This document shows positions 1 through 64,000 of a stretch of 64,000 nucleotides of DNA, one piece after another. Made by a program: the position numbers and the translations under genes. The DNA comes from Gracilinanus agilis. Taxonomy: Eukaryota. The stretch spans positions 3,961,688 to 4,025,687 of the forward strand of contig NC_058132.1 of the NCBI RefSeq assembly GCF_016433145.1, written 5' to 3'. Numbering within the stretch: the stretch's first letter is position 1; every line of letters starts with the position of its first letter. The notes below the pieces were generated by a model, which saw nothing but the letters and a program-made list of their open reading frames with translations, searched no databases and had not been told where the DNA came from.

Positions 1-51
1 CGGGCGGGCGCCGGGGGCCGCGGGGGGCCCTCACTCCCGTTCCCTCCGCAG

Positions 52-168
52 GCCTGCCAGAGGGGGAACTCCCAACACCTGGAACACCTGCTGTTCTACG
101 GAGCCGAGCCGGGCGCCCAGAACGCGTCGGGGAACACGGCCCTCCACATCTGCGCCCTCTACAACAAG
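52..168 (+). CDS. SHANK1: SHANK1 exon (ankyrin repeats): ACQRGNSQHLEHLLFYGAEPGAQNASGNTALHICALYNK; gene begins upstream of the window
   Basis: AG at 50-51, GT at 169-170, 117 nt phase 0/0; near-identical to recalled human SHANK1 ankyrin region (H>N in RGHSQ). Confidence 0.97.
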
Positions 169-711
169 GTCTGGCCCGCCCCGCCGCCCCTCCGCCCCCA
201 GGCCTGCCAGGCTGTGCCCGCGGGGCCGGCCTTTCACTTCCCCGGGCGGGGCGGGAGTGCGCCGAAGGGTTAACCCTGCCCCGGGCAGCGCTTCGGCTAC
301 ATCCCCTCCCCGGGGCGTAGGCACGCGCCGTGTCCCAGAATCCCTCCCGCGGAGGGAGCGGGGGATCTAGGCCGCCCGGCCGAGAGCATCTGGCTGCTCT
401 TACATACCTCCGGCGTCGGGAAGCTCATCACCCGCCTCCCCCTCCCCTCCCCCCAGCAGCCATTAGCGAGGGCTCCCTCGTGTCCGTCCCTTCTCCCCAC
501 CGGTGCCTTCTAAGGGCCTGCCGCTGCCCTCCGCGGTCCCGCCCTGGTCCCCGGCCATCGTCCCCCATGACTTCCCCCAGGTCTGGCCAGAGCAGCCCCC
601 CCCATCTCCATGCCGGTTCTGTTTACGTGCCTGAGATCAAGGTCAGATGGAGCTTGGGGTCTGCTTAACTCCTCAGATCTTTTTCACACGGAAGGAACCT
701 TGTGTCCTGTC

Positions 712-918
712 GAGGCAGCTGGCGGTGCAGTGGTTAAAGCCCAGAACGGGGAGTCAAGGAGGCCAGAATTCAAATTCTGCCTCCCATGCTTAGTAGCTGG
801 GTGACCCTGGGCAAGTCATTAACAGCCGCCTGCCTGCCTGCGTTTCCCCAGGGTTGTTATAAGGCTAAAACGAAATCATATCTGTAAAGCACAGTGCCTG
901 GCACACAGCAGGCCCTCT
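712..918 (+). mobile_element. CORE-SINE (MIR/MAR type)
   Basis: tRNA-like head, core gctgggtgaccctgggcaagtcattaac, tail gtaaagcacagtgcctggcaca. Confidence 0.8.
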
Positions 919-1099
919 GTGGAGGCTTCCGTCCTCTCTGTGCTGCATTCTGGGTCAAACTGATATTTATCGTCGGAGGGAGCCTTGAATGTCATTCCAA
1001 TAAGCCCATTCCATTGTTCACCCTCTTGAGATCGTTTTGGTTCTACCTGCTGTCCCAGATGAAAAATGAGGGAGGGAAGAAGCCCAGATGTGCTCCCGA

Positions 1100-1795
1100 G
1101 CAGCTGATGGGTGTCATCTGGGAGAGCCGGAGCAGAGAAGGCACCGAAGGGAAGAGGCCAAGAAGAGAGTCTGAGGTCCTGAGGCTGACCTCGATTCCTG
1201 ACCTCAGTCTGCAGAGAGAGCCCGTGAGGGCCCAAAAGAGAGCCCGAGAGAGCCAATGAGAGAGCTGGAGAGAGCTCAAGAGAACCCAAGAGAGCCAGAG
1301 AAAGTCTGAAAGAGCCCCTGAGAGAGCCAGAGACAGCTTAAGAGAACCCTTGATAACCCAAGAGGGAGCTGGAGAGACCCCAAGAGAGCCCCTGAGAGAA
1401 CCCATGAGAATCTGCGAGAGCCCAAGAAAGTGCATGAGAGAGAGCCCAAGAGAACCCAAGAGAGCAACCGTGAGAATCAATGAAAGCCGGAGAAAGCGTG
1501 TGAGAGAACCCAAGAGAGCCAGAGAAAGTCTGAAAGAGACCCTGAGAGAGCCAGAGACAGCTTAAGAGAACCCTTGATAACCCAAGAGGGAGCTGGAGAG
1601 ACCCCAAGAGAGCCCCTGAAAGAACCCATGAGAATCTGCGAGAGCCCAAAGTGCATGAGAGAGAGCCCAAGAGAGCCCAAGAGGGAGCTGGAGAGACCCC
1701 AAGAGAGCTCAAGGGAACCCGTGAGAGCCCCTGAGAGAACCCAAGAGAACCCGTGAGAGCCCGAGAAAGTGCACGAGAGAGAGCCCAAGAGAGCC
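1100..1795. repeat. T-poor AG-rich imperfect tandem array (GAGAGCCCAA-like units) with a ~224-bp higher-order duplication
   Basis: Block gaacccaagagagccagagaaagtctgaaagag starts at 1282 and at 1506. Confidence 0.9.
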
Positions 1796-2630
1796 CCCCA
1801 GCACCTCTCGTTTCAGGGCAGCCATTAGTAGCTGGGTGACCCTGGGCAAGTCATTAACAGCCGGAGGGGATGCTGGGGATGGGAACGAAGCCTCTGGGGA
1901 AGCAGCCGGGGATTCCTGGTGGTGGAGGAGGGGCAGAGCCGCAGGCTGGGAGCCGGGGAGGACCCCGAGTGGATGGAGGTCTTGGGCGGAGGCCGTGAGC
2001 TCGGGCTGGATGGAAGCCGAGGAAGGTCTGGCCTCGGGTGGAGGCTCAGAGAGCTGCCCGGCGGCCCGTCACTTCGGCTGCTTTGGTAAATCCGAGAGGC
2101 GATGCCACCTCCGGTCTGGGGCTCTGGCTGGGGGCCTGCTGGGGAATCTGGGATGCGCCCTGGTGGCTGCCCTGGGAGAAGGGAGGAGCTCTCCTTCCAA
2201 AGTCAGTCTTGGGGTCAAGCACAACCTGCTGGGGCTCAGAAGCACCGGAGTCTCGGGGTTCCGCTCAGGCTGGCGCCTTTCCCCGGACGGGGTTCCTGCC
2301 CGGGCCGTCGGGCGCCATCTTGAAGACGAATGGAAACTGGCCCAAGCTGAGCCTTGAACAGTGGGGCTGGCGCTCCCCGAGAGGCCTGACCCCCGGCGAC
2401 TCCGCCCGGCCGAGCCTCTCTCCTCTGCCCCCAGACTCCCCTCGGGAAGGGCAGGCCGCCATCTTGCTCCTGGGGCTCCCCAGCCGGACTCCACGAGCCT
2501 GCCCGGGGCTGCTCCTCTGCCTCCTTCGGGCACGGGAGGAACCGCTGCCTGGAATGCTCTCCATCTCTCTCCCTGCACTTCCCGCTCAGACTCAGGCCTG
2601 CCGATCACTGCCGAGGCAGAAGAGCCAGAA

Positions 2631-2712
2631 GGGTTAGCCAGTGACTTGGCCAGGATTTGAACCCAGGACCTTCCGTGTCTGGCTCTCCATCTGCCAAGCC
2701 CCCCAGCTGCCT
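2631..2712 (-). mobile_element. tRNA-derived SINE 5' fragment
   Basis: ggatttgaacccaggacc...ccccccagctgcctc, reverse of the marsupial SINE head. Confidence 0.7.
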
Positions 2713-4063
2713 CTGCCCTCTCCCCATCCCCAGAGAGCCGGGGCCTCGTGTCTCTCGTCCTCCGTCACCTCAGCTGTAAAACGGGGCACAGCGTCGGCTA
2801 TCGGGGCTCGCGAGGCCGCCCTCAGAGCCTCAATAAAGCTGAGGCGAGAGATGGTGCAGGCTGGCCCCGGGTCTTACCGGGCTCTTCATCTCTCCGGGAT
2901 TCCGGCTGCACTAAGACTTTGGGACACTCGGTCGGTGCCGCTCCTGTCATTCCTGCCATTGTTGGTGTCACCCTTCGAGGCTCCGTTTGGAGGCGAACAC
3001 CTCCAGGAAGCCAGCCCCGGGGCCCTCTCCGGGCTCTCTTCAGCCTCCGAAGGCTGGCCGCTAAGGGCCTCCCAGGAAGCCGTGCATCCCCCTGGACGGA
3101 GCCCAAGTCCGCTGTGGAGGAGCGCAGAGTCTCCTGGGGAAGGAGGAGGAGCTTTCCTGGACGGACGCCAGAGACGGTTCCCTGAGCTGCCTGCGGCGGT
3201 GCAGGAGCCTCTCTGAGCCATGGCCTGGGCCCATCCGGGGGCTGTGTTGGCAGGAGAGATTCTCTCCCAGCGTGCCTCGCTCTCAGGTCTGCCTCCGTTG
3301 CCTTTGAGAGCCTCCTGGCCTTCCACCGTCGAGGGAGCCGACCCCTGGCTGGGCTGGGCCCTGGTCCATGCCTGAACCTCTACTCGAAGGCTGGGGAGCC
3401 CAGGCTGACTCATGGAGAGGCCGGGAGGCGTCTTGTGTGTCTGGACTTGAATCCAGAACCTGTGGGTAGAGATTCTCGAAGGCTCCCCTGGCCCTGCCAG
3501 ATTCTCCTGGGGAGGGGCTGGCAGGCAGGCAGCAGACCCTTCTCAAGGGCACCCTGCGGGGTCTTTGGGGGTACAGAGAACCAGCCCAGAAAGACACTCG
3601 GCCCCCCCCATTGGCCCCCACTGACCGGGCACTTCCAGGGCCCTGGCTAGGCTTCACCACTGGACTGGAAGCTCCTCGAGGGCAACGCCAGGACCCAAAG
3701 GATCCCCATCCCGCCCCCCCCCCAGGGTCTACCGCGGGCCTGGCTTAGTCTTAATGAGTGTTCGTTACATGGATGAAGCCGGACCAAGAGGCCAGAGGGA
3801 GGGAGCGGGTTTGAGAGGGCATCTTTCATGGTGGAGATGCAGCAGGCTGAGGGTCGAGGGATGGCCCCCATCTTGGCTGGGTGCAACACGGGATCCCCCC
3901 AGCCTTCAGCCCCGTGAATTGGTTCTGATCTTCTCATGTCCACCCCCTTCCCCATCCTTCACACCGTACCACTCCCTTTGGGATGCCCCAGATCTGCCTG
4001 GGGTCTGTTTTCCTACCCTGGTCTGCCCTTAACCCTGAACCTCTCCCCCCCCCCTGCCTGCAG

Positions 4064-4141
4064 GAGACATGCGCCCGCATCCTCCTCTACCGGGGGGCCA
4101 ACAAGGAGGTGAAGAACAACAACGGGCAGACGCCTTTCCAG
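4064..4141 (+). CDS. SHANK1: SHANK1 exon (ankyrin): ETCARILLYRGANKEVKNNNGQTPFQ
   Basis: cctgcctgcag|GAG ... CAG|gtaagg; 78 nt phase 0/0. Confidence 0.97.
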
Positions 4142-4178
4142 GTAAGGGACCCTGGAGACGTTGGGGCAGAGGTGAGGT

Positions 4179-4375
4179 NNNNNNNNNNNNNNNNNNNNNN
4201 NNNNNNNNNNNNNNNNNNNNNNNNNNNNNNNNNNNNNNNNNNNNNNNNNNNNNNNNNNNNNNNNNNNNNNNNNNNNNNNNNNNNNNNNNNNNNNNNNNNN
4301 NNNNNNNNNNNNNNNNNNNNNNNNNNNNNNNNNNNNNNNNNNNNNNNNNNNNNNNNNNNNNNNNNNNNNNNNNNN
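4179..4375. other. Assembly gap (197 N)
   Basis: N run. Confidence 0.99.
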
Positions 4376-5617
4376 AGAGACATAGGAAGGAAGGGAGGGA
4401 GGGAGGGAGGGAAGAAGGAAGGAAGCCAGAAAAGGAGGAAGGAAAGGAGGGAAGGAGGAAGGGAGGGCGAGAGATGGATAAAAGAAAACAGGAGATGTGC
4501 AAGTAACAAGAGCTTAGCAGGAGAAAAGGGAAATTGGAAGAGTTGGGAGAGGGATATTGGAGACATATAAGACAAGAAGATGGCGGAGATGAAAGAGGGG
4601 CTAGGAAAAGTCAGGGGATGGCAAAGATGGAAGGGGGGATGGGGATAGGGGTGGTGGGAAGAATGGAGAGGAGAGATAGAAGGAAGTTAGGAGGAGGGAT
4701 GATAGGGAGATGGCCAACAAGTCGATGAGTATGAAGCGTAGACTGTGTCGGGGAGTCTGCTAGTGCTAAGGACGATGCAAAGGAAGTCAAAAGGTAGCCT
4801 CTGGCAAGGAGTTTGGTCACAGAAACGACATGCAAAGCACCATGCCCAAACCAGGCACGTGTGAGATAACTTACAGCTCATCCGCGGAGAGAAGACCTTA
4901 GTAGAAAGGGGGCTGGAGACTTCTCCCAGAAGGTGGGGTTTAGCTGAGATTGGAAGGAAGTCAGGGAAGGGAGGAGGCAGAGATGAGGAGGGAGAGCACT
5001 GAGGAGGGGGATGGCCAGAGAAAATGCATGGAGCATCATCTTCAAGGAACAGCAAGAAAGGCGATGTCACTGGATTGCATATGGTAGAGGAGAAATAGAA
5101 GAATGAGCGAAAGACAGTAGCGAGAGCTTGACCAGAGAAGAGAGAAGGAGGACTTAGTAGAGAGAGAAATGATTGAAGGAACAGGGAGGGAGGTCAAGGC
5201 CACAACAGAAAGGAGAACAAGAGGTGGGAGGATTGAGGAAGAAGAGGGATGAGAGGAGAAGGCAGCACTGGAGGAGGCACTGGAGAAGGTAGGGAAGGAT
5301 AATGAGTTGGAAGGGACAAGAAGGGCGAAGAGTACTAGGGGAAGCCAGGGTAGTGGGCGGAAGACGGGGAAATAAAGGAGAGGAGTGAGAGCAGAAGGGG
5401 GCATTTAGGGAGAGGGGTGGTTGGAGAATGGGGGTGATGTGGAAGGGGCTGAAGAAAGGGAGAAGAGAGACCTGGGAAGAGCTTGAGGGTGCTCCTAGAG
5501 GACCACGTCTCATTAGCAAAGTTTTGGGGAGCAGGACAGAGCTAGGCTTGCTGCCATGATTGTTCTTACCTGGCCCCTGGGGTCACCTCCTCTCTTCTCT
5601 GTCCCCATCTGGGCCAG

Positions 5618-5684
5618 GTGGCTGTAATAGCTGGCAACTTTGAGCTGGGGGAGCTGATCCGAAACCATCGGGACCAGGATGTGG
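5618..5684 (+). CDS. SHANK1: SHANK1 exon (last ankyrin): VAVIAGNFELGELIRNHRDQDV(V)
   Basis: ccag|GTG ... GTG G|gtgagt; 67 nt phase 0/1. Confidence 0.97.
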
Positions 5685-6667
5685 GTGAGTGAAGCGGGAG
5701 CTGGAGCTTGGGTCGGTGGGGGGTGGCCAGACTGGATGGAACCTGTGTGGAACTGGATGGCATCTGATTTTAGGGGTAGGGTGATGGAGGGATACAGGGC
5801 TGAGGGAGAGTTCTGGGCACTGGGGGTGGGCTGTGTTTGCCCTTACCCATGCTCAACTCCTCCTTTTCCCCTCCCTCCCTCCCATCTCTGCTTCTATCTC
5901 CCCCACAAACAACTTCCTCACATCTTTTCATTTCTCCACCTTTCCACTCTTACCATCCTGCTTTCCTTTCCCCTCTTTCCCTCCTAATTTTCTTTTCATA
6001 TTTTCCCTCTTTTATCTGTGTCCCTCTTCACCTTCCTTTTCCTTATCCCTATCTACCTTCTCTCTAATTTCTTTCCAACTCTCTCTTTCTTTATATTTTC
6101 ACATCCCTCTTTTCCTCCGTCATCTCTTTCCCCACTCTTCCATCCTTGATTTGTTCCTCCCTTCCTCTCCTCTCTTATGTCTCTTTCCCCATCTCTTTTC
6201 AACTCCCTCATCCATGTCTCTTCATTTCCACCTCAAACTCATCTATCTCTACGCTCACCTTGCTGTTCTTCCTCATTGCTTTTTCTCTCACCTTGCTGCT
6301 TTCCCCCACGTCCTTTTCACTTACCCACGTCCCCCTTTCTTATCTCTCCTTATCTCCATTTTCTCCTTTCTTCATTTCCCTCCCTCTTTTCTCTCATCCC
6401 TTTCTCTATCTTCCCAACATCATTTTCTCCCCATTGCTTCCTTTCTCACACATCTACCCATCTTCTCCCTCCTTCATCTCATCTCCTGTCCTCTCTTTGA
6501 TCTCCCGTTTCCTAATTTCCTCTCTCCTCCATCTCCCTTTCCCCCATCTCCTCTCTCTTCCCTTTCCCCTCTCATCTCCTCTTTTTGGTCTCTCTTCTTT
6601 CCCCCACCATCTTCACCAATCCTCGTCTCTCCCCAAATCTCTCTCCCTCTTTAACCCACCCTACTAG

Positions 6668-6986
6668 TCCCCTTCCAGGAGTCCCCCAAGTATGCAGCCC
6701 GGCGGAGGGGGGGTCCACCAAGCACAGGGCTGACAGTACCCCCGATGCTGCTCCGTGCTAACAGCGACACCAGCATGGCACTGCCTGATTGGATGGTGTT
6801 TTCACCCTCTGGGCCCCCTGGCCCTGCCCCAGCGGCCCCAGCTCCGACTACCCCCTCTACCCCAGGCACCAAACTCAGCACTGGCACCTTGAGGAGTGCC
6901 AGCAGCCCTCGGGGTGCCCGGGCCCGCTCCCCTTCCCGAGGGAGGCACCCAGAGGAGGCAAGGAGGCAACCCCGGGGACGGCCCAG
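6668..6986 (+). CDS. SHANK1: SHANK1 exon: (V)PFQESPKYAARRRG...LLRANSDTSMALPDWMVFS...RSASSPRGARARSPSRGRHPEEARRQPRGRP(S)
   Basis: ctactag|TC ... CCC AG|gtaggg; 319 nt phase 1/2; SHANK1-specific linker. Confidence 0.96.
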
Positions 6987-8059
6987 GTAGGGGGAACTAC
7001 TGATATCCCCCAAATCCTTTTTCCTTTTCCCAATCCCTCCTTCCTCATGAATGGCCAAGAAGACCCTAATCCCTCTCCTCCAATGGGGGAACCCTTCTTT
7101 TCCCCAGTTGGCCAAGAAAGCCCCTGATACTCCACCACTCTTCCCACAACCACACTTTCTTTCCCCATGAACATTCAGGTAAATCTCCACCTCCCCTAGC
7201 CTCTTCTCCCACTCCCAACATTCCCTTTCCTGATAGGAACTGCTGATCTTCACCCCTCTCCCTGTTCCCAAAGCCCTCCTTCCCCCTTCCCTCATTCTCC
7301 ATACTCCCCTTTCCTATGGACATCCAGGAAAGCACCCCTTCCCAACTCCCATGTACATCCCTCTTCCTTCCCACTTCCTCTTGAATAGGAAATCTCCCTA
7401 TTCCTCTTTTCCCATGACTGTCCCCAGTATCCTTGTCTCTTCTCCCCAATGGAGGCCAGACCAGCCTCTAACCTTCCCATCCATCCTCCCCACAATCCAC
7501 TCTCCCTCCCCCCAGATCTCCACAAATTGTTTATCCTCCATAGATTCCCCCAGCCCCTTCCTCATGGACTTCCATGGGTCCCTTACCCCTGGGTTTTTCC
7601 TAGTCCAACTCCTTCCCTTTTCCTGGATGGTTAGGGAAACCTCCAGCTCTCCCTTACCTTGCTTTCCTGGAGAAACTCGTATTATTGCTAACTTCCAGCC
7701 TCTGTCCCCCAAATCACTCCTGTTTCATCCCGTCCCTAACTTGCTCCCTCCTTATCACAGAATCCTAGGCATGGCCAACTCCCCAGATGCCCAGATTGCT
7801 TTTCTGGACCCCTTCACTGCCTCCACTTCTTTCCAAGTACTCACTGAACATATGCTATGTGTAGAGCCCTCTGCCCAGCCTTAGAAAGGAGGCACTTCCT
7901 TAGAGTAAGCCTAGGAAGAGGGAGGGGAACTGTCTAAGGATCCATGGCACCTGGCAAGAGGTCTCCACTAGAGTGCCATAGGTCTCTTTCCCCGGGGCCC
8001 CATTTTGTTCAGCATGTAGACAGTGTGCTTCTCCGAGGCAGAAATGTCAAAGAGCTGGG

Positions 8060-8770
8060 AAGGACAGTTACTAGGCTGGAGGAGATCTCGGCAGGCTAGA
8101 ACCACAGGCTACTGGATCGATGATTTTAAGCTGGAAGCGAATAGGAATAAGTATAAAACTATACTCCTGGGACTCAAGAAGCAAACTGCCCAAAGACAGG
8201 ACAGGGGAGGTGTGGCAGGACTCTACTTCAGAAGAAGAAATGCTTGGGGGTCTCAATGGGCTACAAGCTCAATAGGAACCCCAGAAGCAAATTCCTCTTT
8301 TGGCTGTCTGATGAGAAGTTGTGTTCAGAATGAAGGGGGGACCGTCTGAAGTCTCCTGCCCTAGAGTACTACACTAGCCACTTGGTTCAGGACTAGGAAG
8401 ACCCTTGACAACTGGGAACCATCTAGGGGATGGTGACTGGTGGTCACTGGGAGGGAAAGAAGGAGCTCCAAACCATGGCTGCTGAGGGTCTGCTAAAGGA
8501 AGCCCTGGGGTGCAGACTCACTGGTCTCCACTTCCTCAGGGGTTGTCTTGTAGGACAGGGCTTGCTCATTCATCGGAGAAGAGAAGCAGGAGTGAGGATA
8601 GCAAGTTTAAGGGAGGTGGAGTTGAGTTTAATATTAAAAACAAACCAGCAACTTCCTAGAAATAGACTTGGCCCGAAGTGGGAACGGGGTGCTCAGAGGA
8701 GCCAGTTCTCCATCCTTGCGGGTCTGGATGCCTGCCCATGTGTGCAAGATGCTTTAGATGAGGTCTGCAG
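8060..8770 (+). mobile_element. Degraded L3/CR1 LINE 3' portion
   Basis: Resembles CR1 RT end and 3' UTR (tgggggtctcaatgggctacaagctcaata; ggaagacccttgacaactgg). Confidence 0.65.
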
Positions 8771-9205
8771 CTTGGGGAGGATCAGGCTGGTCCCTCGAGT
8801 CTCCTTCAGCTCTGATATTCTGCGATTTCTAAGAGGGCAGGATAGGCCATTCTGTAGAAGCCCACAAGTACCAAACAAAGGCATCTGGGCTTGTTTTGGG
8901 GGGCTGTAGGGAGCCACGGATGTTTCCTGAGCAGGGTAGGGACATGGCCAGAGTGTGCGAGTATGAGGAAATTCTATGAAAAAAGACCCCAAAGGGAGAT
9001 ATTGGTGCCTTGGGGTGGGAGTATCTATGGAGACAGACAGAAGTCCCTGACTGCCCCTCCCTGACTCTCTGTTCCCTTCCCATTAGAGTTCCTACCAAAG
9101 GTCCTTCCACTCAAGGTGTCCCAAGCCCCCTCCCTCCCCCTCCCTTACCCCTTGGTGCCCCTCTGCACATTACCTTTCCCTCAACACTCCTTATATATAT
9201 CCCAG

Positions 9206-9399
9206 TTCCAGTGGGACACCCAGAGAGGGGCCATCTGGGGGCACAGGGGGATCCGGGGGCCCTGGGGGCTCCCTGGGAAGCCGGGGACGGCGACGGAAGC
9301 TCTACACAGCAGTACCAGGACGCTCCTTCATGGCCGTGAAGCCATACCAGGCCCAGGGCGAGGGAGAGATCTCCCTGAGCAAGGGAGAGAAGATCAAAG
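9206..9399 (+). CDS. SHANK1: SHANK1 exon (SH3 N-half): SSGTPREGPSGG...RRRKLYTAVPGRSFMAVKPYQAQGEGEISLSKGEKIK
   Basis: cccag|T TCC ... AAA G|gtaaca; 194 nt phase 2/1. Confidence 0.97.
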
Positions 9400-10269
9400 G
9401 TAACAGGGGCTGGGGAGGCGGGATGGGGTTGGTTGGCACGTCGGGGTGGGGGAATCATCTCCCAAGTATTTTTGGAGTGCCTACTATGCGCAAGGGCCCC
9501 GAGGATGCAGATAAGCAAGCATGGCCCCCACTTCGGGAACTTTCGTCTAGCTGGGGAGACAGGACATGCATGTAAAATGATACAAACACACAGAAGATTG
9601 AATGGCATCTGGAACCAAAGCTATTGGGAACCTGCCCTTAAGGGATCAGACAGGTCCTAAGGAGTTTTACCCGAGGGGGAAATAGAGGTTAAAGGACTTG
9701 CCCAAGGGCACACCGCAGGGCTTTTAAGTGCAGGCAGTGGGGCTGCCCAGGCAGGGCTCTGGGGTCTGAAGGGAATGGAATCTTGGATGTGTCACTGCCA
9801 CGGGAAGGTGGCTAGTGCTCACCAACCAAGGGCAGCAGAGATCTGGCAGGCTCTGGCTAGCTGGAGAGTCCAGGGACCAATCATAGGACTGTTATCTGAG
9901 AGCCAGACTGGCAGGGTGGAGGGCACCAACCGGATGTATATTGGTAGAGCCAGGCCCTACCTGGATGAGAGCATCCCTGATCTACTCGTTGGGCAGAGGG
10001 AAGCGGTTCCTGCCCTCAGGGAGCTGCCAGGGCCTTCAGTGGGCTCCCTCTCCCACCAGCACAGATGTTCAGGAGAGATGCCAGATGAATACAGATGTTG
10101 AAACAAATAACCACAATAACTGCTATCTGTAGCAGCTGTATGAGGTAGGGAGGGCCAAAGCCATCTCCCCATTTTACAGATGAGGAAACAGAGAAAGGAA
10201 CCGTCTTGGCCAAGTAATTGTCGGGGCTTCCCTGCTCCCATACAGCCCTCTTTCTGTGATGCCACAGTT

Positions 10270-10830
10270 CCACTCTAATTCCAGGAAATCCTGCAAATAT
10301 TTACCAAACTGTAGAATAAACAGAGGTGGCCTCGTCCCTGCCCTCCAGGGCTTGCTCACAGTATGACAAGGGACTCAGCACAGATGCTGACATGAATCCT
10401 ATGGACCCAGCTGGTCAAGGAAGTCTTCCCTGAGAGGCCAACGATATACCAAGAAGTGTCAACAAGGGGTTAAATGCCATAGTGGAGGAAAGGAGGGATT
10501 GGGACTGGGAGTGAGCTCCAAAGGTCTCAGCAGATGGAAGGAAGGCAGGGAAGCCATTGGAGTTGAGGGAAGAGGATAAACCACATTCTGGAAGATGAGA
10601 AGTTCTAGGATTGTTTGAGGGATGGCAACCACCCCAGGTCTGCTGCCCGATGGGGCACGTGACGGCCTGTGTAAAGACAGGGCAGGGACAGCGTACTTAT
10701 GGAGAGCCCTGAATGTCAGGTTAAGGAAATGGATTTTGTAGGCAATTGGGAGCCCTGCAGGGGACTTGAGTAGAAGTCCGAATAGAGATCGAGGTGGGAG
10801 TAGAGGCACTTTGGCCAAAGGGGGACACTC
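10270..10830 (-). mobile_element. Degraded L2 fragment
   Basis: L2 3' region motifs (ggcaattggggagccctgcagggg; aggttaaggaaatggattttgtagg). Confidence 0.55.
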
Positions 10831-10849
10831 ATCAGTTTCCCACCATCCC

Positions 10850-11350
10850 TAATCCTTGGTTTTGAAGAGGACCGATGACAGGCGACATCTTGACTTTTGA
10901 GAGAATCGGCTTGAAGCAAAGTAGAGTCTCTCCCAGTTGTCAGCCTCTGTCTCTCCTCCAGAATCATGGAAGTCCAGTGGCTAGGCCAAAGTCAGGATGA
11001 CTGCTGATGGCCTGCGATCAAAGGACGATTGTGGAGCCTTCCATGTCTGACCAGGCTCTGAGGGCTTCAGGGCACCTGCTTCAGCCACCTTCACGGCCGC
11101 TGGAACAAATGGTTCTGGTTTGCCCATTCTGCTGGGGGAAGCCTTTGCGTTCTCCCTCAGTTACTGGTGGGTTTGAGACTTCTGTTACCTTCGGCCCGGT
11201 TTAGCCCGTCTGCTGAGACAGTCTTACCTGGCCGCGGCCACTGCTCTGCTCTAGGTTCATGGAGCCACAGATGAGAGTTGGGTGAGAGATAACCACCCAA
11301 AGTGGATGAGCAGCCTTGGAAAGGCTCAGCTAGGCCTCCCTGACCACTCC
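10850..11350 (+). mobile_element. RTE-related marsupial SINE (WALLSI4-like)
   Basis: tttgaagaggaccgatgac ... ggatgagcagccttggaaaggctc matches recalled WALLSI4 layout. Confidence 0.6.
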
Positions 11351-12789
11351 ATACTCCCCAGTCTTCAAGGCCCGGAAGGAAAAAAGCCCAATCGTGTAGT
11401 ACGGTCATTGGAGGAAGACCTCCACTCCTCTGAGCTCAAACTCGGCGGAAGCTTATGCAGCAGTCTGGATGCGAATCCAGCAGAGTAAGAAGGTGGGCAC
11501 TGGTGGTGTTCTGTGGGCAGAAGCGAGACCTTCAAGGATGCCGTCACAGCTCTTCTCGTCATTGAAGAATTACACATTAGAAAAATAACACCAAGTGGAG
11601 TTGGGCCATGACTCATGGCTGAGAAGAAAATGGCGGTCAATCGTCAAGACTACTAAGGAACCTGATGCTTGAAGGCATTGTGGAAGAAGTGTGCAGTAAG
11701 TGTTCTGAGTCAAAGGGAGAGATCCCTGAGGGCTGGTCGGTCAAGGAAGGCTTCCCTGAGAGGCATCGGCAACTTGTTTTGAAGTTTGAGAGAGAGGAGG
11801 AGGAGGGGAAGGTAGCTGTGGAGTGTGGAAGGTGCCAAAAGACCAGGTTTCCAATCCCAATTCCCAACTTTCCATGTGACCACGAACAAATGACTTAAAC
11901 TGCTGTGTGGCTGCCTCTTTGTCTGTGAAATGGGGTTGGTAATCTTTGGGCAACCAATGTCAGAGGGCTCTTGGGAGGCTGAAAGGAGATCATGGCCATC
12001 AAGGGTTTCTGTCCTTGTATGTTGTTAGCTAAAGGTTGGTCAGCTGGGTTTCTTCTCCTCTTTCTCCTCCTCCTCATAGTCTGCATCCTCCTTCTCTTCA
12101 TCTTCTTATTCCTCCTTGGACAAGGTGGCAGAGAGGCAAAGGACCCAGTGGAGAGAGGCCTGAGGGCTGCTGGGCTGTCCAAGCTGGCACTGCCACTTTT
12201 TCTAAAACTTGAATTAATGGATGGGTGCCGTAGGAGCGGGCCTGTGACTTCACTGGTTCAGGAAGTTCCCTCTTCCTTCCACTGCTCATTGGAACCTTTT
12301 CTACAACTTTGAATTTCATCCTTTGTTTCTGTCACCCAGCTTTATCCCTTCCTCACCTTTCATCTTCCTCAGAAAGCCTTCGCTGGCAGCAAAGAATAAG
12401 GAAAGTCTGGCACACCAAATGCCATTTCTTAGGCATGACCTGAGGCAAGTTGATGAACCTCTCTTGGTCTTAGTTTCCTCCTGTCTTTGGCACATACTAG
12501 TTGTGTGACACCAGGCAGGCAGAGACCTTAGCTCTCAGTCTCCTAATCAGGAAAATGGGGGGATGATACTCACATAATTTGGCTCGCAGAGTTGTCAGAA
12601 GAAAAGTGAGCTTTGTGGTGCTATGGAAATGGAAATGAAGGTGTAAATGTACACTGTTGCCACTCCTGAAGGCATTCTGGGTGGGACAGACCATTAGTGG
12701 TGTGGCATCCCAGCAACAGGCCCAAAGAGGCAAGTCCACAAGTTGGTGTCAAAAGACCCTGAAGATCTTAGAAGACTTTGGTTGAGATG

Positions 12790-13027
12790 TTTCAGGCCTG
12801 TCTTGACTCTAATACCCTGCTTAAGGTTTTCCTGGCAAAGATCCTGGAATGGTTTGCCATTTCCAGTGCCAGCTCATTTTGCAGATGAGGAAACTGAGGC
12901 AAACAAGGTTAAGTGACTTGTCCAGGGTCATAAAGCTAGTAAGTGTCTGAGGCCAGATTTAAACTCATGAAAATGAGTGTTCCTCATCCCAACCCAGTGC
13001 TCTATCCACTATGCCACATGGCTGCCC
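12790..13027 (-). mobile_element. MAR1-type CORE-SINE
   Basis: ttttcctggcaaagatcctggaatggtttgccatttcc tail, gaggaaactgaggc core, ctatccactatgccac head. Confidence 0.85.
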
Positions 13028-13039
13028 ACTGCTGCCAGC

Positions 13040-13310
13040 TCTAAATGAATTGGGTGTAATAATGGACCAATGACTTTAGATAGCATTGTCCAGAATGCCC
13101 AGATCATGTCCAGAATGGCGACGGGAATGAGAGGCCTCTTTTAATCCCACTATATTCTTCCCTTGTCAGACTGTCTAGGATTCTGGGTTTAATTCTGGGT
13201 GCCATCTTTGAGGAAGGACATGGACAAATGAGAGCTCCTCTACAGAAAGGGAACTTGAGGCAGGAAGGAGACTTTACGACCATGCCAGAGGAGGATGACT
13301 GGTAGTCCCC
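13040..13310 (+). mobile_element. L3/CR1 fragment
   Basis: tttaattctgggtgccatctttgaggaaggacatggacaa, typical CR1 RT C-terminal region. Confidence 0.55.
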
Positions 13311-13319
13311 ATCTTTCAG

Positions 13320-13600
13320 AATTCTTCTCTTCCTTCAAAACTCAGCTCAGCTGCCACCCGGAAGCCCTTCCTGATCTCCCCTCAAAATGAAAACTCCAAG
13401 TTGCCCTTGAGCACTCTGGATGGATCTCTCCTTTGCCCTATCGTGCCCAGCCCGCTCCACTGCCCAACCTCAGGAGAATACCAGCTCTCTGAGAGGGATG
13501 GGTGCCACTGTTTACTTTGGCAGCCCCTGCACCTACCACAGAGCTACGCACACAGTAGGCCCATAACAAAAGTTGGTGGAATGAATGGCTCCAGGGGAAG
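13320..13600 (+). mobile_element. L2 3' end
   Basis: aagcccttcctgatctcc ... gcacacagtaggccc ... tggaatgaatg terminus. Confidence 0.6.
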
Positions 13601-14462
13601 CGGTGACACCTATGGAACGCTTGCTTTCCCATTGAATGCTTTAGTGTTTTGACTGTTGTTTATTTGTTTCAGCAAAGCATTTGGTCACATTTCTTGTGTG
13701 TTTCTCATGAAAAAGATGGACAGACGGGGCTAGAAGAGAAGCCAGTGAGGGACCTGGGCTGAAGGAACATGGTGGGGGGGCTGGAAAGGAGAAGCAGGAA
13801 GAGGGGGATGAGCATGTGAAAGGTGGTTACGTGGGTAAGGAATGAGACTTGATTTGGGGCACCATTTGGCTCAGGTGCCCCCAGAAGCCTCTCCAAAGTG
13901 CACAAAATGGCTTCTGGGATGCCCATACACGGCCTTGGAGTTTCCGCCTAGGTTAGAGAACCTCTCTGTGGGTTGAGATGCTCACAGACACTAGGATTCC
14001 ACGATGGGGGGGGGTATAATGGAACCTTCCTTATCTGATGAAGCAACATGGAGGCCGCTTACACAGCATGATTTTCTGTAGGTTCAAGCCACTATTTCTG
14101 AGCACTTGGGAAACATTTTGTCCTTATTTCCGCTTCCCTGGACCCCTCTCTAGGGGTTCACAGGCCTGAAAAATTGCATCCAGTTGTGTGTGTGGGAGAC
14201 TAATGGGAGAGGAGGGAGCAGGACTCGCTTTCCTTTTCAAAACCCGAGCTGGGGGTCATGGGAGAACTCCTTGACCAAAGTTGAAAAAATATCAGCAGTG
14301 GGGAGAAGAGGTGTGTGCATGTGGGATGAAGAGAGCAGGGACTCGAGAGCTTGCTATATAAGGATTTCTTCGTCAGCTGGGGGTGCTCCTGCTGGAAGAG
14401 ACAAGATCTTATTGAGGGCCGGGCTAGGACTAGACCACTGTCTCCAAATATTTGGAAGGCTC

Positions 14463-14492
14463 GAGGAGGAGGAGGAGGAGGAGGAGGAGGAG
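14463..14492. repeat. (GAG)10 microsatellite, intronic
   Basis: Perfect trinucleotide run. Confidence 0.95.
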
Positions 14493-15254
14493 ACCGTTGA
14501 TTTGTACATCTTGGGGGTGGAGGGAAGACTTTAGCTGGCTTGAATAGTCGGAGCTGTCCAAAAGTCCAGCCGGTGGCTTTGGGAGGTCGAGCCATCCCCA
14601 TTAATAGAAGTCTTTGACCGCTTCTCAGGGACAGCAGAGATAGTGCTTCAGGTAGAGGCTGGGTGAGGTACCTTCTGCCTGCCTAGGGTAGAGGGGACTT
14701 TGGAAGGCCCTTCAAAAGCAGAAGTGCCAGGATTCTGTGAGATAAAGGGATGAGGAGAGAGCGCTCCGAAGAGGTGACATAAAAGAGAGAGAAGACAGAG
14801 AGAGACGGAAGAAGGAAGGAAAGGAGGAGAGAGGGAGAGAGGGAGGCAAGAAGAAGCTCAAGGTGGGATTAAAGGAATCCCCCAACATCTCTGCTTAGGA
14901 ATAAGCTTTTGAGCCAAATGAGGGGAAGGGCAGGGTGTCTGTGGCCTTCCAAGGAGAAGAGCAGGTCCTCTCCCTTGGAGTACCAGAGAAGACTAGAAAC
15001 TTGGCCGCCCCATTGGTACTGTGAACAATCCTCCAAACCCCGACCGTCTCATCCGGTCCTCACCTGCCCAGGAATCTCCTCTGAGGATTCCAGTACAGCT
15101 GACCAGAGAGGGTCCTGCCTAACTATACTTGAGGACTTATTGATTGGAGGGAGGGCTGGAGAGATCTGTGCAGGCGATAGAGGGAAGCTGCTGGAGAGGG
15201 GGAAGGTGGTGAACAAACTCTGAATATGTTCCCCTGTCTTGCTCTCTGACCCAG

Positions 15255-15368
15255 TGCTCAGCATCGGGGAAGGAGGCTTCTGGGAAGGTCAGGTCAAAGG
15301 CCGAGTTGGCTGGTTTCCCTCAGAGTGCCTAGAGGAGGTGGCTAATCGATCCCAGGAGGGAAAGCAAG
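15255..15368 (+). CDS. SHANK1: SHANK1 exon (SH3 C-half): VLSIGEGGFWEGQVKGRVGWFPSECLEEVANRSQEGKQ
   Basis: gacccag|TG ... CAA G|gtaaca; 114 nt phase 1/1. Confidence 0.97.
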
Positions 15369-15540
15369 GTAACACAACCTCCATTTCCTTGGCTGGGTGG
15401 GGGGGTGGGGGTATGGGTTGTTGATGGAAAGTCTGTCAAAGGGAGAGAGAGAAGACTGTGGGATTGTGGGTGGAGTGAGGGAAGGAAGGAGGTGACCTGG
15501 GGAAGTCATTCAGGTTCTCTCCCAACCCTTCCCCATCCAG

Positions 15541-15616
15541 AAAGTCGAAGTGACAAAGCCAAAAGGCTCTTCCGACACTACACCGTGGGCTCTTACGACA
15601 GCTTTGATGCCCCCAG
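15541..15616 (+). CDS. SHANK1: SHANK1 exon: ESRSDKAKRLFRHYTVGSYDSFDAP(S)
   Basis: catccag|AA ... CCC AG|gtaagg; 76 nt phase 1/2. Confidence 0.97.
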
Positions 15617-17280
15617 GTAAGGAGTCTCCTCATCACCCCCTGCTTTTGTCCTCCCTAACTTTCCAATACCTTTGGATTCCCCTTCTCCAACCCATTCTTA
15701 AATTGGTCCATCTGAAAGGTCTATTTGAGGTCATCTAGTCCTAGCTCCTCATTTTGTAGAGGAGAAAATGGAGAAGGCGAGTGACTTGTCTAAGATCACA
15801 CGGCCAGCAGAACTAGAAGCAGGATCAGAGTTCAAACTGGAGCCTCTGGTCTTGGTCCAGCAGACTATCTACCATCCCCATGCCCACCCCCCACCCTCTG
15901 AATACAAACACTTTTCCTTCTCCAAAGGGAGTCTGGACTCTGGGACACAAATAGATCCCCACTCCCTACGCCTCTCTGTGTTTATAGAGTCCAGAGTCTG
16001 GGGGCAGGGAAGAACAAGGAGCATGTCCCATCTCTCCAGTGCTTCTCTCCCAGACTTCCATGGCCTAGGGCTGGGGCTGGGGCCAGGAGGAGCTGGGAGA
16101 ATCCCCCCAGGAAAGGGACCGCTGCTGGCCTATGTCCTTCTGAACCAATCTTTGCCAGGGGTTGGACTTGGTTTGGGGGGAGTCTGGAGGGGGAAGGACC
16201 CCTGTGGGCATAGATGTCGGTGCCCGTGCCCCTGCTCCCAAGGCTCTGGACCTGTGTGCTTCTGGGAATATATAAGTAGGAGCGTGTTTCTGGAATATGG
16301 GTTTTCCAATGGGCGTGCTCGCCCATTCATGCCATGACCAGGAAGCACCTACTATGTGCTAAGCATTCGAAGAACCCCTTGCGTGCCTTGGTGATCAGTC
16401 TATGTGTTGGGGGCATGCTTGGGCCCCAGGGGGAGGGAGCGTGCCGTGTGAATAGTACTGTGTTTTGGAGCACATGTATGTGTAGGACCCTGAGGATGGG
16501 CAGGGGCTTTTCCCTGAGTGTGTGCCCACGTGTCCTTGGGTCTTGGTGTGTAAGTGATCTTGCTCATGTGTGTTTCCTCCTTGGGTTTCTGCTGATGACC
16601 TTCCAAATCCATGTTTTTCCTCCAAGTACGTCCATGTGTTGGCCCACGTCCGTGTGTTTCCATAAGCGTGTTCCTGAATGTCTCTCAGTACAGCCATGTG
16701 TGCCCCTGTGAGTGGCTCTACTGTGTTTGCAGGGTGCGTGTTGGCGAGTGCACGGCCACTTTCTGGGTGCTTTCTGCGAGTGTTGGGCTCTCTCCATGCC
16801 CAGCTCTTCCTGTGTATCTTTGCCCCTCACTCTGGGCATCTATAATCCGGCCTTTGTCTGGGGGCGGGAGGGGGAAGCTCTGCAGGGGGAGAAGGAGGCC
16901 CAGCTTGGTGCCTTAGGTCAAACCCAAGAAGGTCCTGCCTCGCTGGTGGTGTTCCATTAAATGTGTCCCAAACCTGTGTGTCTGTGTTCTGGCCATGGAA
17001 AAAGGGTTAAGGGTGGTGGGAAGGTGGGAAGGAGCTGTGGGGGGCATTTGGACCCATGCCCTCCCCCTGGGATGGCTTCTCTCTGGCCCCAGGCGATTTG
17101 CCTCTCGCCTCTTGGGCTCCCCGCCTTCCTCCTTTTTTCGTGGCTCCCTTCTTCCTCTCCCCTCGTTTCCTGCCCCCTCTTCTGGGCCTCTTGCTGGGTT
17201 TCCTTTCAGGCCCCCCCCACCCCGTCCCTTTCTTCCTGGCCTCCCTCCTCTCCCTCCCCACATTGTGTGCTTCCCCCTTC

Positions 17281-17533
17281 GCGAGCACCTGAGGGCGAGT
17301 GTGTGGCCCTCGCCCCTCCCCCTCCAGCCAGGGGCGGCCAAGCCGGGGTGGGAGCCGCGGGAGGCTCTGCGATCCCGTGCTGGGAGCCTGGCATGCTCTG
17401 TCCGTCCTGTTTGTGCAGTGTGGCTTGTTTTGTGCTCTGTGTGTGATGTTGTGTGTTCCTCTCGCCTCTCTCAGTCTGCACCTGCGCGGGAGGGCTCTGG
17501 AGGGAGGAGGAGTGGAGGGGGGGACCCAGACCG
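17281..17533 (+). promoter_or_regulatory. CpG-rich candidate intragenic SHANK1 promoter or 5' UTR
   Basis: CpG-dense unique sequence directly upstream of the gap and the candidate alternative first exon. Confidence 0.45.
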
Positions 17534-17747
17534 NNNNNNNNNNNNNNNNNNNNNNNNNNNNNNNNNNNNNNNNNNNNNNNNNNNNNNNNNNNNNNNNNNN
17601 NNNNNNNNNNNNNNNNNNNNNNNNNNNNNNNNNNNNNNNNNNNNNNNNNNNNNNNNNNNNNNNNNNNNNNNNNNNNNNNNNNNNNNNNNNNNNNNNNNNN
17701 NNNNNNNNNNNNNNNNNNNNNNNNNNNNNNNNNNNNNNNNNNNNNNN
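17534..17747. other. Assembly gap (214 N), probably containing the alternative exon start codon
   Basis: N run between GC-rich flanks. Confidence 0.99.
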
Positions 17748-17836
17748 GGGGGGGGCCCCCTGCCGCAGCCGCCCCCCCTGTCCTCCAGCTGGCCGGCCCT
17801 GGGGCCCCGGCGGCGCAGCGTCTGGTATATCTACAG
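17748..17836 (+). CDS. SHANK1: Candidate SHANK1 alternative first exon (5' part in N gap): ...GGGPLPQPPPLSSSWPALGPRRRSVWYIY(S)
   Basis: Strong donor CAG|gtaatg at 17837 in phase 2, matching the phase-2 acceptor of the first PDZ exon (25107); CpG-rich upstream sequence. Confidence 0.65.
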
Positions 17837-20800
17837 GTAATGGAGCCCCCAAACGCCCCCCTTCCCCCTCCTCCCATTGGATGGATCCCTTTCCCAGGCT
17901 CTCTTTTTCCAGTCCCTCCTGGGCCACAGCCCCCTCACCTTCCCTCTCCCAAGACCCCTTCTTCATTTCCTCTCCCTGCCTCAACACTTTCACCGGATCC
18001 TGCCCTTACCCCACCGCCCCTTTCTTATTGCCCACCTTTCCAAGCCATCTCCTCCCTCCGTGGTGGCTCCAGAACCCCTCCCCCAACTTCAGGGACACTC
18101 TCTCCAGTCCTTTCACTCTGGGCCCCTACCCTTTCCTCTCCACCTCTCCAATCCCACGTCCTTCCTTGACTCTCCAGGCCCCTAGGAACCGTCACTCTCC
18201 ACACATCCCTTTCCCCAGCCCACCCCCACCCTCTCCTTAGCTTCCCCCATCAAAAGGACCCATTCCATGGAGACCCTGTTGGGTTTCTCCTTCCCTCCCA
18301 GGGTCTAACCCCTAGCCTTTACCATCTCCCCAGCTCCGGTGGGACCCATTTCAGAAGCTTCCCTCTTTCCCTGTCTCTCCCCAGGCCTTCTCCTTGCCTT
18401 TTCCTTTCTCTACAGTTCTCTGCCAAGACCCCTTTCCCCAACTCCCTCCTGAGCCCTTTCCCTGCCTCTCTCCCCCCAGCACCCAGTGTCTTCTTAACCC
18501 TCACTTCGCCTTTCTTGCAGACCCTTTCCCACAGTCCTCACCTTCCCAGCTCTGTTCTCTTTGATTCCTCTCTTCCTCCACAAATTGACTGGAGTCCCAA
18601 ACTCCCCTGTCTGCTCTCCTCTGGCACCCCTCTCTATCACTCAGCCTCCCAACTCTTTCTTCCCACCTCCAATTGAACCCCCATACACATGCTCCTCTGG
18701 TCTTCCATCCCTCTGTTCTCCCATTTCCCCATTCACCCCTCCCAGCAAACCCCTCCACCCCATTCATCCCCCTCTCTCCATTCACAGTCATTCACCGCCC
18801 CCCCATCATACACACACCCCGCCCCCTCTTTCCCTCCCCTCCCCTTTCCCTCACTGCATGTCACTGTGCGACTGTGTCAGAAGGGGAGAGAGAGAGGGAG
18901 GGAGGGAGGGAGGGGTGTGTGTGTGTGTGTAAAATGGTGGATTTGTGGCTGCTCCCAAGAGTCCTGTGTATGTGGGTCTCTGCCCGTATAGCCCCGTGTG
19001 ATGGCATATGTCTCAGCACTGTCATGCATGTCTAGGGAGACCATGTGTGTTAGTGTGTGGGCAGGGGGGAGTGTCTGGAGATTGTCTGTGCTTTGGTGTG
19101 CTTGTTCTCCAGCACTGGGGTCTCTGCTCTGTCAGTTTCTCCATGGCTCTTTTCAGTCTTCTGCCTCCATGTGCCTTTCTGAAGCAGCTCTATCCTTCTG
19201 TCTCCATGCGTGTGCTCCCATGTGTGCTGCAAACATTATGCATGTTTTCCCGTCGCTCTGTCTGTCCATAGCCATGCTTCCCCATGCTAGGAGCTAGCAC
19301 ACATGGGGATGGGTGGGGAGCACACAGGCCCCTGCATACAGAAGAGACCAGTGTGGGAGGGCCTTTGAATGAGTGTGAGTGAGTGTGTGTGTGTGTGTGT
19401 GTGTGCAGGCTGGGGGCGGGGTGGAGGGCCAGGGGAAGAAAGAGGTGCTGCATTCTCTGTGTGTGAGGCCCTGGGCCAGGCCCCAGTGCTGAGTGATCCT
19501 GCAGGGGTCCTGAGGGGAGGGAAGGCATGCCAGATGTGCCCACATGAATGGGGTGCTGGGAAGGGCAGATGAGGGCTGCAGACAGGAGAGACTGAAGAGG
19601 AATAAGTAAGAAGGCATCCAGGCAGGGGGGTGGAGAGGCATGCAGGACGCAGTCGGAGAGAAGGACGGCAAGGGTGAAGGCAGGATGGGATGTTTCCAGA
19701 GTATTGGAAGGTGTGGAGGAGACAGCCGAGAGGAGGGAAATCTGGGTAATGAGAGGACAATCGGAGTGAGGCTAGAGGGGATTGTGGGGAGGGAGGGGAG
19801 GGAGGGACGTGGAGAACGAGGACAGGAGAGATGAGAGGGGGAGCGGGGGAAAGAGGAGATGCTGGCAAACACGGGCATGTGGGCCACAGGAGGAGATTAG
19901 GGGAGGGACTGGAAGACTTGGGAGCAGGGTGGGGAGAAGACAGTTGGAATAAGGGCAGAAGGAGGCGCTACTAGGAATGTGGAGGGATGTTTGGGGGCTG
20001 TAGCTCGGATTTCATTGGTTTATAGAATTCCCTGGAAGGATCTCCCCCCGCCCCCCCCTTGGGGTGAGAAGAGGGATTTGAATGAAAGCAGATATAGGGA
20101 GGTGAGGATGGGAGCTTGTGACAAGAGGGATAGAGAAGCATTAGGAGGCACGGGGAGGTAGGAGTGGGCTATGTGGCTGCTCCTGGACACTGGGAGAACT
20201 GTAGAGAGTTGGGGGGAGGTGATTGAGAGACTCAAAGAGGACCCTGAGGGTGCCAGGGACCGAGGGCTTAGGGAAGAAAATACAGAGTCCAGACTTGGAA
20301 AAGATGCCTTGTCCAACTCCCTTATTTTAGAGGAGGGAGTCGGGCCCAGAGAGGTTAAGTCAGTGTGCCCAAGGTCACACAGGTAGAAAGGGACAGACCT
20401 TGGACACAAACGTGGCTCCTCTGACTCCAGAGCCAGAATGCTTTTCGCTGTGGCACTTCTCCTTCCTCTGCGGGACGGGGAGCAATGGAGCAATGGTCTG
20501 GAGCAGGCACGAGGGGTTATGGTGGCTGAACCCACTCTCCCTTCTTCCTCCTCCTCCCCCACCCAGAGCTCTCAGGGACCCTTCTTCCTCAGACCTTTCC
20601 CACGCGTGTGACTCCTGAATGAATGTTTGTCTCTTTTACCCTTCTTTTGGGCCCTGGAAGGAGCACTGAGGCTCCCACTGAGCCAGAGTGGGCTGGAAGG
20701 TGTCTGTGGGAGGGGGAAAGCCTGCTGGGCCAGTACGTGTGTGCGAGCCCAGGACGGAGCATGTTGCGCGAGAAGGCAAGGACGCGCGTCTGCTTGGGCT

Positions 20801-21689
20801 AGCGGGCTGCAGGGCGGGTGTCACGGGAGGGCAGCACAGGGGTCACAAGGCGTGTGGCCAGGCTGCGTGGGGTCCGCTGAGGCCGGATTGGAATGTGCCA
20901 CGTTGTGGTCAGAGGCCCTCCCGAAGGCCACGAGCACGCGTGTGGTTTAGGTGGGCACGATAGAGCGTACTGTAAGTAGTAAGTTAGGCGCAGGGCACCT
21001 TAGAGAGCGGCAGGCTGGCCACGAAGATGAAATGTCAGAGGCCAAGTCCAGCCCGCTGGGAAAGATGGCGGCATCCGGGGCCACGATGGGCACAGGGGCA
21101 CCGGGTTGGGCTTATGAGGGCGTGTTATGGCAGAACTGGAGAGGCCAGGCCCGGCCGAGCAGCAGTTCCCTCTGGGCCAGAGTGAACCAGGGGCCCTCCA
21201 GCATCTGGGTGAAGGGAGGAAGACCTCACTGCCTGCCAGGCAGCCTGTCCCACGGCTCTGCTTCGAATCGTTAGAAAGTTATCCTCTTTGCACCCTCTGC
21301 CCGTTCTCCTGACCTCGTCTGGACCCCTTTCCGACCCAGCGGCCCTCAGAGGCTCTCCTGCTCTGAGCCCAAAGCTCCTGGCCATCCTCGCTCTCCAAAG
21401 GGTGGGCCAGCAGAGCCGCCCAGGGAGGACAAGGCCTGCCCCCTTCCGGATTCTCCACATCCGGTTTTCTCTGAGGGAGCCCAAGGAAGGATGAGCTTGC
21501 GAGGCTGCCCGCTCGCACGGGTCGCTAGACTTGAGTTAACTCTGGCTGCTCTGCTAGTGGCTACTGCGGGCTCGGAGGGGGGCTGGGCACGGATAGGTGC
21601 CCCTAGAGGATGATGAAATAGGTACTGTCATTTGAGGGGTGGGCGGTTAGGAGGGGAATGACCCGGGAGCGTACCGTGGCGCGCAGCAG

Positions 21690-21866
21690 CTATCGTCCAG
21701 TTGCTTCAGTATTCTCCGGGTCTGTGACCCCATTTGGAGCTTTCTTGGCAAAGATAGAGGAGTGGTTGGCCATTTCCTTATTCAGCCCATTTTACAGATG
21801 AGGAAACTGAGGCCAAGAAGATAAAGTGACTCGCCCAGGGCCACCTAGATGGCACATGTCTGAGAT
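21690..21866 (-). mobile_element. MAR1-type SINE
   Basis: ttcttggcaaagatagaggagtggttggccatttcc plus gatgaggaaactgaggc. Confidence 0.8.
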
Positions 21867-22984
21867 CTCTCTATCCAAATACATGCCGGGATGCAGAGAT
21901 AGTGTGGAAGGATGCCGGAGCTTGGGTTCCGTGTCCCCGAATGGGGAGTGGAGATAGCGCCTGGCGTGTTCATGGTCTCTTCTGGATGGGTCGGGGGGCT
22001 AGACTGTCCCCCGCAGTGCCTGGGGAATATCTGGGCCTTGGGGTCTGCTCTCAATCAAATTCATTTTCGGTCCCTTCGGGACAGCGTTGGGTATTAGCGG
22101 GGAGCGGAGGGTGCTGGGGGCGGTAGAATGGAGATCAGAACTCCCGGAAGACAAGTTTGGCTTCGTGTGGGCTGTGGGCGTTCGGGCAATTGGAGCTGAC
22201 CCCAGAGTCGGGAAGAGCCCAATTCAAGTCCCGCCTCCAGCATATTCGATGTGTGACCCCACACGAGTGACTTCTACGCTCCCGGTCCGGAGGGGAACTC
22301 ACTAAGTCTTTGGCTTATGGAGGCATCGCTTTCTCCCTGGGTGAAGGGAGTTTCCACGAGGAGGAAATAACGGGCTTGGACCCCTCCCTCGCCCACTCCC
22401 CGTGCCTCAAATAGTACCTGTCACCGAGTAGGTGGTTAATACGTGGCTTTGGACCGTTTCCCCCGTCGGGAGCTCCCTCCCGCCTTCCCTCTGCCTCTTG
22501 GCATCCCTGCTCCCCGGCCCAAGCAGCTCGTGCGTCCTTGCCTCATCCAGACTCAGCCCTCCTCCCAGCGGCCCCTGAGACGCCTCGGTATTCACTTGAA
22601 ATCCACTCACTACATTGGCTTCTCGGGTCCTCCTTTGCTTGACCCCAGGAGAACCCAGCCGTCTCCTCGAGGTCTTTGAATCCCTGGTGCCCGGCACACG
22701 GTAGGCCCCTAAGGATGGAGTGGACTGCCTGGGGGGTGGTCATTTCCCAGCATCTTTGAGGTGTCCTGGCACATCCTAGGTTATGCCTGGAGGGTATTGG
22801 AGTATGTTAGGGTCAGGTGGCACAATGGAGTTGGAAGGACCTGGCTTCAAATCTGGCTTCAGACACTTCCTAGCTGTGTGACCCTGGGCAAGTCACTTCA
22901 CCCCCCACTGCCACTCTTCGCCTTAGGAGAGATGCTAAGACCGAATATACAGGTTTAGGTTGTGTTGGCACGCACTATAGTATA

Positions 22985-23232
22985 CAGGACCATCAGTTCA
23001 TGTAAGTCTTTGTCCTTCAGTCATTTCCAACTCTGGGTAACCTCATTTGGGGTTTGCTTGGCAAAGACACCAGAGTGGTTGGCCATTTCCTTCTCCAGCT
23101 CATTTGTCAGATAAGGAAACTGAGGCCAACAGGGTCAAGCACCTTGCTCCGGGTCCCAAAGGCCAGATTTAAACCTGGGCATGTGAGTTTTCCTGGGTCC
23201 AGGCCGTGCACTGTGCCTCCTGAGCCTCTCAG
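22985..23232 (-). mobile_element. MAR1-type SINE
   Basis: ttggcaaagacaccagagtggttggccatttccttctccagctc ... ccactgtgcc-like head. Confidence 0.8.
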
Positions 23233-23731
23233 CTGCCCTTTTGAAATAACCGAGCTGGCATTTGGGCATAGAGCAGGCGTGCGACTGACTGTCTCTGAAG
23301 TCCGCCTGTGGCATACCTGCGCGTTGGCCTGAACGGAGGGGCACGGCTCTTCAGTGGAGTGTAGCTGGCAAACGCCTGGGCATTCCTGCAGCACACTCTG
23401 TAGGCGATGGGGTGTGATGGGAAGGTCCCCGGGGGCGCTTGGGGGCTCCAGGATACTGAGGAGTGTTGGGGTTTTACGGATATTTATTGTGGATGCCAAT
23501 AGGGTTGCAGCCTGTGGACCGGAGTATTGCCCACGTGGATGAGAGTTATCACATGGTATTATCGCCATAGGCTGGTTCTCCCCTGGACCGGGTAGGGCTG
23601 AGGTATGATGGAGGGGCTCCCTGGACGCTGCGGAGCCATTCCTGGGCCATTTGTGGTGCTGGTGCGCCAGAACAGGACGGGGTCGCCTTGCTCGCTCCTG
23701 GAACACGTGTCAGCTAGGTTAGGCTCTAGGG

Positions 23732-23923
23732 CAACGGTCGGCAACCTTTTTGGCCGTGAGAGCCATAAACGCCTGCAGAAGGAGGAGGATGGGGGCAGAA
23801 GGCACTGGAATATGGGGTGGGGGCTGAAGGGCCTCCTGGGGCACATCCTGGGGCTCCGCCCAGACTGGCCGGTAGGGAGGTGGAGCCAGATATGGCTCAA
23901 GAGCCGTACGTTGCCGACCCCTG
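23732..23923. mobile_element. Non-autonomous hAT element (192 bp)
   Basis: TIRs CAACGGTCGGCAACCT / ACGTTGCCGACCCCTG; perfect 8-bp TSD CTCTAGGG at 23724-23731 and 23924-23931. Confidence 0.93.
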
Positions 23924-24290
23924 CTCTAGGGGCTTATATTTGGTGAACACCTGGCAGAGGCGGGAAGTGATTGGATTTCTGACCTAGGGGCCCAAGCCCT
24001 GTAGCTTTGGGTTCAAGGCCCAGCTCAAGGATTCCTTTGCCACGAGACCCTTGGCAAGGGCTTTCGTCTTCTCGGCCCCGAGCTCCCTCTCCCCTATAGA
24101 AGGGGGCTAAGAAAGCACTGGTGGTCTCTCTCCCCTTCAGAGCCAATTCTTTGGAGCCCAATGATGAACTGGAGAGGCGAGGCCTTCAGGAACACATTCT
24201 TTAGGCAGCCCTTTCGAAGTTACCCAATGCCCAAGTCAGCATTGCCCAGGAAAGCTTGTGCAGGTTACAGAAGGAGCATGCATGTCCACA

Positions 24291-24486
24291 GGGGCAGCGA
24301 GGCGGCCCAGTGGATAGAGAGCCAGGCCTAAAGACGGGAAATCCTGGCTTCAAATGTGGCCTCTGACACTTCCTAGCTGGGTGACCCTGGGCAAGTCACT
24401 GAACCCCATTGCCTGGCTCTTACAGCTCTTCTGCCTTGGAACCAATACGCAATATTGATTCTAAGTCAGAATGGAAGGGGTTAGAA
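24291..24486 (+). mobile_element. Didelphid SINE (SINE1/2_Mdo type), full length
   Basis: ggggcagcgaggcggcccagtggatagagagccagg head; ttggaaccaatac..tattgattctaag tail. Confidence 0.88.
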
Positions 24487-25106
24487 AGAAGTATGCATGC
24501 CATCCACTTATTCCTGAGGTATGTTGGCTCTCAGGGCACATGCCATGGGTGCCGCTACTGCTCGAGTCTAGTGGAAGTGGTCTAGGCACTTCTAGAAAGT
24601 GCATGCCTGGGAAGGTGCAGCGAGACCTGAATGTGAATCTGAGTATTACAGAAATGGCAAGTGTGTTGTTGGGTTGATTATAGTCCACTTGGGGTGTGCC
24701 AGGGGATCCCAGTAGAAGATATGGTTAAGGGCCACGATTGGACCTTTCAACAGGGGTCTGAGGGCATTATTAGAGCATGCTAGAAGAGCACAGGGTCATT
24801 ACCTTGGAGGCTCCGGGGTCCCGGGGGCAGTTTTGCCACTGGTCCTGCAGAGGAGATCTGTTCAGTGCATCGGAGATCTTCATGTGAGGACACGTTCTGG
24901 CTTTGGGCACTTTGGAGTCCATTGGTGGGGGCCTGCGGTGGGGGCATCGCTGATGGAAATCACACAACAGAGGGGAAACCAGGAAACATGGAGGGCTCAC
25001 TGAGGGGAGCTAGAAGCCGCTGGCACATATCCAGCGAGGAACGGGGCTGCATCTTGGTCTCGGGTCTCACCCCACCCTCCCCATCCTTCCCCTTTCCCAC
25101 ACACAG

Positions 25107-25189
25107 TGACTACATCATTAAGGAGAAGACCGTCCTGCTTCAGAAGAAGGACAGTGAAGGCTTCGGTTTTGTGCTCCGGGGAGCCAAGG
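25107..25189 (+). CDS. SHANK1: SHANK1 exon (PDZ start): DYIIKEKTVLLQKKDSEGFGFVLRGAK
   Basis: acacag|T GAC ... AAG G|gtgagt; 83 nt phase 2/1; GFGF PDZ loop. Confidence 0.98.
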
Positions 25190-25335
25190 GTGAGTACTAG
25201 GAGGGGGCCCAGGGAATGGGGAAGGGCTCTCTCCTACCACAAGATGGGTGCTACCTTGGGAACCTGGTTCTGACTCCTGTGCCCTCCTTGGGGGTCCTCC
25301 CCCTCCCCACCGACCCTGTCTGCTCCTCCCCGCAG

Positions 25336-25460
25336 CGCAGACCCCCATCGAGGAGTTCACTCCCACCCCAGCGTTCCCTGCGCTACAGTATCTCGAATCT
25401 GTGGATGAGGGTGGTGTTGCTTGGAGAGCAGGACTCCGAATGGGGGACTTCCTCATTGAG
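25336..25460 (+). CDS. SHANK1: SHANK1 exon (PDZ): AQTPIEEFTPTPAFPALQYLESVDEGGVAWRAGLRMGDFLIE
   Basis: cccgcag|CG ... GAG|gtgagc; 125 nt phase 1/0. Confidence 0.98.
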
Positions 25461-25619
25461 GTGAGCCCCCAAGCCCAGCCCCAACTCCCTGATGTCCCCT
25501 TAGGGAGGAAAGCATTTCACTTCCCAATGTCTGGTTGTCCCCTGAGGGACCCAACATCTAGCTCTCTAGACTTGAGGGACTCAATCGTCCCTGCAGGGGA
25601 GAGAGGTGGCCCAAAGGAC

Positions 25620-25790
25620 AGAATGATGGGCCTGGAGTCTTGAAGACCCGAGTTCAAATCCATTCTTAGATACTTATCGTGTGCCCCTGGGCAAGCCATC
25701 TCACCTCTTCTGCCTCAGTTTCCTCAACTGTAAAATGGGGATGACGGCATCTCCCTTGTAGTGCCTGACGCATAGTAGGTACTTAACATA
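25620..25790 (+). mobile_element. MIR
   Basis: ctgcctcagtttcctcaactgtaaaatgggga core. Confidence 0.75.
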
Positions 25791-26319
25791 TCCTTCTTTC
25801 CTTCCTTCATCCTTTCTTGCCAGTTTTGCAGGGCCTTGATGCTCAGGGAGAGAGGTGGGGTTGGGTGGGCAGGCATTTGGGGACTGAGGCACACACACCA
25901 GAGAGAAGGCAAAGCACCGGAAAAGGAAGGGGGGGGAACATGAGAAGTCCGGACTAAGGGGTGCCCTTGGTAATTAAACCAGAGAGCGACCAGAGATGAC
26001 CCCAGCAAGGGATGAGAGACCTCACACAGAAGAGAGAGCCTGTGAAACCAGGGGGAGGACAGAGATCTTGGGAGGGTCTTAGGAAAGCAGATTCTGGCAG
26101 TGTCCAGAGATCAGAGGTCAGGAGAAAAGGTTTGGAGGCGTCAGTCAGTTATTCAGTCAGCAAGCACTTAAGTCCCTGATGTGTGCCAGGTGCTGTGCTC
26201 AGAGCTGAGGCGATAAACAGTTCTTGCTCTCCAGCGTTCTCCATAGGAAGATCCCAAGGAAGGAGAATAAGCCATGGCCAGCATCATTTGACCAATATTC
26301 TAATGGTGCTTAGAGCAAC

Positions 26320-26470
26320 CCTGGAGGTTGGTCATTTCCCCATTTTATAGAGGAGGAAACTGAGGCAGACAGGGAAAGTGACTTGCTCAGGGACACCCAG
26401 CTACCAAGTGTCTGAGGTGGATTTGAACTCAGATCTCCCGAAGGGACTCTGGGCTGGCACTGCTATGAGT
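26320..26470 (-). mobile_element. MIR/MAR-type SINE
   Basis: ccattttatagaggaggaaactgaggc ... gatttgaactcag. Confidence 0.75.
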
Positions 26471-26726
26471 CCTAAGGAGGGAGTGAGAAGTAGGGCCCAG
26501 GGAAGTCACCTGGAGGGAAGGACAGGAGGGCTCACTGGGCAAAGAGGCTCCAGGGAGGTGCCGAGTCTCCGGTTGGGTTCGGAGCTTCCGGGATGGGTCT
26601 GCTGCTTCTCCCGACCCGTCGGGGAGGGGGGAGGGACTGTGTAGCCCCGGGGCTCGCCCCAGATGCGCCCCGAGGCTCGGGGGCTAGAGGAAGGCTGACC
26701 TGTCGCTTTGGGGGGGGGGGTCCTAG

Positions 26727-26862
26727 GTGAACGGACAGAACGTCGTCAAGGTTGGCCATCGGCAGGTGGTTAACATGATCCGCCAGGGCGGCAACACCCT
26801 GATGGTGAAAGTGGTGATGGTCACGCGGCACCCGGACATGGAGGAGGCTGTCCACAAGAAAG
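26727..26862 (+). CDS. SHANK1: SHANK1 exon (PDZ end): VNGQNVVKVGHRQVVNMIRQGGNTLMVKVVMVTRHPDMEEAVHKK
   Basis: tcctag|GTG ... AAA G|gtgacc; 136 nt phase 0/1. Confidence 0.98.
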
Positions 26863-27101
26863 GTGACCTGAGCCGTCTGCAGCGGCTCCTTCTGGGGCCA
26901 AATGTCCTTCCTCGGGTCCGCTCACCGGCCCTTTCCCAGCCAGGAGCCTGCCGCCGGGCCATCCTTCTCCCCCAGCCTAAGGCAGGGCCCCGGGACACTG
27001 GAGCCTCGGAGGGGAGCCCGCGGGAACGCCACCAGGGTCTCTGGGAAAGCGCCCGCAGCGCGGCGCTTGCGGCGTCCCCGACCATCCGTTCTTTCTTGCA
27101 G

Positions 27102-27182
27102 TGCCCCAGCAGGCGAAGCGTCTCCCTCCCCCCGCCATCTCCCTGCGGTCCAAATCCATGACTTCGGAGCTGGAGGAGATGG
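27102..27182 (+). CDS. SHANK1: SHANK1 exon: VPQQAKRLPPPAISLRSKSMTSELEEM
   Basis: ttcttgcag|TG ... ATG G|gtgagg; 81 nt phase 1/1. Confidence 0.96.
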
Positions 27183-27771
27183 GTGAGGCGCGGGGCGTGG
27201 CGGGGCCGGGGAGCTGGGTCGTTAGTGTCGTTAGTGCCAGGGGTCCTCGTCAGCCGGCTGCCCGCTGTCTCCCCGCCTTTGCTCCGCTGCTGCTTCCTGG
27301 TCTCCGTGTCCGCGGCGCTCTCTCCATTTCTGTGTCTCGGGCTCCTTTTCCCTTTGACCGCGAGGTACGGTGGACGAGCCCAGTCCTGGCCGCACCACCT
27401 ACCCGCTGAGTGACCTTGGGCGAGTCTGTTCCCCGCCCGGTAATCTGGAGGCGATCCAAATCCCCCCGAGCTCCGGCTGGTCCTCAGGGAGGGGGGCAGA
27501 GAGCCCGGGGTTGCGCGGGGCCCCAAGAGCTATAGAAATGGGAGCGAAGCCTGTGCCCGTCTCTCGGTGTCTTTCTGTTTCTCTGTGTCCCTCAGTGCCC
27601 CGCCACCCTCTCCCTGGCCACCCCAGGCAGCCCCGCCCCTAGGAGCTCAGGAGAGGCCCCGCCCCCTGGGGAGGGCAGGCTGCCCCGGGGGAGGGGTGGG
27701 CAGTCTCCAAGACCCTGGGCCTCCCCCCTCACCTCCTAACTCTTGGCTCCTCTGCTGCTCCCCCTGGCTAG

Positions 27772-27795
27772 TCTCCCCCTGGAAGAAGAAGAGTG
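27772..27795 (+). CDS. SHANK1: SHANK1 24-nt cassette microexon: VSPWKKKS
   Basis: ggctag|TC TCC CCC TGG AAG AAG AAG AGT G|gtgagt; frame-preserving; matches the recalled rodent VSPWKKK insert. Confidence 0.9.
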
Positions 27796-27988
27796 GTGAG
27801 TGGGTCCCGGGCTGGGGGGAGGGGCCCCAGGCACAGCCTTGTTTGTCCCCCTCCAACTAGCCCCCAAGTCTGGCGGCCCCAGGGGATGACCCTCCACTTC
27901 CAGACAGTCCTGTCGTACCCCAGTGGCCACCTGTTCTCGGCCCTCCCCCTGCCCAGGGTCCCACTGACCCTTGCCTGTCTGTCCACAG

Positions 27989-28051
27989 ACTATGAGCAGG
28001 CGCCCATGCCCAGCGTGGAGAAGAAGAGGACGGTCTACCAGATGGCCCTGA
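27989..28051 (+). CDS. SHANK1: SHANK1 exon: DYEQAPMPSVEKKRTVYQMAL(N)
   Basis: gtccacag|AC ... CTG A|gtaaga; 63 nt phase 1/1. Confidence 0.95.
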   Translation, partial: TMSRRPCPAWRRRGRSTRWP

Positions 28052-28236
28052 GTAAGAGCGAGCCCCTGCCCGCCATCATGCCCCTTGGCCTCCCCTCTGG
28101 CTAGCCCGCCATCCTGCCCTCCCTTCCTCTCCCTCCTCCGTCACTCCTGCCCCCCCCCAGGTGCCATCTTGTGGTGGAGAGGGACAGGAGGGGGTGCGAG
28201 GGGCACCAGCTGACCACGGGCATCCCCTCCTCCCAG

Positions 28237-28355
28237 ACAAACTGGATGAGATACTGGCTGCCGCTCAGCAGACCATCAGCGCGAGCGAGGGGCCCGGGCC
28301 AGGCGGCCTTCCTTCTCTGGGCAAACACCGAGCCAAGGGCTTCTTCGCCACCGAG
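28237..28355 (+). CDS. SHANK1: SHANK1 exon: KLDEILAAAQQTISASEGPGPGGLPSLGKHRAKGFFATE
   Basis: ctcccag|AC ... GAG|gtaagg; 119 nt phase 1/0. Confidence 0.96.
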
Positions 28356-29046
28356 GTAAGGAGGCTGGCGGCCAGGGAGGGCTGCGGAGTTCTGGTCGGG
28401 GCCGGGAGGGCTTCTCACCCTCAGTCCACCCTCTGAGGAGCTTTTGTCCCCTCGCTGCCTTCACCTGGGGGACGCTGTCCCTCCTCTTCCCAGCCCCCTG
28501 GGCCTCCCCTCTACTCCGTGCTGTCTGGGCATGTGTGCCACTCCCGTCCTCCATCCCGTTGGCTCCATGATGCCTGTCTCCCTCCCCAGTTCTCTCCTTC
28601 TAGCCGCCCCCCTCCTCCTGCTCCTTCCTGTGGCTCTTGGGCTCTTCTCCCGCTTCTCCATCACCCTTCTTAGCCCCACCTGTCCCCCATGACGACATGA
28701 GACAGGGACCCCCTCCTCAGAGCCCGCCCCTGCCTGGGGTCTCTGCTGCCACAGCCAGAACCAGGGAAGTGGAGGCCACACTGCCCAGGGAATTCGTTTG
28801 AACATGGGGCGCCTTTCTCCAGTGTCCCCATTGGGTCAAGCGCTGCACTAGATGGTAGGGGCCCGAATGCCAGAGGGACACACTCCCTGGGCTTCCGCTC
28901 CAGCAGGGCAGGGGCTCTGCACGTCGGGCTGGCGTGGAGCCTTCTGGCAGTGAGACTCAGCCAATAGATGGGTTCGAGGAAGGATGAAAAAACCAAGGAT
29001 TATAAAGGGGAGGGGGAAAGAATAAACATTTAGTTCTTAGTATTTA

Positions 29047-29240
29047 GTTTTACCTTCTATCTTGGAACCAATATTGGGTACTGGTTCCAAGGAGAAGAAC
29101 AGTAAGGGCTAGCTAGGCAATGGGGGTCAAGTGACTTGTCCAGGGTCACACAGCTGGGAAGTATGTGAGGTCAAACTTGAACCCAGGACCTTCTGGCTCT
29201 AGGTCTGGCTCTCCATCCTCTGAGCCACCCAGCTGCCCCC
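29047..29240 (-). mobile_element. Didelphid SINE (SINE1/2_Mdo type)
   Basis: taccttctatcttggaaccaat ... ccacccagctgcccc. Confidence 0.88.
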
Positions 29241-29522
29241 TGAGAATGAACATTTATCAGGCACCTACTATGTGTTAAGCTCTGGTCTAAGCACTTTACA
29301 AACATCTTATTGGATAAGGAAAACCAATTCTATTCACTACAGCTATGGAAATGTGTTAAGGAGGGCAGAGACCCCCGAATCTATGGGCAGAGGGGCGGGC
29401 TAAAAACCCCTTCACGAGGAGAATAGAGCAGAACACACGAAGGAGCAGAGAACACGAGCACTGAGAGGACCCATCACCGCTTCCTCCACCTGCCTCCCCC
29501 TGGAGATGGCTAGCTTGGAGTG

Positions 29523-29544
29523 TACACACACACACACACACACA
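29523..29544. repeat. (CA)n microsatellite
   Basis: Dinucleotide run. Confidence 0.9.
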
Positions 29545-29789
29545 CCCCAGCCCCCATGGCTGCAGACTTCCTTTCTTCAAAGCCCTCAGACCCTTACAGG
29601 GTAGCCATTCTTTTTATAAGTAAGCAATTTGGGGGGCTGGGATGTCCGGGATCTCCCCATCACTTGTGCACAGGGCTTTGGGCAAGCTGCTCTAACTTCT
29701 CATTGGAGGTTCTGTTTTTCACCTGTAAAACGAAGGCCTTGGACTAAATGATCCCTCAGGTCACTTCCTATTTAAGTATTCTGTATGCC

Positions 29790-29990
29790 CGAGGTGGCCT
29801 GGAGCTAGCCGGTTGTTAAATTTTCAGTGGGAACATTTGCACATCAGAAAATGCTACTCCTCCGAGCTTGCCAGATTGTTTTGTGATGGAGAAAAGGTTG
29901 AGGGTGCCGCTTAAATTTTAAGTGTGTCATGTGGATGTTTCCCTTTGAGAGAGCTGATAATTAAATGTGGACCAACATACCTTGGACGCT
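29790..29990. mobile_element. Degraded hAT-Blackjack (MER63-like) fragment
   Basis: agccggttgttaaattttcagtg ... gtgatggagaaaa ... aagtgtgtc resembles recalled MER63-type consensus; termini eroded. Confidence 0.45.
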
Positions 29991-30344
29991 AATGATGCTG
30001 ATGCTCTGAGGCCTCCTCCAGCTCAGCCCTCCTGTATTTTCCATGATTCAAAGCAAGCTTCCCCTCTCAAGTCCTAATCTTTCTGTTCCTGGGTGCTGCC
30101 CTCCTAGAGATCCTGTGTGGCCTGAGACATGCAGTGACTCTTGGCCCCTTCTCAAGCCCCGTCTCTTACGTGTAGTAAGTCTTGCTTTCTTGGGAAACTG
30201 CAGCTCCCAGGACCTCTGTATTCACTGGCTTTCCCCCAGAGTCACATCGCTTCATCTCTTTATCTTCTCTTGTCCCACATCCTTCAACAGAGACTCATCT
30301 GCTCTGGCTGTGAATGCCCCAGGTTTTTTGGTGTGTTTTTTAAA

Positions 30345-30790
30345 GTCTATTTATTTATTTGTTTGTTTGTTTGTTTGTTTATTTATTTGTTTTAGAATGT
30401 TTTTCCATGGTCACATGATTCATGTTCTTTCCCTTCCCTCCTCCCAAAGCCAAGGAGCAATTCCACTGGGTTTTACATGGGTCATCGATCAAGACCTATT
30501 TCCATATTATTAGTATCTGCACTAGGGTGATCATAGAGTCGCCATCCCCAATCCTAAACCCCTCGACCCATGTGTTCAAACAGTTGTTTTTCTTCTGTTT
30601 CTACTCCCACAGTCCTTCCTCTGGATGTGGATAGTTTTCTTTCTCATAAGTCCCTCAGAATTGTCCTGGGTCATTGCACTGCTGCTAGTACAGAAGTCCA
30701 TTACAATCGATTTTACCACAGTGTATCCGTCTCTGTGTACAATGTTCTTCTGGCTCTGCTCCTTTCACTCTGCATCAGTTCCTGGAGGGA
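30345..30790 (-). mobile_element. L1 3' UTR with (TTTG/TTTA)n tail
   Basis: aagacctatttccatattatt; ctctggatgtggatag; tcactctgcatcagttcctggagg. Confidence 0.85.
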
Positions 30791-31049
30791 ATGACCGAGG
30801 TTTTAACAAGATCATTCCTTCAACACCCCCTCCCAAGTCACTTTCCTGTGAAGAAGCGGTATTTCCATATTTGTAACAGACTCTTGTATCAAACACATGG
30901 GAGGATATGGGCAAAGGTCACATGGAATGGGTGGGAATGGGCATCAGTGGACAGAGTGACCAAATGAACAAGTTCCCAGAATCCATGTCAACATGCAAAA
31001 TAGCCGAGTTCTAGAACATGTTGACAGAGTGGCAAGGACGCTGCGAGCT

Positions 31050-31280
31050 TCCCCTGATCCTTCCAGGCTGTCCCTCTAACCCCATCCTTTGATAACCTCT
31101 CCTTGTGGGAACTTCCTTCAGTCCACATATACCATCCAGTCACGATTATCAGCCTCCTTCCTTCACCAATGAGTTCAGTGCCCAGCTCAGCCTTCTCTCC
31201 TCCTCAGGGAGATGTCTTTCAACATACTGACTCCCTCAAGCACCCAAACCTCTCAGTTCTTCAGTTTACTTATTTCTCTT

Positions 31281-31330
<50 letters not shown>

Positions 31331-32760
31331 CCCCCCCCTTCTCCTCCTGCTTCTCTGATCACTCCTTCTGTCTCCTTTGCGTTATCTTCTTCCAAATTAT
31401 GCCCTGTAACCACAGGTATCCCTCAGGGTCCTACCCTGGGCCCTCTTCTCTTCTCCCTCTGTAACACTTTGTGATCTCTTCAGCTCCCATGGATTCCATC
31501 ATCAACTGTCTATTGACTTCCATTCTTAATCTCCCACTGCCTATGGGACTTCTCCACCTGGATGTCTTAAACTCAACATGTCCAAAATTGAATTCATTCT
31601 CTTTCCCCCTAACCCTCCTCCTATCCTGGTGATGGCAAACCTATGGCGCACGTGTCAGTGCTGACACACGTAGCCATTTTCTATGACACGCAGCTGCATG
31701 CAGACAAAGAAGTACGGGGCCGCATGCCGAGGATGAAACATTTGCTGTAGTGTAGACACTCTGGGCACTATAGATTACAATTCTAGCTATATTAATTTAC
31801 CTATTTTTGGTTTATTAAATAGTTATATATTACAATTATACATTTTTGTTATTTAAAACTAAAAATATCGCAGAATTATGGTTTTTTTCTCGAAGTGACA
31901 CAACTCAAGTTTATGCTCGGGTTTTTGGCGAATTTTGACATACCAAGCTCAAAAGGTTGCCCATCACTGTCATATCCCAACTTCCCTAATACTGTTGAGA
32001 GTACCACAGGCTTGCAAACTAAATGTTGCCATTGACTCCTCATTTCCAATTCTTTGTAATCTCTCTTGTATATTCCCTTTCTCTTGTCTGACACTGCCAC
32101 CACCTGCTCCAGGATCTCATCCACTCATGCCTGAACTGTTGCAAGAACCCCCTGGGTGGCCTTCTTGCCTCAGCTTTGTCTCTACTCTTGTCTGTCCTCC
32201 ACACACAGCTGTCCAAATGATCCTCCTAAAGCACAGATCTTACTATGTCACCACCTTACTCAGTATAGTCTGATGGCTCCCTATCACCTCCAGGACCAAA
32301 TAGAAACCCCTGGGTTTGATGTTCAAAGCCCAATAGAACACTCTCTCCACCACTTTTCCAGTCTTCTTAGACCTTATTGCCATTCACATACTCAGGTCCA
32401 GGGACTCTGGTCTCCTTGTTACCCTTAAACCTAACACTCATCTCCACTCTGGTCATTTGCTTGGCTGTTCCCCAAGACTGGAAGGCTCTACTTCTTTAAC
32501 TATTGGCTTCCTTAAGGTCTCTGCCAAAATCCCCCTTTCTAGGAGAAGCCTGTCTGATCCTCTTAATTTAGGGAAGGCATACCTCTCATTATTATCTCCA
32601 GCTTATCTTGCCCAGATCTCATTTATTTATATTGGCATGTAGGCTCCTCAACTAGACTGAGATCCTTAAGAGCACGAACTGTCCTTTTCTTTGCATCCCT
32701 AGTCCTTAGCATAGCGCCTGGTATGCAGAAAGAGCACAATGATGCTTGTTGACTGACTGC
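31050..32760 (+). mobile_element. L2 fragment interrupted by (TC)n and the hAT element
   Basis: cctcagggtcctaccctgggccctcttctc; aactcaacatgtccaaa; cctcctaaagcacagatct; ends ttgttgactgactg. Confidence 0.75.
31627..31969. mobile_element. Non-autonomous hAT element, OposCharlie (OC1/OposCharlie2) type, 343 bp
   Basis: TIRs TGGTGATGGCAAACCT / AGGTTGCCCATCACTG; 8-bp TSD TCCTATCC (31619-31626) vs TCATATCC (31970-31977); family name from recall. Confidence 0.85.
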
Positions 32761-32779
32761 CTCAAAAGCATCTGGCCAC

Positions 32780-34850
32780 AATACTTTCATTTTATTTTTT
32801 AAAATACATTTTACCGATGCTTTTTGTTTTTACAACCCAATCATTCCTAGGGAAGAAACTCTCTCCCATCTCCTATTGAACACTTTGTCATAAAGAAAGA
32901 AGATTAAGCAAAAACACCTGTATACCACATTCTGTGCTGGTAGTGCCCTGACTCTCAACTATGGAGGAGAGATGCTTCATTTATTTCTTCTCCAAGACCA
33001 TCTTTGGCTTTCTTAGAGCAATTTTTTGTGTTCTAACTCTTTCATTTTAAAGTATAGGAAACAGAGACATATAGGGGATATTGAATTCGAATCCAGTTCT
33101 TTTGAAACTTGGTCTAATATTCTTTCCACTGTGCCATATTGCTTCTGGGGCGTCTCAAACACCCATCTCCCATCCAGCTCTATTTCCCTCTTCCTCCTCC
33201 ACTTATTTCCCCTGAACCAGCCAGTGTCCCTCAGATTTTTTTATAATTAGTTTGTTAAGACTAATTTTATTTTTAACATTCACCGTTTTAAATTTTGAGT
33301 TCCACATTCTCTCCCTTCAGTCTCTCCTCCACTTATTGAGAAAGCAAGTGCTATAAAACCTATTATTCATGAGAAGTCATGCAAAACCTATTTCTACTTT
33401 AACAATATTTTTTTAAAGCAAGAAAGTGGGAAAAACTATGCTTCAATCTGCATTCAGAACTCATTAGTTCTCTCTCTGCAGGTGGATAGCATTATTCATC
33501 ATGGGCCCCTTGGAATTATCTTCAGTCACTGTCATGATTAGGGTAGCTTTGTCTGTCACAATTGATCATTACAATATTGTTACTGTGTTCAATGTTATTC
33601 TGGTTCTGCTCACTTCATTTTGTATCAGTTCATATGTCTTCCCAGGATTCTCTGAAACCACCCCCTTCTTTATTTGTTACAGCACAATAGTCTTCCATCA
33701 TCATCGTATACCACGACCTGTTCAGCCATTCCCCAATCCATAGGCAGCCCTTCAATTTCCAATTCTCTGTCGCCACCAAAAGAGCTGCTATGGATATTTC
33801 TGTGCCTATGGGCTTTCCCCCTTTTTCTTTGATCTTTTTGAGATACAGACCCAGTAGTGGTATTGCTGAGGCAAAGTGAGTGCACAGTTTGAAAGTCCTT
33901 TGGGCGTCTTTCCAAATTCCTCTCCACAATGGTTGGACCATTTCCCACAACTCCACTAACAGTGCATGAGTGTGTTCTCATTTTGCCACATCCCCCTCCA
34001 GCACTTATTATTTTCATTTTCTGCCATGTTAGCCAGCCTGATGGGGCTGAAGTGGTACCTCAGAGTTGTTCTAATGTGCATTTTTCTAATTATTAGAGTT
34101 TTAGAGCATTTTTGCATATGACCATTGATAGTTTGGATTTCTTCCTCTGAAAATTGCCTGTAGTGTCCTTTGACCATTTGACAATTGAGGAGTGGCTCTT
34201 ATTGTTATAACTTTGGCTCAGTACTCGATATATTTGGGAAATGAGGCTCTTTTGTCAGAGAAACTTGCAGTTAAATTTCCTCCAGTTTCCTGCTTTCCTT
34301 CTAATTTTGGCTGCATCAGTTTTGTCACTCAAAAGCCTTTTGATTTCATGTAATCAAAATGATCCATTTTATTCCCTGTGATTTGTTCTGTCTCTTTGTG
34401 GTTCATCAATTCTTTCTTTAGCCACAGATCTGCCAGGTAAACTTTCCCCTGCTCTGCTCACTCATACACGATATCCCCCTTTATGTTTAAAGCATGTAGC
34501 CGTTTTTACCTTCTCTTGGTATATGGTGTGAGATGCTGGTTTATGCCTGGCTTCTGCCAAATTGCTTTCCATTTTCCCCAACAGTTTTGGTCAAATCACA
34601 AGTTCCTGTCCCCAAAGCTGGGATCTTGCAGTCCGTAAAATGCTAGATAACTGTGGTGCTTCCTTCAGGGTGTTGGGTACCCAATCTGTCTCTCGGCTCC
34701 TCCGCTCTATTTCTTAGCCAGTAGCAAAGGGCCTTGATGAGCGCTTTGTGATGGATATAGCGTGAAACCTCGGACTTGATGGGCCCCTTCCTGAACGGTT
34801 TTTCATGGATTCCCTTGTGTAATCAGTTTTTGCAGAATGGTTATTTCTCT
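32780..34850 (-). mobile_element. L1 ORF2 C-terminus and 3' UTR fragments
   Basis: Minus-strand peptides TTLRYHFSPIRLA and AIPLLGLYLK...IAALLVATENWK. Confidence 0.92.
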
Positions 34851-36326
34851 CTGACAGGCAGGAGACAAGAGTTCTAGTCAGTCAACAAACATCTATTAAG
34901 TGCCTAGGGTGTACCAAATGCTGTCTCAAGCATTGAGCTTACAAGGAAGGACAATGGACAGCTGGCCCTCTCAAGGACCTGTCTAATGAGGGAGACAGAC
35001 GGCAGGCCTGCAAGTAGGTACAAAGGCTGAACTGGAGATACTCCGTGCAGGGAAGGCTCGAGCATTAAAGAGAGGCTGGGATGGTTCTTTTCAGGAGGGT
35101 TTTTAGCTGGGTCTGGAGGATGCCAGGAGCCTGGAGCAGGGATGAGGGGGTGCAACATCTGAGGCCTGCAGTCTGGAGATGGAGGGTCACGTCTGAGGAA
35201 CAGTCTGGAAGCCAGTGTCAGCTCTAGGGGGCCCCCACGAGTCATTTTGTCCTCCCTCCCACCCCCTCCCCAGCAGTCTCTGAGGCTCAGCACCTTGGAG
35301 GCTTGAGGGCTAGCCGGGGGCTCTCCTACTTCTGCTGCTGCTTCTCAGTGGAGCTCCCAGGTCCCCTTCTCTAGAGGAAATGGTGGGAAGAAACCACTTC
35401 AGGAATCCCCTTCAGCTCCCCATCTAGGAGCCCTTGGTTCTAATCATGCCATTGGGTTTCCTGCTCAAAGCCAGAACAGCTGAGTCTGAAAAGAAATTCA
35501 TCTTTCTCCTGGGCCTCTGGCCAGGTCCTTCTCCCGGAGCCACAGGCCCTCCTGGGGCAGGGGAGGGTCGTCCGCCTTGGGGCACCCACCTGGTGTGTGC
35601 CTGTGCTGTGCCCCTGCCCTAGGAGGAGCGAGCAGGCAGGCCCAGCAGTATATGTACACAGGGAGGGGGCAGGACAGGGTGGCTAGACACACACCAGCAT
35701 GGGAGGGCTCGGGCCTGGGCATAGGGCGCCCCCCCTCTCCATCCTGCCCATACCTTCCTGCCGGAGAGAAGGCCGGGCCCTGAGAGGGTGGGTGGCCATG
35801 CCCGGGGTCCCCAGGTGGCATCAGGCCCTCCGGTGCTCACACACAGCCCCCCCTGGACCTGCCGGGTGGCCCCGGGGCACAGCAAGACCCCCTCAGGCTG
35901 AGTCTTAATCATGGATTCCAAGAGGTGATCTTGTGCTCCTGGTGGCTTAGAGAGTGAGAGCCAAGGTGAAGGGGCAGGACATAGAGCTCCTTACAGAGGC
36001 ACTCCAAAAGCCCGCCTGGCTGGTCCGCAGCCGTGACACACTCAGGCGGACATGCCAGGCTCAGTGGGAAGGCGGAGCAGTGGTCAGTGCCTGAGGAGCA
36101 GAGCCAGGGCTTTGGGGCAGGATGGCGGGGAGTAGGGCAGCCTGGGGGAGGCCCAGGAGGCTGCAAGCTTGAATAGCAGAGCTGGGCAGCTGCCCTATGA
36201 GCCCAGAAGCCAGAGGGAGCCAAGGCTGTTTCTTGAGAGAAGGAGGGGCGCGGACCAATCAATGTAGAACAGGCAGTACTCTGGCCCTGGTGGGAGGAGG
36301 CCCTGAAGTGAAGAAACCAAGTGCAG

Positions 36327-36333
36327 GGCAGAG

Positions 36334-36366
<33 letters not shown>

Positions 36367-36415
36367 AAGAGCGAGATAGAGAGACAGAGACAGAGAGAGA
36401 GCGAGACGGAGAGGG
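36327..36415. repeat. (AGAC)n/(AG)n compound microsatellite
   Basis: Direct reading. Confidence 0.9.
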
Positions 36416-37165
36416 AGTGATGGAGGGAGCGCCGCAAAGGGTCCGGGAGGAGAAAGGATCCAGGAAGAGCCGCGGGTCCCCAGAAGAGCGCGAACTAGAA
36501 GGAGCCATTAAGGGAGGCCATCAGACTGGGCAGTTCCGGAGTGACCACTAAGTTCGGAAAAAGCCCTTGCCGGTGAGCGAGGCCTGCAGAGGCTGAGGCG
36601 GCGAGGGAAGGGGCGCCCCAGGGAGCTTTCCCAGGAGCCTGGCCCAGAAGGGCGGGAGGGAAGGACGGCCGGGCTCTTTTTGCTGCTCAGCCATGTTTTA
36701 ATGGACTCTTTGTGTCGCCACTCCGTTCTCCAGCCCATTTTATAGATGAGGAAACTGAGGCTGCCAGGGTTGTCGGACCTGCCCCGGCCGCCCGGCTCGC
36801 TGCGGCGAGGCTGGATTTGAACTGCAGAAGTGGCTTCCCGAGCTGGGCGGAGCTCTGGCACTAGAGGAATGGAAAATAGAAAGGAGCCTCGGCTCTGTTA
36901 GGCGGGGCTGACCGTGATGGGGGGCGGCGGAGGAGGGGAGGTCTTGGAGGCACGTTTGGGGGTGGGGCAGGAGCCTAGGCCCTGAGGCAGCCGTGAATGT
37001 GCATGTGGGGGGGAGGGGGAAGAGTGGACGCGGAGAGCCCACGTTTCTCTGGCGGGGGTGGGGGGGCACTACGGAGGAAACCCCAAGGCGCACTCCTGTC
37101 TCTGTCTCAGGCTTGGCCCTGGCCCCGCCCCCTCCATGACCCTGCTCCCTCCGTCCCATTCCCGC

Positions 37166-37881
37166 NNNNNNNNNNNNNNNNNNNNNNNNNNNNNNNNNNN
37201 NNNNNNNNNNNNNNNNNNNNNNNNNNNNNNNNNNNNNNNNNNNNNNNNNNNNNNNNNNNNNNNNNNNNNNNNNNNNNNNNNNNNNNNNNNNNNNNNNNNN
37301 NNNNNNNNNNNNNNNNNNNNNNNNNNNNNNNNNNNNNNNNNNNNNNNNNNNNNNNNNNNNNNNNNNNNNNNNNNNNNNNNNNNNNNNNNNNNNNNNNNNN
37401 NNNNNNNNNNNNNNNNNNNNNNNNNNNNNNNNNNNNNNNNNNNNNNNNNNNNNNNNNNNNNNNNNNNNNNNNNNNNNNNNNNNNNNNNNNNNNNNNNNNN
37501 NNNNNNNNNNNNNNNNNNNNNNNNNNNNNNNNNNNNNNNNNNNNNNNNNNNNNNNNNNNNNNNNNNNNNNNNNNNNNNNNNNNNNNNNNNNNNNNNNNNN
37601 NNNNNNNNNNNNNNNNNNNNNNNNNNNNNNNNNNNNNNNNNNNNNNNNCTCTCTGTGTCTCTTTCCCTCTCCCTCTCTGTCTCTCTCTCTGTGTGTCTCT
37701 CCCTCTGTCTCTCTCTCTCTCTATGTCTCTTTCTCTCGCCCTCTGTCTCTCNNNNNNNNNNNNNNNNNNNNNNNNNNNNNNNNNNNNNNNNNNNNNNNNN
37801 NNNNNNNNNNNNNNNNNNNNNNNNNNNNNNNNNNNNNNNNNNNNNNNNNNNNNNNNNNNNNNNNNNNNNNNNNNNNNNNNN
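37166..37881. other. Two assembly gaps (37166-37648 and 37752-37881)
   Basis: N runs beside CT repeats. Confidence 0.99.
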
Positions 37882-37975
37882 NTCCGTTTCTCTCTGTTTC
37901 TCTTCCTTTCCTTCTCCTTCTCTGTCTCTGTCCCTCTGTCTCTGCCTCTGTCTCTCTCTGTCTCTTTCTCTTTCA
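37649..37975. repeat. (CT)n/(CTGT)n low-complexity tract flanking two gaps
   Basis: Direct reading. Confidence 0.9.
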
Positions 37976-37979
37976 AATT

Positions 37980-39437
37980 TATTGTTGGCTTTTGAGATTC
38001 TTTTCTTTGTAAATGTTTAGTTCCCATAGTCCCCTCTCCCATCTCCTATCCCACCACAAAGAAGCCGAGCAGGGCATCAGTTACACAGGAGCAATCCTGT
38101 GAAATGTATTTCCAGGTTGGTGGCATCCAGCGTTCCTCTTTCTGTGGGTGTGGGGAGCATCTTTTTCTCCTGATGCTTTGGATACTGCCCGCATCAGAGC
38201 AGCCGGATCTTTCTCAGTTGGTCAGAATTCAATATCGTTGCCATCAGGCGCAGTGCCGATCTCCTGGTTCTTTTAATTCACTTTGTTCTAATTGGTCTTG
38301 CCATATTTTTCTGACCCCCCCCCCCCAATTTCATATATATATATATTCCTTCCTTCCTTCCTTCCTTCCTTTTATAAGCCCTTCTCTTCTGTCTTAGAAT
38401 CAGTACTGTGGTTTTGGTTCCAAGGCAGAAGAGTGGTAAGGGCTAGGCAGTGGGGGTTAAATGACTTGCCGAGAGTCACACAGCTAAGAAGTGTCTGAAG
38501 CTAGATTTGAACCCACGATCTCCCCTCTCTAGGACTGACTTTCCATTCACTGAATCACTCAACTGCTCCCTCATCATTTCTTGGAGCACCACAGTCTGCC
38601 ATCACAATCATGCCGCAATGACTTGTTTGGCCATTCCCTCCATTTCTGATTCTTTGCTCCACAATAAGAGCTGCAAAAAATATTCTCACCCTCCTCTCAT
38701 TGAGAAAGCAAGCAATTTGATATAGGTTATACATACATGTGTAGTCATGCAAGGCACATTTCCATATTAGTCACGTTCTGAAAGAAAATGCAGACCAACC
38801 CTACCCCAAAAAAATGAAGTTCAAAAAAATATGCTTTGATCTTCTTTCAGACCCCTTCAGTTCTTTCTTTGGAGGTGAATAGCATCTTTCATCATAAGTC
38901 CTTCAGCATTGTCTCAGATCATTGTATTGCTGAGAAAAGCCAAGACTTTCACACTATTACTGTTGCACTGTTACTGTGTACAATGTTCTCCTGGTTCTGC
39001 TCACTTCATTTTGCATCCATTCATTTTAGTCTTTCCAGGTTTAAAAAAATGCTGCTGCTTGTCATTTCTCATAGCATAATGATATTCATTCGCACTTATA
39101 TATCACAGCTTATTCAGCCCCTCAATGTTCAATTATTTGCCACTACAAAAAGAATCACTATATACCTTTACATATAGATCATTTTCCTTTAAAAACATCT
39201 CTTCTGGATATGGACCCTAATAGCGATATCACTAGATCAAAGGGTATATATGGTTTTATAGTCCTTTGGGCATGGCTCCAAATGGATCTCCAGAGTGGTG
39301 AGGTCAGTTTGCAACTTCTCCAACAGTGTGTTAGTATTCCAATTTCCCCCCACTCCCACCTGGTCTTTTTCATATTAGCTAATTTGATAAGTGTAAAGTG
39401 GAACCTCAGAGATTTTTTAATTTACATTTCTCTAACC
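37980..39437 (-). mobile_element. L1 3' fragments (several), with a SINE at ~38365-38560
   Basis: Peptides GILTHCWRSCKLTSPLWRSIW and FDLVISLLG; 3' UTR motifs. Confidence 0.85.
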
Positions 39438-39452
39438 AAGAATGATTTAAAA

Positions 39453-39643
39453 GGGAAGCTAGGTGGTTTGGTAGGTAGAGTGCCAGACCTGGGGTCTGGA
39501 GGTCCTGGGTTCAAATATGGCCGCAGACACTTCCTAGTTGAATGTCCTTGAGCAAGGTACTTAACTCCAATTATATAGCCTTTAGTGTTCTTCGGTCTTG
39601 GAACCATACTTGTTAATTCTAAGACAGAAGGTGAGGGTTTTTT
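39453..39643 (+). mobile_element. Didelphid SINE inserted into L1
   Basis: TSD AAGAATGATTTAAAA (39438-39452) vs AAGAGTGATTTAGAA (39644-39658), 13/15 identical. Confidence 0.88.
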
Positions 39644-39658
39644 AAGAGTGATTTAGAA

Positions 39659-41620
39659 CATTTTTTTTTGTAGAATTTTGGATATCTTGGATTTTTTTTA
39701 TCTGAAAACTGCTGGTTTATAACCGTTGCTCATTTATCAATTGGGGAATGACTCATATTCTTATACATTTGACTCATTTCTTTATATATTTGAGAAATGA
39801 GGCTATCAGAGAAACTTACTGTAAATTTTTTGACAGTTATAATTACTGTATTATCTTTCCTCCCTGTTTATCATTCTCTCTGTCCTTTAACCCTGTTCCT
39901 CCTCAAAAATGTTTTGCTTCTGACCACCAGGTCCCCCAATCTACCCTCTTTTCTATTATCCCCACCCCCTTCTCTTATCCCCTCCCCCTTATACTTTCCT
40001 GTAGAGTAAGATTTATTTTTCTACTCAACTGAATGTATATGCTATATTCATCCCCCCCCAAAGGATTATACCCAGTTTTGCTGGGTAGGTGATTCTTGGT
40101 TGTAATCTTAGTCCCTTTGCCCTCCAGAATAATAATATTATTGGAATATATGTTATTTGGAATTTTGAGGGTTATTTGGGGTTCATTTGAGTTTTAAATA
40201 TGTAAATATATGACATAAACTTCCTGTGGACGTTTAGGGGATTTGGAAACTACATTTCCCACGATTCCTCTTGTAAAACAGGTAGACAGGAAGTAGAGAG
40301 CAGTATAAGACTCCTGAGCTCATTGGGGAGGTCTCTTTGCTATGAGGCAGCCAGGTGGGCAGGAGGTAATGGCGGGTGATTTGAATTAGATCTTAGCAGG
40401 CACGTGGTCTTCTTTATTTTACCAACATGGCTTTAATTAAAATATTAATACTTCGATCTATATCCATCTATATCAATTTTATTCATAACAAATATGAAGT
40501 CTAAGCCTTCTGGATGTGTAATCCTGACTGTGGCTCCAAAATATTTGAATAGTTTCTTTCTGGATGCTAGCAATAATTTCTCCTTGACTTATGAGTTCTT
40601 GGAAGTTGGTTATAACATTCCTGAGAGGTTTCATCTTGAGATCTCTTTTAGGAGGTGATGAGTAGATTCTCTCAATTTTTAATTTACCCACTGGTTCTTG
40701 GATATCAGGGGAGTATTCCTTGATCATTTCTTGAAAGATAATATCTAAACTTTTTTATCATGGCTTTCAGGTAGTTTTTTTTCCAATAAGTTTTCCAATA
40801 ATTCCCAATAATTCTTAAAGTATCTCTCCTTTTCTAGGTCAGTGGTTTTCTAATGAGAATTTTCACACTTTCTTCTATTTTTTCATTGTTTTGATTTTTA
40901 AAATTCTTTTTTGATCTCTTTTAGAGTCATTGGTTTCTATTTGTCCAATTCCAATTTTTAAGCATTATTTTCTTCAGCGAGAATTTGTATCTCCTTTTCT
41001 ACTTGGCCAATTCTGCTTTTTAAGAAAATTTTTCTCTTCTGTTGATTTTTTGTACCTATTTTACCATTTGACTTATTTTATTTTTTTAAGGTATCATTTT
41101 TTTTCAGTTTTTGTGTCTTCTTTACCAAACCATTAACTTTTTCATGATTTTCTTGAGTTGCTCACTTCTTTTCTCAAATTTTCTGCTTCTTCTCTTATTT
41201 GATTTTTAAAAGTCCCTTTTGAGTTCTTCCAAGAATGCTTTTTAGACCTAAGGTCAATTCACATCTTTTCTTTGAGGCTGTGGGTGTAGCTGTTTTGACA
41301 TTGTTGTCTTCAGCTGTTTAACACTCCTGTCATCTATGGGCTGAGAGTTCTGGAGGCTGCCACCACTGATTCAGTCATCCCCAAGATCTGCTGCTGGTTT
41401 GCTGAAGAGCCATGTCCCACTCTCATCCCAGTGACACAAACCTTCTTCCTATTGACCTTATAAGTTATCTTGGGCTGGAAAATTGTTTCACCTCATTCTT
41501 TTGTTGGTTTTGCTGCTCTAGAATCTGTTTTGAAGTGTTAATTTACCAGTTATTTGGAGGGAAATTTGGGAGAGCTTAAGAGAGCCCCTGCCTTTATTCT
41601 GTCATCTTGGCTCCACCCCC
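39659..41620 (-). mobile_element. L1 fragments including ORF1 region, interrupted by a solo LTR
   Basis: Minus-strand peptide GKLKIERIYSSPPKRDLKMKPLRNVITNFQ resembles L1 ORF1p. Confidence 0.8.
40151..40490 (+). mobile_element. Solo LTR (340 bp)
   Basis: TGTTAT...ATAACA inverted ends, TATA-like AGTATAAG, ATTAAA at 40436-40441, flanks AATATA / AATATG. Confidence 0.72.
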
Positions 41621-42435
41621 ATCCATTTCTTTTTTTTTTTTTTTTTTGCAAACCAGGTCATTTGCACTCTTCCCTTCTTCCATTGCCTGTCTGGTGTTCC
41701 AAGATCTTTAGTGACTCTAGCTCATTGACCACATCTCTCAGATCTTTCCTTGAGCAAGCATGTTGTCATCTGGGCCAGATATCCAGAACTCTTCAAGAAC
41801 TCTTCAAAGAGAGCTGGGTGCACTCTCACTCATTGTCTGTCAGCTCCTATTGTGTCCTTTCCAGCCCAAAGTTCACTTTTCTTGGCAGAAAAAAGGAACA
41901 AATCAAGGACTAAGCAGCCCTGTCTTCTCTCTGTTCTTACCACTGCTTTTTATACACTCAGCAGCAGTCTCATCCCTTCTTTGATCCCCTTTCTAATGCA
42001 GCTAGAAATAAAATGTCTTGTGTTGTGTCCTCTTCCCTCACCAGCCTCACGGCATTCTGAATCTGACCACTCCTGACGCAATCCCTACTGGACTTTGCTG
42101 TGCTTTTATGGTCATCTTCAATGACCTACCCTTACCTCTCTCTTGTTCATGCTTCTTTTAAACCCAAGTTACTCAGTGAATTCCCTATGAGCCCACATCA
42201 GTCTCTCCAGACAGTTCCCAGTCCTCCTCATCCAAATTGTTTCCCCTGATTTCTTTGGGATTTTATTCTTAAGTGACTCCCATGCTTCCTGGATTGACTT
42301 GAGAATGTTAGTCAACAGGTTTTTACCTATCTTCCCTCTGAACTTTTTAGGCTTGGCTTTTCCAACACAAAGGGTATATGCAAATGAAGCCTGACTTTCT
42401 TCTCCATCTTTATCCAACAAAAAAGTTCTAGGTCA

Positions 42436-42590
42436 GTGGTAGCAAATTCAGATATAACAGGGGGCCACTAAACCCTACCTAAGGATTCTGATGGGCTGCA
42501 TATTGACTTAGTTAACCACATATCAACACTTTCTGTGTTCTGCTATATTTTAAAATTATTTTGGTTAATAATTCCCAACAATATTTTAAA
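42436..42590. mobile_element. Marsupial hAT-type MITE fragment
   Basis: gggggccactaaacc...catattgacttag..aaccacatat resembles a recalled marsupial hAT; one end only. Confidence 0.4.
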
Positions 42591-43104
42591 CCCTTATCTT
42601 TTGCCTAGAATGGTTGCTAAGTATTGGGTCCAAATCAGAGGAACAGTAAGGGCTAGAGAATTGGGGGTAAGTCAGTTGCCCAAAGTCACGGGGCTGGCCA
42701 ACAATACTTTAATCTCTTTGGATAGTCTAGGGGAATCTTGTGACTACATTCTCCACGTAACTTGATTGACATCTCTGCTCTAAAGTGCCTCTAATTTCTA
42801 CCTTGGCAGAGTTCTTTGCTCTTACAGAAAGTCATATCTAGAAGTGAATTTGCCTTGTTGGTTTCAGTGCATTTTAATGAAATTATTATTTAGACAAGTG
42901 AAGAAGTGATTCATTTCTGTTTTTGGCTGGTGTTATTCAATAGATGTCTGAATAAATGAAGTCTCCCCTCACTGTTATATGGTACCTTTGTGCCAGGCCA
43001 TTGGTCTGTTTCCCAAACTCATCATCTATTTCTTCTTTCTATCCAGGTAGCCTCTAGTGTAGTCCAGCAAAAAATTATTTATTTTTCCATCCAGTGACTT
43101 AAAA

Positions 43105-43300
43105 AAAACAACCTCTTACCTTCCATTTTAGAAGCAATACTGTATATTGGTTCCAAGGCAAAGGAGTGGTAAGGGCTAGGCAATGGGAGTTAAGTGACTA
43201 GCCCAGGGTCACACAGCTAGGAAGTGTCTGAGGTCAGATTTGAACCCAGAACCTCCCTTCTCTGGACCTGGTTCTCAATCCACTGAGCCATCTACCTATC
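43105..43300 (-). mobile_element. Didelphid SINE (SINE1/2_Mdo type)
   Basis: ctcttaccttccattttagaagcaatactgtatattggttccaaggc ... tccactgagcca. Confidence 0.88.
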
Positions 43301-43846
43301 TATTGACTTTCACTCCAGTGTTTTCTATCATATTTGCCCTCTTGTATTTCTTCACTAATTTATTATCTTGATATTCAATGCCATCCTGCTGCATATTTTT
43401 GCCTGTCCTGTTTCTTTTAAATAAAATAAAGGCATGCAAGGATATATATTCCAATCATGCACTCTTCTCACCAAGCCTCAGTAATACTTAAGTCCTATTT
43501 CCCCTTGTATTAAGATCTCCAATTCATCTTACTCTTTGCTAAACTTTGCATCTTTGTGTACAAATATTTGAGGCGATGGCTTTGCTACTGACTCCTCTTT
43601 GGGACTGTGTCTTCTGTGAACTTCCAGGTGCCTAAACTGCTATTCTTCTTCCCTCATTTAGGCTACGCTCTATGGCACCTAATTTGGTTGATATAGGTGG
43701 TGGGGGGGGTTCTCCCTTCCCAATCCCCTTTAATTTAAAGCCTTTTTGATAAGCTTGATCACTCCTCTTCTGGTTGAAATCCTGTCATTTAAAATGTGTT
43801 TTTATCTTTTCTAATTACATGTAAAATAATTTTAACATTCATTTTT

Positions 43847-44024
43847 TTTAACCCTTGTACTTCGGTGTATTGTCTCATAGGTGGAAGATTGGTAAGGGTG
43901 GGCAATGGGAGTCAAGTGACTTGCCCAGGGTCACACAGCTGGGAAGTGTCTGAGGCCGGCTTTGAACCCAGGACCTCCTGTCTCTAGGCCTGACTCTCAA
44001 TCCACTGAGCTATGCAGCTGCCCC
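43847..44024 (-). mobile_element. Young SINE1_Mdo-type element, full length
   Basis: Diagnostic tail aacccttgtacttcggtgtattgtctcatagg; perfect 15-bp TSD TTAACATTCATTTTT. Confidence 0.93.
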
Positions 44025-45959
44025 TTAACATTCATTTTTATAAGTTTTCTCCTTCCTTCACTCTCTTCCCTCCTTCTTGAGAAGGCAAGCAATATTATAT
44101 AGACTATCTCTGTGCAGCCATGTGAAACACATTTCCACATTAGTCTAGTTAAAGAAAACACAGACCCAAAACGAAACACAAGAGAAAGTTAAAAAAATAA
44201 ATAAGTGTGCTTCAATCTGCATTCAGACTTCATCCATTCTTAACCTGGAGCTGGATAGCATTTTCCATCGTAAGAATTTCCTAATGTTCTTAGATCACTG
44301 TGTGACTGAGAATAGCCAATAGTATTCCTGCTACTATGTAAAATGTTCTCTTGGTTCTGCCCACTTCACTTTGCATCAGTTCATTTAATCTGTTCAGTTT
44401 TTTTTCTGAAACCCGACTGCTCATGATTTCTTGTGGCACGATAGTATTCCGTCACTGCCGTGGTCAGAAAATCTAAATCCCATTTTAGATTCCGTCGTTT
44501 TCGGCAGCTCTCCATTAATCTGCCTGCCTGTCCCTTTCCTTTCATCGATGTGTCCTTCCTCAGCTTGTTCTCCTTCGGTCTATCTGATCTCCACTCCCCA
44601 GTTCATCTCTCTGTTCCTCTGACTACTCCTTTCAAATTAATGCCTCCTCTCCATCCTCCTCTCCTCTTCTTCCTTGTCTCTCCCAGGGATATATAGAAAG
44701 AGACTTCCCCATCAACCTGTGTGTTTGTCTGCCTTTTGAGTCTGTCTTTCTGTATGTCTTTCCTCCTCTCAGTCTGCATGTGCTCTCCCTAGTCTCAGTT
44801 TGCCTTCCTACACTGGTGTCTTCCTTTTCATTCCATCTTTCCTCCTCCTTGAGCTCTGTACAAACCTCTTCAATGTCTTTTCCTTATCCCAGTCTGTCGA
44901 GCCATCTCATCTGTCTGTCTCCCCTGATTCCCCGCTTTGAGCCCTGGGCAGACAGGCTCTCTCCATGTCAAGGTCTATCTCCCCATCAGTTTGTCTGCCC
45001 CTGCCTTACTTGACTTCTCCTCAATCCTGTTTTGTCCCTTCTCAGGAGCTCTGGCCTGCCTCTATAATCCCATTGTTCTCTTTAGCTCAACTGTTGCCTG
45101 TGCCCTCTTCTGTCTATCTACCCCCACCCAATACCCTACCATGTGTCTCCTGGCCAGTCTCTGCCCTCTCCTTCTAGGCCCTGACTTTTTTTCACTTGTC
45201 CATCTCTAGCTCCCTCCACTTGGAATTGTATTCCAATTGGACATCGTCCCCATCCTTCAGTCTTCCCAAGCGTCCTCCAATTTCACCAGTGTATTTCATC
45301 CCCATAATCTCATCTCCATTGTCTCTCTCAGGCTCTGACTCCTGCCCTCCCCTCCCTGCATCTCCTTCGAGCCCCTTGGCTGTGGGGGTAGGGGCTCTAC
45401 CGGCCTCTCCTGCCTCCCCCCACCAGCCCCCCAGTCCTCCCTGACTTTTGCCTCAGGGATCTGGAAGTCCATAAGCCACTGCCATTCTCCATTCCAACCC
45501 CTCACATCCACTTTGGGGGCATCTCTTGCCTACTTTCTCCTCTCATGGTTTCTCATTTCTTTCTGCCCTTTCCTATTCTTTGGGGAGGTTTTGGTACTCC
45601 AATAGAGCCTTCCCTCTCTCCTCATTCTCCTCCCCTCTTCCTTTGCAGAGTCTCAGAGCCCTGCTGTTACACTGAATGTGATTCTATAATAAAGGGCCTT
45701 AAAGGTCATCAAGCCTGAGCCCTTCTCTTCCACAGATGGGGAAGCTGAGGCCAGGAAAAGAGAAGTCCAAGAACTGAGGAGGCAGGTTCAAAGCCGAGGT
45801 CAGGGCTTGGCTGGTCAACAGACTTCAAGCTAGTGTTTGAGTCCAGAAAGGACAGCTCAGGACCATCTCCAATTTCTGAAGGGCTTTCATTTGGAAGAGG
45901 AATTCAGAGCTTCTCTTTGGTAGACTAGGAACAGTGCACAGGGAAGCTCATTATGGTTC

Positions 45960-47700
45960 ATTCATTTATTCATTCGTTTATTTTTAATTTTATTTACTTT
46001 TTATTGTCATGCAAAAACCCACTTCCATATTGGTCACTGTTGTAAGAACACACCCATACACAACCAAGTAACACCAAAGATACACTGATGGGAAAGACGA
46101 CTGCAACAGCTCTTTCTCTAGAGGTGGATAGCATTCCCTGTCATAAGTCCCTCAGGATTGTCCCAGATCTTGGCATTGCTGAGAGTAGCCAAGTTCTCAC
46201 AGATAATCATTTAATATTACTGTTACTGAGAACGATGCTCTCTCTTAGTTCTGCTTATTTCGCTTTACCTCAGTTCCTGCAGATCTTTTCAGCTTTCTCT
46301 GAAATCATCTTGCTTATAATTCTCATAGCACAATAGTATTCCATCACCAACATGTACCACAATTTGTTCAACCATTCCTCAGTGGACGTCCATCCCCTCA
46401 ATTTCCAATTCTTTGCCCTTGCAAAAAGAGCTGCTAGAAATAGTTTTGTACGAGAAGGTTCTTTCCCTTTTTTTATTATCTCTTTGGGATACTGACCTAG
46501 TAGTGGTCTTACCTAATCAAAGGGTATGTACGGTTTTATAGTCCTTTGTGTATAGTTCCAAGTTGCCCTCCAGAATGATTGGATCCATTCACAACTCCAC
46601 CAACAATGTATTAGTGTCCCAATCTTGCCATATTCCCTCCAACATTTATCGCTTTCCATTAGTGTCATATTGTCCAACCTGTTAGGTGTGAGGTGTTTTA
46701 ATTTGCATTTCTCTAACCAAGAGTGATTTAGAACATTTTTTCATTGGATTATCGATGCTTTGATTTCTTCTTCTGAAAACTGCCTATTCATATATCCTTT
46801 GACCATTTGTCAATTGGGGAATGGCTTGTACTCTTATAAATTTGACTTAGTTCTTTATAAATTTGAGGAATTAGACCTTTATCAGAATTGTTATAAATTT
46901 CCCCCCCCCCCCCAGTTTGTTGTTTACCTTCTAATCTTGGCTGCATTTGTTTTGTTTGCACAAAAGCTTTTAAATTTAATATAAGCAAAATTACTCATTT
47001 TATATCTTGTAATGTTCTCTCTCTCTTGTCTGGTTATATATTCTTCCCTTCTACATAGAACTGTCAGGTAAACTGTTGTATATTCTCCCAATTTACTTAT
47101 GGTTTTCCTCTTCATAGCTAAATCACATACCCATTTGACCTTATCTTGGTACTGGGAGTGAGCTAGTGTTCTATACCTAGCTTCTGCCATAGTTTCCCAA
47201 TTTTCCCAGCACTTTTTTTTTTTACATAGTGAGTTTTTATCCCCAAAGCTGGGATCTTTGGATTTATCAAACACTAGTTTGCTGATGTCTTTTATCCTTA
47301 GTCTGTTCCATTGATCCACCCTTCTATTTCTTAGCCAGTTCCAGATTGCTTTGATAATTGTTCCTTTATGGTTCAAATTTAAGATCTGGTAATACTGGGC
47401 TAACATCCTTCACAGTTTTTTCAGTAGCTCCCTTGATATTGATCTTTTGTTCTTCCAGATGAACTTTGTTATTACTTTTTCTAGTTCTATAAAATCGGGT
47501 TTTGTTGGTTGTTTGGCTGGGATGGCATTGAATAAATTAATTTAGGCAAGATTGTCATTTTTATTAGATTAGCTCAGCCTACTCGTGAGCAATTAATGTT
47601 GTCCAATTGTTTAGATCTGACTTTGTGTTTTGTCATCGTGTTCATATGATGCCTGTGCTTGCTTTGGCAGGTAGATTCCCTTCATTATGGTTTAATTGTA
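45960..47700 (-). mobile_element. L1 ORF2 and 3' UTR
   Basis: Minus-strand peptides TIIKAIWNWLRNRRVDQWNR and DKGLIPQIYKELSQIYK. Confidence 0.92.
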
Positions 47701-47779
47701 TAATTTTCAAGTTTACTAACTACATACCATGTTTAAGGCTCTGTGTTGATGCTTCTACCTTCTATGTCATCCCATCCTA

Positions 47780-48960
47780 TCTCCAGGTCTTTGCCCACTA
47801 TGTGCCCCATGCCTAGAATGCTCTCCCTCTTCAGCTCTGACTCCAAGAAACTCTAGCTCCCTTCCAGACTCAGCTCTAAGAACTCTTTCTTGTCTCCCCA
47901 CATCACCTTGTACTTGTGTTTTTACTGCTCTTACCATATTGTTCTTCCCCTCCCTTAAGGTGAATGTCAGCTCCCTGAATGAATGAATGAAACATTTATG
48001 AAGCACCACCGTGTGCACAACACTGGGTTAGGGCTGGGAAAATGAACAAATCATGTTCCAATGGAGAAGCAGCTCCTGGAGGGCAGAAACTCTCCGTTAC
48101 AGCCTTGGTATCCACCAGTATGTAGTTGAGAGCCTGGCACAAATTCACAAAATGGCCACCTGTCAGGGTTGGAGGAGCCTCGGAGGTCTCCCCCAAGCCT
48201 TTCCCCAAAGGAATGTCCTCTCCAGCATCTCCCAGGAGAGGTCCTCCAGTCCCGACATGGAGGCCTCCAGGAAGGGGCAGCCCATTCCACGTTGGGCAGC
48301 TCCCATTGTTAGCTTGTTCCTCCAGACAGCCTTGATGGGTCTCTTCCTAGCTCTTCCTCTCCTCCCCTCAGGCTTCTGGTTCTTCCTCCTGGGGCCGAAC
48401 AGATGAATCTCATCTTTCTTCCTCCCCCGATGGTCCTTCCCATACTGAAAGAAAAGCAATCGTGTCTCCACCCCCTCTCCCTGCCAGCCCCAGGCTTCAT
48501 GCATTCTTAATTTAACTCAACAAACTCTTGCTGAATGAAGGGCGGGATGAATGAAGGCAAAGAGGAAAACTTAGCCAGTCCCTGATCTCAAGGAGCTTAT
48601 ACTCTTCTGGGGATATAGAAATGTATATATGTGCATCCCTAGAGACCTGCCTTTTACTACATACATGTATGACTACTTAGATTGGGGTACAAATGCATAT
48701 ATGCCTTCGTAGGCAGACAGATGTATCACTATGAATGTCTAAACGATGGTTAGAGATCTGTCTACAGTGGGATCTCTCCATATGGAAAGGAATAACAGCA
48801 ATTCAAGGAAGAAGCAGGAACCCAGAGAGAGGGCTGTAGACAAAGGACTGCAGTCATATTTCGAGGGAGGAAGTCATTCGCTTTTGTAGAGCAATCAGAG
48901 AAAGCTTCTTGGAGGTAGAGGATCAGAGTGGAAGCTTGAAACAAGGATTAAGTAATCTGG
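47780..48960. mobile_element. L2 3' fragments
   Basis: gtgccccatgcctagaatgctctccc; tgaatgaatgaatga; cttaatttaactcaacaaac. Confidence 0.55.
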
Positions 48961-49974
48961 CACAGCAGAGAAGTCTGCCAGGAGCCAAGATCTTGAGTTC
49001 CCAGCCTGCTCAGCCATGGTCTTGGGCGCACCCCTTGGGCTCCTCAGTTCCCTCACCTCTACATTTGAGGGATGCTGGTCTAGATCACTTCCGAGGATCC
49101 TCTCAAGCTCTAGATCTCTTATTCCATGACTCCTTGAAGAGAATGTTTCCGGACCCTGAAGATGGCAAGGCAAGGGCATAGATTCTGGAAATAGACAGGA
49201 TATGCTCTAGGAGCAACTAGTAATCCAGTTTGGCCAGAAGGGACAGTGTGTGGAGGGGGACAGACTAGAAGCCATATTGGGGAGGATCTCTGGTTCTGGG
49301 GAATTTGTATTTCACTTAATTGGTATTGCCCAAGGCAACAGCGAATTACCAAAGACTCCTCAGTAGGGCAGGAAAGAAGAACAACGCTGCTTTCTAGAAG
49401 CGAGATGGATGATCTTGGAAGGCCGGGAGTTCTTAGCCATTAGAGGTGAACTAAATCCAGGATGGACAGTCACTGGTTGGAACTGTTGGGGTAGGCACCC
49501 CTCTTTCTGGTAAAGCTATAACACACTGGCTTCTGAAGCCCCTTTCAGCCTTGAGCCTCTTGGAGGAAGGGCGTCTAAGGAAGAAGGCAGGAGATGAGTC
49601 TCTTGGGTTTGGGAGAGTCCTGAATTCAAGACAGTGGGGCTCCTCAATCCAATCTGGGAGAATAGGGGCACATAAAGAGATCCCAGCAGAGATACTGGGC
49701 AAACAGGGGATAGGATCCAAGTCCAATAACCAGCAAGGGGACCCAATCATGAGAACATTGAGATCTGAGCACTACAGATCGAGAGGTATGTTGGCGTGCA
49801 AAGATGATGAAAAGAGAGGAAACGGTCCTGAGTTCCAATCCTCCAGCAGACACTTCTAGAGTGTGACTGTAAACAAGTCCCTTGACATCTGTGAGCCTCA
49901 GTTTCCCATCTATGAAACAGGTAGAACAGTATTTTACCCGTCTCGCAGGCTGGTTTTGGGGTGGGCACTTTGGT

Positions 49975-50765
49975 TGGTTTTTTTTTTTAATTTAATAACA
50001 AATTTCCATGTAAGTTTTCCAAAGTTCTATCATCCAAACTGTCTCCCTTTTTCCTTCTCTCCCCACTCCCCGAGCTGTCAAGCAATGCCATCTGGGTTAT
50101 TATATATGTATTGTCATGCAAAACCTCTGACCAGATGATTCATTTTTATAAGTGAATAATCTTAGAAAAGCACAACCCCCAATCACATACCCGAAGAACC
50201 AAGTGATGAATCGTGGGTTGTTGTTTTTTCTGTGTTTCTACTCCCACAGTTTTTTCTCTTGGCATGGAGAGCATTCTTCCTCCTAAGTCCCTCAGAATGG
50301 TCCTGGATTGTCCTCTTAGTAGCAAAGTCTCTTACATTTGATCGTTCCACAATGTCTTGCTTTCTGTGTACAACGTTCTGGTTCTGCTTATGTCACTCTG
50401 AATCAGTTCATGGAGGTTTTTCCAGTCCATACAGAAATCGAGCGGCTCTTCATTCCTTACAGCACAATAATATTCCATCACCATCATAGACCACAATGTG
50501 CTCAGCCATTCCCCAATCGAGGGACAGCCCTTCCTTTGCCAGTTTTTTTCCACCACAAAAAGCGCGGCTATAAATATTTTTATGCAAGTCTGTTCATCTA
50601 TGATCTCTTTGGGGTACAAACCCAGCAGTGCTATGGCTGGGTCAAAGGGCAGGCAGTCTTTTAAAGCCCTTTGGGCAGAGTTCCAAATTGCCATCCAGAA
50701 TGGTTGGATCAGTTCACAAGTCCACCAGCAATGCATTAGTGTCCCAGTTTTGCCACATCCCCTGG
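49975..50765 (-). mobile_element. Relatively intact 5'-truncated L1 (ORF2 C-terminus and 3' UTR)
   Basis: Peptide RGCGKTGTLMHCWWTCELIQPFWMAIWN...FDPAIALLGLYPKEI...IFIAALFVV. Confidence 0.95.
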
Positions 50766-52436
50766 GGAAGAGCACTCTGTAAGGCTTAATGTGCAATAGA
50801 TGAGTTACTGCTGCCATGAAGAGCAGAAGGCTCTCCGGAGCCACCCTCATTTCCTTCCACCAATCCGTGTGGTCTGAAGCTCTCTGCCATCCGCCATGAT
50901 GGCTTCAGAGGGGCTCTGGTCTGGGCGAGGTATCTCTGGGCTCTTCCCATGAGCTTCTTTAGCCCACATCTCCCACTGAACTTGGGCCTTGCTCAGGTCT
51001 CCCCCATCTTGGACTTCAAAGGTTGGCTTCTGAGTGTGAGGATTGGCCTTCCCCTTGTTTCTCGCCATTAGAAGAGACTTTTTTGGCTTCAGCCCTTCCG
51101 GGCAGCCCGTTAAGCCCTTTTCCCATCTTCTCGGCCAGTCTTGTTGGCTCGCCCCGTCCCTTGTGGATCTGGAGGTCTGAGAAGGCTCCTGTCCCACCAA
51201 GGCCGGAACCCTGGGACGCTCCTCCAGACCCCAGTTCCAAGCTAGCACAGAACCATCAGTGGTGGCTCTAGAAGTCTCACCATTCGAGGCCTGAAATGAT
51301 GGACTCTTATTGTCATCGAAGCCACAAGACGGCCAGGAGACACTTCAGCAGACTCGACAGCCTCGACCCACGGTAGTCCTCCTGCCTTCTAGTTCACTAA
51401 TCCTGCCCAAAACAAGGAGCGCTTGGCACGGGCTGGCCCTTTGGTTGCCCTCTTTCATCCCTGCCTTTCGGTCTGTGGCTAACGGTCCCTCAGGAGGGGG
51501 GGAGGGGCCCCTTTCTCCTCCCCACCCCATCCGTGGGGAACCTTTCCTGGGACGAAGACAATAGCATGAATGTGTCTGATCCAGTCTGGATGGCAATCTG
51601 ACTGCTCAACTAGGGAAAAGTAGGACAAATTCACATTCCGTCCCTGCACCTTACAGCCTTTGTGACCTTGGACAGGTCACGTTTTCCCCTGGCCTCAGTT
51701 TCCCCATTTGTAAAGTGAGGATGTTGGCCTTGACTTCTGAGGTTCCTTCCAGCTCCACCATCCTCCTTGTTCCTCAGCTCTCCCTTTCCAGGGAAGACCT
51801 TCAGGCAGGCCGTGTCGTGTCTACACTTCCTCAAGATGGAAGAATGGGTTTGGAGTCCGTAGAGATCTGGGTTTGAACCAAAGTCTTGAAGCTCTCGGAA
51901 CTCGCTTAGCCTTTCTGCACCTCAGTCTTCTCATCTGTGAAATGACTCAATTCTCTCTTGGCTTCTCCCTGCCTCCTTGACCGTTGGGGGGGGGGTAAGA
52001 GCTATGACCCATAATCCCTCAGCAGAGCTGGTTCTGCCGGTTCTGGCCCCACAGAGGGCTGGCCAGGACACGTCTGGAGTGTCCCTCACCACTAGGCTAA
52101 AGGACTTCCCACTTGTAAACCTCCGGAGTCAGAGAGGACTGGCTGCGGGACCCTGGGAAAGTCTCCTGAGACTCCACTGCGTGCTGAGCTCCCCAACCAA
52201 AGTGCTCTGACAATAGGCACTGGCTGGGGGGGGGGGCTGCAAACCGCATTTCAGGGGAGCCTCGTGACACCCCTGGGAGGGGGATGCTTACAGAGGTCGT
52301 TGCCCTCATTTTACTGACGAGGAAACTGAGGCTGGGGGCACTCTAGAAATGGGGTCAGCAAGATACTTGCTGACCCCCCCACATAGCCACCTGGGAATCC
52401 AATTATTACCGCCCCCCACTTGGAAACAATCGGCTT

Positions 52437-52565
52437 TTTTTTTGTTTGTTTTAAACTCTTATCTTCGTCTTTGGATCAGCACTGCCTATTGGTTAGGTAA
52501 TGGGGTTAAGGGACTTACCCAGGGTCATACAGCTAGGACAGATTTGACCCCAGGCCCCCCTGTCT
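52437..52565 (-). mobile_element. Degraded didelphid SINE
   Basis: ctcttatcttcgtctt ... taatggggttaagggacttacccagggtcatacagctagga. Confidence 0.65.
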
Positions 52566-52756
52566 CTGGGTTTGGCTGCAGCTTGAGGGAGGCGCCTCCC
52601 TGCTCCCTTTGACTTCTGGGGCCCGGGCTGTGGCAGCCCCCCTTCTTGGGCCAGCAGCACTTGGGGAGCGGAGGGGGCCGGAGCGAGGGGAGCGGCCTCT
52701 AACTTCCCTCCTTGTTGCCTCTTCCGCCTGCCTTCCTGCCCCTGTTCCCCACGCAG

Positions 52757-52853
52757 TCCAGCTTTGATCCCCACCACCGCTCCCAGCCTAGTTACGAGCG
52801 ACCGTCTTACCTACCCCCCGGACCTGGCCTCATGCTGCGGCAGAAGTCCATTG
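52757..52853 (+). CDS. SHANK1: SHANK1 exon: SSFDPHHRSQPSYERPSYLPPGPGLMLRQKSI(G)
   Basis: ccacgcag|TCC ... ATT G|gtaagt; 97 nt phase 0/1; follows a 24.4-kb intron. Confidence 0.96.
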
Positions 52854-53943
52854 GTAAGTGGTCCTGGGGCTGGGGGAGGCTGCCTGGACGGAGGGCTCGG
52901 CCTGCCTCCCCTCGTCTGTTCGGGGATTCAGTGTCTGCCTCCATTTACCCCTTCTGTAAAATGGGGGTGGCCGCCTCAGTGGGGCGCGGGCGGAGGCGGT
53001 TGGATCAAGCCTGAGATGTGGTAGAAAGGCTAGTCCCGCCCAGAACTGGGCCCAGACGCCCTCCTAGGAGGCTGCGTGGTTTAGCGGCCAGAGAGCTGGC
53101 CGGGGGCAAGTGCCAGGAGTGGGGAGAGTCCCGGCCACACGCGGACTCCGGAAGAGCCGAATTCGAATTCGGCCTCCCAACCATTCAAGCCTGGGCAGGG
53201 CACTTCCCTTTCCACGCTGGGCCAGCTAGCTGGCTGCCGGCGCCCCATCCCCTCCTGGGACTCTCCTCCGTGTTCTCGTCTGTACAGTGGCTCCTCGGAG
53301 CCCTCATCTCCTCGGGCTGTGTGCGGAAGGCGCTTGGCAAGCCTTTTAACACTCGTGAGGCACTGCCAGGGGGCCGCTCCTTTAAGCCCACTCTGAGATC
53401 CCAGAGCGCTTAGCCGGGAGGAGCCCACTGACTTGGGTGGAGGGAATTTCCTCCCTGGGACTTCCCCATCCCGCGGGCAAGTCTTTGAGCTGAAGGAAGG
53501 CTAGTTCCGGGCTGGCGCGGCGGAGAGGACGAGCCAAAGGCCCGAGGGCGGCTGCCCTAAAGGGACTACTTTCTCCTCATCTCCATATCCCGGAGGAGGC
53601 AAATAGCGACTTCCGAGGCTCGGTACTGGCCGGAGGCCTCAGCCCTGAGGCCGCTTTCCTGCCGCCAGCCGCCCCTAGTCTTAGTAGTGCAGCCCGCGGA
53701 AGGATGAGGTGGCTTCTCCAGGGAGGGGGGCTCGGCTGCTGCTTCTGGGGCTCTCCTGCCTCTGCCTCTTCCTCCTTCCTCCCCCGCCCCCCACCGATTC
53801 TGCTCCTTAGCGGGTGGCGTCCCAGGGCGGGCTCCCTGGGGATGGCTCCTCGGCCCGGCGCCTGAGGGAAGGGCATTCCCAGAGAGGGGCTGGTGGGAGG
53901 GGCCCCGGCCGGCCTAGCCGCCTGACTCGTGCCTCCCATTCAG

Positions 53944-54073
53944 GGGCAGCTGAGGACGAGCGGCCGTACCTGACGCCCCCGGCCATGAAGTTCAGCCGGA
54001 GCCTATCGGTGCCGGGCTCCGAAGACATCCCTCCCCCGCCCACAACGTCCCCGCCCGAGCCCCCCTATAGCAC
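53944..54073 (+). CDS. SHANK1: SHANK1 exon, truncated by gap: GAAEDERPYLTPPAMKFSRSLSVPGSEDIPPPPTTSPPEPPYS...
   Basis: cattcag|GG GCA; matches start of the proline-rich region; runs into N at 54074. Confidence 0.96.
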
Positions 54074-54573
54074 NNNNNNNNNNNNNNNNNNNNNNNNNNN
54101 NNNNNNNNNNNNNNNNNNNNNNNNNNNNNNNNNNNNNNNNNNNNNNNNNNNNNNNNNNNNNNNNNNNNNNNNNNNNNNNNNNNNNNNNNNNNNNNNNNNN
54201 NNNNNNNNNNNNNNNNNNNNNNNNNNNNNNNNNNNNNNNNNNNNNNNNNNNNNNNNNNNNNNNNNNNNNNNNNNNNNNNNNNNNNNNNNNNNNNNNNNNN
54301 NNNNNNNNNNNNNNNNNNNNNNNNNNNNNNNNNNNNNNNNNNNNNNNNNNNNNNNNNNNNNNNNNNNNNNNNNNNNNNNNNNNNNNNNNNNNNNNNNNNN
54401 NNNNNNNNNNNNNNNNNNNNNNNNNNNNNNNNNNNNNNNNNNNNNNNNNNNNNNNNNNNNNNNNNNNNNNNNNNNNNNNNNNNNNNNNNNNNNNNNNNNN
54501 NNNNNNNNNNNNNNNNNNNNNNNNNNNNNNNNNNNNNNNNNNNNNNNNNNNNNNNNNNNNNNNNNNNNNNNNN
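54074..54573. other. Assembly gap of exactly 500 N, likely an unsized scaffolding join
   Basis: Round length unlike the other gaps; cuts a SHANK1 exon. Confidence 0.97.
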
Positions 54574-55820
54574 AAGGAGCACCAGGCTGCCCTCGGGCCT
54601 GCCACTTCCGCCTGGGGGAGGGCAGGCTCAGAACAAGGGAGGAAAGGACCAGGGAGGGCCCGAGGGCTAAAGGAGTGGGACGGCTCTTGGGGCTGGGGGG
54701 CCACCTCTGTCCAACTCTTGCTGTCCTATATGCCCTCCTGCCAAGCCTGCTGGAGTGGAAAGATCAGAGCAAGATGGCAGACAAGAACCGGAATAAGTGC
54801 ACGCCTGGGTCTGAAAAAGGCATCTATGAACTATCGGGGGACAGGGAGAGGCCCTGGAGACCAGGGGAGCAAGCACCCCAATTCTCAAGAGTGGGAGGAA
54901 CGGACCCCACAGACCACATAGACAAAGGCTAGGCAATGGGCGTTAAATGACTGGCCCTCGGTCGCCCGGCTGGGGAATGAAGGAAGCCAGGGATGAACCC
55001 AGAACATTCTGATGCCAGGCCCGGCCCTCCAGCCACTAAGCCATCTCGCTACCCCTGAAGGCCAAGTTCTAGAATGGCTCATGAGCAAGGAGAAAAGGAA
55101 GCTGGAATCCCGTAGCCGGCTGGGCTGCATCAGCAGGTGTTACCAGTCTAACCCGTCTTCCTCTCCTGACAGGGCTACTATCCTCATCTTAGCAAAGCCT
55201 GCCACAAAGTCCCTGACCCTCGGCCAAAAGGCCGCCTCCACCATGAAGCCCTCTCTTGGTCCTCCAGGAGGAGGGCGCCTTCATTCCCTGCTGACGGCCT
55301 AAGATGACTTTGTGTAATTTTGTGGGAGCCACTCCGGGACCTGGAGGGTAGAAGCTGCTCGGCTTCTCTTGGCATTCCCAGCCCCTCGGGCACAGGGGCC
55401 GCAGGGGGCTTAGAGCTGGCCCTACGCCCACATGTGGAAGAGAGGACGGGCATGGCCGGTAGAACAGCCGCACCTGTGTCTGCCATCATTCTCTTACAAC
55501 ACCCTGGCAGGTGGGGAGATGGAAGGACTGAGAAACCCCAAGAGCCCAGAGAAGATGGGGGAGAAGCGGGTCCCGGGGACTCCCTGGCATGAAGGTTCAG
55601 TGGGGTTATTGCTAGAAGGGAGGCAGCGCCCTGGGGACAGAGATGAGGAAAGACAGAAAGGAAGAGGGAGGAAAGAGCCTGGCATCCCCGGTCCTCCTTC
55701 TCCTCTGCCCGCTGCTGCCTCTGGCTCTCAGGCCTTCCTCCAGCAGACCCCACCTGGGACCCTCCACACCCCCCAGGCTCTGGCCCTCTCCGTTCTCCCT
55801 CTGCCACTCCTCAAAGGTCA

Positions 55821-56429
<609 letters not shown>

Positions 56430-56433
56430 TCAC

Positions 56434-56615
56434 CCAGGGGCCGTGAGGGGGGGCTGCAGCTGGACGGTGGTGTTGAACAGCTCCAGGTCGACCTCCTCCA
56501 CCTCGTGGCCGTGGCAGCCCCCAGGCTCGGTCACCACGGACAGGCCCACCACGTTGCCAGCGACATCCACGTGCAGGGTCAGCCGGTCAGACAGGTGGGA
56601 CTCGACCAGGGAGCA
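56434..56615 (-). CDS. EMC10: EMC10 exon 5: [60 protein letters not shown](G)
   Basis: ccccacag|TGC ... CCT GG|gtgagg; 182 nt phase 0/2. Confidence 0.97.
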
Positions 56616-56932
56616 CTGTGGGGGGCAGCCTGGGTGAGCTGAGGGCGTTGCTCCTCGGGGGCAGGTCTCCCCCTGGCCCCCGAGCCCCTGCCCCCTGCAT
56701 GTGGGGTCACTGTGTGGGGTTTGCCCTTGTTCCTCCGATCTGGTTCCCTCTAGCTGTGACACGGGGACCTCCAGCCCCTCAGAACAAGGGGGCGATGATC
56801 CCCAAAGGCCTGGCCGGAAGGAATGGGCTTGGATCGGGCCTGACTTGCTAAAACATCTTGGAACACCCCCCCCCCTAAGGGGCCCAGTGAGAAGAGCTGG
56901 ATGTTGGGGGGTCCCGTGGCCCCGGGACTCAC

Positions 56933-57037
56933 CGCAGGGACGAAAGAGGAGACGTAGCCGGCTGAGGCCAGACCTTCGGCGGTCCCTGGCTTCCGGGGGA
57001 CCCTGACCCTGTACAGGCCATTCAGAGCCGCCACGTC
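56933..57037 (-). CDS. EMC10: EMC10 exon 4: [35 protein letters not shown]
   Basis: ttctccccag|GAC ... GCG|gtgagt; 105 nt phase 0/0. Confidence 0.96.
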
Positions 57038-57120
57038 CTGGGGAGAAGGGAGAGGTGAGGGGGCCATGGGGTTGGCCCCTCGGGGCTCCCCGCCACCCCC
57101 AATGCCCCCCAGCTCCTCAC

Positions 57121-57230
57121 CCTTAGTCGGCCCCGTTCGTCCTCGGTCAGCTGCCTCTGGGTCAGGGTGATCGTCCCGTCCTGCACGTTCCACGTCAGGG
57201 AGCCCCGTTTCCGAAAGTGGACGCTGTCAT
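57121..57230 (-). CDS. EMC10: EMC10 exon 3: [36 protein letters not shown]
   Basis: cccccag|AT ... AGG|gtgagg; 110 nt phase 1/0. Confidence 0.96.
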
Positions 57231-57478
57231 CTGGGGGAGAGGGGGCTCAGGCTCAGAGACCCCAGACCCTCCTGGGCTGTTCCACCCTGTCCCCGGGCAC
57301 CCCCAAATGGCCCAGCAGCCCTAAGGGACCTCAGTGGCCCGGATCCCTTGTCTTACAGATGGGGAGACCGAGGTCCAGGGAGGAGAGGCCATGTCCAAGA
57401 GCAGAGCTTGGATCCCTTGAGGGGGTCTCCATCCTCATGTCCCCTGCCCCCTCCCAGCTCCCCAGCCCTGGGCCTCAC

Positions 57479-57536
57479 CTGTCTCGAAGGAGTGCTCCAG
57501 CAGAAGTCCTGTGGGCCCACAGCCTTCAGCCGCAGC
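57479..57536 (-). CDS. EMC10: EMC10 exon 2: AAAEGCGPTGLLLEHSFET(D)
   Basis: ctcctcccag|GCT ... ACA G|gtgagg; 58 nt phase 0/1; LLLEHSFE motif. Confidence 0.93.
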
Positions 57537-59235
57537 CTGGGAGGAGAGAAACGGGATTTAGGGTCTGAAGGGCCCCCCCTTAGAGCTTCCAGGGGCCCCT
57601 ATATCAGGGGGAGCTCCAGTAAAGACCCGGTTCGGCCCCTCACTTTGCAGGGGGAGAGTCTGAGGCCCTTGGAGGAGGCTCTGTGCCCAGGGCCCAGCGT
57701 CCAAACCATCCCAAATGGAACCAAGCTCTGGTGTGGACAGAATGGGGCCCCACGAGACCCTCCTGTGCTTCAGTCTCCCCATCTGTAAAGGGGGGCACCC
57801 CAGGCATCCTGCCCCAGCCTCCTCAAGCCAGCAGCCCTTCTGCGGTTGCCTTCAGCCGGAGTCTTTGAGGCCAGGTCAGACTCCATCTGTCCCAGCTCGG
57901 GGATCTGCATTATGGTTGCTACCCCAAATGGCGGGGGGACCTTCAGCCTTTCACACCCCCAGGGAGAAAGGAAGAGGGATGAGCTGGGGCTCTTGGGGGG
58001 CTCTGATTCCCCCCCCCCCGTACCATCTCTTCTTAGCTCTGGGAACCACGAAGGACAGAGACCCCAACAGGGAGGGCCTTCCCGGGTGGCCCCCTATCAC
58101 GGCTGAAGCAACAGGTACCCCAGCAAGGACGGGTCTGAGGCCTGACCCCAGGACCCCTGTCCATCTGTGGAGCCGCCCGCTGCCCCGAACCAAAAACACC
58201 GAGGACCAGGCTTCGGCCAGGGAGAACCTCTCTGTCCTGGCCTCCAGCCTGAAACCCCAACTGCTCCCCTTTTCCAAGTCGACCCCCCCACTCCTGCCCA
58301 TCTTCCATCCCAGGACCCCCTCAGTGAACCCCAAGATCAACCTCCCAAAGCTTCCCTCTCCTGGGATCCAATGCCAGGGCTGGGGTGCTCAGGGACAGCC
58401 CCCCATCGTTCCTTTCTATTCACCCAGTGTATAGTCTGTCTGCATGTGGTCGCCCTGGGGGAGGGGGGCAGCACTGGGCTAGGCATGGTGCCCGGCACAC
58501 AGTAGGCGCCTCATAAATGCTGATCCATAGGCCATGCACCAGTGAAAAACAAACCAGAGGAGATACGGCCAGGCTCAAAGACAGAGGTCTTGGATTCGAA
58601 TGTGAACTCAAGACACTTCCTAGCAGAGGGACCCTGGCTGAGTCCCCTAACCCTGCTGCCCAGCCCCCCACAGCTCTTCTGTCCTAGAGCGGACACTAAG
58701 ATGGAGAGTAGGCCCCTCCATCTCCCGCCTCTGGGCCTTTGCCAAGGCTGTGTGCCCTTCCTGGAATGCACTCCGTCCCCGGAAACTCGGGTCTCCCCTT
58801 TCAAGCACAGGTTCCTGCGGCGTGGTGTACCAGCTGGGGCCGGAGGGGGCCTCCTCCCCCTACTGTGCCGCCCCCTCTCTTGCTCCTGGGAGATCCTCCC
58901 TCCCTGCCCCCTCCCCATCCCGTGCTCCCATCTGCATACGGCAGGCGCCTAATAAACGCCAAGGCTAGATGGCCGGACTTTTAGATTGAAGGGCCATCTC
59001 CCCACCCCTCATTTGCACCGAGCCACGTTCGCCCCGATCTCTCCGTTTCCTTCGCCCCGCTCCTCTCGCGCACCGAGCGGTCGGCGCCCCGCCCTCCGTT
59101 GGCATAGCGCCGCCACACTGGCGCAGAGTGCCGCTCCCACCTGCATTTGCATGCCAGCATTCCACGGAAGCCGGCCCCCGCGCGTTTGCATCCTGCAAAA
59201 CCTCCCGCCCCTCCATCCCGGCCGACAGTACTGAC

Positions 59236-59319
59236 CCCCCGAGCGTTGGCCCGGCAGCCGCTCCCCTGGATCGCGTCCGGTGCCGCCAGCAGCAGGAGCA
59301 GGAACCAGGGGGCCGCCAT
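59236..59319 (-). CDS. EMC10: EMC10 exon 1 (signal peptide): MAAPWFLLLLLAAPDAIQGSGCRANARG
   Basis: ATG at 59319 (G at -3 and +4), hydrophobic leader, GSGCRA motif, GGG|gtcagt donor; 84 nt phase 0. Confidence 0.92.
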
Positions 59320-59817
59320 TACCGTCCGGCCGTGCTCACGTGACCGCGCGCAAATCTCTCTGGGAACCTTTGCTCCTGTGTTCCGTTACTCTCTCTCTCA
59401 GGCGCCTCCTCTCCCGTGACGTCACACAACAGAGAGAGAGAGAGCCTGCTTCAGTCCACGCTCCACCCTGGTCCCCGAAGCACGCATGCGCATTGACTCC
59501 CACGCGGGAGGCTCCGAACCGAGTAGGCCTTTCTCGGCCCCACGTTTTGCGCGTGCGCAATTCCTACCGCAGCCCCGTTTTCATTGGAATAGCTGCCCTC
59601 CTCGATGACGTCACAGACCTTGGGCCCCACCCTCGTCGCCATAGGAACCTGGTGATGTTCGGCGCAGTGTGGGATAAGTGGGAGGGGTCGAACTTCTGGG
59701 CGTGGGAGGAGCGCGCCCTACACCGCCTCCGCTCGGTCTATCCCAGCCACCCCCAAGGCCCGGGTCCCAGCAGCGACCCCCAACCTCGGAGAACCGCCGG
59801 GACCAGAGGGGGCCGGC
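59320..59817. promoter_or_regulatory. CpG-rich bidirectional promoter and 5' UTR region of EMC10 / GARIN5A
   Basis: Divergent ATGs 498 nt apart; CACGTG 59337-59342, TGACGTCA 59417-59424 and 59606-59613, NRF1-like 59482-59492 and 59548-59559, ATTGG 59583-59587. Confidence 0.85.
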
Positions 59818-59863
59818 ATGAAACCGGGCCGCGGACAGGAGCAGGGAGCCCCGCGAGGGGCAG
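59818..59863 (+). CDS. GARIN5A: GARIN5A (FAM71E1) first coding exon: MKPGRGQEQGAPRGA(G)
   Basis: First in-frame ATG after in-frame TGA at 59653; GCA G|gtgagg donor phase 1 fits next exon; resembles recalled human MRRDRGPKPALGGAG. Confidence 0.72.
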
Positions 59864-59986
59864 GTGAGGGCGGGGCGGGGCGGGGCCAGGCTGGAGGAGT
59901 GACCTGCGTGAAACTGGGTTAGAGGCTGTATCTGGGGCAAGTGAGGACCGGACTGGGATGGAAGGGGGACCCACCGAGCCAGGTGA

Positions 59987-60392
<406 letters not shown>

Positions 60393-60991
60393 TGAGGACC
60401 CCCGGCCCACCCCCTCACGGCACCCCCCCCGCGCCTCCTGGAGCCTCTCAGCCTCAGTGTCCCCCCATCTGCCTTGCCCCAGAGCTTGTGGGAATCAGAG
60501 GCGGCACCAGCCCAGGGACTGTCGGGAAGGTGCTCTACCGATCCTTATCCTTTGAGGACCCTCCCAGATGGGACCCCAGCCCGTGTGCCTCCCAGGGGCC
60601 TCACCATGGCTTGCCAGGCTTCCGCCGCCATTCCCGACGGGGAGCTGCCACATTGCCCTGCCCGTGCCGAAGCCCACAGCCGGGCTCCAGCCAGCCAGGG
60701 GCAGGATGGAATTTATGAGCCTGGGCTCATGGGGAGGAGAAATGGGTGCCATCCGCGGGGCCTAGAGAGCATGAGGAGCTGGGGGGAGGGCGGGGAGCAG
60801 GCTTCACGGAAACCACCGGAGGAGCGAGCTCGGGGCGGCCCCGGGGGACACAGAGCAGCAGTGAGGGAGTGAGCGCCCTGTCACGTTAGCTGTCAGGCAG
60901 CCAGCACTTGGCCTACACCCTCTACAGGCCAGGCAACTGTGCTAAGCCCTGAGGGGGACAAAGGGAAAAACCAGCCCCTGCCCTCAAAGAG

Positions 60992-61195
60992 GGGAAGCTA
61001 GGGGGCGCTGTGGTGCCCAACGACCTGGGTTCAAGGGTGAACTCATACTCTTAGCTGTGACCCTAGACAAGTCGCTTCGCCCTGTTGGCTTCAGTTTTCT
61101 CATCTGTCAATTGAGCTGGAGAAGGGAATGCCGACCCCTCCAGTATCTCTGCCAAGAAAACCCCAAATGGGGGCACGCCTGAGGTGACGGCCCAA
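60992..61195 (+). mobile_element. MAR1-type SINE in GARIN5A intron 3
   Basis: cttcagttttctcatctgtcaa core; ccagtatctctgccaagaaaacccca tail. Confidence 0.8.
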
Positions 61196-61504
61196 CCACG
61201 GAAGCCCCCAGGAGTCCCCTGTGTGAGGGGGAGACAGCAGGGCACAGCCACGGCCAAACAGGAGCTGCGGAGGGCTCCTGGGGGGATGTCGGGAAGGGGC
61301 TCAGCTACAGAGAGGTTGTGCCTCCTCCAGGGTCACAGGGGCAGGCGCGTGAACTTGGGATCCGTGGGGGATAGGAGCTACAGATCAGGACTCCCAAACC
61401 TGCTCGGCTCCAGCCGCAGTGACGGGAATGAGGGCCCCCAGAAGCTCCTTGTTCTCTTGGGGAGAGAACGAAGCGCGCCGCCGAGAGTTCAAGCCCAAGG
61501 CCAC

Positions 61505-62804
<1,300 letters not shown>

Positions 62805-62842
62805 TAGTGAAGACCGAAACCCCCTCCGTTCTGCAGATGGAA

Positions 62843-62867
62843 TGCTGCCGCCGCCGCCGCCGCCGCC
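62843..62867. repeat. (GCC)n microsatellite in GARIN5A last intron
   Basis: gctgccgccgccgccgccgccgcc. Confidence 0.88.
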
Positions 62868-62927
62868 ATCGTCACTGCCGCCTGCCCCCCGGAGCTGGAG
62901 ACCCCAGGCGCGAGCCTCCGCCCCCAG

Positions 62928-63017
62928 CTCCCCAAGCTGCAGGCCTTGCAGGCTCATCTCCACCCCCAGCAGGGCCAGGACCCAGCCCCCTCCCTCTCTC
63001 CCTCCCCTGGACACTGA
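62928..63017 (+). CDS. GARIN5A: GARIN5A probable last coding exon: LPKLQALQAHLHPQQGQDPAPSLSPSPGH*
   Basis: ctccgcccccag|CTC phase 0, TGA at 63015-63017, AATAAA 55 nt downstream; gives a 648-nt CDS; other acceptors possible. Confidence 0.6.
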   Translation, partial: LPKLQALQAHLHPQQGQDPAPSLSPSPGH

Positions 63018-63072
63018 GGGGCCAGAGAGAGACCTCTGTGCCCCGGAGAGGGGCACGCAGAATACCAAGGCT

Positions 63073-63078
63073 AATAAA
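63073..63078 (+). terminator. GARIN5A: Polyadenylation signal AATAAA, probable GARIN5A 3' end
   Basis: Canonical hexamer shortly after the predicted stop. Confidence 0.65.
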
Positions 63079-63829
63079 GATTCCCTATGTAAGAAGCCGG
63101 AGCTGGCCACATTTAGCAGCTGTGGGGGCACGCAGCACCCTGGAGCTGGATGGAGAGGTGGCGCCAGGCACATCCCTGCCCCCCCCCCCCATTCACACAC
63201 ACGAGCCACAAGAATCAGTCAAGTCTCATGTTTGAAATAAGCTGGAGAAGGGCCAGGCGTTGTGTCCGGAGGCAGGATTACTGCGGCACTGGGGAGAGGG
63301 GAGAAAGCAGGGAGCGGGAGCACTGTTAGCCCCGGAGCCTGAGGCCAGAGGGGAGATCAGCTACCCGCTCCCTCAGCCCCGCCCTGAGGTGCCATCTGGG
63401 GACTGGTCCTCAGAACGTTCCTCATGGCTCGACAGCCCAGTCTGCCCTGGGGCTCCCCCTCATCTGGGTGACCTCGCCCTGTGCTCCCCATCCCCAGGGG
63501 TCCCTTGTCTAAGATGGGTGGCTGTGCCCCCTCCCCCACATGGCTCCCACCCTTGGATGGATGGGTTCCTGGCCCCACCCAGGCAGGAATTGGGCCAAAG
63601 GTAATGAGGCCTACAGAAGGCCGGGACCACTGGGGCCCTCCGATCGGACCCTCTCATATGCCATCAAGGAAATGGGCCCAGAGAGAGGAAATGGTCAAAC
63701 CCAGGCTGCTGGGAACTGACATGACAAAGCCCAAGTCCCCTCCTGTGAAAAGGGGAGCGCATCCACCAAGGTCCTCTGCTATGCTGCAGGATCACGTGTA
63801 ATGATTACAGTCATGACTAGTGTCCCTCC

Positions 63830-64000
63830 AGCACTTTTAAGGTATACCAAGCATTTCACAGTTCTTTCACTTGATGGGCACAACAGCCCTGAGAGGTCAC
63901 TATTATTCCCCTTTTACAAATAAGGAAACGGAAGCAGCCAGAGGTTAAGTGACTTGCCCAGGGTCATACAGTTGTGTCTAGGGATGGATTTGTCCTCAAG
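63830..64000 (-). mobile_element. MIR/MAR-type SINE
   Basis: ccttttacaaataaggaaacggaagc ... ggttaagtgacttgcccagggtcataca. Confidence 0.75.

What the first reader, a model, noticed from the sequence alone, without database searches (positions are those of the whole stretch)
17281..17836. Internal first exon predicting a PDZ-initiated SHANK1 isoform (...PRRRSVWYIY|SDYIIKEK)
Seen: a CpG-rich stretch, a gap, then an open frame ending TAC AG|gtaatg in exactly the phase needed by the first PDZ exon at 25107, encoding GPLPQPPPLSSSWPALGPRRRSVWYIY. Known (recalled): the short SHANK2 isoform CortBP1 starts with a private exon ending ...PRNSLY|SDCII at the paralogous junction. Inference: an equivalent SHANK1 isoform lacking ankyrin and SH3 domains, with a PKA-type RRRS site and an aromatic patch just before the PDZ; the start codon is probably in the gap.
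Basis: partly seen in the sequence, partly recalled or inferred. Interest (0 to 1): 0.8.

Follow-up and report, generated by a model that had tools for sequence, protein, structure and literature searches.

The report
Known short-isoform first exon of SHANK1

Summary
The sequence is as described. After the gap, 17748-17834 reads GGGPLPQPPPLSSSWPALGPRRRSVWYIY, then AG|gtaatg at 17836. That is the phase needed by the first PDZ exon at 25107.

The gene is SHANK1: its PDZ exons are identical to the rat Shank1 PDZ domain in the PDB. The exon lies in the 9.5-kb intron just upstream of the PDZ exons.

Public proteins start with this exon and join WYIY|SDYIIKEK: woodchuck, orangutan 'SHANK1 isoform 7', brushtail possum 'SHANK1-like', bamboo shark and teleosts. 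Across tetrapod sequences the last 19 codons show no amino-acid change against 2-9 synonymous changes. The GTA donor is invariant and similarity ends at the intron.

Papers already describe two SHANK1 promoters giving a long SHANK1A and a short SHANK1B, with an intragenic CpG island upstream of the short transcript.

The start codon is not visible. In woodchuck it lies 48 nt before the point matching 17748, so it would fall inside the gap. The gap flanks are collinear with woodchuck, but are 499 nt apart there against 214 N here. The pre-gap stretch is not coding.

Verdict: real, correctly interpreted, already known.

The parts
15541..15616 (+). Canonical SHANK1 exon just upstream (..ESRSDKAKRLFRHYTVGSYDSFDAP, donor AG|gtaagg, same phase). 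The short isoform skips it and all exons before it.
   Evidence: It aligns to woodchuck L005 7415-7505, next to an SH3-bearing gene model.
17440..17533 (+). Conserved non-coding block at the upstream edge of the gap. Probably promoter-proximal or 5'UTR sequence on the shore of the CpG island of the internal promoter.
   Evidence: 81% identical to woodchuck L005 9453-9549, which lies 452-548 nt upstream of the woodchuck ATG. Its words are held by only one run, of organism H. No match in L003 or L004.
17534..17747 (.). Assembly gap (214 N, length only estimated). It was not filled. By analogy with relatives it hides the core of the CpG island, probably the transcription start, and the start codon.
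   Evidence: In woodchuck the matching interval is 499 nt with GC 0.81-0.87 and CpG o/e 0.8-1.0, and it holds the ATG at 10001.
17748..17836 (+). Readable 3' end of the alternative first exon: 29 codons (GGGPLPQPPPLSSSWPALGPRRRSVWYIY) plus AG, the first two bases of the Ser codon completed at 25107.
   Evidence: 92.7% identical to woodchuck. Matches P0001, P0002, P0003 and P0005 at E 4e-8 to 8e-4. 0 non-synonymous against 2-9 synonymous differences among tetrapods. Alignment A3.
17837..17842 (+). 5' splice site gtaatg.
   Evidence: GTA is invariant in all eight loci, and similarity stops right after it.
25107..25189 (+). First PDZ exon (S)DYIIKEKTVLLQKKDSEGFGFVLRGAK, with a pyrimidine-rich acceptor ..ccctttcccacacacag|. 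It is the splice partner of both the canonical exon and the alternative first exon.
   Evidence: 100% identical to the rat Shank1 PDZ domain in PDB 1q3o.

Best explanation
17748-17836 is the coding 3' end of the alternative first exon of the short SHANK1 isoform, called SHANK1B in reviews.

Proposed mechanism: a second promoter sits in a CpG island inside the 9.5-kb intron between the last SH3-linker exon (15541-15616) and the first PDZ exon (25107). It starts a transcript whose private first exon supplies a short 5'UTR, its own ATG and about 31-46 codons. Its donor (AG|gtaatg, 17836) splices in phase to the PDZ exon. The product is a SHANK1 that lacks the SPN, ankyrin-repeat and SH3 regions and begins with a private peptide ending ..SSSWPALGPRRRSVWYIY directly before the PDZ domain.

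Shown here: gene identity, position, phase, orthology of the peptide to the N-termini of public short SHANK1 proteins, purifying selection on this frame, and conservation of the donor.

Inferred, not shown in this window: the start codon and transcription start (hidden in the gap), actual use of the 17836>25107 junction in this species, and promoter activity.
For: - SHANK1 identity: PDZ exons 100% identical to PDB Shank1 chains, E about 1e-42.
- Position: the exon lies 2.2 kb downstream of the canonical donor at 15616 and 7.3 kb upstream of 25107.
- Frame and donor.
- A whole-library HMMER search with the 30-aa piece found four proteins that carry the peptide, plus one unrelated repeat protein (P0004). 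One hit is the woodchuck protein P0002, MALSAV...RRRSVWYIY|SDYIIKEK.
- Further proteins with the same junction: 'SHANK1 isoform 7 [Pongo abelii]', 'SHANK1-like [Trichosurus vulpecula]', eel, Coilia and bamboo shark.
- Selection: the 19 codons before the donor are identical in protein among the window, woodchuck, L004 and L003, with 2-9 synonymous differences. Teleosts differ at 3 residues, with pS 0.7-0.9 against pN 0.14-0.18.
- Conservation ends at the GTA donor.
- Each relative has an in-frame ATG with a purine at -3 and G at +4, 31-46 codons before the donor. An in-frame stop lies further upstream.
- In woodchuck a true CpG island (GC 0.81-0.87, o/e 0.8-1.0) covers exactly the interval that is gap in the window.
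- In eel the exon lies 2.6 kb upstream of the PDZ exon.
- The exon's sampled words are held by runs of five coded organisms. One is labelled RNA, thirteen are guessed RNA and five are of unknown kind.
- Literature: SHANK1 has two promoters giving SHANK1A and the short SHANK1B, and an intragenic CpG island lies upstream of the short transcript ENST00000391813 (PMC6697638). 'Two isoforms generated by different promoters' (PMC9579136).
Against: - No start codon and no transcription start are visible in the window, because both would fall in the gap.
- Most runs holding the exon words are only guessed to be RNA, and only 5 words were sampled.
- The readable flank is not a CpG island by the usual criteria (o/e 0.43-0.46).
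- Several supporting proteins are automatic gene models. The eel model even has an artefactual 4-nt first exon.
- I could not read a paper that prints the N-terminal sequence of SHANK1B. Equating this exon with 'SHANK1B' therefore rests on its position and the domain description.
Confidence: 0.9

Rival explanations
1. The exon is real and coding, but it is an internal cassette exon included in long transcripts rather than a promoter-driven first exon.
For: The canonical donor at 15616 has the same phase (AG|), so splicing into this exon is arithmetically possible. The 5' boundary of the exon is hidden in the gap. The frame stays open 54-186 codons upstream of the donor in relatives.
Against: - All public models that contain it start in it with Met.
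- A Kozak-type ATG is conserved from fish to mammals, and in-frame stops lie upstream of it.
- The region upstream in woodchuck is 83-87% GC CpG island, which is promoter-like and not a pyrimidine-rich acceptor.
- The literature speaks of a second promoter.
Confidence: 0.04
2. The stretch is a conserved non-coding element, such as CpG-island or enhancer sequence. Its open frame and GT are fortuitous, and the matching proteins are gene-prediction artefacts.
For: The sequence is GC-rich, where open frames are common. Several matching proteins are 'hypothetical' automatic models. No transcript evidence could be laid on the window.
Against: - Differences between species fall almost only on synonymous positions of this frame: 0 non-synonymous against 2-9 synonymous in tetrapods.
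- Conservation stops exactly at the donor.
- The ATG context is conserved.
- Independent annotations in five lineages use the same junction.
- A short SHANK1 transcript is described in papers.
Confidence: 0.03
3. The exon is orthologous to the known one but is disabled in this species: the start codon is lost, or there is a frameshift in the unread part.
For: The start codon and about 16 or more codons are unread. The window differs from placentals by a one-residue deletion (PPP-LSSSW).
Against: The readable 29 codons are intact. They are 97% identical to the possum protein, which shares the same one-residue state. The donor is intact.
Confidence: 0.03

Closest known systems
SHANK1 short isoform from the second promoter (SHANK1B of reviews; human transcript ENST00000391813 as cited in PMC6697638; 'SHANK1 isoform 7' of orangutan, P0007)
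   Same: Same gene and same intron. Same private N-terminal peptide (97% identical over the readable part to possum P0008 and woodchuck P0002, 93% to orangutan P0007). Same WYIY|SDYIIKEK junction. A CpG island lies upstream in the relative.
   Different: Nothing of substance. In this window the 5' part, including the ATG, is an assembly gap. The species copy has PPPLSSSW (as in possum) instead of PPPALSSSW.
[quoted passage not shown]
   Same: A private first exon is spliced at the paralogous Ser codon directly before the PDZ. Sheep P0128 reads MLTGYNNGRCPRNSLY|SDCVIEEK. It is loosely similar in its ending (PRN.S..Y against the fish SHANK1 PRNRSVWFIY).
   Different: It is a different gene. The peptides are too short and too different to prove common descent. 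The SSSWP.LGP motif and the W.IY run are absent.
SHANK3 intragenic promoters and N-terminally truncated isoforms (six promoters; PMC9579136)
   Same: The same logic applies: internal promoters in CpG-rich introns give isoforms without ANK or SH3. A private exon is joined at the same junction: MVLKSNPGIILLCSFLP|SDYIIEEK in birds, tuatara and paddlefish.
   Different: The private peptide is unrelated. SHANK3 has more promoters.

Membership tests
Alternative first exon of the short (PDZ-initiated) SHANK1 isoform | Lies in SHANK1, in the intron directly upstream of the first PDZ exon | tested here: met
   PDZ exons are identical to Shank1 PDB chains. The canonical exon ends at 15616 and the PDZ exon starts at 25107.
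Alternative first exon of the short (PDZ-initiated) SHANK1 isoform | Donor in the phase required by the PDZ exon | tested here: met
   AG|gtaatg at 17836 plus T at 25107 gives Ser, and the frame continues DYIIKEK.
Alternative first exon of the short (PDZ-initiated) SHANK1 isoform | Encoded peptide orthologous to the N-terminus of short SHANK1 proteins of other species | tested here: met
   93-97% identity to the possum, woodchuck and orangutan proteins that carry the junction.
Alternative first exon of the short (PDZ-initiated) SHANK1 isoform | Own in-frame start codon | not testable with these tools
   It is hidden in gap 17534-17747, which was not to be filled. Relatives have a Kozak-type ATG 31-46 codons before the donor.
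Alternative first exon of the short (PDZ-initiated) SHANK1 isoform | Transcripts that start here and use the 17836>25107 junction in this species | not testable with these tools
There is only indirect support: the exon's words are held by runs of five organisms, one labelled RNA, thirteen guessed RNA and five of unknown kind.
CpG-island promoter | At least 200 nt with GC > 0.55 and CpG observed/expected > 0.6 | tested here: inconclusive
   The readable flanks have o/e 0.43-0.46 and the core is unread. The orthologous woodchuck interval meets the criteria (GC 0.81-0.87, o/e 0.8-1.0).
Basophilic (PKA-type R-R-x-S) phosphorylation site | Arg at -3 and -2 of a Ser; phosphorylation shown | tested here: inconclusive
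   The RRRS motif is present and identical in tetrapods and shark. Teleosts have RNRS, so only the -3 and -1 Arg are kept. No phosphorylation data were examined.

The most novel reading that the evidence does not exclude
The private peptide may be more than a leader. It replaces the exon 15541-15616 (..KRLFRHYTVGSYDSF..), which in Shank3 forms the betaN hairpin that gives tight, specific binding of the extended SAPAP/GKAP tail (PMC6337207). The ancient ..GPRRRS(V/I)W(Y/F)IY segment is 16 of 18 residues identical between shark and mammals. It could form a substitute strand next to the PDZ, with a conserved basophilic Ser as a switch. The short isoform would then have a different, regulatable affinity for SAPAP. 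All three SHANK paralogues have a private exon at this same junction, so this could be a family-wide way of tuning the PDZ.
Probability: 0.15. Interest if true: 0.45.

Novelty: already known. Interest (0 to 1): 0.1.

Why it matters
As a discovery it matters little. SHANK1's second promoter and its PDZ-first isoform are textbook items for this autism-linked scaffold family, and the exact junction is already in public protein records.

The check is still useful in three ways:
- It shows that the assembly gap hides the start codon and the CpG-island core, so any annotation of this species will miss or truncate the short isoform.
- It documents that the private peptide is under strong purifying selection back to cartilaginous fish, although its function has not been studied as far as I could find.

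Tried and rejected
- The pre-gap stretch 17281-17533 as part of the coding exon: rejected. In woodchuck its match lies more than 450 nt upstream of the ATG with an in-frame stop between. Its words are held by one run only. It has no similarity to L003 or L004.
- The ORFs through the gap listed are artefacts of the N run.
- My first thought that the gene was SHANK3 was rejected by the PDB search.
- A search for the small SLIDGIDSG-type micro-exon in the intron found nothing.
- AlphaFold2 of the private N-terminus plus PDZ, with a 33-row alignment, gave mean pLDDT 48.9. This is unusable, and no fold search was run.
- The bacterial-type promoter and terminator scan is irrelevant here and found nothing.
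- Pfam found nothing on the EMC10-like ORF or on the start of the large SHANK1 exon.
- Jiang & Ehlers 2013 and Hung 2008 are not held by the paper library, so I could not read a primary description of the SHANK1B N-terminus.
- The possum locus could not be fetched as DNA.

Full report
**Observation.** The window has an assembly gap at 17534-17747 (214 N). Directly after it, 17748-17834 is open in one frame and reads GGGPLPQPPPLSSSWPALGPRRRSVWYIY. It is followed by AG at 17835-17836 and gtaatg. The exon at 25107 begins T GAC TAC ATC ATT AAG after a pyrimidine-rich acceptor. The join therefore gives AG|T = Ser and ...WYIY-S-DYIIKEK. The sequence facts in the finding are correct.

The 'CpG-rich stretch' before the gap is GC-rich (0.61-0.71). 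Its CpG observed/expected is only 0.43-0.46.

**Gene and position.** The two PDZ exons (25107-25189 and 25336-25460) are 100% identical to the Shank1 PDZ chains of the PDB (1q3o and others, E about 1e-42). Shank3 chains score lower. Motif mapping places ankyrin-repeat exons at 0.1-5.7 kb and the SH3 exon at 15.25-15.37 kb. The exon ..ESRSDKAKRLFRHYTVGSYDSFDAP lies at 15541-15616, with donor AG|gtaagg in the same phase. The candidate therefore sits in the 9.5-kb intron directly upstream of the first PDZ exon, where an internal first exon for a PDZ-first isoform would be expected.

**The gap.** The scan's program asked for this to be tested first. I aligned the two flanks to a relative, the woodchuck locus L005 fetched through protein P0002.
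- The flanks are collinear and in the same orientation: 17440-17533 matches 9453-9549 (81%) and 17748-17840 matches 10049-10144 (92.7%).
- The interval between them is 499 nt in woodchuck against 214 N here. The stated gap length cannot be trusted, and a reading frame across it has no meaning.
- The 281-aa ORF 16995..17840 is an artefact.
- In woodchuck the match of the pre-gap block lies 452-548 nt upstream of the ATG, and an in-frame stop lies between them. The pre-gap stretch is therefore not coding. At most it is promoter or 5'UTR sequence.
- The woodchuck interval that corresponds to the gap is a full CpG island (GC 0.81-0.87, o/e 0.8-1.0). This also explains why it failed to assemble here.

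**Is the frame real?** A HMMER search of 1.84 billion representative proteins with the 30-residue piece returned five hits. Four carry the peptide:
- P0002, a woodchuck protein, reads MALSAVGGG...LPQPPPALSSSWPALGPRRRSVWYIY|SDYIIKEKTVLL... and continues through the whole PDZ domain.
- P0001, P0003 and P0005 are ORFs called on unspliced contigs that end ...WYIYR or ...WFIYR at the donor.

A word-indexed search added three more:
- 'SHANK1 isoform 7 [Pongo abelii]'.
[quoted passage not shown] This is the closest to the window and shares its PPPLSSSW state.
- An eel model.

A further search added Coilia and the bamboo shark, MDLGNGGMHSQFSSSWPVLGPRRRSIWYIY|SDYIIKEK. Alignment A3 shows the core SSSWP.LGPR.RS.W.IY kept from shark to mammals.

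**Selection and splice site.** I compared DNA of the 19 codons before the donor in the window, woodchuck, two Logan contigs, a TARA contig and the eel genome.
- The four tetrapod sequences encode the same 19 residues while differing at 2-9 synonymous positions.
- Tetrapod-teleost pairs have pS 0.66-0.89 against pN 0.14-0.18.
- The GTA of the donor is invariant, and similarity collapses immediately after it.
- In the eel genome the exon lies 2.6 kb upstream of the SDYIIKEK exon.
- Every relative has an in-frame ATG 31-46 codons before the donor, with a purine at -3 and G at +4. An in-frame stop lies further upstream.

This is the signature of a translated first exon, not of a chance frame in GC-rich DNA.

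**Expression.** The five sampled words of the 89-nt piece are held (share 0.8-1.0) by runs of five coded organisms. One run is explicitly labelled as RNA-Seq cDNA. Thirteen are only guessed to be RNA and five are of unknown kind. The pre-gap stretch is held by a single run of another organism code, probably the window's own species. I therefore have no junction reads for this species, which is the main unfilled hole.

**What is known.**
[quoted passage not shown] It also says an intragenic CpG island lies upstream of the shorter transcript ENST00000391813.
- PMC6060255 says all three SHANK genes use internal promoters.

SHANK3 has its own private exon at the same junction, MVLKSNPGIILLCSFLP|SDYIIEEK, in birds, tuatara and paddlefish.

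**Mechanism.**
- Shown: an ancient, selected, coding exon end with a conserved donor, in phase with the PDZ exon, in the correct intron of SHANK1.
- Inferred: a CpG-island promoter and the ATG lie in the unread gap. Transcripts from it skip the SPN, ankyrin and SH3 exons, giving a PDZ/proline-rich/SAM scaffold with a private leader of about 40 residues.
- A further, untested idea: the private exon replaces exon 15541-15616, whose Shank3 counterpart (KRLFRHYT...) forms the betaN hairpin needed for tight binding of the extended SAPAP tail (PMC6337207). The short isoform may therefore bind SAPAP/GKAP differently. An AlphaFold2 attempt on the private N-terminus plus PDZ was too poor to use (mean pLDDT 48.9).

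**Verdict.** The feature is already known. Interest is low, apart from the unexplored function of a peptide conserved for more than 400 million years (a dating from general knowledge of the shark-mammal split, not computed here).

Noticed in passing
window 53814-54073 (+), gap 54074-54573, and 56124-56225 (-): SHANK1's large exon starts near 53.8 kb (..AMKFSRSLSVPGSEDIPPPPTTSPPEPPYS) and is cut by a 500-N gap. About 2 kb later the minus strand encodes a stretch matching EMC10 residues 194-227 (PDB 6ww7_I, E 6.5e-13). The rest of SHANK1 (proline-rich exon, SAM) is not in the window. Either sequence is missing or the scaffold is joined wrongly at that gap.
   Followed up: partly
proteins P0128, P0069, P0088, P0094, P0095, P0099: All three SHANK paralogues have a private first exon spliced at the same Ser codon just before the PDZ. 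SHANK2 ends ..GRCPRNSLY| and SHANK3 ends ..LLCSFLP|, in lineages from fish to mammals or birds. Whether the three are homologous is open.
   Followed up: partly
window 20600-22600: A second, weaker CpG-rich stretch lies in the same intron (CpG o/e 0.5-0.8, GC 0.53-0.65). Its meaning is unknown.
   Followed up: no
window 16952-17023 and 18758-18876: Non-coding blocks conserved with woodchuck (84% and 79%) flank the alternative first exon. They are candidate regulatory elements of the internal promoter.
   Followed up: no
L007 3001-3004: The eel gene model P0009 starts with an artefactual 4-nt exon (ATGG|gt). The real exon, with its own MAMGGCGE start, lies at about 4799-4905. This is a caution about the automatic models used as support.
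   Followed up: yes
window 19373-19405: (GT)16 microsatellite in the intron.
   Followed up: no
window 46924-47406 (-) and 50332-50850 (-): ORFs that look like fragments of LINE-1 ORF2, judged from memory of such sequences and not tested.
   Followed up: no
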